A DNA stretch of 64,000 nt from Pseudogymnoascus verrucosus (lineage: Eukaryota): assembly GCA_001662655.1 (NCBI GenBank), contig KV460219.1. One strand, given 5' to 3'. The stretch's first letter is position 1, and every line of letters begins with the position of its first letter. The position numbers and the translations under genes were made by a program. Under the pieces are notes generated by a model. That model did no database searches. It worked only from the letters and a program-made list of their open reading frames with translations, and was not told where the DNA came from. Positions 1-64,000 of this stretch are shown piece by piece.

Positions 1-291
1 GTATTGGGAGGTGGGTCGGGAGCCATGATACGGTGGGCTTTGTAGTTGGGAAGAAGTGCCGGGGGTGAGGGTGGAGAACTTAAGCTTGAGTTCAAGTGGA
101 GACAAGGGAGTAAGAGGGGAACTGGATGCTAGATAGAATGAGACTGTGAGAATGGTGTGTCTCAGGGCATGAGCGTCGCATAGAAGCCAGCGGCTGTTCA
201 TGCATATGGTGTGGCTCTTAGCTTTCGAACAATATCAAGGGTGCTCTGCTCTTGCTTTCCAGATGATCCACCATATTCTCACAATCGCCCT

Positions 292-1040
292 CTACTTTAC
301 AAAAGCCTTAATGGGTTTTAAGCCCTCCACCTAATTAAAAGTACCTATAATATTAGTTAACTATACATCTTAAGGGCCTTACGAAACCTTAGGTGTATTA
401 TCTTCATTTTTCTAGAGCAAGCTACTAAGAAAATTATATAGGAAGCCTAGATTAAAACGATAAGCCCTTTTAATCTTTATAATATCTTCCTTATTTTAAT
501 TAACTATGAGCGCGTTAATGTTGCCCTTAATGTGATCTACCCTTCGACCTCTAACGAGTGGGAAGACGTATAGTGTCTTTTATATAACATATGCTATTGT
601 AATTTCTATGTTCTTAGTAGAGGCAAGATCTTCTATAACTTTAGAGACAGCCTACTTACTAGAAGATAGTTTATCTTTATAACTAGGGTTTCTTACTTTA
701 TGCTCTTTAAAAGATTCCTTAGATTAGAAATGTCCTTAACCAAGAGTACCATAAGGTAGCAAAGCCATCCCCTCGTCCTTGCATATACAAATAATATCAC
801 GCTTAAAATATCGCATCGCTACATTCCACTTTCCCTAGTAGACTGTAAATTAGCGGAGACTATAATCACGTGCATACTAGTTGGCTTTCGCAACGGCCTA
901 GGCGGGAGATTCAGAGATGCCGAGATACATGACCTTTCTAGAGACAACAAGGTCGTTAAGACTATGCATCAGTTCGGGAATGGTGGTAGCGTAGTCCTAC
1001 TAGTGTAGATACAGCAAGTCTATGTAAGAGGTACACAAAC
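292..1040 (-). pseudogene. RIP-inactivated aryl-alcohol dehydrogenase / norsolorinic acid reductase-like aldo-keto reductase (C-terminal two-thirds only)
   Basis: Manual translation of one minus frame gives TSYIDLLYLH**DYATTIPELMHSLNDLVVSRKVMYLGISESPA*AVAKAN*YARDYSLR*FTVY*GKWNVAMR...IAYVI*KTLYVFPLVRGRRVDHIKGNI...GTFN*VEGLKPIK. This matches AAD-type AKR motifs, with W and Q codons turned into TAG/TAA. There are more than a dozen stops and I saw no frameshift. Confidence 0.9.
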
Positions 1041-1186
1041 ATTAATTAATCATAATAGCAAGATATTAAATAGAAATAAAGCACTCATATCCTTGACTTG
1101 GTGGTCATTCAGCCTTTAGCTGCTAAATTTTCCTTACACACAGCTCATAAAACAGTAAATAAACAGACGATTGCTCCAATGATTAA

Positions 1187-2225
1187 TCATGTCTCCTGCC
1201 CAAAGGGTGGGTAAGCAGGGGCTTCTGCCCCATTGCACGAATATTGAACAATGTATGGATTGGGAACACTGTTCGGGCCCAAAATCACCGTCCCATCTGG
1301 CGCTGTCACACTTATAGCTTCATTGGAACCAGTCTGGGCATTAGCATATACAATGCGGAGCGCATAATACTGTCCCGCTTGCAGTTCCTTTGTGAATGAT
1401 ATGAGTTGTCCTGACGTTGGGCTGTACCATGCATCCTCTAGATCCGCATCCGCTCTAGTCCACCCAGAATATGCTTTTGGACCTATCCAGTAGAGTACAA
1501 TTTCATCGGCAAGGAGTGAGGTGAAGGTATATTGACCGCCTTGCAAAGCGTGGATGTAACCGCGGTGGTTAAGGGCAAAGTAGTCAGGCGTAAATGTCCC
1601 AGGAGAACCGTAAATATGAAGCGGTGATCCCCCGTCCCCGGATAGAGCCATGTAGGTTGTAGTGCTTGTATAGGTTGGGGTCAGGGTTTTCAAAAGGGAA
1701 GGGTCGAAGCTTGAATAACTCGTGCCAGGCAAATTCTCTTGTTGGTCAGGGTTAACATAGTAGGCCCACTCCATGCCGGAGTTGCTGACACATGCCCCTT
1801 GGCAGCATGTAGTAAGACTAGAGCACTGATAGTTTAGAGACACGAAATTAGTAGTCTAGTCTTGATATAGAATAAACATCAGTCTGGCTTACTTGATTAC
1901 CACACGCGCCACAGTTGCTTGGGTCACTAGAGGTATCCACACAGCGCTTATCACAAAGCTCCTCAGAGGCAATTTTCTTGCAAGGGCCGCATTCATAGCA
2001 GGGGCCCTTGTGGAAAATTGCGGGGATGGCACAGTCCGTTGGACTTAGTCCGTGTGTCGTGCACCATGCCAAACACTCCAAGAGGCCCCTTTCCTTGTTT
2101 TGAGGATAGGCAGAGCCGGTACCAATGATACCTGATTTTGATAGAATTAGTATAGTATGATTCAGGTGTTAGAGACAACTTGGCTTACCAAGTAGAAATA
2201 TAATAAAGGTCGATAACTTTGACAT
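1187..2225 (-). CDS. Secreted protein with N-terminal Cys-rich (STIG1-like) segment and C-terminal GLEYA/PA14-like domain; 3 exons
   Basis: ATG at 2225; GT-AG introns at 2188-2132 and 1892-1826. The spliced N-terminus MSKLSTFIIFLLGIIGTGSA is a signal peptide. Motifs: CDKRCVDTSSDPSNCGACGNQC, and GLEYA-type YFALNHRGY...ADEIVLYWIGPKAYSGW...GQYYALRIVYANAQ. Confidence 0.8.
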
Positions 2226-2455
2226 CTTGGTTGATAAACGTCAGATGTGATAGTATTTTTAGTTTGCCCCGTCTTAGAATCAGAAAGTCAATTGTGGATA
2301 TTGTGGATTCTACAGAAACAGCAGAGATTCTATTCTACATTTATATAAATAACGTTATAGTAACATCACTCGAGGAGACAAGGTTTGTGCTCATAAGATG
2401 TTCGAGGTCAGAAGAGCTGATACGGAATTCAAAATTTGCCCAATTACTTCTCTAG

Positions 2456-2511
2456 GGGATGACCAATGTCTCATAGTATACGAGTCGCGACTATGAGACA
2501 TTGGTCATCCC
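2456..2511. repeat. Perfect 22-bp inverted repeat with 12-nt spacer
   Basis: GGGATGACCAATGTCTCATAGT (2456-2477) is the exact reverse complement of ACTATGAGACATTGGTCATCCC (2490-2511). Confidence 0.95.
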
Positions 2512-3774
2512 AGGGAGCCGGACGCGCCGTCAATACGCCAGGGCTGAACTGGTGTGGCCAAATGCGTCAGCGACCTCTTCTGCCAGTAACCTAGGGGGTA
2601 CCAACTGTCATATCACCAATCTCCGTCAGTCCAATCAAAGGACAGTGCCGTAGTGCTTGCTGATCCGGGTTGACATCCACCCTCCTTAAGTATTTGTAGC
2701 GTGACAGGAGCAGCCTGTAATTAAGGGTGAAAAAGTCCGTAGAAAACAGAGCCGTGTCAGCAGGTCGTTCAGATAGTTGGTAAAGTATTCTAGGAATACG
2801 ACAGGTCGCCCAAGTGGTGGCGCCGGGTTGCTGAAGTATGGCCATCGTGGCAGCAGGGAAACGACAGCAGTACGCCAGGCTGTGTGACAGGCCGCTGGAG
2901 TCGCTAGGGTATTGGTTGCTAGCTACATAGGAAGTAAGACACTCGTGGCATATTGTTTCAGGTCAGTAGCATCACATGGCTATACCTTCAAGGCGTAAGG
3001 AACAACATAAGCATTTACTCCCGAAGCCAATCGTGAAGCCTAAGTGTACTAACGTTTAAAACCACTTCATGCCACCTTCACCCATTGTATCTATGTGGTG
3101 TCGATCGAGCCCGTACAATCCAGGCCTAAGGGCCTATATTAGACGCATGCTGTTTTTGTCTTAGAGAGGAACAGCATTCAAGGGCGGGTCTCTCTCTGGT
3201 GTAGGTCGAGCTACCAGAGAAAAAGTTCCCGCGATGAGGACAATGGTGTAATACATGGTGATATTCGGCAGGAGAATGTGCTTCGTGACGCAAACAAGCA
3301 AGTTTAATGCTAGTCGATGTTGATCGTCGTGATGTAAGAATGCTACCAATTCTACACTAGTCATGGGATACATGGTGATAGAGTTTGCAAAAACGGCTCC
3401 CTTGGGTGTTGGTCGAGGATGCCTAACTGTAAAAGGGTGCAAGTCGTCAAATGGCATGACCCACTTCTATTAGCACAAGTTGCTTACTCTAACTATGAGC
3501 GAAGCCAATATTTGCTCACGACGATTAGACGCCTTTAGCTTTGCTAGTAGAGTTAATTTCTGAATTAAAAGGTGATTTTACAGCAGAACACTATTAACGT
3601 GATATATTAGAAGGATACAACAAGCCTGAAAGTTGTTGCTTGTACAGCAAGGCTCGCTACAAGTGGTAATAGAAGCTACGGATTACATACAACCAAAAAC
3701 AAAACCAATATTTCCCGAATGCACACCTTGGTATTTCCTTATTAAGTTCAAATGACAAGCGCCAGCGCTAATTC

Positions 3775-5047
3775 TCAAGGACGCAGAGAGATCTCATCAT
3801 CGCTTCGCCGCTTCGGTATCCCCCTCTCATGCGGTCGCTGATCAAATGTATTGTAAAAAGTGCTCTGATTAGGAAGACTCTCTCCATCACTAGACTCGCC
3901 GTCCTCAACTGACACATTCGCCACAGTCTTTTTATTAATATCGTAATCACTAAGCTCGATGTTTCCATTTGATTTTTTTCCAACCTCGGAGAGGTTGCTA
4001 GATTTTATGGCTTGCGTGCCGTTATTGCTGTTGGAACTTTCCCCCACGGCATATTCGTGACATGAACTTAATCCGTCACGCTCAGAGGCGGTGGAGGCTA
4101 GAGCTATTTTCTTGATGAGCGAGGCCATGGTCATTTCAATGTTGAGCTTGACCATGTATGCCACAGGGTGAAATTGCGTGTAGACCAAGCCGTTTGGGAG
4201 GAACATGAGGCCAATGAGCATAACCTTGAGAAGAGCAGTTAGTAACTTTGCCAACACAGGTATAAGAACGCGATCGAATACTTACATCCATAGACACTGA
4301 GACGACTAGCAAACGTGCATTGAAGGAGACGAGAGGAGCATATTTAACTAATCCATGGTATTTGACAAGTCGCTCTTTAACGCTCCGAATGAAGTAATAA
4401 TTTAGGGCAGCATCGATAACGCAAATAAGGGATTTGGATGTCGGATCCCAGTACTTGTTTATCTTACCAAACCTACAATTTGTTAGTTACTATTTTAAGT
4501 TCGAGACATAAAGACGTACATAGGACTTGGAGGATGAGAAGAATGCGCCGGAATCCAGATGCAGAATACAATGATTTGAATAATGCTAATAACGATTGCA
4601 GTTCCCCACTGTAAAACCAGTAAGTATGTGACCAACTAATGTAGAATATAGAAAATACTTTAATTCTTGCTAGCAGGCGAAGGTCATCAACAATAATGGC
4701 AGTTCTGTTGATGATAATTTGCATTAGGAGTTGAATTTCGAAAACCCATAGAAAGAGAGCTAGGAAGAGGATTGGGATACTATTTGATATAATTAGAATT
4801 AATGTAGCAGAAACATGGGGTGAAAGGTATACGTAGGAGCGACTACCCCGTCTACAAGCAGCCACGCAATGATCCCTATCGCAAGATTTACCAGAATCTC
4901 ACCCCATATCATATAGACGTAGTGGCTTCGAAGTGGATACCTCACAACTTTCGTCTGCTTAACAGCCTCCCAAACTGTCAGGATGCCAAAGCCTATAGTG
5001 AACCCAGCCGCAGCAGCCGCAAGCTTAAAATCTGCTTCGGAACTCAT
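3775..5047 (-). CDS. Multi-pass fungal integral membrane protein of unknown function; multi-exon
   Basis: Hydrophobic exon ORFs (AAGFTIGFGILTVWEAVKQT, YVYMIWGEILVNL, LFLWVFEIQLLMQIIINR, VYTQFHPVAYMVKLNIEMTMASLI) can be joined by short GT-AG introns. The first in-frame ATG is at 5047. Confidence 0.75.
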
Positions 5048-6113
5048 GATGCCAGAGAGTGAATTAGAAGAAGCAGCCGCATAGAATTTGTAAAGCGACA
5101 CTATTTTAACACTTGGCGGAAAAAGCTGATAACGGTGAGAGTAACTCGCGAAGTCTTGGAATATCTGCCAAAATGCAGCGGATGCAGGCTATAAGTTGGG
5201 ATCCTGGCCTGATTTGCAAACCCATGTTTACCCCGCATGATGATCTTCGTTGAAGACTCTGAACTAGGTGCGATTCCTTTCAATAGTGGTTCAGCCACAT
5301 CTCCGGAAAAGTATTGAATTACTCCATTCATCAACCTATCATATCCTGAATATCTTTCGCCCGCGTTCCTGAAACGTGTGGCATGAGTGGCGCACCATTA
5401 TTGACAATCTTTCTAGCCAAATAAGGGAGATGTTCGAACGCTCGGTTCGCTCAGGACTATGCTATGGCTGCCGTAACCCCACATTTCCCCTATACCCTGC
5501 ATACCACTGACACGACGGCTGTACTTCGATGTCTATCACTTGTAGTTACCTAGCTTTATACTACCTCCCCCTGAATGATTGTAACGATTCACTCCTTTGT
5601 CAAAAAGACACTGTCAGTGATCTCATCTTATTTACGCCTTTTTACCTATATCGGGTACTAATCGGGTACTATAAGTGGGCTGACACGAACTTCAAAATAG
5701 CGGGCCGTCACAATAATTCAGAGGGGAGATAGTACACGGTATAAAATCGTAAGGAAGACGCCACTTCCGCCATCCTGTGTCACAAGTGTGTTCCAATTGA
5801 AGCATCTCGAACACGAGGAAACATCATGCCAACTATTAATCACAGACCACATAAAGATACTAGTCAGCTAAATCACCACAACGGGCACCCCACATGCCGG
5901 CAAACGTGCCACCCGCATTGACTGACGGCGCAAGGGCCTCGTCGGGGCGCGGAATGTGTCGCCTCGGATGAACATTCTTGGCTAGGGTGCTTAATTCGAC
6001 AAGTGGTACGTTTCACCACGAAGCTGCTACCCCGCACCGATTGTCTACGCCACATTCTTTTGCACTTATATGGCTGTTTCCTGCCATAATCGTTGCGATT
6101 GCTCTTATCAGAC

Positions 6114-7243
6114 ATGGCTCTTATCCATGATCATTTACCTCCACCCGACTACGCGTCGCGGAAAGTACCTCTGATCGCTTTACACGTATTTTTGGTGTTG
6201 TTAGCTTTGACTTTCTATGGCCTTCGAATATACACACGTGCTCGTATCCTTCATAGTATCGGTACCGATGACTGGCTTATGGGAGTTGCGCTGGTTAGTT
6301 TGTCTTCTACATTGCTAGTTTGGTGCACTCATTCTCTGGAAAGCTTTTTAGTATCGCACTGGTGATCAATGCCTGTATTAGTACCAAATTCGGCTGGGCC
6401 GGACATCTCTCTGCAATCCCATACAAAAACTTAAGCCCTATCCTTCAAAACATCTGGATCTCCGAGCTCTTGTTTACTCTCACGACATCACTCGTGAAGA
6501 TTTCCATCCTCTTATTTTACCTTCGTCTCGCCGTCACACCGACCTGGAAGAGAGTGATATATGGAAGCATTGCGTTTATTGTCGTCTGGACTATTGCGTT
6601 TTGCTCCCTCATCATCTTCGTATGTATTAAATCGAACAGAGCGGAATGTGGACTGAACGAGTTGTAGCAATGTACTCCAGTGAGCGATTATTGGGATCCA
6701 ATTTCTACGAATTGCTACCCCGCTGAGATAGCTCTTTTCACACACGGACTCACCAATACGATTACAGACATATACGTCTATGTCTTACCTATGAAACTGG
6801 TCTGGAAAACAAACTTACCGAAAAGGAAGAGAATCGAATTAGTGATCATCTTTGGAGCTGGTTTCTTGTCAGTCTCAAATTGACACCCTTCCTTAAATAG
6901 ATGCAACTTTGTTGACTTTAATAGGGTCTGTGTTTCTGGTGGGCTGCGGCTATATTACACGATTCTTACCCAGACGTCTGACGACAGCCCTTGGATAGGC
7001 TTCGCCATGTATACCTGGGAAGCCACGGAGGTGAACCTAGGTATAGTCTGTGCATCTGCACCTCCTCTCAAGGCACTCATCAGACACATCATCCCAAACC
7101 TCAGGCTGTCCCGCACTGATAGCACTGCTAGAGGCGAAAGACGAAGTCGCGCTAGGAATCCATTCAGGATACGAGAGGAAGGCTATATTCCGGATAAGGT
7201 TCGAACGACAAGAGATATGGAGTGGGTAGGTTGCGAGAGTTAG
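6114..7243 (+). CDS. Pth11-like (fungal rhodopsin-domain) 7TM integral membrane protein without CFEM; multi-exon
   Basis: Family motifs LRIYTR...GTDDWLM, KISILLFYLRL, TNTITDIYVYVLPM...W...LPKRKRIEL..IFGAG and WEATEVNLGIVCASAPPLKAL. Confidence 0.85.
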
Positions 7244-8141
7244 GAAGGCCAGGCGAAGTTGCAGCTGTACAAGATTGATGCAAGTCAGCGGGTGTGACAA
7301 CTTAGTTTTAGAAGGCAGTGCATGATTAACTGGGAGTTGAGAACTACTGTGCTTAGGCTTTTATCCCTACAAAGGTTTTCCTAAGGTTGTAATGATAGGA
7401 CTACTGCAGCTGTATGACAGAGCGACAGCCAACGCAGAGTGCTGAGTCTACCTTAATCATCGGCTAACCATCTCTCGTCTGTAAACGCTCGTAGACCTTG
7501 CTCATCTCTGAGTGCGGGGACTGTGGTCGCCTACAAAGTACAGGAAATAATGGCGACGTTGTACATAACGCTGAAAGAAGGTTTGTGCAAGCCGCGAAAC
7601 TCAGAAGTTGGGAAGCGGAAACTAGAAATCCTGATCCTGAAGCTGGGCATCAACATTTGGGTCGCTAGAGAAGGAAAAACATACGAAAAGCAGTGCTGGT
7701 TCTTGGTTCCCCCTATCTCCTTCCCATCAACAAGCTGCTCAATATCTCGGAGTAGCTCCGTACAGCGACCCACGATGATATCCACATAAATCTCCAGCCC
7801 CATATTCCAAGGCTGCTTGGTCGGCGAGTAAAGTCCTCGGAAGGGTGCCGAATCAAGCCGAGCCCCGAGAGAAGCCAGTCCATTCGCCGAGAACCAATCG
7901 ATGAGCCCTAGCGGGAGACGGTCGCCAAACCGAGTCAGGGGTTTGGCGGGGGTGGGGCCGAGAGGGGTGGATTCTCTCCCTTTAATGCAAGGCTCGGCAG
8001 CCTTCCGTGGAGTACAGTTCTGCTGCACATATAATGGAGCGAAGACATGGCGTGAGCATCAGGGAAGCGCCGGTGTCGCGGAAAAGCTTGGTTATTTGTC
8101 GATATGATAATTTCATAACCCTAACCCACTTCGCTTCCACA

Positions 8142-8618
8142 ATGCCTCCGCCAGTACAAGTCGCACGCAGGCGCATTTTAGAACCAAAGATTGGTGAGAA
8201 TGGCTACCAAGGCTTTCAGCCAGGGAAGTCTACTGTACTTCCGGCTGGTTGGAATGGGCACAATGCGAAAGCCCTCAAGAGCGACATTCGGGTCGACCAC
8301 GACGTCGAGATAGTGATGCACGATGGTGTTAGGCTTTACGTCGATATCTACCGGCCCGAAGGCAGCACCGAGAAGATCCCCGCAGTTCTCAGTTGGTCAT
8401 TTTACGGCAAGAAGTACAGTGCCCTCGAAATGCTTCCCATGTGTGTCTGGAACTGCTGTGTTCCCCGGTCTGATCTAAGCGGTACCGAAAAGTTTGAAGG
8501 GTTGGATCCTCAAAAGTGGTGTCCAAAAGGATATGCAATTGTGAGTGTCGACACTCGTGGGGCTGGAAACAGTGACGGGGAGATTGGATATATTATGGCA
8601 GATTTCGAGATTGGCTAG
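8142..8618 (+). pseudogene. 3'-truncated CocE/NonD family (peptidase S15-like) hydrolase; only the N-terminal part remains
   Basis: DVEIVMHDGVRLYVDIYRP...PAVLSWSFYGK...FEGLDPQKWCPKGYAIVSVDTRGAGNSDG matches CocE/NonD. Similarity stops at ~8588, before the nucleophile G-x-S motif. The convergent MFS ends at 8916, leaving no room for the rest. Confidence 0.8.
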
Positions 8619-8915
8619 TTTTACGAGGCTGGTAACGATTCCTACCGCGATTACAAATGAACAAGAAACTGGAATCGGAGTCACCCGAGCTAGAAACGTA
8701 CTGCTACGAGCTGTGCTAGCACTTCTCTTCCTCCTGTTTTTTTCTCTCCCTTTCCCTAGGCCAAGTCACATACATAGGGCTGTATCTAAGCGTTTGACTC
8801 TAATATACTGCAATTGCAGCACCCCTTCAAACATCGAAAAGGGAAATTGTTGCCAATAGATTCTAGTATTAAAGGACTAACACTCCTGCCTGGCCGACTT
8901 ACGTTATACAAATCT

Positions 8916-10616
8916 TCATGTAGTCCACTTATGCGTATTATTGCCAACCATCTTATTATTCAGTCTCCTGTAGTAGATGTGCAGCCCAAAGCTCAAGACG
9001 CCACCCAGCACCAAGAAGCCAGCATTGATAGCATGGCCAAGTCTGTAGGCCGGCTTGTCCTTCGCACGGTAAATCCAGACGCCAATAATTTGACCGGGGC
9101 CAGTGAAAGCGATATTAAGACCGGAGGCCAGGGATCCTGCTGTCGTGGAGCGGACATTGTCAGAGACCCAAGCACAGAGCGGCGGGAGACCACCGAAGAC
9201 ACCGCAAGTGGAGAGTACCAAGAAGGCGTAGCGAGCTTTATACGCGTCTTCCGCGAGAACGGCTAGAGTCGTGTCAGTAAGTGTGTTTATTTGAGAATCG
9301 CTATATATTTGCTGACCTTGAATGATAAATGAGATTGCACCAATACTGAAGCATATGCCCGCGATGAGGCCTCGGGTCTTCTTATAGTCTGAGTACATGG
9401 CCACAGCAAAGGTAACGACGTAGGCGCAAGCGTATGGTGGGACGGTGAACAGCTGCGCCTGAAGATCCACGTAGCCAAGCCCAGCAACGATTGTGGGCGA
9501 GAAGAGAGAGAGCGACGAGACACCGACACCCAAAGCCATATATGTGACGTAGTGAACCCAGAGACGAAGGTCTTTAAGAGTCGCCTTTGCGTCCGCCCAG
9601 TTGAGCTTCTCCTCACTGCATGATAGTCAGACAAGCCTAGAGAGGTCACAGGAATAGACCCACCCTTTAGAGCAATTTGCACCCATTCGTGATTCTTGGA
9701 GAAGTTTTTCCTCGGCGTTTAGCCAAGTCACAGTCTCTGGATATTGAGGAAGGAAGAAGAAAATAAAGATGCCACAGATGATGGATGGTGCACCTTCAAT
9801 AATAAAGAGCCATCTCCAGGCCTCGAGACCGCCGACAAGGTTCATGTGTCCAACACCATATGCAATAGCACCGCCAAAGGCACCGGCAAGAGTCGCACTG
9901 CAGAGGAAGCCAGCGATTCTAGTTGCCCGTTCATGCGGACGATACCAGAAGCTGAGGTAGAAAATCATACCAGGAAAGACTCCAGCCTCGGCAGCCCCGA
10001 GAAAGAACCGAAGAACAGTGATAGTGGCGACGCTTCTGGAGCCCGCGATACCAGCACAGAGTGCTCCAAAGGCGAAGACTAGGAAGCCCAACCATCTGCG
10101 CTTGCGTTAGTCTGACATACCTCGAACTGTCGCCGACGCAGCCTACCTAGGCGGTGAAAAGATTTTCATGGCGAGGTTGCTGGGAGCCTCGAATAGAGAG
10201 TATGCAACAAGGAAGACCATGAGGGCGACTGTGTACTCATATGTGGTCATATTGATGGAGCTAAGAAGATCATCTTTGGTGGATGAATTGAGAATCTTTG
10301 CGTTTCCTTGATATAAGTTAGAATTTGTTGCCGTGATGATTTTGTGGCCACACTTACCAATGTTTGATCGATCAAGGTAGCATAGAAGGTAAATTAGCGC
10401 CGTCGCAGGCATGATCCGCATGTCAATCTTTCTCACGAGCCTGTCAATACTAATCAGTGATATGTTTGAAATGAGCAACAAAGACACCCACTTCTTCTCA
10501 GCTGCTGCAGCTGCTACATCAAATTCAGCTTCAGCTTCAATCTTGCCATCTTCAACATGGTTAATGCTGCCGTCCATCCCATCTTTTTCAACAGGGAGCA
10601 CAAGAGTAGCGGCCAT
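8916..10616 (-). CDS. MFS transporter, allantoate/nicotinate permease (DAL5/TNA1-like, anion:cation symporter) family; multi-exon
   Basis: Motifs LVRKIDMRIMP, LDRSNIGNAK, FEAPSNL, RFFLGAAEAGVFPG..FYLSFWY, WRWLFIIEG and QLFTVPPYA. Confidence 0.9.
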
Positions 10617-10782
10617 GTGAGGCAGTATTAGACGAATGATGCTAATTTTCTAGAGGAGTAAATTTTTGGCTTGCGTCGATAGCTGTCAAACAAATATTTC
10701 GTAGTGGCCCGTCAATATAGTACTAGACGGAAAGGCATTTTGATGGACACGACCTCCCTTAAATCCAGACATAATGAGATGA

Positions 10783-10817
10783 GGGGAACCAAAGAAGAAT
10801 CTGGGGTAATTGCGGGG
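10783..10817. promoter_or_regulatory. CreA/Mig1-type SYGGRG sites upstream of the MFS gene, in a GGGGAACC-TGGGGTAA-TGCGGGG arrangement
   Basis: CTGGGG at 10801 and GCGGGG at 10812. The same ordered triad recurs at 13821-13868. Confidence 0.45.
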
Positions 10818-11185
10818 AAGAATTAGGGCGTGCTGCTAACCCGAGAACCACTACTAGCCTGAGAACCAAACAATTACTGTGAACCGAAACGCGATACCCG
10901 ACCTCTAGCTTGATTTATGACAATTCACGCGATTGGATGGAATAGAAACACTAGTCCCAATGATTCGTGTTCTAAGCAAGCGAGTAGAGAGCCTTTACGA
11001 CCACATCAATATTCCCGGTGCGGGGCCTCAGATATTACTATGGGGTTCGGACAGCGTCCGGCAGTCACTAACCAAAAAATTGGCCGCTCTTTGTCCCGAT
11101 GAATACTGTCCGCGCCTATCAGAACAATGTGAAGAATTTAGACCTAGGCAAGCATATATATCATGACTATACAGTTCACCATTAT

Positions 11186-13545
11186 CTAAATAATGGTGAA
11201 CTGACACCCGAACAATTCTTGTGACAAATACTTGCCATCAACACGAGCCCCTGTCTCGTTTTGCCGTTTAACTAATTCGTTCAACAATACCGAAGCTCTG
11301 ATGGCGTTTTGGGCGCCTTTCTGTCCCAACCTATATGGTGGCAATGAATCACTATGTTGTTGTTCAGTATCTGGGGTTGCGGTTCTCTCTCCTAGGAGAC
11401 GAAGTTGTGTAACGGACCACTGCTGTTTCTCCCCTATTTCAACCTCGCAGCCAAACATAAACATCGGCCACATCAAACCCGGGTGGATCACTTTCTGCCT
11501 GTCCATTACTAACAAGTGATTGTCCTTATTGTCCTCTGTCTCCCTAACACTTCGGCACATCATTCGCCAAAATTCATCGAGCGCCTCCTTGGCGGTGGAT
11601 GAGTGAGGAAGGCCCCACCAAGCCACTCGATGTATGTAAAGAAAGTGAGCCCAAAACGTCGCAATGTAGACCGCAAAAAGTTCGTCCAACCTCTCTGCAA
11701 TATCTTCACATACAACCCCAGAGAGGTCCTTTGCTGTCAGATCTAGCACGCGCGGACGTTGACGCCAAAGTTTCTTCAACTCCGTATCAATAGTTTTACA
11801 GGCAGTAACAACTTCGTATTCGTCCTCGACGGTGTTTCGTGATCGATGGTGACGGTCATGAGTTCCAATTTTACGACTATAGCTCTGCGAAACTAGGTGA
11901 AATTCTAATGCAGGCTGCATTATCGCGTTGAAAACGTTCATTTTGATTTCGCGAGGAGTTATAAACGAACGTGTTGGGAAGGACCGAGATGACGCTCTCC
12001 TCTTCCTTTCTTGGGTGAATACAGCCGCGGATCCATTCCGGCTGTCTTCTTCGGAGTCGTTGGAGACGGTTTCGTTTTCTGAATCGCCGCTATCCACAGT
12101 ACGATAGCTTCTCTCGAATCGATGTTGCAATACAACCTCCAATGATTTTGGCGTCAGAAGTTGCCTACCTCCCAAGTGGGATGCCTTAGCATCAAATGAG
12201 TTTAGCCATTGGAGTAGTCGCCGGGAAGCCGAATTCCACCTGGCGCTCCCCCTGATCACTGATTCGGCCAACTCAGTTGGGAAGTTAGACCGGTGAGCGT
12301 CCTGCTCATCACAGATAACCTCAAACCAAGCCAGTAGAAAGATTGCTGCTAGAAGAGCATTCTGAGACTTTTCATCAATTCTTCTTTCTCTTAGCCCCAT
12401 ACACGATCTCTGTTGTAATTCAAACGCCATTCTCCATTGAGAGCTACTACTCGACCGCAGCGTGGACTCACAAACCGAAAAGAGTTGCGTCAAAGCAAGG
12501 AGGGCGTCCATAACAACGCTATGAGATGAGGCTGTTCGAAGAAGATACTGTTGCATCTGATACCAGCCAGCAGGGTCAACTGATACCAAAGATGCTGGAG
12601 GTCGTGTACTGCGCTTAAAGTATGTGATTAGGTATGCTCGCGTCTCGTCTTTCAAAGGCAAGAAGTCCATCTCTGTTGTGATTTGAGCGTGAGAGTCCTT
12701 GGCTGCCGTTGAACTTGCAATTGGCATTGCGTTGTTTCCATTAGAAGGTAGATTCGGAGGGGATGCATGCATTCCACTTCTTCCCTGCGACAACGCACTG
12801 CCATGAACTAGATTGAAGTTGTATGGCACTTCTGACCCGGGAAAGGCCTGGGAATCTGAGAAGGCGAAAGTTGCGAAAGTAGAGCCTAAATTAGGAACAT
12901 TGAAAAAACCATCGAAATTGGGTGGGCATAGCGAGGTGTCCATTGAAACCGGCATAGCTGTGGCAGCGCCATCTACACTGTTGCTGCTGCCGTTGTGATT
13001 TGCATTGGAAGGTGCTTGATATTGAAAGGTGGCATCGCCCTCACTCTGGTTAGAGAAAATTTGCTCTGGTGCATAAAAGTGTTCGTATGGAGTCGGCGAG
13101 GGATACTGGCCAGCTCCTAGAGTTGTACCTGAGCTTGGCGTGACTACGACTTCTTGTCCTTTCGCTGAAGGCTCTCCTGATGGTGTATTGGGAAAACAAG
13201 AGGCTCCTGTTGCTAAAGTCGCCTGTAAATAATTGAAGTAAGGGATGAGAGTGAAAGGTAATATATACCTGAGGTTTGTGGGGACCCTGGAGAATTGCCG
13301 TTTTGAGACTGCGAAGGGCTATTCCTTATCTCTGCGTTCAATGACGCGGAAGCCGCAGACGATGCCGCACGACTTCTTCTAGGCGCAACTGGCACGTAGA
13401 CACAATCTATGCGCAGTCTTTCGCAGTTGTTGCAAATTGGGCGATGTTCATCACACCTTACGCGTCTGGTCTTGCACATAGTGCATCCATTCCGACTTCT
13501 TGGCCCTGACCTGCCGAAGCCTGTCTCCCTGTTAGATATAGGCAT
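11186..13545 (-). CDS. Zn(II)2Cys6 transcription factor with Fungal_trans_2-type C-terminal domain
   Basis: RSRNGCTMCKTRRVRCDEHRPICNNCERLRIDCVY zinc cluster, one short intron near 13213-13268, then a long ORF with LLAAIFLLAWFEV and HPGLMWPMFMFGCE. Confidence 0.9.
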
Positions 13546-13820
13546 GGCATAAACGTGTCGAATTTCTTAGAGCAGACTCTTAATAATTGCCGTTATTCTT
13601 TTAAACCTCGAATCTGCTTACGATGCTATACCTCTTCGTCCGATGGTCAGCGGCTGTTGGCAGTGTCGCGAGCTATACAGCTCTCACCATAACGAGATCC
13701 ACTGGAGCAGTCCAGAATCTAGAGACGGCAGAATATCGATGTATCTCAGATGGGTTATAGTTAAGGATTAGGCAAGGAAGAGGCACTGGGTTCAACGAGA
13801 ACAATGGTGGATAATCAAAA

Positions 13821-13868
13821 GCGGGGAACCGAAAGCGAGAAGTGAAAGGTGGGGTAACGAATGCGGGG
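13821..13868. promoter_or_regulatory. Three CreA-type SYGGRG sites upstream of the cluster TF
   Basis: GCGGGG at 13821, GTGGGG at 13849 and GCGGGG at 13863. Confidence 0.45.
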
Positions 13869-14028
13869 GCTCGCTTTTGAAGTTCAATAGTTTCGTTGCG
13901 TCACTCACAAAACGTACTTCGTACAATACTAGACTCTAACTAGTGCTTAAATCACATGATAGTAGCTATAACAGCTGTATTAGAAGGAGGGAAAGAAATT
14001 AGATTCCATAGGTTACATTAAGAAATAT

Positions 14029-15552
14029 CTATAACAAAGCTCTTTCTTGGTAATCGTCGCCATGAATAACCCAAGGCAAATGTGCCGTAGCCCACTTCGA
14101 CGAGCCACCACTGCGCGACTTAACAGCCTCCCAATCTGCTTTACTGATGCTACGTGCCTCGACAGCAGGATTGTATCCTAGCCTATGCCTACCATCATCT
14201 TCTGCCTTGATATCCTCGGCTTTTGGCACGGGCTTTCCGTCAGCGCGCTTGTAAATGGTAACAACAGTTGCTCCTCCTAGGCCCATGTTGTGCTGGAGGC
14301 AATACTTGGTCTGATCAACGGCTCTTGTGGTAGCCCAGCCTCTTAAATGCCATACTGTATGGTGTTACTATATGAGTTGGGCAGGCCAAAATCGGTGTTA
14401 CATACCAAGTTCTGTGCATTGCGCCAAACCAGTGGCTCCTAATGGATGGCCCTTTGAAATCAGGCCGCCGCTTGGGTTCACGATCCAGCCCTTTCCATCT
14501 AGACCAACACCACCGCCAGGTCCGTATGAAATTCCTCCGTCTTGTACCAGCTTCCAGGCTTTCCCTTCGTCAGCCAACCCCAGCCCTTCAAGAGCACACA
14601 TCTCGTTAGTCGTAAAGCAGTCGTGTAATTCGACGATTGTGACATCTCTCGGTGTGATATTAGCTTGTTTGTAAGCCTCCTTTGCGGCGAGCCTGGTCAT
14701 ATTTGAGCCAATGAGCTCAATGGCACTTGGGGGCTCAAAGAGTAGAGGTGTGTCCGTTGACATGGCCTGCCCTGCAATCTGAACGGCGGATCCAGCAAGA
14801 TGAGGATGCGATTTCAAGAATTGTTCCGAGCACACAATTGCAGCTGCCGCCCCGGTCGATGATGGGCAACATTGAAGACGGGTTATTTCCCCTGTTATAA
14901 CTGGGCTGTTCATAACTTCTTTTGTAGAGACAGTCTTCGCAAGCTGGCTGTATGGGTTGTTAACGCCGTGGGCTCTGTTGACCGACGTGATCTTTGCAAA
15001 GTGCTCGTTCTTGGCTCCCGCATTGCCATATCTTTGCAAGTACTCTGCCTGAGCATTCGCATATAATTGAGGAGTCCAACCAGGAGACTTCTTTCCCTTA
15101 TCTGCTTCCGGAATTAAGGTCTTGGACAGGTCGAGAATCCTTGAAAGAGGGTTTGTTCTGTCGTTGAAGATTTGAGGAAGCGCGCCAGGGTACATTTTGT
15201 CGAAACCGATGACCAAAACACATTCTGATTGACCTGATCGAATCGCTTGATTTGCCAGGTATAGACCAGTACTTCCAGAGCTGCAGTAGTTATTGACATT
15301 CGTGATAGGAATTCCGGTCATACCGAGAGCGTAGAACACTCGTTGCGCACAGGTTGAGTCGCCGAACACATAACAGCCAACTCCCGAGTCAACATCGTCA
15401 TATGTGAGTCCTGCATCCAATAACGCCTTCACCGCAGCTTCGACTGCTAAGTCGAAATAGTCGGAGTCTGGGTTTCTAGCAGATTTGGCAGAGTTCTTTG
15501 GAGACTTAAATGGGGTCATGCCCACGCCAGCAATATATGTTGGCTGCGACAT
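14029..15552 (-). CDS. SCP2/SCPx-type 3-ketoacyl-CoA thiolase (non-specific lipid-transfer protein-like) without SCP2 domain; 2 exons
   Basis: NVNNYCSSGSTG (catalytic Cys), the HDCF fingerprint of SCP2 thiolases, GHPLGATG, and LQHNMGLGGA after an intron near 14360-14405. The protein ends in ERALL. Confidence 0.9.
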
Positions 15553-15768
15553 GATGAAGGAAGACGTTGTGGGAGAACTTCTATGATTAGAAAAGAAAAT
15601 GCAACGTAGAGAAAGAAATTAAAGAAAAAGCTCAGGAAAAGAGGCATCAAGATATGGACACCCGCACAAAGAGAACCATTAGAACTACCTCGATCCGATA
15701 GATCTATAATTATTTTCCACCATCATCTTCGTACTCAACCCCGATAGGATCGCCTCGTGCCTTCGAAT

Positions 15769-15899
15769 GCGGGGATCAAGGCGGGGTTTCATAGTAGACG
15801 ACACCCGACACCCGACACGACACGACAACGACAGGCGAGCAAGCACCACCATCGAACCTCGTCAACAACTAGTATACGGAAGACTGCGGGGTTGCGGGG
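15769..15899. promoter_or_regulatory. Four GCGGGG (CreA-type) sites upstream of the thiolase
   Basis: GCGGGG at 15769, 15781, 15886 and 15894, arranged as two close pairs. Confidence 0.5.
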
Positions 15900-16277
15900 T
15901 AAAGTAGGTCACGAAGTTCCTGAATTCGCGCCGCACAGAACAGCTTGGACATTGATGGCCGTGTACGGAGTAAACGCTTGCCGCTCGACGTAGAGTCCTT
16001 GAGGCAATTAAGATAACTATTATTGATAATGAAGCATTCTCAAAGGAAAGGTCGCTTATCGCGATGCAAGATGGAAAGGCGCACGCTACCTTGGCTAAAC
16101 AAAAGTCTCGCTTCAGGTACTTGTACTTCGGGCACGAGTACCACAGCAACGCAGAGCTTGAACAATCGCGAAGATCACCCAGCATTGCCGTGGTCAGTTT
16201 ATGAATTCTACGGGCCTATATGTCTATAATTCTATGCCTACCAAAGCTCTATCGAGCCCGCGAAAGGAAGCCGTTAA

Positions 16278-17157
16278 TCATATCCGACTGGGCATTCGGG
16301 TCGCTCCATCAATTCTCAGCACAGTGCCATTCAAAAATGAGTTCTCCAAGATATGTTGAACCAAACCCGCAAATTCAGACGGACGTCCAGCCCGATCTGG
16401 GAACTCTAATACTCGCTGGAGACTTTCTTTTGCCTTCACAGGCATGTTGGTTGTCATGCCCGTCTCAAACAGACCAGGAGATATCGATACAGCGCGAATA
16501 CCGTGCCTCGCCAGATCTCTTGCCATTGGCAATGTCAACGATGCGATTGCTCCCTTCGCTGCGCTATATGCGACCTGACCGGGTTGACCGTCAAAAGCTG
16601 CTGCAGATGACACTGTGATCACGACCCCTCTTTCTCCGCCCTCATCCTTTTCTTGAATTGCGATATGAGGCAGTAGTTGCCGTATCACATCGATTGTGCC
16701 AACAACATTGATATCAAGCACCTTCTTGAAGGACTCTATTGAGAATGGTGTATTATCCTTTCCAAGGATCTAGAAAATTGTCAGAATGACAAACATTAAA
16801 CGCTTTGCAATGACTCACTTTAGCAGGGCCGAGTATACCTGCACAGCAAACAACTCCCCCAATATATCTCGTTATGTCACGCTTCCATGACAAGATCTTC
16901 GTGATAGCGGCTGTAATATCGCTAGAATTCGAGACATCCACTCTGTAGAATCGAGCCTTTGACCCTAGCCGACCTGCAACATCCTCTTTATCGTGAACAT
17001 CCATAATGGCAACGTATGCTCCATTGGCTACAAGCTTCTCTACAGTAGCAAGCCCAAGGCCTGAAACCCTAGGTGAATATTAGCTATGCCCAAGGGTCTC
17101 AGACGATAAGTAAGCATACCCTCCAGTAACAAGAAAGAGTCTTCCGTCGATCTTCAT
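16278..17157 (-). CDS. 3-hydroxyacyl-CoA dehydrogenase type 2 (HSD17B10/HSD10-like SDR); 3 exons
   Basis: MKIDGRLFLVTGG|VSGLGLATVEKL, VVCCAGI, GERGVVITVSSAAAFDGQPGQVAYSAAKGAIASLTLPMARDLA and FLNGTVLRIDGATRMPSRI. Confidence 0.9.
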
Positions 17158-17286
17158 TTTGAGGGTTCTCGTTCTTTACGGGGTTTGAATTGTGCTTTTA
17201 GAATTTGGCAGATATAATACGAGGGCCTCTAAACATAAAGAGATAGAAAGACAAAAGTCACGGCGCGTTAGACTTGTATAACATAC

Positions 17287-17579
17287 CCGAGGTATCTAAA
17301 GATCTAACCCTTGTCATATATAGCACATCAACCTAGGGAGACTTTTTCTGAAGCGCATCATTCATGGCCACTGGGGAGAATTCACGGAGTTTAGTGCCTG
17401 GAGTTGTGGAGAACGCGTAGAGTGCAGTGGTTGTGATGGGTGGCCTCTCGGGTCTCGGGTCTCGTTTCTAAGCTCGGGAGATTTCGAACCCCATATGCAA
17501 CTTATCAAATTATACATCTTGCCCACACATTGATGGAATGGGTATCTCGAGTCCCATAGACTTGCTATCCAGGCCTCGG
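17287..17579. promoter_or_regulatory. Two FarA/FarB-type core sites (CCGAGG/CCTCGG) in the divergent dehydrogenase/ligase promoter
   Basis: CCGAGG at 17287-17292 and CCTCGG at 17574-17579. There is also CTGGGG at 17371 and a CTCGGGT tandem near 17446-17464. Confidence 0.45.
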
Positions 17580-17740
17580 CTGTTGATCTCTTATAACTTT
17601 CCCAAATGACTACCTACCCCACCTTCGTGGCGGTTCAAGGTAGCGGCCTATGATTCTTATCTTCTCCGTGCTCCCATTCTGTCTTCATCTCCATCATACA
17701 TCTTTATTTTCCAGCGGGCATAACTCAGCATAGTTTTAAC

Positions 17741-19551
17741 ATGGAAACTCTAAGAAAAGAAAAAATTGCCATGGCGCGGGCGGCGAAAAATGGCGGCTCC
17801 ATAGTTCATGGACCATCACAACCATGTGCCACTGACAAAACATTTGGAAACTTGCTTAGAGAGCAGGCCCAGACCAATGGGAATGGACTGCTTGTACTTT
17901 CAGATCACCAGAACAAAAGTCTCACATACTCTCAGGCAGACAGACGAACAGATGATTTGGCGAGAGGGTTAGCTGCAATGGGCGTCAAGAAGGGTGACAG
18001 AGTTGCTGTTATGATGGGAAATCTGGTCGAATACGTGGAACTGTTCTTCGCATGTGCGAAATTAGGCACATTGGTATGAAATCTGTTGCTCTTTAAATAT
18101 CGTTCATCCTAAATACTAATGATCTCTTCCAGATTACTCTTGCGAATTATGGTTACTCAGAGCGCGAGTTGCATTCTGTCCTGTCGTCCTGTGGAACTTC
18201 TGTGCTGGTCATGGTACCTGGCTTTGACCGCTACGATTACCGACCTTGGATTCCCAGATTGAAGAGCGGAATCAAGTCACTAGAGCATGTGATTATGGTG
18301 AATGGCGAAGCAAACGATGGCGCGCATTCCATTCCCTTTGAAGAGGTCGTTCTGCAAGGCACGAAGTCAAATTTGGATCTTCTCGCCATTGAGCGGACAA
18401 ATAACTCCAACGACATCCTCAACCTCCAATTCACCAGCGGCTCAACGGGCAACCCTAAAGCATCTGCTCTGACCCACAAAGGAGTTTTCAATGCAGGAAA
18501 GCTTATAGGCGACACAATGTACCTCAAATCATATGATCGAATCTGCACTCCGGTCCCTCTCTTCCACAGTTTTGGTATCATAATCGGCCTCGCCACAGCG
18601 GCAGCACGGGGCGCATCAATCATCTTACCCAGCGAAGTATTCAACATAGAGGCAACGCTACGGTCCGTGGAGAAGAACAAGTGCACGGGAATATATGGCG
18701 TGACAACTATGTTCGTGTCAGAAATAGCACATCCCAATTTTAGCCAATACGACAAGACGACTCTTCGTTTCGCAATCGTCGCTGGCTCCGCGGTGCCGGA
18801 ACCCCTCATCAAGCGAATATGGGCTGCTTTCGGGATCACCCAAACACACACAAACTGGGGCCTGACTGAATCTTCATCTATTTGCACGATGACGAAAGAT
18901 ACCGATACAATGGAGAAGCGGACCAAGACATCTGGCCGCCTATTTCCCGGATTCTCAGCAAAGATTGTGGACCCAGTCACGAATCTCATCATGCAACGAG
19001 GGGAGAAAGGCGAGATCGTGCTTCGAGGGGCCGGAATTCAAAAATGCTACTACGGCGACGAGGAGAAGACGAAAGAGGCACACAAAATAAGTTCAGAAGA
19101 TGGTTTGGAGTGGTTCCACAGTGGCGACGAAGGATACATTGATCGTGAGGGCTACTTCTGCATCACCGGCCGCATCAAGGATATGATCATTCGTGGAGGA
19201 GAGAATATTGCTCCTCTCGAAATCGAAGAGCGACTCATGAACCATCCTGCTATTGCACAAGTCTCTGTCATTGGCGTGCCGGATGAGAAATATGGTGAGC
19301 AGATTGCGGCATTCGTGGAGTGGTCCGGTAATGGGCGGGTTCCAACTGACGTTGAGCTGAGAAGCTGGGTGAGAGAGACGTTGGCGCAGTTCAAGCAGCC
19401 AAAATATATCTGGTGGCTTGGATCGAGAAAAGAATTCCAGCTTTGGCCAAAGACCCAAAGTGGGAAGTTGAGGAAGCCAGATCTAAGGATAATTGGGAAC
19501 AGGATATTGGCTTCTGGTGTCATTCCTAATCAGATATCTGCGCGCTTATAG
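17741..19551 (+). CDS. AMP-binding acyl-CoA synthetase (ACSF2-like) with C-terminal PTS1 (-ARL); 2 exons
   Basis: P-loop LQFTSGSTGNPK, PVPLFHSFG, WGLTESS, WFHSGDEG...GRIKDMIIRGGENI and PKTQSGKLRK. Intron at ~18073-18132. The protein ends in SARL. Confidence 0.92.
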
Positions 19552-20398
19552 ACTGGCTATTTATTGACTACTCGGGGGATCTTAGCGAATCTGTGCATTA
19601 CGGTATATAGCTGTTAGACAGTAGTTTAAGATAAACCCAAAGGAGAGGGGGAGAGGCGGGAGTAAGGGACAGCTAGGATGATGTGGGGTATTGTAGTAGT
19701 ATTCTAGGTAGAGGAAAATAGCCTCTGTTACCTAAAAGCTATCGATAAAAAATTATTTTCAATCCTCTGATTCTCAGAACCGAAATCGCAAAATGTAAGC
19801 CAATTGCGTATTGGCACATATGGTGGTTGTTGCCCGGCTGCTTGGTCTGAGAAGATAGATAGATACAGCAGCTTCAAAACCCCAACTCTACGAGGAGAAT
19901 GTCTACATCACAAATACTCCGCTCCCACTGCTTTTGAAATGCGCTAATCGTGGTCGCAAGCGGAGTGCGTCTGCGAGATTTTATATTGTAAATCGATTGT
20001 GTTTTAGATAAAAATAATTATTTTATATTTTTATATTTTATGACCTTAAGTCACGTTACATATAATTTACTATGTAAAAGTACCACTAAACCACTGATGC
20101 CGGATTGTTGTTAACATATTACCGTATTCCGTTCTATATTTAGCACGCCTGGTTGCTTTAACCACCGTAACTTTCGGTTTTTGCGACTGCGAAAAGCAGG
20201 CCCTAGTTTCTCGTTTCTCGTTTCCCGTTGCTCCTTCCCTATTGATCCTTTCTATAGCCGGTAGCCGTCCTTCCTCTTCCTCTACAGGCTCTAGGGCTGG
20301 CATCATTTAAGCGTGACAAGGTAAATGCTTACTGTGCAGCAATTTTTCGGTAGGATGAACGCTAAATGTAGAGGTTACCTGCCTGTTAAGGCTTCTCA

Positions 20399-20432
20399 TG
20401 AGTTACTTATCATGAGTCACTTCTCTGAGTCA
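20399..20432. promoter_or_regulatory. Tandem Gcn4/CpcA (AP-1-like) TGAGTCA elements
   Basis: TGAGTTA at 20399, TGAGTCA at 20413 and TGAGTCA at 20426, about 220 bp upstream of the methyltransferase ATG. Confidence 0.55.
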
Positions 20433-20652
20433 CTTTAGCGTCAAGGACAGATCCGGCTTTTCTTCAAAGTTTGGAAAGGATTTTGTATAGATAAACAGCA
20501 GCCTCAAGTGTTTCCCTCTCCTGCCGACTCTAGGTATATCCCCACAAGCATCTAGTTGAAGCATCCAGTTGAAGCCGCAAGTATACGTACTCCCTAGTTC
20601 AATTTACCTTTACCAGAATCTCCCTTAAAGAAATCTCGGTACTACTTCCACA

Positions 20653-21643
20653 ATGATAGAGCCATCTGCCAAAGCGAAAGAGCTCTCACAAATATTCCTC
20701 GACAGCAATCTAGGAGGGTTGGATCACCGTATTAATCTTACTAAGTTTTGGGGAATCACACCTGGATCACGAGTTTTGGAAATTGGCTGTGGTCAAGGTG
20801 ACTGCACGACTGTTCTAGCAGACGCAGTTGGCCCGGACGGACATGTAGACGCTGTAGATCCAGGGGCGCCTGATTATGGTAGTTACACATCTCCCTACAC
20901 AACCTCCATCTCTGTGATTATGGCCCCAAAAGAGCCTATTATCTGTTATCTATTTGCTCCTTTATCTTTCAAGACATTTGCTAAATCCACAAATAGGTGC
21001 CCCCTACACACTTGCCCAATGCCAGAGCAACCTCCTCGCCGGCCCCTTAGGTTCACGCATAAACTTCCACAACACAGACCCAGTCGCCTTTCTGTCCACC
21101 CTTCCTTCTTCCGCCAAACCCTACGACTTTGTCGTTCTCGCTCACTGTATCTGGTATTTCGAGACTCCCGTCATTCTCTCTGAAATCATCTCAGCCTTGG
21201 CTGGTCACACCACCCGTCTGTGTCTCGCAGAATGGGGTCTCCGTGCTAACAGAGCCGAGACTTTGCCGCATGTTGTTACTGCGTTATTGCTAGCAAATAT
21301 TGAGGCGAAGCGTTTGACGCCTAGCACGAGAAATGTCAGATCAGTCTTAAGCCCACAGCAGATTGTGAACAATGTGGTAGAGAAGGGGAGGTTCGCGTTG
21401 GTGGAAGAGACAAGGGGGAAGTCAGGAGATACCTTACAAGATGGGTATTGGGAGGTGAGTGATTTATTAAGGAATAGAGTGAAGTTTCTAGATAGGATGA
21501 AGAGGGATGGGGTCAGTAACAAAGAGATTGGGGCATTGGTTGCTATGTTTGATAGTGTGCAGGCGGGTGTCGATATAATTGGTGGAAATGTAAAGGATGT
21601 GAAGACTATGGATTGGTGGACTGGGGTTTTTGAGGGCATTTGA
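20653..21643 (+). CDS. Class I SAM-dependent methyltransferase (UstM-like); 2 exons
   Basis: Motif I in GSRVLEIGCGQGDCT, then VDAVDPG and YDFVVLAHCIWYF. Intron at ~20879-20996. Confidence 0.85.
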
Positions 21644-22484
21644 TCATGTTTTCGTGCTGATTAGGGAGATGGTGGAAGGTGCGGACGAAGATAGGAAAGA
21701 GGAAAGCCAGCCAAGTTGTCCAAACTATCCGAATCAAATAGATCATATAAATTATATTGATCGTGGCCAGAGAGACGAAGGCTAAAGTGTTGGAAGTTTC
21801 ATGGCTCCGCTTGAAGCTATACGGTGGCGACCTCAAGCAGTGGCAGTCTCACCAGAAGCACTAAACGTAAAGTATTATCTACTGACCTCTGTAACTATTC
21901 GCCGAGCTCTAAACAAAACAGCTTAAGGCTCCAAAGTCTTCACTTCTAGCTAGCAATATCACTCTCGATCATTACAATATATGGTACCGGGTACTATACC
22001 ATATGTTAGAGACCTCAAGTTCTCAAAGCAACTCACTCCCGAAAATGGACAATCAATCGCGATTGCCATATATGGAGGTTCGATTCATCTGACCGCTTTA
22101 AAATCTGCCCTTTTCGTGTTTTCGTCACTTGCAAAAGTGGCTCCTTATGGGCGTTGGTTCAGACGCATGGTTCCTCCCCACAAATGGACAATCGGCATTA
22201 CAATTATCTGCGGAGAGTTACCCAAGCCATTGCAGGTATCTTGGGGTAAACAGGGCAATCGCGGAGGTGATGACAGTAAAAATATGTAGAAATAAATATG
22301 ATTTGTGGTAAAGCTGGTCGACTCAGCTATTACCTTAATGAGAGTAATATCATATCTCTTCCTAATCCAACATATAAACGAAACCCCATTTGATACATCC
22401 AAATTTGTCTTGATAACCAAGGGAAGAAACTGAAAGCTCTCTTTCCAACCCTATATATCACCATCAACACAACCCAGCCTAGAT

Positions 22485-23483
22485 CTAGGCGGCACTGTTT
22501 ATAATGCCAAACCACTCGAGGTCTAAGTTCTCGTTAACAGGGACAGTGTGTCCTACACCATCTGCAGAGTACGCCACAAACTGGGTTCCGTCGCCATAGA
22601 TAAGCTGCGTGTATCCCTTCTGCGGCGTGTTAGGGTGCTCAGAAGTCTTATTGATTCCGAACACGGTTGACCACTGCTTAATTTGCTCCCCCAAATCCTT
22701 GATAGAGACAACATTGTCGGCCGTTCCATGTAGGGTGGCAAACTTGGGTCGTCTGCCGTTGTATCCTGGATCCATGTTGTACACAATCTGAGCCCATTGT
22801 TCGCCGGTCTTGATGATATCGCCATTGGCGCATGCAGGATCCGAACTGATGGGGCTAGAGCTGGGAGAGCCGGCGAGACAGCCCGCGGGTACACCAGAGT
22901 AGCAGGTCGCAGCAGCAAACAGATCGGGATAGAGAGAAATCATAACGTTGGTCATCATGCAGCCAGAAGAGGAACCGGTGACGAAGATTTCGGCTGGGTC
23001 GGCGTTGTACTCTGATATGACGAACTTGACCATGTTGGCTAGGCCAGTGCTGTCTCCGCCTCCGTTCCTGGTCAGAGAAGCCTTCGATGCGACGTCCCAG
23101 CAACCGGTCTCATCAAGGCTGGAAGGATAAACGACGATGAAACCGTGTTTGTCAGCAAGCGATGAGTACTTCGTGAAGGCATTGTATATGGCGCCTGACC
23201 CAAAGCAAAAGTGAAGCTGAATGTTGAGTCAGCCTAACATGTTCATCTCCTATAGCTCAGAATAAAAAGATGATAATAAACATACCGCAAAAATGACGGC
23301 TGGGCTTTTAGCAACATTTCTAGGCTTATAGACCTGCATCTGCAGGTTGCTTGGGTTGTCCCCCCAATTTGTGACAGTCCTCAGTGGAGGAGGAATCCCT
23401 CCAAAAGGAAATTGGGCAACGCACTCTTGGGAGAGAAGCGCGATTGCGACAGCCAGGACGCGGAGAGAAACTTGAGAGAACAT
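22485..23483 (-). CDS. Secreted CE1 acetylxylan esterase (PHB-depolymerase-type esterase), no CBM; 2 exons
   Basis: Signal peptide, NWGDNPSNLQMQVYKP, CWDVAS, FVTGSSSGCMMT (nucleophile), LHGTADNVV and GVGHTVP. Confidence 0.9.
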
Positions 23484-23918
23484 CTTGAAGTGTTAAATAT
23501 TGATGAGATGAAATAAAAGGAAGGAATTAACCAGTTATGCCCAGATAGCTTGGGTTCTATCTACCTATTTAAATAGTAGTTTTATGGTGTCTAGAGACCG
23601 TGATAATTGTGTGGTTTGCCTCGGAGGTTGGGTGCCAGTCAAGGGACCCAAAGCTGAGGAGGGGAACCCTTAATGCGGTAATTTAGAGCGCTGGAAACAA
23701 GACGGCTGGCAGACGGCAGAGAAAGACAGATAGCAAAACTCCTCCGAAATTAGAGGGCCTGTGACCAACTCACCCCGCCTAAACGTTCAACTCTAAACGG
23801 CGCGCAGAGTTAGAAAGAGTAATTGTCTCCGTCGTTTTAGCTAGTTTTAACTATGATTTGAAACGACGACGGAGACAACTACCGTAATAGTTAGAGGTTC
23901 TAAGCATTATCCCCGCAC

Positions 23919-24380
23919 CACGCTTTACTAAAAGTAGCAAAGCTTGCGCTAGTGTTAACTTTATAGTACCCTTTGCGGGGAAATTTTGCCTGTGTATCAG
24001 GTCGGCACTTATCTCCCATATTTTTAGACTGAGCTTGTAAAATTTCCCTGCACAAATCATTTTAAAGTTAAATCTAACGCAAGCTTTACTGTTCTTAGTG
24101 AGGCGTGAATGCCTACATAGCCCCAAAATATAGTAGACAGCCTCGGTCGTCCTGAGGAAGCCTAGGAAGACTTTTTCTAAAACATCAAACTCCGGAAGGC
24201 TGATATAAATGACCCAGGATCGCTAGAGCCAAAGACCGGTACAAATCAGATCGGCAAGTCAGATCGGCAGTTATCCACTGTACTTTCGGACCAAGCAGGC
24301 GCTTGCAAAGCCCCTAAACAAAAGGTACGATAAAGTTAATACTTAGCGCAAGTTCTGCCGCTTTTAGTAAAGCGTGAATG
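23919..24380. mobile_element. Degenerate MITE-like foldback with three related ~60-70 bp arms
   Basis: Arm 23919-23989 aligns without gaps to the reverse complement of 24037-24107 (53/71 by hand). It also aligns to the reverse complement of 24319-24376, with the outer 16 bp CACGCTTTACTAAAAG exact. There is no credible CDS and no clear TSD. Confidence 0.55.
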
Positions 24381-24637
24381 GTCGTATGTGACAATTACAT
24401 GCATATTCCATCTTTAAGGATTCATGAAGCACATCCTTTACTTTTAATCTCTCAAGTTACAAATCAACGGCAGCTGCTTTGCTCGTCGCAGTCTCAATTG
24501 ACGTAGATTGTGCGCCACCTACTCTTGACTACCTGGGCATGGATTGGCTGCCTGGCTTTAAGGACCATGATGTCTGTCTCATTTCTGTTCCTACATGGAT
24601 GTACGAAATCAAATTTCGAAATATAGTACAAGAATAA

Positions 24638-26367
24638 TTACACAAACAAGACACTCATCCCTAAACTATTCATCGCTGTTCTCCAGTCGACTGGCTGCTG
24701 CCGTTTCTCTTCCCCCCGCAGTCTCCAGCACTCTTCTACAATAGATAGTGCTTTTGAGAAATTCCCAAATGTCGGGGTATCCCCATTGCTCGATACCGCC
24801 AGGCCTCTGAAGAACATCTGCTCTTCTTCTATTGCCATGCAGCCTGTAATGCAATATGCCCAAGTAAGGCTGTTGATCATCGCTATATCAGGCAGTGCTC
24901 GCAATGCATCTATCGTCCGAGACACGTTTTTGCGGATTTCTGGCATTTTAGGATAAGCGCCTGAGACGACTACGTCAAGATACACAAGCGCAGAACAGGC
25001 AAAGATGCGTGTGATTAGAAGCGTGAGATGAGGCGATTCCTGTATCCCGGTACTTAGAATCGAAGGGGTGCTGTGATTTGTTAATTGGCTGAGTCTGCTA
25101 GAGGTGTCTCGAAGACCATCTTCAAGACCTCGTTCAATGTGAGTTGCACGAGTGACTAGCTCGCGCATGCTCAACTGAGCGCTTATCTGGAGATTCTGTT
25201 TCCAGTCGTTAAGAAAAGCAATGTCCATAATGAGGAGCATGGCCCAGTTTTCGCAGCCCATTATTTTATCAAGGAAAATATAACCCAAAGCTGTGCCAAT
25301 ACATTCGCATTTCGAGAACGGCGGCTCTCCTGTGGTGCTGCAGGAGAGAATGTCGTACCATCCAACCACGCCAGCGAAGAAGAATAAAGCTGATTGGTAT
25401 CCTGGGGATAAACTGGCAAACTCGGCAACCCTTTCCTCACGTTTGATGTCTGGGACAAGCACCGCCGCTGCAGATAAGTGCATCCTCCAATTTCTTGCAT
25501 CCCCTTTGAACATCTATGAGCGACAATGTTAGAACTGACGGATGGTTTCAGAGAGGATATACCGACTTCTAAAGATATCAACATTACCAAACAAGAAAGG
25601 ACGTCGACGTTTTCGACTTGGGTACGAGCCTCCTTCTTGTCCCCAATTTTTGCCAGATATTGCCGGAGTTCACTCAGCGCACGTGCATATTGCCTTTCCA
25701 GGGACTCTAAGTCGAGGCCGTGGTGCTTGCTTGCACTGTCGCGGCATAGCATAGACTGCCGGTGATAGGCTGCCAAGCTAATAGCAGCATAATACAAAGG
25801 TTTTGTCGTCGTCAAAATAGATAGAAGCCAGCCCCGACCACCAGAGACTACCGATGGCTTATAGAAAGGGAACTGAAGTGGGAAAACGTGATCTAGGTAG
25901 TGCATGAGTAGTTCTGTGTCGACTTCTTCTGGAACGACCGAAAAATCTGAAAGAGGAGGGTCTGTAGCGACTAACGGGGATACACGATTCATCACGCGCC
26001 CTCCCCAGTCATCTGACGAGTCTGTCCGTGTAGGGGATGGTAGCGTAGTAGCAGGTGGTGCTGGGTGGGTTGGCTCCTTAGCCGCGGCATTGTTCGTAGA
26101 TCCATTGGATTGTTGTTGTTGCTGTGGTCGCCGCTTCATTGCTATCCGCTTCCTTTCTGCAGTCGTTTCCTTGACTACACGTCGAATTGTCTCCGCCATA
26201 TCCTTCTCTCTACCCTTGCCGTCCATCCACTCTGGCTTTGGACCATACCTATGGCATGTCACGGCGAGATTATTACATGTTAAACACACTGGTTTTCCTT
26301 CGTCACATTTCTTCTTACGAAGGCGACAAGTCCAACACCCCTTTGTGCTTCTCGCACTCCCAGACAT
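24638..26367 (-). CDS. Zn(II)2Cys6 transcription factor with Fungal_trans_2 domain; 2 exons
   Basis: GCWTCRLRKKKCDEGKPVCLTC, LLMHYLDHVFPLQFPFY, GGRGWLL, WYDILSC and IMGCENW. Intron at ~25517-25566. Confidence 0.9.
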
Positions 26368-27015
26368 GCTCCGGGGGAAACCTGCCTTCAGACACTGTTC
26401 CCACTATGCCGATCGTTACGACTTGAGTCAGCAGAGACCCCGAATTTTCGACAATATCTGTGCCCAAAGTTAATTTGAGTTAGATTCCAGAATTTCTGAC
26501 TGATGGTAATCTACCGCCGATGGTTGATAAATTCGAGGTGCTTGCGCGGGTGAGAATTGACGGAAGGTGGATTAGAAAGCATTTACAACCTGTTTTATCG
26601 ATTAACCGCGCAAGCAACTGCAACCGAGGTTCGTCTCGTCCTTCCATCTAGGTACAGGTACGGTTTAAATGGGTCTATACCAAGTAACTTTTTTATCGCC
26701 AACAACCAACTTGAATCTTACCGCAGTCTGAGCTAAATCAACGCTGTGTAAGCAGTTATATAGAGCGCTGGTAGGAATGTGAGGTAATCTTTGTGCCGCC
26801 TTTGGAATGGATGATTTCTTAGTATCCGCCGGTAAGTCCTGATTTTTCAAGGTAGGATAGGGGACATCGGCGGCTGATCTACTACGATGTGCTTGGTAAG
26901 AGTATCCCTACGAAACTACTTAAAGAGTCGTAGAAATCCCTTTTGTTTTATCCTTATACACATTGCCTCGATTTCGTCTCTCAACTTCAGTTTACACAGA
27001 CGTCAAACTCTGAAA

Positions 27016-27934
27016 ATGCCGTCTTACGTTGTTGTTGGTGCCTCTCGAGGCCTCGGAGTATGGCTCTTTCCACACCCCATCATATTCCAATTCTAACGAA
27101 ACTCCCAGTACGAGTGGCTTCGATTTCTCAGCCAGGACCCATCCAATGCTGTCATTGGACTAGCACGCACTCCAGGACCTGTCGAGGCCCAACTTGCAGC
27201 CGATAAAATCACCAATGTCCGCATTTTCAAGGCTGACATGCTCGATCACAGAAGTCTCACAATAGCAGCCAGCGAGGTTTCTGAAGTAACCAACAACTCA
27301 CTCGATCATCTGATTGTTAACGGCGCCTACCTCGGTCCTGACGCGTCTTTCATCACCCCGACGGAATTCGTCGGTCAAGAGGACCTCCTTCGCCGAGAGT
27401 TCATCAAAAACTTGGATGTGAACGTTATCGGTGTCATCCACTCCATCAACGCATTTATTCCGCTCATTCGCAAAGGCACCACTAAGAAGATCACTGTCAT
27501 ATCAACAGGCCTAGCGGACTTGGAGCTAGCGCAGAAGGCAAACATCGCGTTCTCAGTGCTATACAGCTCGACTAAAGCGGCCACTAACATGGTTGTTGCC
27601 AAATATTCTGCTGAGCTGAGAGGAGAGGGAATCATCCTCCTCGCATTGAGCCCAGGGGTCGTCGACACCGCTACTGGACCTCGTAAGTTCACCCATCTCA
27701 AAACCTACGAGTCGTAATGGAGGTGATTGGAATCTGACAACCCAAATAGCACCTCCAGAACACATACCGCGAATGCAAGAGATGGGAGCAGAATTTGCAA
27801 ATATCTATCCGCATTTCAAGGGGCCGATCACTCCAGCTCAGAGCGTGCCTCTCATGAAAAAGGTTATTGACAATATGACGATTGAGGATTCTGGAGCATT
27901 CTTGTCCCACCTTGGCAGCAAGGAGTGGCTTTGA
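27016..27934 (+). CDS. Short-chain dehydrogenase/reductase (CsgA/C-factor-like); 3 exons
   Basis: MPSYVVVGASRGLG|YEW, LDHLIVNGA, YSSTK (YxxxK), LSPGVVDT, and C-terminal SGAFLSHLGSKEWL*. Confidence 0.88.
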
Positions 27935-28335
27935 ACGCCTTTGGTATTGGAGTTCTGATTATGATAGAGATAAATAGAACGATATTTACCATATAACTAC
28001 TTCCTTAGTATGCCTCTCGTAATTTCTAGTTGCTCAGCACCCTATTTCACGATTCACATTCACTCAGGTACATGTCACGTGGCGACAAATCGGGCATCCG
28101 TCATTCCCCAACTTCCGGCTTCACTCTGTCCCACATAACATGCCGCCTTGCCAGCAATTCAGCCACCGTGGTCGGAAGAATGCGGTGGCCGCACGAAGAT
28201 TAAGCCGCACCTTTTCTAGTTATAAACCCCTCACCTATATGGTCGCATCCCACCTCCCTCGCCCACTCACCGTATACACAACATCATACACAACACCACG
28301 TCTTTGAATCGTGACTTTGAAAAATAACCACAGTC

Positions 28336-28719
28336 ATGTCCTTCTCCTCCCGCCACATCCCTGCTCTAGTGGTGTGCTTTGGTGTCGGCGCCGGTGGCAC
28401 CATGCCTATGTTTGACGCTGCCTTCGCATTATCAACCTTTGGGTTCCCCAAGCGCGTCGCCTCCTCCCAGCCTGCACAAGCAGTGTCGATCATTAATGGT
28501 GGGCGGAACGTAGCCCTGGGAATAGCGCTAGGTACGCTATATTTGCGCGGCATGCTAGATGCAGTGGACGTTGTTTTAGGGTGTTGGGGCCTTACGGGGC
28601 TTGTGGATGGGTGGGTGTTGTGGCAGGAGGGGGTGAGGGGGAAGGCTGTGTTCAGAAGCGTTTTCGGGACGATGGTTGGGGCGTACGGATGGCTAGGGCT
28701 GACAGCTGGGAGGGGTTGA
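28336..28719 (+). CDS. Small membrane protein, DUF4267-like
   Basis: 127-aa intronless hydrophobic ORF with FGFP, GGRNVALG and GLVDGWVLW, a pattern typical of DUF4267. Confidence 0.7.
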   Translation: MSFSSRHIPALVVCFGVGAGGTMPMFDAAFALSTFGFPKRVASSQPAQAVSIINGGRNVALGIALGTLYLRGMLDAVDVVLGCWGLTGLVDGWVLWQEGVRGKAVFRSVFGTMVGAYGWLGLTAGRG

Positions 28720-29493
28720 ATGGTCTATCAAGTGATTTTCTTTCTGATTTGATGCTATAAATCACGCCTCTCGTTATATACTGTATGTATCAAGGGACAA
28801 CTCCCCTCACCAAACTGCAATTCAACTGGCCTTCTCTACTCTGACATGCCTCCACTATTTTTGCACAATTCTCAATTTTGGATATTATGCAAAAACAGCC
28901 GCCAGTACTTGAAAAGAAAAAGGAACATCCTTGTTGAGGCTCTTGTGCACACATCTCCTGGCAGCAAGGCGCAGTCACAATCATCACACAGGATTTTGTT
29001 ATGACTCGTACGGGGAGTAAATTTGTACATACAGCCTTGGGATAATAATGCGGCCTTGTCAGGAGCCTAAATCTTGGCAAGGGTCAGCTGCAGGCGGCGC
29101 AGCGCAATCTCAACTGCGGCTAATATTAGTTGTAGCGCTATACGGGCTGCCAAGTCCAAACTATTCCCCCAGGACCAAAAAAATGCGAATCGACAATCAA
29201 CACCCGTGTGTGTGTATGGCCCTTTATTTGTGCAGCAGCGCTAGTTGGTGCCGCCAGCCGCTGTATTAGGTGTCAAAGCATGCGGAAATAGGTCCGGGGA
29301 TACCGAAATAGGAACGAATGCAAGGTTTGCAATCCTAAGCCAAGACTTCAGCACTTCAGCCAAGGCTTCAGTAGGCTGAAGGCATGAATGTAAGATTAGT
29401 TCTCCGTATATATAGGGTAGCAAGTGCCGCGAGGTGCGGTTGATCACCAAAAACATCTTCCAATTCAATCAAGTCCGCTCTATAAACTCCAAA

Positions 29494-30225
29494 ATGGCTT
29501 TCTCTCTCGCCGGCGCAAATGTTCCCGCCCTTGGTGCCGACTGGTTCAACCCCGGACTCTCTGCACGTATGGCGGGGAAGGAGGAAGCGCCAGCGACATT
29601 CCCTGTTCTTAATGTCAGGAACAATACGGCCACACCAACCCCACGAGGAAATACTGTGAACTTGTTTATGGATTCCGAATCCGACGAGATTGAATTTGCC
29701 GCATCCATCGTTTCTGTCTGCGTGGACCGGACCGTATACGCAATTCAATGTACCAAGGCACCAGCAAGTATTGGCACTGATTGTGGTCCCGGTGGCCAGG
29801 AAGTAAGCCTCAATTCCCTTCCACGAGTTTTAACAAGTACTAACTTCATCTAGATTTTGACTGTAACTGAGGGACCGGCGATTTATCAGTGGGACTACAC
29901 CGCGACAACTAGAACCATGGGCTACGACGTAACTGCCTCCATCGTCGAGTCATGTTCCCTTGATGGTACAACTGCGGCTACTTGTGTTGGAACCGTTGGA
30001 GGGGAGGCCGCTGGTACAAAGACGTCTGAAACCGCACACGTCACGATCGCTAGCCCTACTTACTACCGCTTCGATGTCGAGATCACAGGAGGCGCTGAGA
30101 AGACCAATAATCCATCACCTACCTGCGGTGCGCAGGGCGCAGCTACGAGTCTTAACGCCAGGGCGATGGCGATCTGGGCGTTGACTGGTACCTTTGGCGT
30201 GGCCAGCCTTCTCTCCATGCTATAG
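29494..30225 (+). CDS. Putative GPI-anchored, Thr-rich cell-wall protein; 2 exons
   Basis: FAASIVSVCVDRTVYAIQCT and TVTEGP...SCSLDGTTAATC...VEITGG, with a hydrophobic C-terminal tail after GAQGAA. Intron at ~29803-29853. The signal peptide is atypical. Confidence 0.7.
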
Positions 30226-30345
30226 TCAAGTTGGAGAGGACTGTGGGACCCGATCACTTTAATCACCTAATGTTTCGCAACTCCACTGCACGGAAGGACC
30301 CATTTTGTTACTTGTTTTTATGTATTTATGGATTTCGATACCCCC

Positions 30346-30655
30346 TCAAGAATAGGAATAGACCGTCTTTTCCCTGCTCAGCCAGGGATCACTTAACAAT
30401 TCTCGTGCTGTCTTTCGCTTCTCCGGTTCCCATTGCAACATTGACCTGATGAAGTTGAGAAACAGCTCTTTGTCCTTCCCCTCCAGATTTTCCTCCATAG
30501 CCTCGAGACTACTCGGCGGCAAAAGCGATAGGCGTTCTGGGTCACTTTCGTCTGGTTCAAGCCAGTTCCCATCCGTGTCGAACCATTCTGCCGATCGCTT
30601 GCCGCGCTTGATGAGTTTCAGAGGCGGTGGCCCGAGTATGGCTGAGACCAGACTC
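30346..30655 (-). pseudogene. Orphan C-terminal fragment of an SRPK-like (CMGC) protein kinase
   Basis: ILGPPPLKLIKRGKRSAEWFDTDGNW...SLEAMEENLEGKDKELFLNFIRSMLQWEPEKRKTARELLSDPWL corresponds to kinase subdomains X-XI. I could not find subdomains I-IX before the next gene at 31208. Confidence 0.75.
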
Positions 30656-31207
30656 GGGTTCACATTGGTGCCAAATTTAGCATTCAGGCGAATCAGATGA
30701 AACTTGTCTTGGTCAAGGCAATATGCAATACAGTTGTACAATGAAGATCGCTGCATATTATGGCCCACAGAGTAGCCTTTTTATGGCTTATGCAAGGATT
30801 ATCTATAACACTTACTTCTTAGCGGTGTAACTCGCAATCGTACATTGTGCATGGCAATGGCCATCTTTAATCCAACATCATATAGCAGCGGTAATACGTA
30901 CTTATCGCCATTTGATGCCTGTCGTAGTACAGTGCCTCATTCCATGAGTTATGGCCGTACAGTGCAATACACTCAGTTAATAAGCTGTGACGTGTTTGAT
31001 TCCGTAACATTGAAATATAGTTCAACAATTTCTCAACGTGTTCAGATCTATGAGATGATGATTTTTGGTAACATGGGCAACAAACGTCACCAACTTTCAA
31101 CAAAATAGTTTCGATACGCGAAGCTTCTCGGACCATGAATAGTCTGGTTTGTATTACAGTTATAACAGCTTTGATGCTTGTAAACTCCTGCGGCTGCTAG
31201 GCAGGTA

Positions 31208-33324
31208 TTATCGTCCACCATCTACATAGTAACTTAAAGGATAATTCAGGAACGCGCACTGTGGCACATCCACAAACCCGCTTGAGACAGAGGGATAATC
31301 CAATAGGCGTATTGGGCCGTTCTTGTCCTTGATCTGATTCCACTGCCCCGTATGCTGTACTGCATGCAGCGTGTCTCCATATTTCCTTGTCGTCAAATAG
31401 CGCTCTGATGGGTTGGGCTGTCCATTCTTCACGAACTGCGCAAAATAGCCCGAGTTCAACTGCGCAGCTTTAAGATCATTCGAGTCACGGATTGGGCTTA
31501 CGTTCCCAAAGATAAATGGCGCCGTGGCTCCGCTATGGAAACGGAAGTATGGGAGATTTGGGTTTCCATTGGGGTAGCCTGGGGTCACAGGAGCGCCGCC
31601 TAGCAAATTCGAATCGTAACCTCCGACGGTACGGTCCATTTCGTAGTAATAAGAAGCCGCGAATGCATGTGACTTAGCAGCCGCAAACATGGTGGCCTGG
31701 TCCACGCAGCGGAAACCACTGTCGGTTGCAACGCGCGCAGAAACGTTGAAGGAATCGAGTGTTATGTTGCCGGTATTATAGAGTGGGAAAAGTCCGCTAT
31801 CGATGACGGATTGCGCATAAGACGCCGAGATACCCAGAGACTTTTGGATACCTTCTATTTCGCTGGTGACTGGAGTGGCTGGGTACGATGCGCCGATTGA
31901 GGAACCATCATCGCGAGCCACGCCAAACATCGCAGGAACATGGGCTGTGCTTCCACTGCGTTTCACGACATTAAGCTGTGGGGTATTCACGTAGGTGCCG
32001 TCTTGAACAACATAACGGGCCGTTGAACTGAGCCCACTGACGGTAGATGCAGGCACATTCTTAAGGCATGCGATTTGCTCAGAAAGAGCAGCTTGTTTGC
32101 ACCCGGCGGCAAGGAAGATGTTCTGTCCCGCAAGAGCGTAGGACTCGGCGACTGTGAGATATGAACTGTATGTCGTAGAATAAGTGCTTTCTAGACCTAA
32201 TGTAACACCACCGCCAAGGTTGGACATGGCGATTGCACCTTGAAACTTGCCGTTTGCTGGTGGGGAGCCGAGGAGCGCTCGTACAGAACCGGCGCCTGCT
32301 GAATCGCCACCAATCGTGATTTGCTTTGGATTTCCACCAAAGGAGGCGATGTTCTTAATGACCCACTATGAAAGTTAAATTGTGCTCAATAAATGCCCCT
32401 CAGGTTTCTCACCTGTAGTGCATTGATTTGGTCCGCAATTCCATAGTTGCCTGTGACGCTGGTTCCGGGGATGGCGAGAAAACCTAATGTACCGAGACGA
32501 TATTGAATCTGGACGACAACAATATCTTCACGAGAGGCTAGATTGCCTCCATCAGTCCCTGCGTCGGCAGCTGATCCCCCAGTAAAGCCGCCACCGTGGA
32601 TCCAGAATAACACTGGCCGGAGGTCTTTTTTGGAGCCTTGTTTCGGCAAGTACGGCGTCTGGACGTTGAGGAAAAGACAGCTCTCGGCACCTGATCCATA
32701 CTGCATGCATTGTGGAGCATATACAGTAGCATCGAGAGTCTGTTTTGTTTTCGAGTATGGGACCGAGTGCACAAAGCGCTTTGGGGTGTCGGCATATGGT
32801 ATGCCGAGAAATCGAAATGATTTCTGATTCCGGTATCCAACATAGGTATTCCCAGTCGATGCAATAGCTACCTGGTTACTCGTTGTGGCCACCGCATCCC
32901 ATGGCTGGCCTTGCTGGCTTGACTGGGTACATAAAACAGGGAGTTTAATGCTTCGTGATGGTATAGGCGGGAACATCAGGTTCTCATGTGCATCCACCGC
33001 GACAACCCCATCAGAAATATGATAGAGGTGCGCAGGTTGGGCGCGGCCGGCGTAAGCAACGTAGGATAGCGAGCTGACGAAGTCGGCACTATGAGCTTTT
33101 ATTTGAGATCGAGAAATAAGGGATTCCCCAATGGCCTCGCATGCCTTTGCTGCATCCTTTTTGTCGGAGGGATCCAGCAGAAGAAAGCCAATGTGATTTG
33201 AATCATCAGTACCGTTAAGGTTATTCTGGTACAATAATGTTAAGGATGTTTTGGCATTGGATATAACTGGAGTATGAGCGATTGCAGAGGGCAGAACCAA
33301 AGCCAGTAAGGCTAAGTGTAACAT
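31208..33324 (-). CDS. Secreted type-B carboxylesterase (cholinesterase-like); 2 exons
   Basis: Signal MLHLALLALVLPSAIA, FRFLGIPYA, ESCLFLNVQTP, PVLFWIHGGGFTGG, QYRLGTLGFL, GNYGIADQINAL, and GGDSAGAGS after an intron near 32366-32412. Confidence 0.9.
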
Positions 33325-33798
33325 GACAGGCAGACTGGGGCGACTAACTTGGAAGTTGCACACAACTGCATATTTGGACGGGTTTTAGAACACTTTATTG
33401 TGTTTTGCAAGCCGTTGTTAGTAGAGAGCTTATCCTTGCAAATGAGGGGTGACGGGGTGCGGGGAAAGGAGAGGGGGGATCGGAGGAAAGGGAACGGGTG
33501 GAGTTTATCCGGAAGTTAACTTAAATGCTGTTGATGGGTTGTGATGAGGAGAAATCACGCCTAGAACAGCCATTTTCTGGTGCGCACGGCCAGTTATAAG
33601 CAATTTGTGAGCCGGGCCGTGGAGCCTGAGAGGTAATAAACCCCGTAATTTCAATTCCATTTAGGCTCGATGAACCTGTATTGGAAGATCAGGTTTCTTT
33701 GTTCACAGGCATGCCAGTTCCTACCGTGGTCCTAGCCCAGGTTCGAAAATTAGGTCGATTTAAATCACTGTGATTCCGAAGATCTCATGTAGATATCT

Positions 33799-33822
33799 CA
33801 ACCTTCGCCGCGGCGAAGGTTG
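33799..33822. repeat. Perfect 24-bp palindrome
   Basis: CAACCTTCGCCG|CGGCGAAGGTTG. Confidence 0.95.
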
Positions 33823-33833
33823 TTTGTGCATAA

Positions 33834-35057
33834 TTATGGGGAATTCCAATTAAGCTTTGACTGCCGAAGATTTTCGTCGAACCAACTGTTGTCATTTGCG
33901 ACACCATCGGCATCTACTTTTCAAGTGCCATTTTCAACAAGTGAGGCCCAGTGATGCGGAACCTCTGATAGACGCGGTGGGCGCGATGGACTCCACGGGC
34001 AACGGCCATTGAATTGGCACGCTGTAGGCAATCCTGAGTTTGCGATCAGGCGAACAACGTCCGAGTCAATTAAACCCGGCTCTGTGTACAGACCTGCTCG
34101 TCTGTTGACCGTAAACTTGCCATATCCCCAGTCTTCGTCGAATGGCTTAATATCAAATTCGGGGTTTTGAGACACATCTTGAGGCATCGTGCTAATTGCT
34201 GGGAGTAATAGATTTACCCAATCTTCCTCATCTTCACCCCCAAGATTAAAGGTTCGCCGGCAGGGATCGGTCGGCTCCGATGAATAGATCTCGGAGAGGG
34301 TTTCCGGAGAGAACGCTAAAATACCAGGAGCAACGTGCCTAAATTCAGGACGTGGTGCGCGGGAAAGGAACTCTCTTGCAAACCTGCCGATTCGAAAAGA
34401 TGCCATGCTTTCGACATCAAGAGGCTCTAATCGCGACTGTTACCTCTGGCCTCGTTGTGGTAACCTGGCTTCTATGGTTGAAAGGAGCCCGCCCCAACCA
34501 ACCAATGAATTTGTCAGATCTGCCTCGACCCAACGCTTGATGGCTAGGGATTGCTTGTTGGTGTCCCAATAGAACTTGACCGATTCCCACTTGTCCAGCT
34601 GAGATTGCAGTGCGAACTCCAATGATATCCATTTCTCAGATGCAGGAAAAGGCCCCGGGCTCCAATGCCAGACTACTTTGTACGTCTGTACATCAAGAAA
34701 TAGCCCTCCATCCATGGGTGAGTCAGCATTGTTCTGTCCGTATAAAAGAATGACACCTGGTTCGCGGCTGAATGTATCACCCCTGAACACTTCCGGGACT
34801 GGCTGATAGATTTCTGGGGTTAATGGGATAAATAGGCTGTGGGGCAGAGAGATGGTGTCCAAGAGCGACAGGAAGTGGTACAATGGTGAAGACCCAGAAT
34901 TTGGAAAATCAGCAATCTCGGCTGATACGTCGAGGAGCCCTGCAATGAGGTTACGCTCAACCATGGCACTGGGTTCGTTCACGATTGCTTTTTGCAGGAG
35001 CCTGTTATGCAGATCTGCGCATCTCTCGGCGGAGAATGACGGGTCTATAACGCTCAT
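33834..35057 (-). pseudogene. Fungal hypothetical protein interrupted by two in-frame stops
   Basis: ORFs 34440-35183 and 33921-34406 are in the same frame, separated by TAA (34440-34442). Reading continues past TGA (33921-33923) as VENGT*KVDADGV...NWNSP* to 33834. The probable start is MSVIDPSFSAERCADLHN. Confidence 0.7.
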
Positions 35058-35761
35058 TGTAGGCGTAGGAGGCCTTCGAAATGGCTGTGGCAGTAGCCAC
35101 CATTCTAAGTTAAGTCGAGTAAAGAGAGCAGCGGCGATCAATATGAGCACAGCGGCTATGTGACGTATGGAAACCGGCATCAAGCTACTCAGCAGGTACG
35201 AAATGTTCGACGTCGGTGTTTGTGAAAATGGAGCATGTCTTGCTCAAGAAGCCCCCAATTCGTCCTAATTATGTCCGTGCATTCATGGAGACCAGGACGC
35301 CCTGAACCCTGAGCCCCCCAGCAAACTCTCTATAGGCCGTAAGGAGTAGTTAGCAAAGCAAATAGACTGATATATTAAAGCTGTTCAGTAATTATCGTAC
35401 TTAGTCTTAGTATACCATTGATTCACAGGAAAGGCTATATGGTGTTGTGGTCACGTGGGCAATGCAGACTACTCTCGGTCCGTGCATTCGGAGGCAAGCT
35501 GTCACATCGTTGCTCAAAGGAATTCGCTCGAAAAGATACGCAACAAACTTCGGAAATGGAAAAACAGACGCTTTCAGGTCAAATCAGAATATTATCAGAA
35601 TATCGTGCTAAACATGGCTAAATATCACTCAACTGCTGCCTCCAAAATACGTTGTCCATACTTTCCATGCTTTCATTCTTTTTCATTCTTTCATGAAGCC
35701 CCTCCCTCCGTGATTACCCAACCACCATCCATTTTATTGTGGAAGGAATAGATGACTGACC

Positions 35762-36335
35762 ATGTCTTTAACCTTCCAAACCCCGCCCTATCACTCCTAC
35801 CCCATCGGCCAATCGACACAGAAATACCGGAACTTGAACGCTACCCACATTTCCGATACATCGTATTCCTTCCCTGGCACGCGCAACAACGCTTCCACCA
35901 GCCACGAGAGTTTCAAATTCGATTATAAGAGTTGCAACGACTCCTCAGACTCGACGTACTCGTCATAGTCCTAAAACTGGGTGATGCGAAGTCCAGATTT
36001 GGAAGATGTCTGAGATTGCCCCGACTATCTCGGGCCAGTTTGACAACAAATCCGCCTCATTCGCACCGACAGGACTCTACCAAGCTTCTCTCCCCGACGA
36101 ACGCAGATGGGCCGGGCCTATCTCCATCAGCTTTCTGGGCAGTGTTGATAGCGCTCGCTCTGATGAGCTGTTGTCTGGCAAGCAACCCGCTTGGAATCCG
36201 GCACTTGGGTTCCCGAAATCGGGCAGTGGCGCACCGGGTGACGACGGATCTAATGGAGGATCGCAAGTTGGCACGCACATATACGCTAGCCTGGCAATGG
36301 TATGGGGCATATTGATGCTAAGCTTGTATATATAA
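35762..36335 (+). pseudogene. Probable remnant of a GPI-anchored/secreted protein
   Basis: The last ORF ends in a GS-rich linker and hydrophobic tail (GSNGGSQVG...LAMVWGILMLSLYI). The upstream part is broken by stops and a frame change, and has no signal peptide. Confidence 0.35.
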
Positions 36336-36632
36336 TAGCTTCATGTGTGCCGAACAAACCATCATTTGGGGTTTGGGCTAATGACATAGATGGCCCCTGA
36401 AAGAATGTTTTATATCCGCCAAATAGTGGGTGCTTTACTCTCAATAGCAACTCACTAGTAATAAACTCATGTGGACGTTGTAAGGTATGTGGAAATTGCA
36501 GTTATCAACTCTTTATATGATGATAAGATATATACAAAAGATCATCTCAATATATACACGCTTACCTCAGCTACTCTCCTCCCCTTTGTCCTATTCACAC
36601 CCATCCCCCCATCATCTACCCCTCTCTGTCCT

Positions 36633-37393
36633 TCACGCACAAGTTGCCACTGGGCCACCTGGCGCTGTGAACGTCGTCGGGTCAAACCCGTTGTAAAAGT
36701 CCGGAATCAAGATATTGGCATCCTGATCCGTGTATGCACCGGGCAGCTCGATCGATGGGCTACATGACCCTCCAGGGCCGGTGATGTGCAGCTGCGCGCA
36801 CCCGATGTAGAATTGCGTACCATCGACTGTCATCGAAGCGTGCAGGGTCTCCATCTCACTTCTTAACTGCAATAGTTTGTTAGCAAACCGATTCATCCAT
36901 TCGAAAAACTTCCACCGCGCTTAAATTTGGAAAGGAGACCTACCAGGTAGTCGCCAGACTCAAGGTTACTCGGCAGCTTAAACTCATGCGTCATCTCCGC
37001 CGCCTCCATAATCTCATTCGCCCACTGCCCATCCACATAATTCAGCTCATCAATCTTGACCCAGCTCCCAACCCCACTCTCCTGTGTCGCATCCCCGATC
37101 GGCCCAAGCAAGAAATGCGTAATCGGCCCCGGATGCGTCGACGAGTCCCACTGGACTTTGATCGTGTCGCCCGCCGCGGCGGCGCAGACGGCTTCGGTGC
37201 GCGGAACGGTGTTGCCGTTCACGTTGCAGGTGATATCGTTGGAGCTGACGTCGGTGACGGGGTTGTTGGAGGGGGGCATGCGGATGCATGTTTCGAAGCC
37301 GGGGGAGACGCCGTTGACCCAGAACTGGTGGAAGTTTTGGTGGGCCTCGACGGCTGCGAAGGCGAGGGGGAGGAGGAGGGCGGAGGTGTGCAT
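36633..37393 (-). CDS. AA9 lytic polysaccharide monooxygenase (GH61), no CBM; 2 exons
   Basis: Signal peptide ending AVEA followed by His1 (HQNF), then CNVNG, HPGP (second His), WVKI, LH...TQFYIGCAQ, LPGAY and PGGPV. Confidence 0.93.
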
Positions 37394-38700
37394 TTTGGCG
37401 GGGTATTTCAGGATTGTCGGGGGTGAAGGGATTGAGTGGTGACTCTGTTACGGATGGGGCACTTTTTGGAGGGTTGAAGCCCATTTTATATAAAATCACT
37501 TGCTGCCCAGCTTCTGGGGAAGGATGGCTCACGTGTGGAACTGGTTTTCTAGTTAGGTGTCAAGTATATTACAAGGCATATAGAGGTGACGAAGATGAAA
37601 GCTTACTACTGAAGTGAGTGACCAGCTCTGGTTAGGAATACAGGGTGTGTCGTCGACGCCTTCACGTATGAAGCAATGATCTCTCAGCCCCTCATATTAA
37701 CACCATATGTAGTATATAAAAGCACCGACTGTGTATCAGCACTGAAGCTCTACAGGCAGTGTAATTTCAAGTTAGTATAATTTTTCCGTAATTAATCTAT
37801 CAGCGGCGGCACTTGTAAAATAAGCATTTGATGTTAGCGCATGGAATCCAATCTGGGGTAGACGCAGGCTAGGAAACTGGCGATCCTGACACTTTGGTTC
37901 GAAACCGATCGTCAACCTAACCAAAACGCAGGGTCTTATTTGTGGGATTCCGTATCCCTGACTTTAACCTTTATATATCCATTTTCTATATATTAGCAAG
38001 GCCATATAACACACCTGGCTCGTTCCAGGGTTGGTGAGATCTGCTCAAAGGTGGCAAAGGCGGTGCTTGGGCGGCTTGTGAGTAGCCGGAAGAGGCGGAA
38101 GATGAACTGCAGAAATCACCATCCCGCACGGGATATACGGTGCACAGTTTGAGTTGGTCATGGCCATGAAGATCTAGTAATAAATTGTGGCTGGTCCTGC
38201 CGTATACCCGATCCTTGTGTTGTCAAAGTTGAAGCATAGAACACGTGAAGATACGTCCGTGATAGGATTAACTAATCTCCTGATACACTTACTAAGGGAA
38301 CAGAAAATCAAGATCAGATAAACCAACACGGCTGAGCCAAGACAATTATCATGTTTAACGATAATTTTCCATGTTGACTTGATATAAATGCTTCACACGG
38401 GAATTATGATTATTTGGCCAATACACCGACCTTATAGTATGACCCCATACACCATCCGCATTCAGACTAGAGGATTTCTGGCATAATCGGCACGGCACAA
38501 GCCGATGGCATCCGCGCCCGCTCTGGGGGGTGAAATGCACGAATCTCACCACATCTCACGCCGAAGCCTCTCTCCATATTCTCGTACATGTCATATATAA
38601 TAATAGTTAGGGCTGTTATGGCCAATATAGGCTCATGAACCCCGTCCAAAATTCGGAAGCTCAGCCCCATAAATACGAAAACCACGACTAATCGCCCCCA

Positions 38701-41458
38701 ATGCAACCCCTCCACAACCAGTCGAACCCCCTCGGTGGCGACGGTACCTCGAACCCTACCACGAGTACAGGTCCAGACGACAGGAGTGCGCTCGCCTTGG
38801 CAATGTCTCACTCGCCGCTGCAGTCATCAAAAACACTTTATACGCGGTCGTGCGACGTGTGTCGCAAGCGAAAGGTCAAATGCGACAAAATAAGCACGGG
38901 ATGCTCGAACTGCGCCAAAGCGCAGATAGAATGCCACTACCCAGGCCCTGGGCGTGCGCCGCGGCGGCCGAAGGCAGGAAAACAGGTCACAGCGAGGGAG
39001 ACAGAGTTGCTGAAGCGACTGAGGCGACTGGAGGGTGTCGTGCAGGAGTTGAGCGGGCAGGTGGAGGAGGAAACACATCGGAGTTCGACAGACAGCCCGA
39101 AGGATAGACTGTGGAAAGATAAGGACGCGAGCAGTGAGCCTGATAGTACAATTGGCAAACACCAATCGGCGAAGGGGACCGTAAGGGTAGTGGGGATGGA
39201 TGAGGGAAGGACGTCGACTTCGAAGTGGCTGGAGCGGATGGCTAATATGGGGGAAGGGCCTCCCGAATCCGATTTGATGAAGCGGGAGTTTGGGAAGCTG
39301 GTCATAGATGAGGGGAAGAGTCATTATGTCAACAGCGACCTGTTTGCAACTTTAAGCCACGAGGTACGTAAAATAACGCCCTTTTTCCACAACAACGCGC
39401 CAGCCCCTGAGATAGGTGTATGTAACTAACCCTCATTAGGTGGAAGATATCAGAGAGATATTTGATGGTGATGATACTTCAGTCGAAGATGATGGAGAGA
39501 CTGCCGATATGCCAGGTTCAAAATCTCCTGTGGGACACCAGGGGTTTTTGTTTGGTTATTCGAGCACGATGGTGGATCTGCGGTCTTTACATCCCTTACC
39601 TTCCCAGATACCATTCTTCTGGGATGTCTTTGTGGAGAACGTGGACCCTATCACGAAAGTCCTCCACGTGCCTACAATGGCCAAGGCAATCAAGGAGGCC
39701 AAGGAAAACCTCGACTGCCTGAGCAAGAGTATAGAGGCGTTGCTTTTTGCAATATATTACTCTGTTATAACATCCTTGAGCCAGGAAGAAGTCGTGTCAA
39801 ACTTTGGCACTGACAAAAGCGTGTTAATTGATCGCTATAGGTTTGGAGTGGAGCAGGCTCTCGCCCGAGCTGACTTCCTCAATACCTCGGAGCTGGTCAT
39901 AATACAAGCATTCTCTCTCTTCCTGACCTGCGTTCGCCGTCATGACCAGTCCAAATTTGTCTGGTCGCTAACTGGTCTTGCGATCCGACTATCGATAGGC
40001 CTTGGCCTCCACCGCGACGGCTCCAAGATGGGCCTTTCGCCTTTCGACACCGAAATGCGCCGCCGGTTATGGTGGTCGCTTTGCGTTCTCGACGTCCGCG
40101 CATCGGAAGACTACGGCTCTGAACCTGCGATCCTGGATGGCACCTACGATACCCTTTTACCTCTTAATGTTAATGACGTTGATCTTGATCCTCTCGCTAC
40201 CGAACCCGCGCAGGAGCACGTCGGCGTGTCTGATATGACTTTCTGCCTTATTCGGTACGAGGTCTGCAGAGTCATGCGGCACTTGCCTTACGCAACACCC
40301 CGTATCCATGCCCCTAGGGAACTAGCGAACGCTACCACTTTCGAAGAGAAGGAGAAAATGGTACGGGATCTGCACGCTCACCTTGAGGAAAAATACCTCC
40401 AATACTGCCTCAATTCCGGCCCGCTCCACTGGGTCGCCGCCACCGTCTCACGCCTCGTCCTCGCAAAAATGAGCATCATGATCTTCTTCCGCGGCCCAGA
40501 TTCCCCAGACAACCTGCCCCAGCACATTCGCGACCGCCTCTTCATCGCCAGCATCGAAATCAACGAGTACAGCCGGCTCCTCGAGACCGGCGCCGCAACG
40601 AAGAAATGGGGATGGCTGTTCCACACGTACGTCCACTGGCACGCCCTCGTGTATATTCTTCGCGAGATCAGCAATCGTCCACGCTGCCCTGTCACGGACC
40701 GCGCGTGGCGTGCTGTGGATAGCTCGTTTTCGAGTTGGGATGACGCAGTGAAGCATTCCCGCAGCTCGAAGAATGGGATGCTGTGGCTGCCGCTGCGCAG
40801 ATTGATGGCTAAAGCGCGTCGTAAGCGCGAGGAAGACCTTGCTGCCGTGGCCGCCGGTGACATGTCACGCCAAATACCCGGGTTTTTGGAGATGGATAGA
40901 TGTGCGGTGCCATCGGCGTGCCCGAGCGCGATGACTCAAGGGGAAGAGCAGCAGCATCAACCCGCTGATCTTGGCGACGTCGAAGTACTCCGCCCTCTAC
41001 AACAGGGCATCTTGTACCCGGACGAACCGATGTCCGATTCTACCCCGGATATCCCCTTACCGCCTTACACAATGGAATCGCATACGCAGGAGGTGAGTTC
41101 GGCTACCGAGGACGCTGGGGATGGACCGACTCAACTGCAGGCGCAGTTCCAGCAGTATGAGAATCAGCAGGCGCAGATGGCACAGCAACAGAATATGCAT
41201 AACCCGGCGTACCAGGGTGTCCAAAACCAGGTGCCGGGATTTTCGGGGCAGATGCAGGGCCAGGTGCCGTGGTTGCTTGAGGCGCCGTTGGGGGATCTAG
41301 ATATGGAGATGGGGGTGAGCTCGGGGGAGAGTAGTGGTATGGATGATTTCTCGTGGGAGAACTTTGATGATTTGGTGAGGGACGTTATGTTGCAGAATGA
41401 TCCGGGGCAGGTCGCGGATCGGGGGCCGTCGATGGTTGGCCTGGGGAGCTGGTGGTAG
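38701..41458 (+). CDS. Zn(II)2Cys6 transcription factor with Fungal_trans (middle homology) domain; 2 exons
   Basis: SCDVCRKRKVKCDKISTGCSNCAKAQIECHYP, NVDPITKVLHVPT and GLHRDG...EMRRRLWW. Intron at ~39364-39440. Confidence 0.93.
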
Positions 41459-42528
41459 TGGGGAGGAGGCTAGCGATTGGAGCTGTATGTGATACGAAAA
41501 TGACATTTATGGGTTATAATGAGGGCGGTCTGGTGTTTTGGTGGTATATATATCCTCTCTACTTATTGCTGGTGGGGTAGATAGTTCAGATGGCTTCTGA
41601 GATTTGTGGAATCTATAATCTTTTCTCGGTCCCCTTCCCTGGGTGCGATGTTAGAGTACTCACGAGACATCATGACGTGAAAGGCTTGTACATACTGCTG
41701 GTATCCGCACATCTGCCTCCATTTTGTATTTGAGGTGTAGCTGGATAACTGGGAGAGGCATAACGAGTCTGCAGACCTCCTCCAAATCGGACTGTTGAAG
41801 AAAAGAGAAGGGATAAATCAACGAAAGGCGTCCTCGAAGTCAGCAATACATATATCCACCACAATCAAGGGCAAATTGACAATAAGCAAATCCTTTCATG
41901 TTCTTGGAGTTTAGACAGTAAATGTGAGTTTCCAGGTGCTATTCAAGAAGCATACTGAAAATATTGTCTTGTTGGGGAAAGTGCGGTGGTGCTTCGTCTC
42001 TTCCCTTTCTGGTTTTGTCAGGTCGCGCCTTCCACTTCTGTTGTCCTTCGCCTGTCACTTACTTCACTTTTACCTCTCTCCATCTCACAACTCAACTTTC
42101 ACTCCTCGACCTTCCTCCTTCGGTTTTCATCCTTCGATTTTCAACTCTCATCCACCAATTCTCATCAATCAATGGAAGCTGGATATCCCGTTTGATTGTT
42201 TCAATCTCTGGGATATACCAAGCTCACATCAAGAGGTTGACAAACTCACTTCACAGTTGCCAAGCTCATTTCAGAGGCAACTCATCCAAGCTGTCCCTCT
42301 AAATCGATATTATTGCTTCACTCTGTACTCGTGCCTCTCCCTCTGGTCGCGCATTGAGCTTCGCCTCCCTGAGGAAAATTTCATCCACGAAACATTTCAT
42401 TCATTCAGTCAGATAGATCTATTCAAACCATTGGATCAATTTGACCCCACCATTTCTCTCGTCTCAATCTACGTGGCGGCGTGCAAAAAACTCCTGTTCT
42501 AAAACTTCCACGCTGATTTTACATGTAG

Positions 42529-42908
42529 GATGCTCCGGCGAAGAGTTGGATGTGAGCAAAAAACAAAAGCTCGGTAGCGAGACCTTACAGTACGGTTTGA
42601 GCCCATCAAGGGTTTCATTGGGACAGATTGGGAAGGATGGGTTGAAAATCAACAGCGAAGCACGATTGCGCGCTCCAGATGAGATAGGACTTGCTGCGGA
42701 AGAGAGGACACTCGTTTCAAAAGAGAAAATCCTAGCAGAGGAAAGCATCGCCCTGGAAAAGAAAAAGCTCGCAATTGAAAAAGAGGGGCATGCTCTGGAA
42801 AAGAGGAAGCTCGTCCTGGGAAATGAAAGGCTCGCCCTGGAAAAGAAGAAGCTCGCGGTGGATGATGAGAAGACCCCCCCAAGTCCGGCGTCTACAGTTT
42901 CAATGTGA
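42529..42908 (+). other. Exon-like fragment encoding a 14-aa-period coiled-coil repeat (ALEK[KR]KL)
   Basis: EESIALEKKKLAIEKEGHALEKRKLVLGNERLALEKKKL, with a 42-bp DNA period. A branch point and acceptor (GCTGAT...TGTAG) lie before 42529. I found no convincing upstream exon. Confidence 0.35.
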
Positions 42909-43505
42909 GGACTTAAATGGAGATTTATGGCATGTGAATGCTTGCGAGGTTCCAAAAGCTACCAGAAATGAGACGGATGGAAACTACCACCCCGAAGTCA
43001 ACGCCTCACCGAAAGCTTACACAACGATAATACAGTTGCTTGGCCTTTAAGAAACAATCAGTTTGAGATTTTTGTTGATTCTCCAGCTTACTCTATACCA
43101 TGTACGCTTTCATACAGAATGCACCCAACTACAAGAAGATGGGATCACCATTTGCTTTCTAGATCATAAAGGGTCGCTTCGACTAATATTTTTTTACTAC
43201 AGCTTATTACACTTCATACATACCACAACAGCACATGTAGCGTTAGCAACAAATAACATCTCAACAATCCAATCTCACCCGTTTCTATCTTGCTATGGGT
43301 GTGACACGTGAAAAACCTTGTCCCTGAAACTCCGTTTTAAAAGGGAGTTTGTTCTCTCTTTCCCAATACTTCACAGCCCCTTCCCCTATCATGAGTCTTG
43401 TCACTAACAATATTGTATTTTCCATCTATACCCAATCTATCAATCATATCTCATCACCATAACCAACCACTGCTATCCCCACCTCTTCCTCTCTCTACAC
43501 AACCC

Positions 43506-45193
<1,688 letters not shown>

Positions 45194-45758
45194 GGCGGGT
45201 TGAGGGGGTGGTTGATTGGGGTAGGATGGGTGGGAGTGGGAGTGGAGGGGTATGTTTTGAGGGTTTGGGGAGGGAGTCTAGGGGTCGTTTGAGGTTGGAG
45301 ACAGAGATGGAGGGGAGAACGGAAAAACAATGATCAATGTGGAGCTATAGGATATGAGATACTAGTATAGAATGAAGCTGATTAATGATGGAGGAGGTTC
45401 ATAGGTTCATAGGTTTGTAGGATTGTGTTCCTGATATTCTTGGCTGCAAGAGTAAGTTTATGGAGCAGCACCAGTAGAGTTGGAGCAGTCCACTCTATGT
45501 CCGGCGGGGGGTTGTTCTTTCCGTGATAGTGGATGTTTTGGTGGCATTTTGGTCTTACTGCATGGTCGCAACGTGGTCGTAATTGCACTGTGCCTCAGTG
45601 CCGTAATGCCTCAGTAAGCTCACTAAGCTCACTAACGGTATCACTAGCAACTCACTAGCAACTCACTAGCAACATCACTAGTTTACAGGGATCAGCCGCT
45701 AAAGTGCCGTGGCTACAGGGGCTTTCACAGGCTCAAACTCGGAAGGAACAGCGTTGCC

Positions 45759-45824
45759 AGGGTAGCAGCTAGGGTTCCGGCTAGGGTACCGGTCAGGGTT
45801 GCAGGCAGGGTTTAGAGTCAGGGT
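45759..45824. repeat. Six phased YAGGGT motifs with ~12-bp period
   Basis: AGGGT at 45759, 45771, 45783, 45795, 45807 and 45820, with variable spacers. Confidence 0.85.
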
Positions 45825-46080
45825 TCACGGTGTCAGCGTAGAGGTACAACGGCACGCATTGGCCCCCCACGCAAATCTGAAGTACTGTACTCTCTCGTTC
45901 GCAAATTTGTAAATGCACACCACCAACCAACACAGTAGAGTACCAAATCTCCAAATTTCCAAATTTCCAAATGAAGAGTCTTGGTTCTGCAATACTACTA
46001 CACTATACTACTATACGTATGCCTGTACTATATTATACTATACTATATTCTAGCCCGAGTGAATCTTCCGTAGATTCCCC

Positions 46081-46140
46081 GACTGGATATGACTGGCTAC
46101 GACTGGCTACGACTAGATATGACTGGATATGACTGGCTAC
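46081..46140. repeat. 10-bp minisatellite, 6 copies (GACTRGMTAY)
   Basis: gactggatat gactggctac gactggctac gactagatat gactggatat gactggctac. Confidence 0.95.
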
Positions 46141-46746
46141 TGCGGAGCTCCGTTCGGAAAATATAGCAGGTTAACTAGGATCAGATCTTCTACTGAATCT
46201 TCTAACTGACTAACTAACTAACTAACTGAGTGAATAGTTCGAATAGTCGAATAGTCGAATGGCCAGCCAGCCAGACTTAGAAATCTCCACCGAAACGCTA
46301 GAAAAAGGAAGGGGCAATGCAGAGGCCCTTGTAACCCCTCTCACTGTCGCTCCTCGCCCTCGTGGTTGACATCTCCACAGCGACCATCGGCCAATGCCAG
46401 TGCCAATCCGATGCTAATCCCCCCCTTTCAGGTGGAAACCATTCAGTGGGGACGCACCTGCCGCACGATGTCCGCCACGGCGTGGCTACAGGGTGAAGGG
46501 TGTCTGCACACCTGAACCCATCGCTTCCAATGCAATGCCATCAATCCAGGATCAATAGTAGCTCTTGCCCCATAAAACTCGAGATTGCAATGTCGAACTC
46601 CTCGTCCTAGCGTTCCCCCGCTGCTGATTCCTTCCGTGTCGAGACGACCAATTCCTGATTCCCCATTGCTATAGATCCTTCCTCTTTTCCCTCCTTCCGT
46701 GTTCAGATCAACAACTCTTCAATTCGACTTCATATTGTCTGCAGAG

Positions 46747-48718
46747 ATGGCGGACGAAGGTGTTCCCGTTCAAGAGAAGGCTGCTGCCCCTGTGGCTTCA
46801 GCGTCGGCACCTGCAGCAACCCCTGCCGAGAATGTGGTTTCCGATAACGAGGTCGACGAGAAGACATATCGCGACAATTCGGCCAGCATTGAGGACCATG
46901 ACGAGCCTGAGCCGCGCCTTCACGCGAAGACATGGCTCACGGTCTTCGCAGTCTGCCTGATCTACTTTGCGCAACTCATCAACGTTGTCGGCGCAGGTGC
47001 TGTAAGTTGCCCATTCTAGAGTCCCGAATACCGAGCCCTTCTAATTATTTCGCAGCGCGCACAAGATATTGCTAAGGTAGTTGGCGGCTCAGCCGACAGC
47101 ACCTGGCTCACCTCTGCCGTTGCCATCTTCACCACCGTCCTCTCTCCCCCAGTCTCCCAAGCGGCCGATTACTGGGGACGCCGATGGTTTCTCATCCTCC
47201 TCACCCTCTGCGGTGCCGTCGGCTCCATTATCGTTGCGCGCGCAAACACCATGAACATGGCTATTGCGGGAGAGTGTGTTGCCGGAATCTCGTACGGTGT
47301 CCAGCCTCTCCTCCACGCAGTCACCTCCGAGGTGCTGCCCCGAAAGTACAGACCATATGCGCAAGCCGCCGATAACGTCGCGGCAGCGTTGGGAGGTTTG
47401 GTGGCTCTCCTCGTGGGAGGTGCCATGACCCGCACCAACCCGGAGGGATTCAGGAACTACTGGTACTTTGCGACTGCTATCTATGCCATCGCGACAGTCC
47501 TTTGCCTCGTTCTCTACAACCCGCCGCCGTTGCCAACACAGCTCGGCCTCACTCACGTCGAGAAGCTCAAGAAGCTCGACTGGATCGGCTACTTCTTCCT
47601 CACTGCCGGCCTCGTCCTTTTCTGCATGGGTCTCTCCTGGTCGCAAAACCCATACGATTGGCCAGAGGTCCATATCATGGTGCCCTTTTTCATCGGTCTC
47701 GCCTTCATGGCAGCCTTGATCGTCTACGAGGCGCGCTTCAAGAAGGACGGCATGTTCCACCACGGCCTCTTCAGCAACGGCCGCAACTTCTCCATTGCGC
47801 TCTTCGGTGTCTTCGTTGAGGGCCTCGTCTTCTTCGCTGCGAACAACTACTTTGCCTTCCAGGCATCCATCCTCTACGAGACTGACCCGCTACGCGTCGG
47901 CGCCAGGTACGGTGTCAACTTCATCATCTACGCCCTCTTCGCCGTTCTCGCGGGCGCCTACTGCGCGATGACAAAGCAGGTCAAGCTCCCGACCGTGGTC
48001 GCCTTCGTCAGCATGATCATCTTCTTCATCCTCATGGCTACGGCTGGCCCGTCGAGCGGTGATCACGTATGGGGATACCCTGTGTTCCTGGGTATCGGTC
48101 TCGGAACGTGTCTCTGCACGCTCGTTACCGTTGCACAGCTGTCAACCCCCCGCGAACTCATCGCAACGACATCTGGACTTATGATCTCCGTCCGCTCTTT
48201 CGGCGGTTCCATCGGTCTGGCTATCTGTAAGTCCACATCCCTCTATCTTCCCAGCTCCCCCGACTAACATCTACACAGACCACGCCATCCTCGTTGGCAA
48301 GCTAAACACCAATCTTGGCCCCAAGATCGCCGCAGCTGTCCTACCACTCGGCCTGCCCGAGTCCTCGCTGGGCGACTTCATCACTGCGCTGAACAACCAG
48401 GACATCGCTGGTCTCGGAAAGATCCCGGGCGTCACGGGACAGGTCATCGGTGCAGGTCTGGGGGGACTGCGCGAGGCGTACAATCTGGGCTTCAGGTTCA
48501 TCTGGGTCGCTGCCGGGTGTTTCACCGTTGCGGCTGCTGTTGGTACGTCTATATTTATAATTGCTATTATTTATGGGATCACGAGACTAATGAATTCCAC
48601 AGCTGCCATCTTCCTCGTCGACCCTGTCAAGGAGTTCAACAACCGCATCGACCACCCTGCCGAAAAGGAGGAGGAGCTGTTTGGGAACTCCGGTGCAACA
48701 TCGGCATCTGCCAATTAA
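46747..48718 (+). CDS. MFS transporter, TRI12 (fungal trichothecene efflux pump)/siderophore-transporter-like family; 4 exons
   Basis: SQAADYWGRRWF, SEVLPRKYRPYAQA, LYNPPP...KLDWIG and QLSTPRELIATTSGL, with many TM segments. Introns near 47002-47055, 48227-48278 and 48543-48602. Confidence 0.88.
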
Positions 48719-50974
48719 TCTACGCATTAGTCTGAGCGCATGCATGCATCTGTTTGAGCACACTATTGGCAAAGTAAAAAGAGGCGTCCGAGCAAATATA
48801 TGCGACGCAAAAATGCGACGCCAAAAATACGACTGGGGGATCTAGATCGTGGGCGTGGCGGGTCTATTCCTTTTGGTCGCTTCACTGCCACATGCTTTCT
48901 TTTGCCTTTAATTATGTATGATTAGCTACGCGAGCGAATGCCTGAAGGGCTGGGGGGTTGAGCGGGCGTTTTACTTTGTTCATAATTTGGAAAGTTTGGG
49001 GAGGGGTTTGTGCATATAGATAGAGTATACTCCGTACATACATACTGCAGAGTTACAGTAGATAGCAGGGTACATACATAACATTAATCTTATCTCTGGT
49101 CTAATGCAAAATTCTCCGTACAGAAAGTTGAAGTACCTCTTGCAGTTTTACGAAAGCAGGGTGATTTGAGTTCCCCCCTCCCTAGCACAGCTGGTGGTGG
49201 GTGGTGGGTGGTGGCCCCCAAAAACGCCCATTCCCAGCGCCCAGGTGCCCAGCCCCCAGCGCACGACCAACCGTCGCGTCCTCCCTCCCTCGTCCGCCCG
49301 ACGCCAGCGCAGTCTTAGCACCAATAGCGCCAATTCCTAACACTTCCTAGCGCACTCCTAGCAGGAACAATAGCGAACCAAAACTCCCGCTAGGGTCCCT
49401 AGCATCGCTCTACCAGCCTTAACCTGGTCAAGCATGTTATTAGCCGGCGCTGATTACTACTAGAAGCAGGTTGTCCGTCAGCCACTACCTTAATCCGACC
49501 CCGCCCATTGGGCTGGATGGGTCCCGGAAGTTCGGATCGGAAGGGCAAGTGGGGGGTTGCTGGGATTAGGACTGCGTACGTATGTTAGGGACATGGGTAG
49601 GGGTACCTTGAACGCTGTAGGGGGGGGTAGGGTTCGCTGTGATTACGAAGCTGTAGTGATGCGCGATGCTAGGGGGGGAAATGTGCAAATCTCCTCCGAA
49701 GCAGGAAGGGGAGAGTGAAAATCTCTGCCGTGCTTGGGGGGGTGTTACCGTGGGGATTCAGGGATGGGGGGTTTGTTCCGATGCGACCTGCGTGCGGTCT
49801 CCGTATACTGCTGTAGGGGTGTGTATGTGTTGCACGGGGGGGTGAGGGTATGGTGTGTGGTGCATCCATGTGTGAACTGTAGTGCAGTGCAGGAGATCAT
49901 GAATGAGTGAATCTAGATCTATGGTAGAGTAGCATGCATGCATCAATCAACGCAAAAACCTCGTCGTATAATACCCCCTATTAACAGCACCCTAGATGCC
50001 GATGACACCACTATTACAACCAAAATCTCAAACGGCTTTCTCGCAACAAACACCTCTTTTCACCTTTCTAACCAGCTCACCCCCCACTTCCTACTAAAAC
50101 TACCTCGCTTCCACCTAGCACAGCCCTAAACCGCCTCGGTCTCCGCCGCCGGAACATCGCACCGTGATGACTCCACACACCACGCTGCCGAGGGTAAATG
50201 CTAAGACTAGGAGCTAAAGGTAAGAGCTAAGGCGGGTCAGCGAGGTACAAGCGCGCCTGGGTGGTTTTCTTGCTTTTTTCTTGGGGAGATGGGGGAAGAA
50301 CGCCTGTTACGTGCAACTTTGCAACTGGGTGCATTGGGGAGGTATGATTGGGTAGTGCTGATGCGATGTAGGGGGTTTGAGGGGGTTATTGGAAATTTTA
50401 TGGGGGTGTTTGGGGAGTTTGGGGGTGTTATTGGTGATGGGGGTGCGTGGATGTGACCCTGGAGGTGGGGGGAAGGATCGCTGCGACGAGATATGGAACC
50501 AGGAACGAGGTTTATACTAGGAAGATGAGATACGATACTACGATATATTTGGTTGAACTGCTGGGGAGAAGCTTCGATGGGTGGATTAGAGGGATTTGCA
50601 GAAGGTGCTACTAAGGAGAGATGGTGCTAGGGGAGGGGGGGGGGAGGGAAGTATCGCCGGCGTGATAGTCGTAGTGGACGTTTGTACTATACGTTACATT
50701 ATGTGCATAGTTAGTGATTGGGTGGGTGATAACTAGACCCATCGCACGCCCGACTGAGACATTGGGGTTTTTGGTTCTATTGAGTCGTAAAACGTGCCTG
50801 TCGCCAGTGTTGAAGGTTTATACACTTCTACCTCCACCCTCCACGACGGCGTCGAGTTGAGTTGTCGACTTTCAGCTCCTTATCTCCTCGCCCTCTCCCC
50901 CTCCGCCATCTTCAATCCTCGCTCTCGCTCTCTCTCTACGCCGGGCGCAGAAGAGACGAGTCTCAATCGCCAAG

Positions 50975-52253
50975 ATGGCATACGTCCAGACGGTCATCCC
51001 GCTCGTTATTACTACTCTGCTTTTTACCATTCTCGCGGGCATCCTCGTCCTCACGCGGGTTATCACCAGAGCGCGCATTGGAATTATTGGCATTGACGAT
51101 TACCTCTCTTTTGGAGCGCTGGTGAGTCGAGTCTTGCTATTGTGCGGGGGGAAGCGAAATATACTGAAAGAGTGACAGCTGGCTTCCATTCTATTCTCTG
51201 TGGTTATCTTTCAACGTGAGTGCCCTTCTGGACATATCAAAAAAGGAATTGAGCTGATGAGTGTAATAGAAATTAAGTATGGCCTCGGCACGCCCTTTGC
51301 CACGATCCCCCAGGAGAACATTCCAATCTTCGTAAAGTGCCTCTGGGGAACAATCCCATGCTACAACGCGTCTCTCATCCTTACCAAACTCTCCATTGTC
51401 TTCCAGTACAAGCGCATCTTCACCACCCCGCTGATCAACCGCCTGTGCAACATCATGCTCGGCGTCCTCGTCGTCTACGGCCTCTGGACCATTGTCGGCT
51501 CAATCCTCATGTGCGTCCCCGTCGCCGCCTTCTGGGACCAGACCATCAAGGGCCACTGCATGAACCGCTTGCAATTCTGGTTCGCTAATGCGGGCGTCAA
51601 CATCGCTACCGATATCATCATCTTCGCCATCCCTATGCCGCTGCTCAAGCAGCTCCAACTCCCAAAGAAGCAGAAGATAGGGCTCATGTTTGTCTTCGGC
51701 TTCGGCGCCTTGTAAGACCCCTCCCCTTTTCCCCCCACACGTCCCTCTTCCACAGTGCATACGGCTAACCATCTACCCCAGCGTCTGCGTCACCTCCATC
51801 ATCCGCCTCAAATCCCTCTACGAAATCTCCGTCTCCCCCGACACCGCCCTCGACGGCGTCAACGCCGGCATCTGGTCCGGCATCGAAATCAACGTCGCCC
51901 TCGCCTGTGCCTCCCTCCCCGCCATCAAGCCCTTGATCGCCAAAGCCGTCCCTCACTTCCTGTCCTCGTCGCGCGGCGAGCGCTCTGGGCGCCACAACAA
52001 CGCCTCCGGTGGCTATGATCACGCGCTGAGCGAGCTGAGCCAGAATAAGCGCAGCAGGGTTGTGAGGTCGGCGGTTGGGGATGAGGATGAGGTGGATTTG
52101 AATGGGAATAATGGGAATGGGATTACGGTGGAGCGCACGGTGAGGATACAGGGGCATCAGGCGCCGAGGGTGAGTGGGGAGGGGAGTGAGAGTAGTTTGG
52201 TCAATTGGAAGGCGGATGTGTATACGGAGGAGAGGCGGCAGAAGGAGATATAG
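50975..52253 (+). CDS. Pth11-like (fungal rhodopsin-domain) integral membrane protein; multi-exon
   Basis: TRVITR...GIDDYL, TKLSIVFQYKRIF, CVPVAAFWD, NIATDIIIFAIPMP...LQLPKKQK...FGFG and WSGIEINVALACASLPAIKP. Confidence 0.9.
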
Positions 52254-52524
52254 GTGGAGATGGGTATATGTATGGTGTTTATATATATGATATCTGCTTT
52301 TGGAGTTTTTAGGGCGGGAAATTTGAAGGGAGCGAAAGGTGAATATGTATAGATGATTTGGGGGTGGTGTATATTTTTACATATTAGATGTATGTGATTG
52401 TTAATGATATATTTAGATATATTTTTAGAGATGTTTGTCTTTGACTTTACCATTCTAACTGCTCAGGCAGGGGAGAGGTTGAGAGTGGATTGTTGTGTTG
52501 TGTGTTTTGTGAAGGGCTACAGAC

Positions 52525-53265
52525 GGAGGGTATGATATGGGATAAGGAGTCGCGCAGGGTTGGATTGGGGAGGAGTTGCACGTGCTCAGATTCTTGAGAT
52601 TGAGACGAAGGTAGGATATTTATTTATTTCGTCGAACTTGTTTCCGTTTAGCTTTTCAGGTCGATTTATATGTATATTTATTAGTAGGATTTTCAAGTTA
52701 CTAGATATTAAAGGGGTTGTAGAGGGTGTGTGTAGTATAGGATGATGAGTTTAGCAGGTTTATTTAAGAGGGGAGTCATACATTCTCAGGTTCTTGGGTT
52801 AGAGGTAGCACATTTATTTCTCTCGTGAAGCTTGTTACCATTTATTTGGTTTATTAGATTTATAATTATTATTTCGCTATTGGTAGGGGGTTTAATATTG
52901 AAGGCGTTATGGAGGGTATGATATGAAATAAGGAGTTAGATAGGGGAAATTGTACACGGTCGACTTCTTGGAATTAGAGGTAGGATATTTATTTCTCTCA
53001 GGAGGTTTATTGGTATTTATTTAGTTTACTAGTTGTTGGTTTGATGAGGTTTTGAGATTATTGAATATTAAGGGGGTTATAGAGGGCATGTGTGATATAG
53101 GATAAGGCAATAGGTGGGTTTGTTTGAGGGAGTCGTATATTCTCAAGTACTCCAGATTAGAGGTGAGATACTTATTTCTCTCCTGGGGCCTATTACCATT
53201 TATTTTGTTTTTGGGTTGAATTATAATTTATTTTTATGTTTGTTGGTGGGGGATTTTGAGGTTGT
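52525..53265. repeat. Degenerate tandem array of four ~170-195 bp units with A-B-A-B structure
   Basis: Units start at 52525, 52721, 52911 and 53081. A core resembling AGAGGTAGGATATTTATTTCTCTC lies at ~52608, 52801, 52976 and 53159. Confidence 0.8.
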
Positions 53266-53490
53266 CTAATAATTAATCGTGTTTTATAACTTTGAAAAGT
53301 TTTTAAGCGCAACATCCGATTTACACCCTCAAACAGACCATCTACCTAACATTTAGCACAACTTCACTCTCAGTATGACTCTAACTATAACTCAATACAC
53401 ATATATCACCCCTCTTTATCTTTTTGCAGTTGATCTTCAGTTTACGTTTCCCCCAGAACCTCCATAAAATCTCACCAACAGCCTTTCACG

Positions 53491-55271
53491 ATGGCATACT
53501 GGACAAACTTGCTAGCCGAGATCCGCATGATGATCCTCGGAATAGTAGTAGAAGACTACAGATTTGAGTCTGATAGATACGCCCGCGCCGGTTATGCCTG
53601 TGTATGTCAGGAATGGCAGTCAGTCTTTGAACAGAGTAACTTTCGGCGAATTATCGTTGACCAAGAGCGCATAGGAGACTTTGAAAAAATTATGGGAAAT
53701 GAGGCAACTAGATATAGGCAGGGTTATCTAGAGCACTTGGTGCTTTGTATCAAACTTGATGAGTACGACTGCACTGCCTGCCAATCGAAGGAGGATGATG
53801 AAACAATTAGGAAGTAAGTTGACGTTTGTTGGTCCTTAGTTCGGCTCACTATCGCTCTATTTGTGTCCCGTTACAATCATATAGCTAACGTCAACAGTAA
53901 CAATAATGTCTTTTTCAACTCTCCCTGGGATTTGTTATTTATCCTGTCAAAGTGGGTTGGATTCGTTGGGACTCGTCGCGAGAAGGGGCTGACATTGGAA
54001 CTTGGCGTCTATTCTCCAAGTGATTGTAAGCACACCTTCAGAGACTTCCATCTCGAAGAAAACCACCCGTACCAAGAATTTAATGACATGAAATCATATG
54101 TCGATGCGTACAAGCAGCGAATTGACAGGCTTGACCTCGGCACCTTAAATGACCCATATCATGGATGGGTTAACGGCCATCAGGAAAGCCCAAGCTTAGG
54201 ATCAAAGCAGAGATTCATGGGGACATTAACTGTCAACGATAATCTTCCTCAACTCTCTATTTACTCCTACACGTTTCCTAATGTCGAGATAGTGACGGGC
54301 CTTCTCATCCGCCGACAGTTCTATTGGAAAATTAAGGCCAAGTTTCTTGACAAGCTGCTCCGCGAGACATTTACATGCCTTAGATGGTTTAATCACGAAG
54401 TATGATATAATGTCGACCTACCACAGCAATTCCACTTTGAAAAGGGTATGCTAGGGTCCCATTCCTTACTGGATATTGTCGTAAGGCAAACAAGTCTCAC
54501 AGCACCTCAGACTAACTCACTATTGCAGACTACGAGAGGCTACTTTTACATGGCATCCCAAGCACTCTGCGCGAACTAGATATATTTGAGAACTTCAACA
54601 AGGTTCTCCACCCAGCCCAGTTCAAACAGCTCACTAACCTAGAACAATACACCAAGCGTGCGAATCCTTCATTGGGAAAAGCCCTCTCAAAGTCTAGTCG
54701 GCTCCTAACAATGTTGTCTGCCGCCTTCATTGTTGATGCGGTGGACTTTTTCGCAAGCTTCAAGCCGACCAACAACCCAAATTCGAACGTATTTCCTGGG
54801 GAGAACCTGCAGTATCTAGCTCTGACATCACAGCTGCTGCATCCAAGAAAGGCAGACCGACATATCAATGGAGTGCTGATAGCTGCTGGTCGGGCGGCTG
54901 CTTTCATGCCCAAGCTCAGGGGTATGGAGATCTGGAATGGTGGTGGGGGCCACGCCTGTGTCTTCCGATATAGAAACTACGACGGCAAAACTTATATTAG
55001 CTGGGAGTGCACTTGGGGTCCTAAGTTCAAGCTGGACCCTGACGTGATAGACTGCTGGGCAAATGTCCCGAGGCAGGGACAATATCCGCATGGTAACTTT
55101 ACAGTTACAGTTAATAAGAAACTACTGAGGCACCGCGACACGAAGACATATGGATCGATAGTTCCTCTTCTGAAACAGCGTTCCTGGATGCAGCATTTCA
55201 TTTCTGATTTCCAGATGCTGTCAAGGAAGATCCGTACTCAACATCTACGTCACAGGCATAACATTGAATAA
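53491..55271 (+). pseudogene. DUF6546-like protein with F-box-like N-terminus, carrying an in-frame nonsense codon; 3 exons
   Basis: W..L.AEIRMMIL, YACVCQEWQSVFEQSNF, GLTLELGVYSPSD and LQYLALTSQLL...MPKLRGMEIWNG. TGA at 54403-54405 lies inside exon 2, before the donor at ~54446. Confidence 0.7.
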
Positions 55272-55561
55272 CAGATGTTTGTTGTTTATGACGGCTCTCG
55301 ACCCTCTAGGCTTCCACTTAATTGTCCATCAGCGGCCTGGGCGGGTGGCTGACAGGTCTTGGCGACGAGGCTGAGTCGAAAAATGATGCCTGAACCAGAA
55401 CTATCGATGTTGGACGAGGCTGCGCCGCAGTGTAGGATGAGGCATAAACACGGCTGTCGTGCCGGACCCGCGACACCAAATAAATATAAGTGAGTGCCTT
55501 ACCTCCTCTCATATTCGCATCCGCAGCATTTCGCAGTGACCGGCCACTCAAAACGGCCACA

Positions 55562-56368
55562 ATGTCCGAATTACCAGGCTACTCGCCATATGGCGTCCCC
55601 CCCCCCGAGCCCGCCTCCTCCACCACATCCCTCGCAACCTCCCTAGCAGCCTCCTCCCTCGCACTCCCCACCCCCTCAATCCGCTCCACCACCCCCCCCG
55701 TCTTCCCCTCCCTCCCCCACTTCCCCGATGACCAACCCCGCGAAAGCCTCGCCGGCCCCGTCAAAACCACCTCCCTCTCCGACATGCAACACGACTACTT
55801 CCGCGTAACTCGCGTCACAAACACCACCTACAGCGTCGCCCTCACCACCGACCCCACCCCGCTCTACCGCGTCGAAGTCGACCCCCACATCGCCGCCGAC
55901 CCCGCCATCCAAGTCTTCGACCTCTTCAACCCCCTCCCCCTCGCCACCGCCCGCCTCCACCCCGCCGTCGCAACCTCACAATCATGCACCCGCGACCCGG
56001 CGGGCGATAACCCAAAATGGCGGCCCATGTCGCTGCTGCACTTCTCCAGCATCCCACTGGTCGTCATCCCGGGCATGGCGCCGATAGAGCGATCGGTGCG
56101 CTGGCAGCATACGACGAAGCAGTCTACGAATCTGGAGCTGTGGATGCGGGATCCGCTTTTTGGGATTTCGGCTGGGCCACCGCAGTCGACGATGCCGAGG
56201 GAGATGTTGCTGGCGCGGTATGGGATTGAGGGGGTGGGGTTTGTTGCGGATAGGGTGTTGGAGATTAGGAGGGGTGGGGGGATGGAGTTCGAGTTGGTGG
56301 TTTTGGTGCAGGCTTTTGCAATTTTGGAGGCGGATAGGAGGAAGAAGGCGAGGAAGGGGGGGAAATAG
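55562..56368 (+). CDS. Hypothetical protein (Pro/Ser-rich N-terminus, globular C-terminus)
   Basis: Intronless ORF from ATG 55562 with strong codon bias, ending in EIRRGGGMEFELVVL...EADRRKK. Confidence 0.7.
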   Translation: MSELPGYSPYGVPPPEPASSTTSLATSLAASSLALPTPSIRSTTPPVFPSLPHFPDDQPRESLAGPVKTTSLSDMQHDYFRVTRVTNTTYSVALTTDPTPLYRVEVDPHIAADPAIQVFDLFNPLPLATARLHPAVATSQSCTRDPAGDNPKWRPMSLLHFSSIPLVVIPGMAPIERSVRWQHTTKQSTNLELWMRDPLFGISAGPPQSTMPREMLLARYGIEGVGFVADRVLEIRRGGGMEFELVVLVQAFAILEADRRKKARKGGK

Positions 56369-56749
56369 ATGTGGGCGTTAAGTTTGTGGAAGGGAAGTAC
56401 TCGAGTATATATACCCTTGTCGGGGAGTCTTCGTTGATTTTCTGGATAGTTATCTCTCGTATGTCGAGACATACAGCGGTGGAATTAGTGTCGTTTGTAT
56501 ATACGGAGATCATAATGGTCACAACAGGCATTAATAGATTTCGATCAATGATTGATTCATGTTTATGTCATTGCTTTGCTACTACGCAACTTCTCATCAA
56601 CGCGCCAAAATACCCATATTTTGTGTACGTTATTTATTTTTCCTAACCACGCGCCATCCAAATTACCAACGTTTTCTCATCGTTCCATCTTCGTCGTCAT
56701 AGCAGAGACCAGTTAAGGCCTCTGCCGTAAAGAATCATTCAATATGCGT

Positions 56750-58553
56750 TTAAGCGTAAAGCTTCTTCTCGTAGCTCTCCATGTGGATGCCACCCTCAAC
56801 CTGGGCACTGGCAGAGCGGAGTTCGAAGCGCGTGGTGCCAGCGGCAACCGAGGCGTGGAGCTCAGCCAAGCTCCTGGAGCCCATATCCTGCAAACTGTGT
56901 TTCAAGCCGGCAGACAGGTATGGGACGAACTTGGTGATCGGGCCACGGTGAGCAACCGCGCCGGAAACACCCTGGGCGACAAGGACGCTGTCACCCTCGG
57001 AGAAGTAGCGGGCAGTGCCAGCGTTGCTAGCCTGGCTGTTGGCAGTACCGGCACCGGCCTTCTTGTCTTGCATAGCATCGATGGAGCCCATGCCACGGTA
57101 AGCCTTGACGAGCTTGCCCTCGCGGGAAACGAAGGAAGTTCCTGGGGACTCGGAGGTACCAGCAAGGAGACCACCCATCATGATGGTAGTGGCACCAAGA
57201 GCGAGACCCTTGACGATGTGGCCAACGTTTTGGATGCCACCGTCAGCCATACATGGGACGCCGAAGCGAGCAGCGAACGTGGCGACGTTGTAGACAGCTG
57301 CGGCCTGGGGACGGCCAACAGCCATGACTTCCTGGGTGATACAGGCGGAACCACTGCCCATGCCGATGCGGAGACCATCAACTCCGGCAGCGATGAGAGT
57401 GGCAGCCTGCTCGCGGGTAACGACGTTTCCGCCGATAACCTCGATACCAGGGTACTTCTCCTTGACGAACTTAATCATCTCGACCTGGTACATGCTGTTA
57501 CCCTGGGAGCTATCCAAGATAACGATGTCGAGGCCGGCCTCAGCGAGCTTCTCCAAGCGGTCCTTGTCGGCGGGACGAGTACCAATGGCAGCCGCGCAGA
57601 TCAGCTGCTTGGAGTCTGGGAGCTTCGAGGAGTTGGGGAAGTGGAGGTTCTTGGTGAGATCGGAACGAGACACCATGGAAACCAGGTTGCCGGCCTTGTC
57701 AACGATTGGGAGCTTTCCCTTCTTGGACTGCGCCAGGATGGCGTTGGCCTCGGCGAGGGAGGTGCCCTTGGCAGCAGTGATAAGATCGGTGACCATGACA
57801 GATGAAACTGGCTTCTTGGTGTCTTCTTCGAATTGGATGTCTCTGTTCGTGACAATACCAACGAGCTTGGAGCCGAGATTTCCGTCCTCTTCAAAGCGAT
57901 TTGAGTTAGCAAAGTTCTTGGCTAAAATTTGAAAGCTTTGATAATAAATTTTTGTTTCCAGTCATACATAGAATTTCTCCCCACGATCTTGCGATCGACT
58001 ACGGATGAACGAAAGTTATATGGTATAGTATTGATAATCATAATGGAGACGCAGATGAATGAGATTGTTAAAACATACCAGTAACTGGGAAACCACCGAA
58101 TCCCCATCTCTCCTTCAGGGCCTTGACCTCCTCAACAGTCTGGTCCTTGCGGAGCACAACTGGGTCGAGGATGAAGCCGTTCTCGTAACGCTTGACCTTC
58201 TGGACCATCTCGGCCTGTTCGTCAGGAGAGCAGTTGTGGTGGATGACACCGAGGCCACCCTGGAGCGCCATGGCGATGGCCATCTCGTGCTCAGTAACGG
58301 TGTCCATGGGAGAAGAGACGAAAGGAGTCTTCAGGGTGATTTTCTTGGTAACGCGTGACTCAAGAGACACTTCTGAGGCGGGGAATCCAATGTAACCGGG
58401 GAGAATAAGAAAATCGTTATACGTGAGGCCTCCATTCTTGTGGGAGTCAAGCAGACTCTCAGCATCGAGGCCATCGAGCTCCTTGTACTCGTTCTTCAGG
58501 ACCTCCAGGGCCTTGGAAGAATCCAAAACCGCATCGCTTTTTGGGAACGACAT
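56750..58553 (-). CDS. imdA: Inosine-5'-monophosphate dehydrogenase; 2 exons
   Basis: [24 protein letters not shown] domains, [20 protein letters not shown] (catalytic Cys) and YRGMGS. Intron 58078-57889 joins [11 protein letters not shown]. Confidence 0.98.
57957..58047 (-). ncRNA. snR54: Intron-encoded box C/D snoRNA, snR54-like (guide for 18S rRNA 2'-O-methylation at the yeast A974 site)
   Basis: Lies in the 190-nt IMPDH intron. Terminal TCCA/TGGA stem, C-like ATGATTA (58041-58035), guide TAACTTTCGTTC (58018-58007) complementary to conserved 18S GAACGAAAGTTA, GATC-GCAA-GATC hairpin, and D-like ATGA (57965-57962). Yeast snR54 sits in the IMD4 intron. Confidence 0.85.
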
Positions 58554-59720
58554 GGTGATGCGGGGAAAGTTAAATGAACGAGAAGTGATGAGACTGGGGT
58601 ATAATAAAGAGATAGTCGACGTCTGTTTAGGTGGAATTGAAACGTATGGTCGACGGGTAGAAGTTGCCTTCTCCCAAGAGAGAAGAAAAGAAGAGAATCA
58701 GGCGTCGGCGAAGTTGAAAATATAGTAATTGGTGCGAGTGGCGCTAGCAGAAAGTTTCGCGACGGCAATTTGCGTTCACCGCCTTCCGTAAGCAGAGCTG
58801 TAATCACAGTCATACTTTGTGGTAATTACTGAGAATACCAATGTGCTGCTTTGTAATCGCCGTCAGAACGTATAAACAAGATAAAATTACAGTCACTGTC
58901 ATTGCTACTATGGATATGAGAGTATATGGGAGCTATGAGGGAGCTGGAGCGGTAGTGAGGGTGTAACTGGAAGAGCTGTATTTCAGATTGAAAAAGGTAC
59001 TTAATTCTACACACAATTTGTATGCATTAACAAGTACTATTTAAAATAAATAGAAAAAGTACTTATGAATACACTCAAATTATATGTGTAATTAAGTACC
59101 TTTTTCCCATGACCTGGAATTTATCCATTTTTTGCTAAAGCAAGCTCTTATCAGCTTATCCACCTGCAGCGTTATCGGAGCTGTTTAAAGCTGGTACTTA
59201 CTAGCACACACAAAATATACGTCTACCCAAAGTACCACGCTTAATATTTTCGTGAAACCGGCAAATAGGTTTCACCGCCTTCCGAACGCGGAACGTGGTT
59301 GCCAGACGCACGGTTGGGTTTGTTTACATCTGGCGATCACTGTTGACCTGCATCGTCAAATCAAATAGGGCTACCCTCTACCCAGTACTACCGAACCTTG
59401 CGGCTCCATAACCTCACTCCTTCTCCCCCCCGCTCTGGTTGAAACTTCCATCGCAGCATCGCATTCTGCTTCAACTTGCTCAATTTAATCAGACGCACAC
59501 GCGCCTGCTATTCATTTCACTTCTGCGCTGTGCGCTCGATATTAATTGCTGTCATATCCACACCGTTGACACGTCTACACCGTCTCCCCGAGGGGTAATC
59601 ACAAATCACAAATCACAAGTCGAAAGCGATGCAAACGCCTTGATGCGGCCTTAATTCGCGACCTGCCTTTGAGAGAGAGAACGACATCCTGGACACAATA
59701 TACACAATATACAGGACGTG

Positions 59721-62700
59721 ATGTCGTACCGTCACCCTCTGCACCAGATACAGGCAAATGACAACTCGGCTCAACTCGCAAAGCGCCAACCGTCGACTGC
59801 CTCGACGTCGTCGTCGGCCTACTCCCATCCCTCAGAAGCGTCGTATCTGAGTCGCACAAGCACCATATCATCAACTGCATCAAGCGGATACCAACAACCT
59901 GCACATAAACGGGGTCTCAGTGAAGCTAAAAACATGTCGCCCGTACGTCCCGGAAGCTCTGGAAGAGGCTTCAGCACCCCAAACTCAGAAGACCCTTTTC
60001 AGAGTGTGCGCCTGTCTTTGCGCCCGCTTCCCCAGGTACCTGCACAGAACTGTCCCTCGCCGCCTAATAAACAACTATTTCAGCACTCAAGAGGACAAAG
60101 CTTGGATGTTAAGCCCATGTACAATGACACTGCTGCCTCTCCGCCTCCGAAGCGAACAGGTGCATTGAGGCCGAACTCGATGTTACTGAGCCGCGCCGAC
60201 TCGACTAGAACGGTGCGATCTAATACCCTGCAGCCAAGTTCGCAGCTCTCGCCATTACACACGCCCGTGGCCGCGCCGGACCTTCAGAGCCTTGGAAAAT
60301 CATCTACCGGCCACCTTCGCACTCTGTCAAAATTTGCAGAAGTATCATCTCCGAATGAGTTTGCCATCAGCTCACCCGCACAAGAAGTCGCAGGATTACA
60401 TGGTAGGAGGAGGCTTCAGAGGACGGACAAAACGGCCAATGGTGGAAGTGCTGTTGCTCTCAACAATGGCACGGGGTATAGCTGGGAGGGTCGGAATTGG
60501 ATGGACAAACAACGGCAATTTTTGCAAGCCTACGAATACCTCTGCCATATTGGAGAAGCAAAGGAATGGATTGAAGATATCATTCACAGGCCTATACCTC
60601 CAATTGTTCAGCTCGAGGAAGCCCTTCGCGACGGAGTCACCCTTGCTGAAATTGTCGAAGCTCTCCAGCCGGACAACCGATTTCGCATATTCAGAAACCC
60701 TAAACTCCAGTACCGACATTCCGACAACATAGCCATATTTTTCCGATTTCTCGGCGAGATTGAGCTTCCAGATCTCTTCAGGTTTGAGCTGATCGACCTG
60801 TACGAGAAGAAAAACATCCCAAAGGTCATCTACTGCATCCACGCTCTAAGTTGGCTGTTATACAGGCAAGGTGTAGTTGACTTTCGCATTGGAAACCTCG
60901 TTGGACAGCTGGAATTCGAACACCATGAGCTAGAAGCAATGCAAAAAGGGCTTGACAAAGCTGGAGTTAGTATGCCGAGCTTTGGAAACATGGGCGCAGA
61001 TTTTGGCGTCCCGGAGCCGGAACCAGAGCCAGTCGAGTCAGAAGAGGACAGGATCGAAAGGGAGCTTCACGAAAACGAGCCTTCAGTTATAGACCTTCAG
61101 GCACAAATACGTGGCGCCCTCCAGCGAATGCGACTCGCCAACACCATGGAGAAGCTGTGGAATTCGGAAGACTGGCTTGTCGATTTGCAGTCACGCATTC
61201 GAGGAGACTTTTCCCGCCAGATCATAGATTACCGCCTTAACATGCGACGATTCGCTGTTAACTTGCAAAGTGCAAGCCGGGGATTTATTCTCAGGAAGCA
61301 ACTGATGAACCGAACCGAATTCTTCAAGAGCAGCGAAGCTGAAATATTAAAGCTTCAGAGCCTGTTCCGGGCAAGGAAGGTTCGTGCCGAGGTATGCATA
61401 ACTAAATCTCGGTTGAGAAATGAGTCTTTTGCTGTGCGGGACGTTCAAGCTGCTGTTCGAGGATTTTTGATGCGAAAGAGAGTGGAACAACAACATCAAG
61501 AGACGAGAAGTGTGGCCGCTCCAGTGCGAGGCTTGCAGGCCTCAATCAGGGGAATGCTACTACGAGCGACCATCGCAAACGATCACCACATCCTCGACGC
61601 CGAAACAGCATCTATCGCCTTGATACAAGCAAACGCCAGGGCTATGCTGACCAGAATCCAGGTGTCTAGGCAAAAACAGGCACTTCAGGCTTCCACTGGG
61701 ATTTGGAAAGCACTACAGGCTATGTCTCGTGGACACTTATTACGAAAGCAGCTTGAATTTACACGGAAAGAACTGAAAGCGCAGTCACCAAGTGTATCTA
61801 TGTTCCAAGCAGCTATTCGCGCTTCGGCCGTACGAAGTGAAACAGCGAAGATCCTTGCCGCGCTCGAAACAGAAGAGACAACTATCACAGAAGTCCAATC
61901 GTTGGTCCGTGGAATGCTCTCGAGGCAAAGAATTGTAGCCCAGAAGGAAGCTCTCAGCCGGCAATCGGTAAACATCACCAAGCTGCAAGGCCATGCAAGA
62001 GGCTTCCTCTCCAGAGCAACCACTGCTGAGCTTCGTGCCGATTTATACTCGAACACCCCCGCGATAATCCAACTTCAGGGTCTTATTCGGGCCATGCTAC
62101 ATCGAAATGATATCGGGAACTTGCTGGGAGAGCTCGAGGACCAGGAAGACTCGATCGTCGCCTTTCAAACTGCAGCACGAGGACTATTAGTTAGGGCTAA
62201 GTTTGCAGAGAAGCAAAAGTTCTTCAAGGAGAATATGCAGAAAGTTATCAAAATCCAAAGCTTTGTTAGAGGACGCCTCCAAGGAGAGGCCTACAAGAGC
62301 TTGACTACCGGCAAAAATCCACCTGTCAATACTGTCAAGAACTTTGTCCATCTATTGAATGATAGCGACTTCGACTTCAATGAGGAAATCGAGTTCGAGA
62401 GGCTCAGGAAGACTGTCGTGCAGCAAGTCAGACAAAACGAGACATCCGAACAATACATCGAGCAGCTGGACATCAAAATTGCGCTACTTGTCAAGAATAA
62501 GATCACCTTAGACGACGTGATGCAACATCAGCGGAATTTTGGAAGTCATGCTGGTAACCTACTCCCAAGCACAGCAATGTCGTCGGGGAACCACTTTGAT
62601 CTGAAGGCACTCAACAAGAACTCGAGAAAGAAGTTGGACACGTATCAGCAGCTTTTCTTCACCTTACAAACCCAACCGCAGTACCTAGCACGTCTCTTCC

Positions 62701-64000
62701 GCATGGTTCGCGAGCAAGGGATGGCGGAGCAAGAGTCAAAACGCGTCGAGACATTGATGATGGGCCTGTTCGGATATGCGCAAAAAAGGCGAGAAGAATA
62801 TTACCTCCTGAAACTTATTGCGCGATCCGTCAAGGAAGAGGTGGACGGATCCCACTCGATACAAGACTACCTCCGAGGCAATTTCTTCTGGACCAAACTC
62901 CTAGCAAACTATACTCGATCGCCACGGGACCGGAAATTCTTACGAGAGCTCTTGGGTCCTCTTATTCGCGAGAACATTATCGACGATCCCGCACTGGATT
63001 TGGAGAGCGACCCGATGCAGATCTATAGGTCCGCGATAAACAACGAGGAGCTTCGAACCGGGCGACCCAGCCACAGACCGCTGGACGTCACTCGAGAAGT
63101 CGCTATTAAGGATAAAGAGACGCGCGACTTGTTCATTGACCATCTCCGAGATCTCCGAGAGATTTCCGACCAGTTCCTTCAAGCACTGGAAGAAACCTTG
63201 CAGAAGATGCCATATGGAATTCGCTTTATCACGCAACAGTTGTTCGAATGCCTATGTGAAAGATTCCCTGGCGAAAAGCAGGCCTACATACTCCAGGTTG
63301 TTGGCCAATGGGTATTCCGCTCTTATATTCAGCCGCCATTAACATCGCCACAAGAAGTTGGCGTTGTAGAGAGGCAGTTGACGCCATTGCAGAAACGGAA
63401 TCTTGGGGAAGTAAGCAAGGTGCTATGCCAAGTCACCACTGGCAAGCTCTTTGGTGGGGATAATATCTATCTTCAGCCCCTCAATGCCTATGTTGGAACT
63501 GCCATTGAAAGAATGGGCATCATATTTGCCGACTTGATCGATGTCCCTGACGTGGAGCAAACCTTTGATATCGACGAGTTCAATGACTTGTACTCGAAAA
63601 CCAAGCCGACACTATACATTAAAATGGCAGACATCTTTGCCATACATAACCTGGTGATCAAAGAGCTACCACAAATATGCCCCAACAGGGATGATATGCT
63701 CCGGGAGATTATCCAGGAGCTTGGAAGTGCCAAGAACAACGAAATGGAATGGTCAGGCGTGACGTCGTCAGAGATCCAGATGACACTCAATCCCAAGCTT
63801 CACGATACCGATGATCCCGAAGCTGCAGTGAAGGCTCTATTCATGGAGACCAAACGCTGTGTTTTGTACATCATCCGCGTCCAATCCGGACCTAATCTTA
63901 TGGATATCCTCGTTCGGCCAATTACACGCGAGGATGAGCAGAAGTGGAAGGCTCTTGTTAGAGAAGAATTTGCTGCCGGTAGCAACACCCGCGGCGCATA
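59721..64000 (+). CDS. IQGAP-family cytokinesis protein (Iqg1/Rng2/SepG-like); truncated by the window end
   Basis: Open frame from ATG 59721 to the edge; it is missing from the ORF track because it has no stop. CH domain (QAYEYLCHIGEAKEWIE...HSDNIAIFF...LYEKKNIPKVIYCIHALS), many IQ-like LQxxxRG repeats, and a RasGAP-related region (MPYGIRF, QKRNLGEVSKVL). Confidence 0.93.
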   Translation, partial: MSYRHPLHQIQANDNSAQLAKRQPSTASTSSSAYSHPSEASYLSRTSTISSTASSGYQQPAHKRGLSEAKNMSPVRPGSSGRGFSTPNSEDPFQSVRLSLRPLPQVPAQNCPSPPNKQLFQHSRGQSLDVKPMYNDTAASPPPKRTGALRPNSMLLSRADSTRTVRSNTLQPSSQLSPLHTPVAAPDLQSLGKSSTGHLRTLSKFAEVSSPNEFAISSPAQEVAGLHGRRRLQRTDKTANGGSAVALNNGTGYSWEGRNWMDKQRQFLQAYEYLCHIGEAKEWIEDIIHRPIPPIVQLEEALRDGVTLAEIVEALQPDNRFRIFRNPKLQYRHSDNIAIFFRFLGEIELPDLFRFELIDLYEKKNIPKVIYCIHALSWLLYRQGVVDFRIGNLVGQLEFEHHELEAMQKGLDKAGVSMPSFGNMGADFGVPEPEPEPVESEEDRIERELHENEPSVIDLQAQIRGALQRMRLANTMEKLWNSEDWLVDLQSRIRGDFSRQIIDYRLNMRRFAVNLQSASRGFILRKQLMNRTEFFKSSEAEILKLQSLFRARKVRAEVCITKSRLRNESFAVRDVQAAVRGFLMRKRVEQQHQETRSVAAPVRGLQASIRGMLLRATIANDHHILDAETASIALIQANARAMLTRIQVSRQKQALQASTGIWKALQAMSRGHLLRKQLEFTRKELKAQSPSVSMFQAAIRASAVRSETAKILAALETEETTITEVQSLVRGMLSRQRIVAQKEALSRQSVNITKLQGHARGFLSRATTAELRADLYSNTPAIIQLQGLIRAMLHRNDIGNLLGELEDQEDSIVAFQTAARGLLVRAKFAEKQKFFKENMQKVIKIQSFVRGRLQGEAYKSLTTGKNPPVNTVKNFVHLLNDSDFDFNEEIEFERLRKTVVQQVRQNETSEQYIEQLDIKIALLVKNKITLDDVMQHQRNFGSHAGNLLPSTAMSSGNHFDLKALNKNSRKKLDTYQQLFFTLQTQPQYLARLFRMVREQGMAEQESKRVETLMMGLFGYAQKRREEYYLLKLIARSVKEEVDGSHSIQDYLRGNFFWTKLLANYTRSPRDRKFLRELLGPLIRENIIDDPALDLESDPMQIYRSAINNEELRTGRPSHRPLDVTREVAIKDKETRDLFIDHLRDLREISDQFLQALEETLQKMPYGIRFITQQLFECLCERFPGEKQAYILQVVGQWVFRSYIQPPLTSPQEVGVVERQLTPLQKRNLGEVSKVLCQVTTGKLFGGDNIYLQPLNAYVGTAIERMGIIFADLIDVPDVEQTFDIDEFNDLYSKTKPTLYIKMADIFAIHNLVIKELPQICPNRDDMLREIIQELGSAKNNEMEWSGVTSSEIQMTLNPKLHDTDDPEAAVKALFMETKRCVLYIIRVQSGPNLMDILVRPITREDEQKWKALVREEFAAGSNTRGA

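Follow-up and report, generated by a model that had tools for sequence, protein, structure and literature searches.

The window is a stretch of 64,000 nucleotides from Pseudogymnoascus verrucosus (contig KV460219.1 of assembly GCA_001662655.1). Its positions 8142 to 19551 contain the following features:

8142..8618, plus strand: CocE/NonD hydrolase, 5' fragment only (Pfam Peptidase_S15); neighbour and candidate member of the cluster
8582..8639, no strand assigned: terminal 58 nt of a short dispersed repeat, 82-90% identical to other copies in the genome
8916..10616, minus strand: MFS transporter, putatively an anion:cation symporter of the DAL5/TNA1-like type, 6 exons, 481 aa (spliced model; Pfam MFS_1)
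11186..13545, minus strand: Zn2Cys6 transcription factor with Fungal_trans_2 domain, 2 exons, ~767 aa (spliced model; Pfam)
14029..15552, minus strand: SCP2-thiolase type-1 without SCP2 domain, 2 exons, 490 aa (motifs; model of the orthologue P0510 compared with 6HSP)
16278..17157, minus strand: HSD10 / type II 3-hydroxyacyl-CoA dehydrogenase (SDR), 3 exons, 259 aa (PDB matches; motifs)
17741..19551, plus strand: acyl-CoA ligase of the ACSF2/YngI/SidI-like group, 2 exons, 583 aa (spliced model; profile matches; motifs)
10812..15899, plus strand: eight GCGGGG sites, all on one strand, upstream of the start codons of transporter, transcription factor and thiolase

All five genes from transporter to ligase are intact: GT-AG splicing gives each a single open frame, and Pfam assigns the expected family to every one. 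The spacers between them measure 484-726 bp and no further gene was seen in them. The spliced models and Pfam thus bear out the five contiguous intact genes of the first-pass annotation, including the HDCF motif of the thiolase (residues 310-313) and the C-terminal ARL of the ligase. The ESM Atlas gave family-level names only for the cluster proteins. A methyltransferase gene lies 1.1 kb past the ligase.

Catalytic genes of the cluster

The thiolase has the CxS nucleophile (NYCSSG at 88, Cys90), HDCF replacing NEAF, GHP at 368-370 and HNMG at 404, and the cysteine of CxG is absent, as in SCP2-thiolases of type 1. By sequence its top PDB match is zebrafish 6HSP. The 490-aa Pseudogymnoascus orthologue P0510 passes PRK08256 (501.9 bits; cut-off 436), and its model finds 6HSP at Foldseek rank 1 (TM 0.94 of target). 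The likeness to vertebrate SCPx includes the fold (rmsd 2.1, for the model) and the motifs, but the cluster enzyme lacks the SCP2 domain, has Thr (Thr233) for the Asp of CCPTSDG and Tyr or Trp before the nucleophile, and belongs to a patchily distributed cluster. It falls into a separate fungal clade (64-78% identity within, about 52% to housekeeping copies), which is monophyletic against the housekeeping copies with support 100/100. The loop reads CCPSSTG in the clade; the Asp present in housekeeping fungal and zebrafish copies is kept in 79/79 non-clade matches, whereas 36 of the 37 readable clade rows have Thr (42 additional rows, mostly fragments, are unreadable at this motif). The exchange is apparently clade-specific and may influence activity. 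A role as retro-aldolase was ruled out, because Cys90 is retained and Ltp2/Sal structures rank far lower; these enzymes have presumably lost the catalytic Cys.

The dehydrogenase matches HSD10 structures over its full length, human and rat HSD10 at about 1e-60, and has TGGxSGLG, the Ser and the YxxxK motif (YSAAK, 164-168). All 16 PDB matches at E ≤ 1e-25 are SDRs, most of them named 3-hydroxyacyl-CoA dehydrogenase. Mammalian HSD10 is (3S)-stereospecific. An unclustered paralogue on contig C1 is 58% identical. One spliced contig of the dehydrogenase was found in run X15, which is RNA only by guess; among 21 runs, none that carries the sequence is listed as RNA.

The nearest profiles of the ligase are PRK12583/ACSF2, and a possible alternative start lies at 17771. 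By automatic names it shares its family with SidI, ACSF2 and YngI. Yet the cluster ligases form a separate fungal subclade with another pocket signature, and siderophore genes are absent nearby. The nearest SidI-like paralogue in the genome is 42% identical, and in a tree without a characterised SidI sequence the cluster ligases branch apart from these paralogues with support 100. The signature lies in PLFHSFG and NWGLTE: Ser follows PLFH in 44/48 core cluster ligases and Asn precedes WGxTE in 47/48, and both are present in 5/5 Eurotiales copies. The corresponding residues are Cys and Cys/Ser-Tyr in the other SidI-like ligases of the genome and Gly-Tyr in feruloyl-CoA synthetase. The Eurotiales ligases come from a different branch of the tree, and therefore substrates may differ between cluster copies.

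C-terminal PTS1-like signals are present on cluster ligases and most thiolases (AKL, ARL or SKL in most thiolase orthologues); the ALL of the window thiolase and the SRI of the dehydrogenase are weak targeting signals.

Regulation, transport and the direction of the proposed pathway

The transcription factor gene has one intron with an uncertain acceptor site, hence the approximate length. It has no close paralogue in the genome (next-best match 30%), and its orthologues adjoin the thiolase or the ligase in other fungi. The transporter matches MFS_1; the best NCBIfam matches of its orthologue are D-galactonate and 4-hydroxyphenylacetate permeases, both under cut-off (TIGR00893, 173 bits against 395), and no PDB match was found for it. 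We take the DAL5/TNA1 label and the import direction of the family as assumptions.

The GCGGGG sites lie 196-404 bp upstream of the start codons of transporter (10812, 11020), transcription factor (13821, 13863) and thiolase (15769, 15781, 15886, 15894); the divergent dehydrogenase-ligase promoter has none. The pattern was picked post hoc; it occurs eight times, whereas 1000 shuffles gave 0.73 on average and never more than 4, and 16 of 324 control tiles have at least two on one strand. GCGGGG presumably fits a CreA/Mig1 site, and the resemblance suggests that the three promoters contain candidate sites for catabolite repression.

These sites, the presumed importer and the absence of PKS, NRPS and terpene synthase domains among the 49 window frames scanned argue against a biosynthetic or tailoring module, in which the thiolase would condense and the dehydrogenase then act as ketoreductase, or which would shorten chains of the fungus' own metabolites. 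We regard such a module as very unlikely, although SidI, a relative of the cluster ligase, is a biosynthetic enzyme (mevalonyl-CoA ligase) and the neighbouring methyltransferase would suit tailoring. Mycophenolic acid, too, is tailored by peroxisomal beta-oxidation enzymes (PMC12591190).

The truncated hydrolase

A broken CocE/NonD hydrolase had been noted at the left edge, and indeed only a 5' fragment is present, tail-to-tail with the transporter. It is 54% identical to residues 1-147 of a 592-aa CocE/NonD protein, and the match to a full-length family member covers residues 1-148 of 592; the rest was not found within the window, and the full-length form with catalytic serine and C-terminal domain is thus missing. 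Homology stops at 8585 and the frame then reaches a stop codon at 8616-8618. The repeat at the junction, which overlaps the CocE end by 4 nt, is about 190 bp long elsewhere (copies on contigs C83, C38 and C22 of the genome, G000). At the break point, run X4 has a contig with about 3.4 kb of additional DNA, and the gene appears to have lost this stretch in the present strain. Against an assembly error, run X2 shows the same junction, though this run may be the source of the present DNA.

The hydrolase had been proposed to release the substrate. Scavenging of an ester or amide with CocE as integral first step is, however, unlikely. Its position beside the transporter and the additional DNA after CocE exon 1 in two related runs would fit, but here CocE is broken and the DNA upstream of it replaced while the five cluster genes are intact. 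Moreover, 0/10 CocE clusters share a locus tag or contig with a cluster gene, a weak test because one representative per 50% cluster was shown. No link was seen outside Pseudogymnoascus, and that of the hydrolase to the proposed pathway is weak.

Conservation in other fungi

In 22 of 24 assemblies, which come from Leotio-, Sordario- and Eurotiomycetes, the identifiers of thiolase and ligase differ by 1-4; the two genes stay linked in other fungi more than chance would explain. The transcription factor is linked in several assemblies, and in fused gene models it adjoins the thiolase (Trichoderma arundinaceum) or the ligase (Colletotrichum asianum). A second Pseudogymnoascus has the complete five-gene order (VE04_03581-03585). 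Synteny was read from identifiers and fused gene models, because a metagenome scan for neighbourhoods reduced 43 pattern matches to one locus of 1283 bp. Co-location in other genomes, a check set beforehand, thus held for thiolase, ligase and transcription factor; linkage of dehydrogenase and transporter was seen in Pseudogymnoascus only. Fungi from three classes, in a scattered distribution, have kept the cluster core together.

In a quick tree, Pseudogymnoascus and a single Chaetothyriales copy fell within Sordariomycetes, but the horizontal transfer that this implied was not supported: AU tests did not reject monophyly of the Sordariomycete copies (p 0.45) or of the Eurotiomycete copies (p 0.28), and in a careful thiolase tree the Chaetothyriales form one clade.

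A literature search, with subscription journals outside its coverage, found no published description of the cluster, and 12 of its locus tags or accessions gave no literature match. In a preprint on fungal degradation clusters (bioRxiv 10.1101/184242) "thiolase" and "CoA" are both absent from the main text; its supplements could list the cluster. The view of a conserved CoA-dependent catabolic set, undescribed within the reach of this search, is supported.

Discussion

The closest system is the hcsA-katA pair of A. niger. According to the accessible text of PMC8140964, it likewise consists of an adjacent peroxisomal CoA ligase and thiolase (peroxisomal by prediction in our case), is conserved across genomes, catabolic and without a named hydratase in the pair, which relies on an unlinked foxA. 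It differs in its Fat1-type ligase, where our cluster has an ACSF2/SidI-like enzyme that is not of the Fat1 very-long-chain type; in our cluster the thiolase is of SCP2 type-1 and dedicated dehydrogenase, regulator and transporter are added; and hcsA-katA is confined to Eurotiomycetes, whereas our cluster occurs in three classes. The p-coumarate pathway of Rhodosporidium toruloides is, in the portion of PMC7873862 available, also a dedicated peroxisomal beta-oxidation-like set apart from fatty-acid beta-oxidation with stand-alone SDRs (here predicted), but has a crotonase, a dehydratase and a POT1-like thiolase, and by protein ids its genes are scattered. The nicotinate hxn cluster of Aspergillus nidulans is likewise a catabolic gene cluster of a fungus that includes a dedicated regulator (inducibility being predicted here), but its chemistry, its C2H2 regulator and its nitrogen control are different (PMC5746545, as far as available).

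Side-chain shortening of hydroxycinnamates or other aryl-propanoates, with the cluster replacing hcsA-katA-foxA where these are absent, is a doubtful alternative. In the PDB, the ligase comes closest to a feruloyl-CoA synthetase, but the match is distant (E 6e-63) and the pocket has Asn-Trp instead of Gly-Tyr; the cluster also has no thioesterase or ring-cleavage gene. Many fungi with the cluster are plant-associated, which would suit such substrates. So would the separate SDRs for p-coumarate in R. toruloides (PMC7873862, in part) and the suggestion, in the accessible text of PMC8140964, that fungi outside the Eurotiomycetes use other genes; the same text, however, places HcsA in a ligase family other than that of the cluster enzyme.

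We consider it probable that the cluster encodes a peroxisomal, inducible module that resembles beta-oxidation and serves a single imported carboxylic acid, which the housekeeping Fox2 and Pot1 handle poorly. This reading starts from the intact genes, their families and catalytic motifs, the conserved linkage and the dedicated thiolase clade, all of which are demonstrated; from these we infer all of the reactions, where they take place, how the genes are regulated and the class of substrate. The transporter would import the substrate anion, which the transcription factor would sense to induce the cluster genes, subject to carbon catabolite repression. The ligase would form the CoA ester, the HSD10 enzyme would oxidise the 3-hydroxy group, and the thiolase would split the 3-oxoacyl-CoA to acetyl- or propionyl-CoA and a shortened acyl-CoA; beta-oxidation would be limited to one round. 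The substrate is most likely branched or has a polar group near the carboxyl. Points that weaken this reading are the exchanged Asp in the thiolase loop, the weak C-terminal signals ALL and SRI, the lack of GCGGGG in the dehydrogenase-ligase promoter, the linkage of dehydrogenase and transporter seen in Pseudogymnoascus only, and the different ligase branch in Eurotiales. SCPx thiolases use 2-methyl-branched and bile-acid intermediates (PMC7682436, as far as accessible).

Where would the 3-hydroxy intermediate come from? The absence of a hydratase had been taken to force a 3-hydroxy acid as substrate. This was not established: of the 16 crotonase-fold loci in the genome, five end in SKL or ARL, are unlinked to the cluster and could act in trans. 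Together with the example of hcsA-katA and its unlinked foxA, they make a 3-hydroxy substrate possible but not forced. Hydration by unlinked peroxisomal enzymes, perhaps after desaturation, has nearly an even chance; that the substrate arrives already 3-hydroxylated is a serious possibility, if short of even; other origins are improbable.

A narrower case of the module is a self-contained pathway for a substrate that is already (3S)-hydroxy, possibly 2-methyl-branched, so that oxidase and hydratase are dispensable. We entertain it tentatively. Neither enzyme is encoded by the five genes, here or in VE04_03581-03585, but full gene content was read in Pseudogymnoascus only, other copies may include a hydratase, and the lost 3.4 kb could contain another small gene. 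If Fox2 catalysed the two middle steps, as it does in A. niger, the cluster would have no need of a dehydrogenase of its own. The Ser/Asn signature is common to the cluster ligases, unlike the genome's other SidI-like ligases, but Ser and Asn also occur in ligases without demonstrated clustering (44/64 and 19/64). Taken together, the dedicated HSD10 enzyme and the shared signature mildly favour the 3-hydroxy acid; the five unlinked crotonases speak against it. It is tempting to speculate, and we put it forward as a conjecture, that the cluster is an undescribed self-contained route for an acid from plants or microbes that is (3S)-hydroxylated and probably 2-methyl-branched, with an SCP2-thiolase lineage whose CoA-binding loop is remodelled and with a different, same-signature ligase paired in Eurotiales.

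Our literature search found no description of the substrates of fungal SCP2-type thiolases. Here, one cluster joins such a thiolase to its own ligase, dehydrogenase, importer and regulator, which makes the substrate question directly testable. Its carriers include Trichoderma and Penicillium roqueforti, which are tractable or used in applications, as well as the plant colonisers Colletotrichum, Xylaria and Fusarium xylarioides. The substrate may therefore come from plants or microbes and influence where the carriers can grow. If the self-contained (3S)-hydroxy-acid pathway is true, it would give a defined substrate for a fungal SCP2-thiolase.

Gene models and the truncated hydrolase

The five intact genes reported by the first-pass annotation are borne out: each gives a spliced model with one open frame, and Pfam agrees with the family assignment of all five. 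Their closest named relatives are Pseudogymnoascus proteins (92-100% identity).

Genes of the cluster (window positions)
10616-8916, minus strand: MFS transporter, 481 aa
13545-11186, minus strand: Zn2Cys6 transcription factor (TF), one intron, about 767 aa (approximate, as several in-frame acceptors are compatible with the single intron)
15552-14029, minus strand: SCP2-type thiolase, 490 aa
17157-16278, minus strand: HSD10-type dehydrogenase (SDR), 259 aa
17741-19551, plus strand: acyl-CoA ligase, 583 aa

The broken CocE/NonD hydrolase described at the left edge is likewise there: the fragment aligns with no more than residues 1-148 of a 592-aa family member, and the rest of the gene is absent from the 64-kb window. 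At the junction, exon 1 meets the end of a short dispersed repeat, and the two share 4 bases. In the related sequencing run X4, one contig has about 3.4 kb inserted between 8585 and 8582, and 1139 different letters replace 8021-8127; a contig of run X3 extends 1780 letters beyond 8585. This strain has therefore lost most of CocE, and we infer that related strains carry an intact CocE, or a further small gene, in the missing stretch. In a weak test, a link to a cluster gene was seen for none of 10 CocE clusters. A full-length paralogue of another subfamily (L018:4433-6268, contig C102; 57% to protein P0289) adjoins a GH3 glycosidase. A second short repeat piece (8652-8722) shares 90% identity with a stretch of contig C33 that is tandemly duplicated.

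Left of CocE lies a fungal rhodopsin-domain (PTH11-like) gene (6299-7243, plus strand), whose intron 6868-6924 is missing from a contig of X15, a run only guessed to be RNA. Right of the ligase are genes for a SAM methyltransferase (20629-21643, plus strand) and a PHB-depolymerase-family esterase (22485-23228, minus strand); related runs contain matches to the AT-rich stretch near 19950-20140 at several other places. An IMP dehydrogenase gene occupies 56750-58697 (minus strand).

A distinct thiolase clade

The cluster thiolase is no displaced housekeeping gene. Scoring of 8000 candidates gave 993 matches at E <= 1e-100; among the best 120 of these, the top 18 are near full length with 64-78% identity, below which full-length matches fall to 50-54%. 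The upper group is monophyletic (support 100/100), and the two other SCP2 thiolases of the genome cluster with the housekeeping group. Clade members retain Cys90, HDCF and GHP, and the predicted structure of a close orthologue superimposes on zebrafish SCP2-thiolase (6HSP) with an rmsd of 2.1. Two conserved positions differ in the clade. The Asp of CCPTSDG, kept by all 79 non-clade matches, is replaced by Thr in 36 of 37 readable clade rows (42 further rows, mostly fragments, are unreadable). Just ahead of the nucleophile, 65 clade rows have Tyr or Trp, versus Asn in 78/79 outside.

One of the genome's further SCP2 thiolases, on a long end branch within the housekeeping group, lies on contig C2 (about 11,000-21,400; L014, L015) with a flavin monooxygenase, a MaoC/MFE-2 hydratase, a P450 and a cytochrome b5 reductase-like gene, possibly a steroid or terpenoid side-chain cluster equipped with a hydratase.

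Linkage and history

Linkage was judged from identifiers (accessions, locus tags) and fused gene models. Thiolase and ligase identifiers lie 1-4 apart in 22 assemblies, from Xylariales, Colletotrichum, Fusarium xylarioides, Sarocladium and Trichoderma as well as from Exophiala, Knufia, another Chaetothyriales fungus, Penicillium, Aspergillus nanangensis and Pseudogymnoascus. With seven of them from Colletotrichum and three from close relatives in Pseudogymnoascus or Xylaria, the number of independent cases is smaller. Two pairs outside the 22, in P. verrucosus and in a second C. siamense strain, have accessions that differ by 153 and 157; accession order is sometimes non-positional, VE02_05047 and VE02_05050 being 10 accessions apart. 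Exophiala oligosperma, Plectosphaerella and P. psychrosexuale, for which no ligase identifier was seen, stand outside the count. The TF is fused behind the thiolase in a T. arundinaceum gene model, in the order of the window, and behind the ligase in one from C. asianum; in C. siamense its link shows in accessions that follow one another, and in Sporothrix eucalyptigena it lies three locus tags from a ligase. The complete five-gene order recurs at VE04_03581-03585. Co-location elsewhere thus holds for thiolase and ligase, and in several genomes for the TF; by identifiers, SDR and MFS are seen linked in Pseudogymnoascus only. In most Sordariomycetes one gene, unread here, separates thiolase and ligase, and it may be the SDR.

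In a quick tree the core cluster ligases form a single clade (support 100), with those of Penicillium and Aspergillus on a separate branch. Horizontal transfer was unsupported by AU tests; ancient duplication with wide loss fits.

Promoters, targeting and expression

Upstream of the MFS, TF and thiolase genes, at distances of 196-404 bp, there are eight GCGGGG sites, all on one strand; the SDR-ligase promoter has none. The pattern was selected after inspection; 1000 shuffles gave a mean of 0.73 and a maximum of 4, and 16/324 control tiles, which include coding DNA, had at least two sites on one strand. The motif matches the CreA consensus and would suit CreA or the cluster TF. Ligases end in ARL or similar and most thiolases in AKL, ARL or SKL; in Pseudogymnoascus the thiolase ends in ALL and the SDR in SRI. 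One contig of X15, again only guessed to be RNA, lacks SDR intron 2, a weak hint of transcription in a relative.

Mechanism and substrate

The natural reading is that a substrate would be imported, activated with CoA, oxidised at its 3-hydroxy group and cleaved by thiolysis in the peroxisome. The first-pass annotation had argued from the missing hydratase to a 3-hydroxy substrate, which is not forced. The absence does not settle the substrate: the A. niger hcsA-katA pair, adjacent in 37/50 Eurotiomycetes, depends on an unlinked foxA (PMC8140964), and the present genome contains 16 loci of the crotonase fold, among them five unlinked ones with SKL or ARL ends, and four MaoC-type loci. Completion of the route in trans, with hydroxycinnamates as one instance, has close to an even chance; a ready-made 3-hydroxy acid is only slightly less likely, and any other case is unlikely. 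What keeps the 3-hydroxy acid alive is that a dedicated dehydrogenase would be redundant if Fox2 performed both middle steps; HSD10 and Fox2 use opposite stereoisomers. It is also helped by a signature common to both cluster-ligase branches, PLFH followed by Ser and GxTE preceded by Asn-Trp, at positions presumably lining the acyl pocket. Cys and Cys/Ser-Tyr stand there in the other SidI-like ligases of the genome, and Gly-Tyr in feruloyl-CoA synthetase; the signature occurs also in ligases without demonstrated clustering. Family habit alone suggests a branched substrate, SCPx acting on 2-methyl-branched and bile-acid intermediates (PMC7682436).

Elsewhere, a SidI-like ligase on contig C52 (about 178,000-188,000; L047, L048) adjoins an alcohol acetyltransferase-like gene, along with a P450, a TRI101-like acyltransferase and a 2-oxoglutarate dioxygenase; this locus looks biosynthetic.

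Relation to known systems

The cluster would work like known modules of the CoA-dependent, beta-oxidation-like kind, such as the p-coumarate pathway of R. toruloides (PMC7873862) and hcsA-katA, but its ligase family places it outside the latter. No description of the cluster was found in the open literature or by term search of the main text of bioRxiv 10.1101/184242. The cluster is real and testable, a variant of a known module type that is apparently undescribed.
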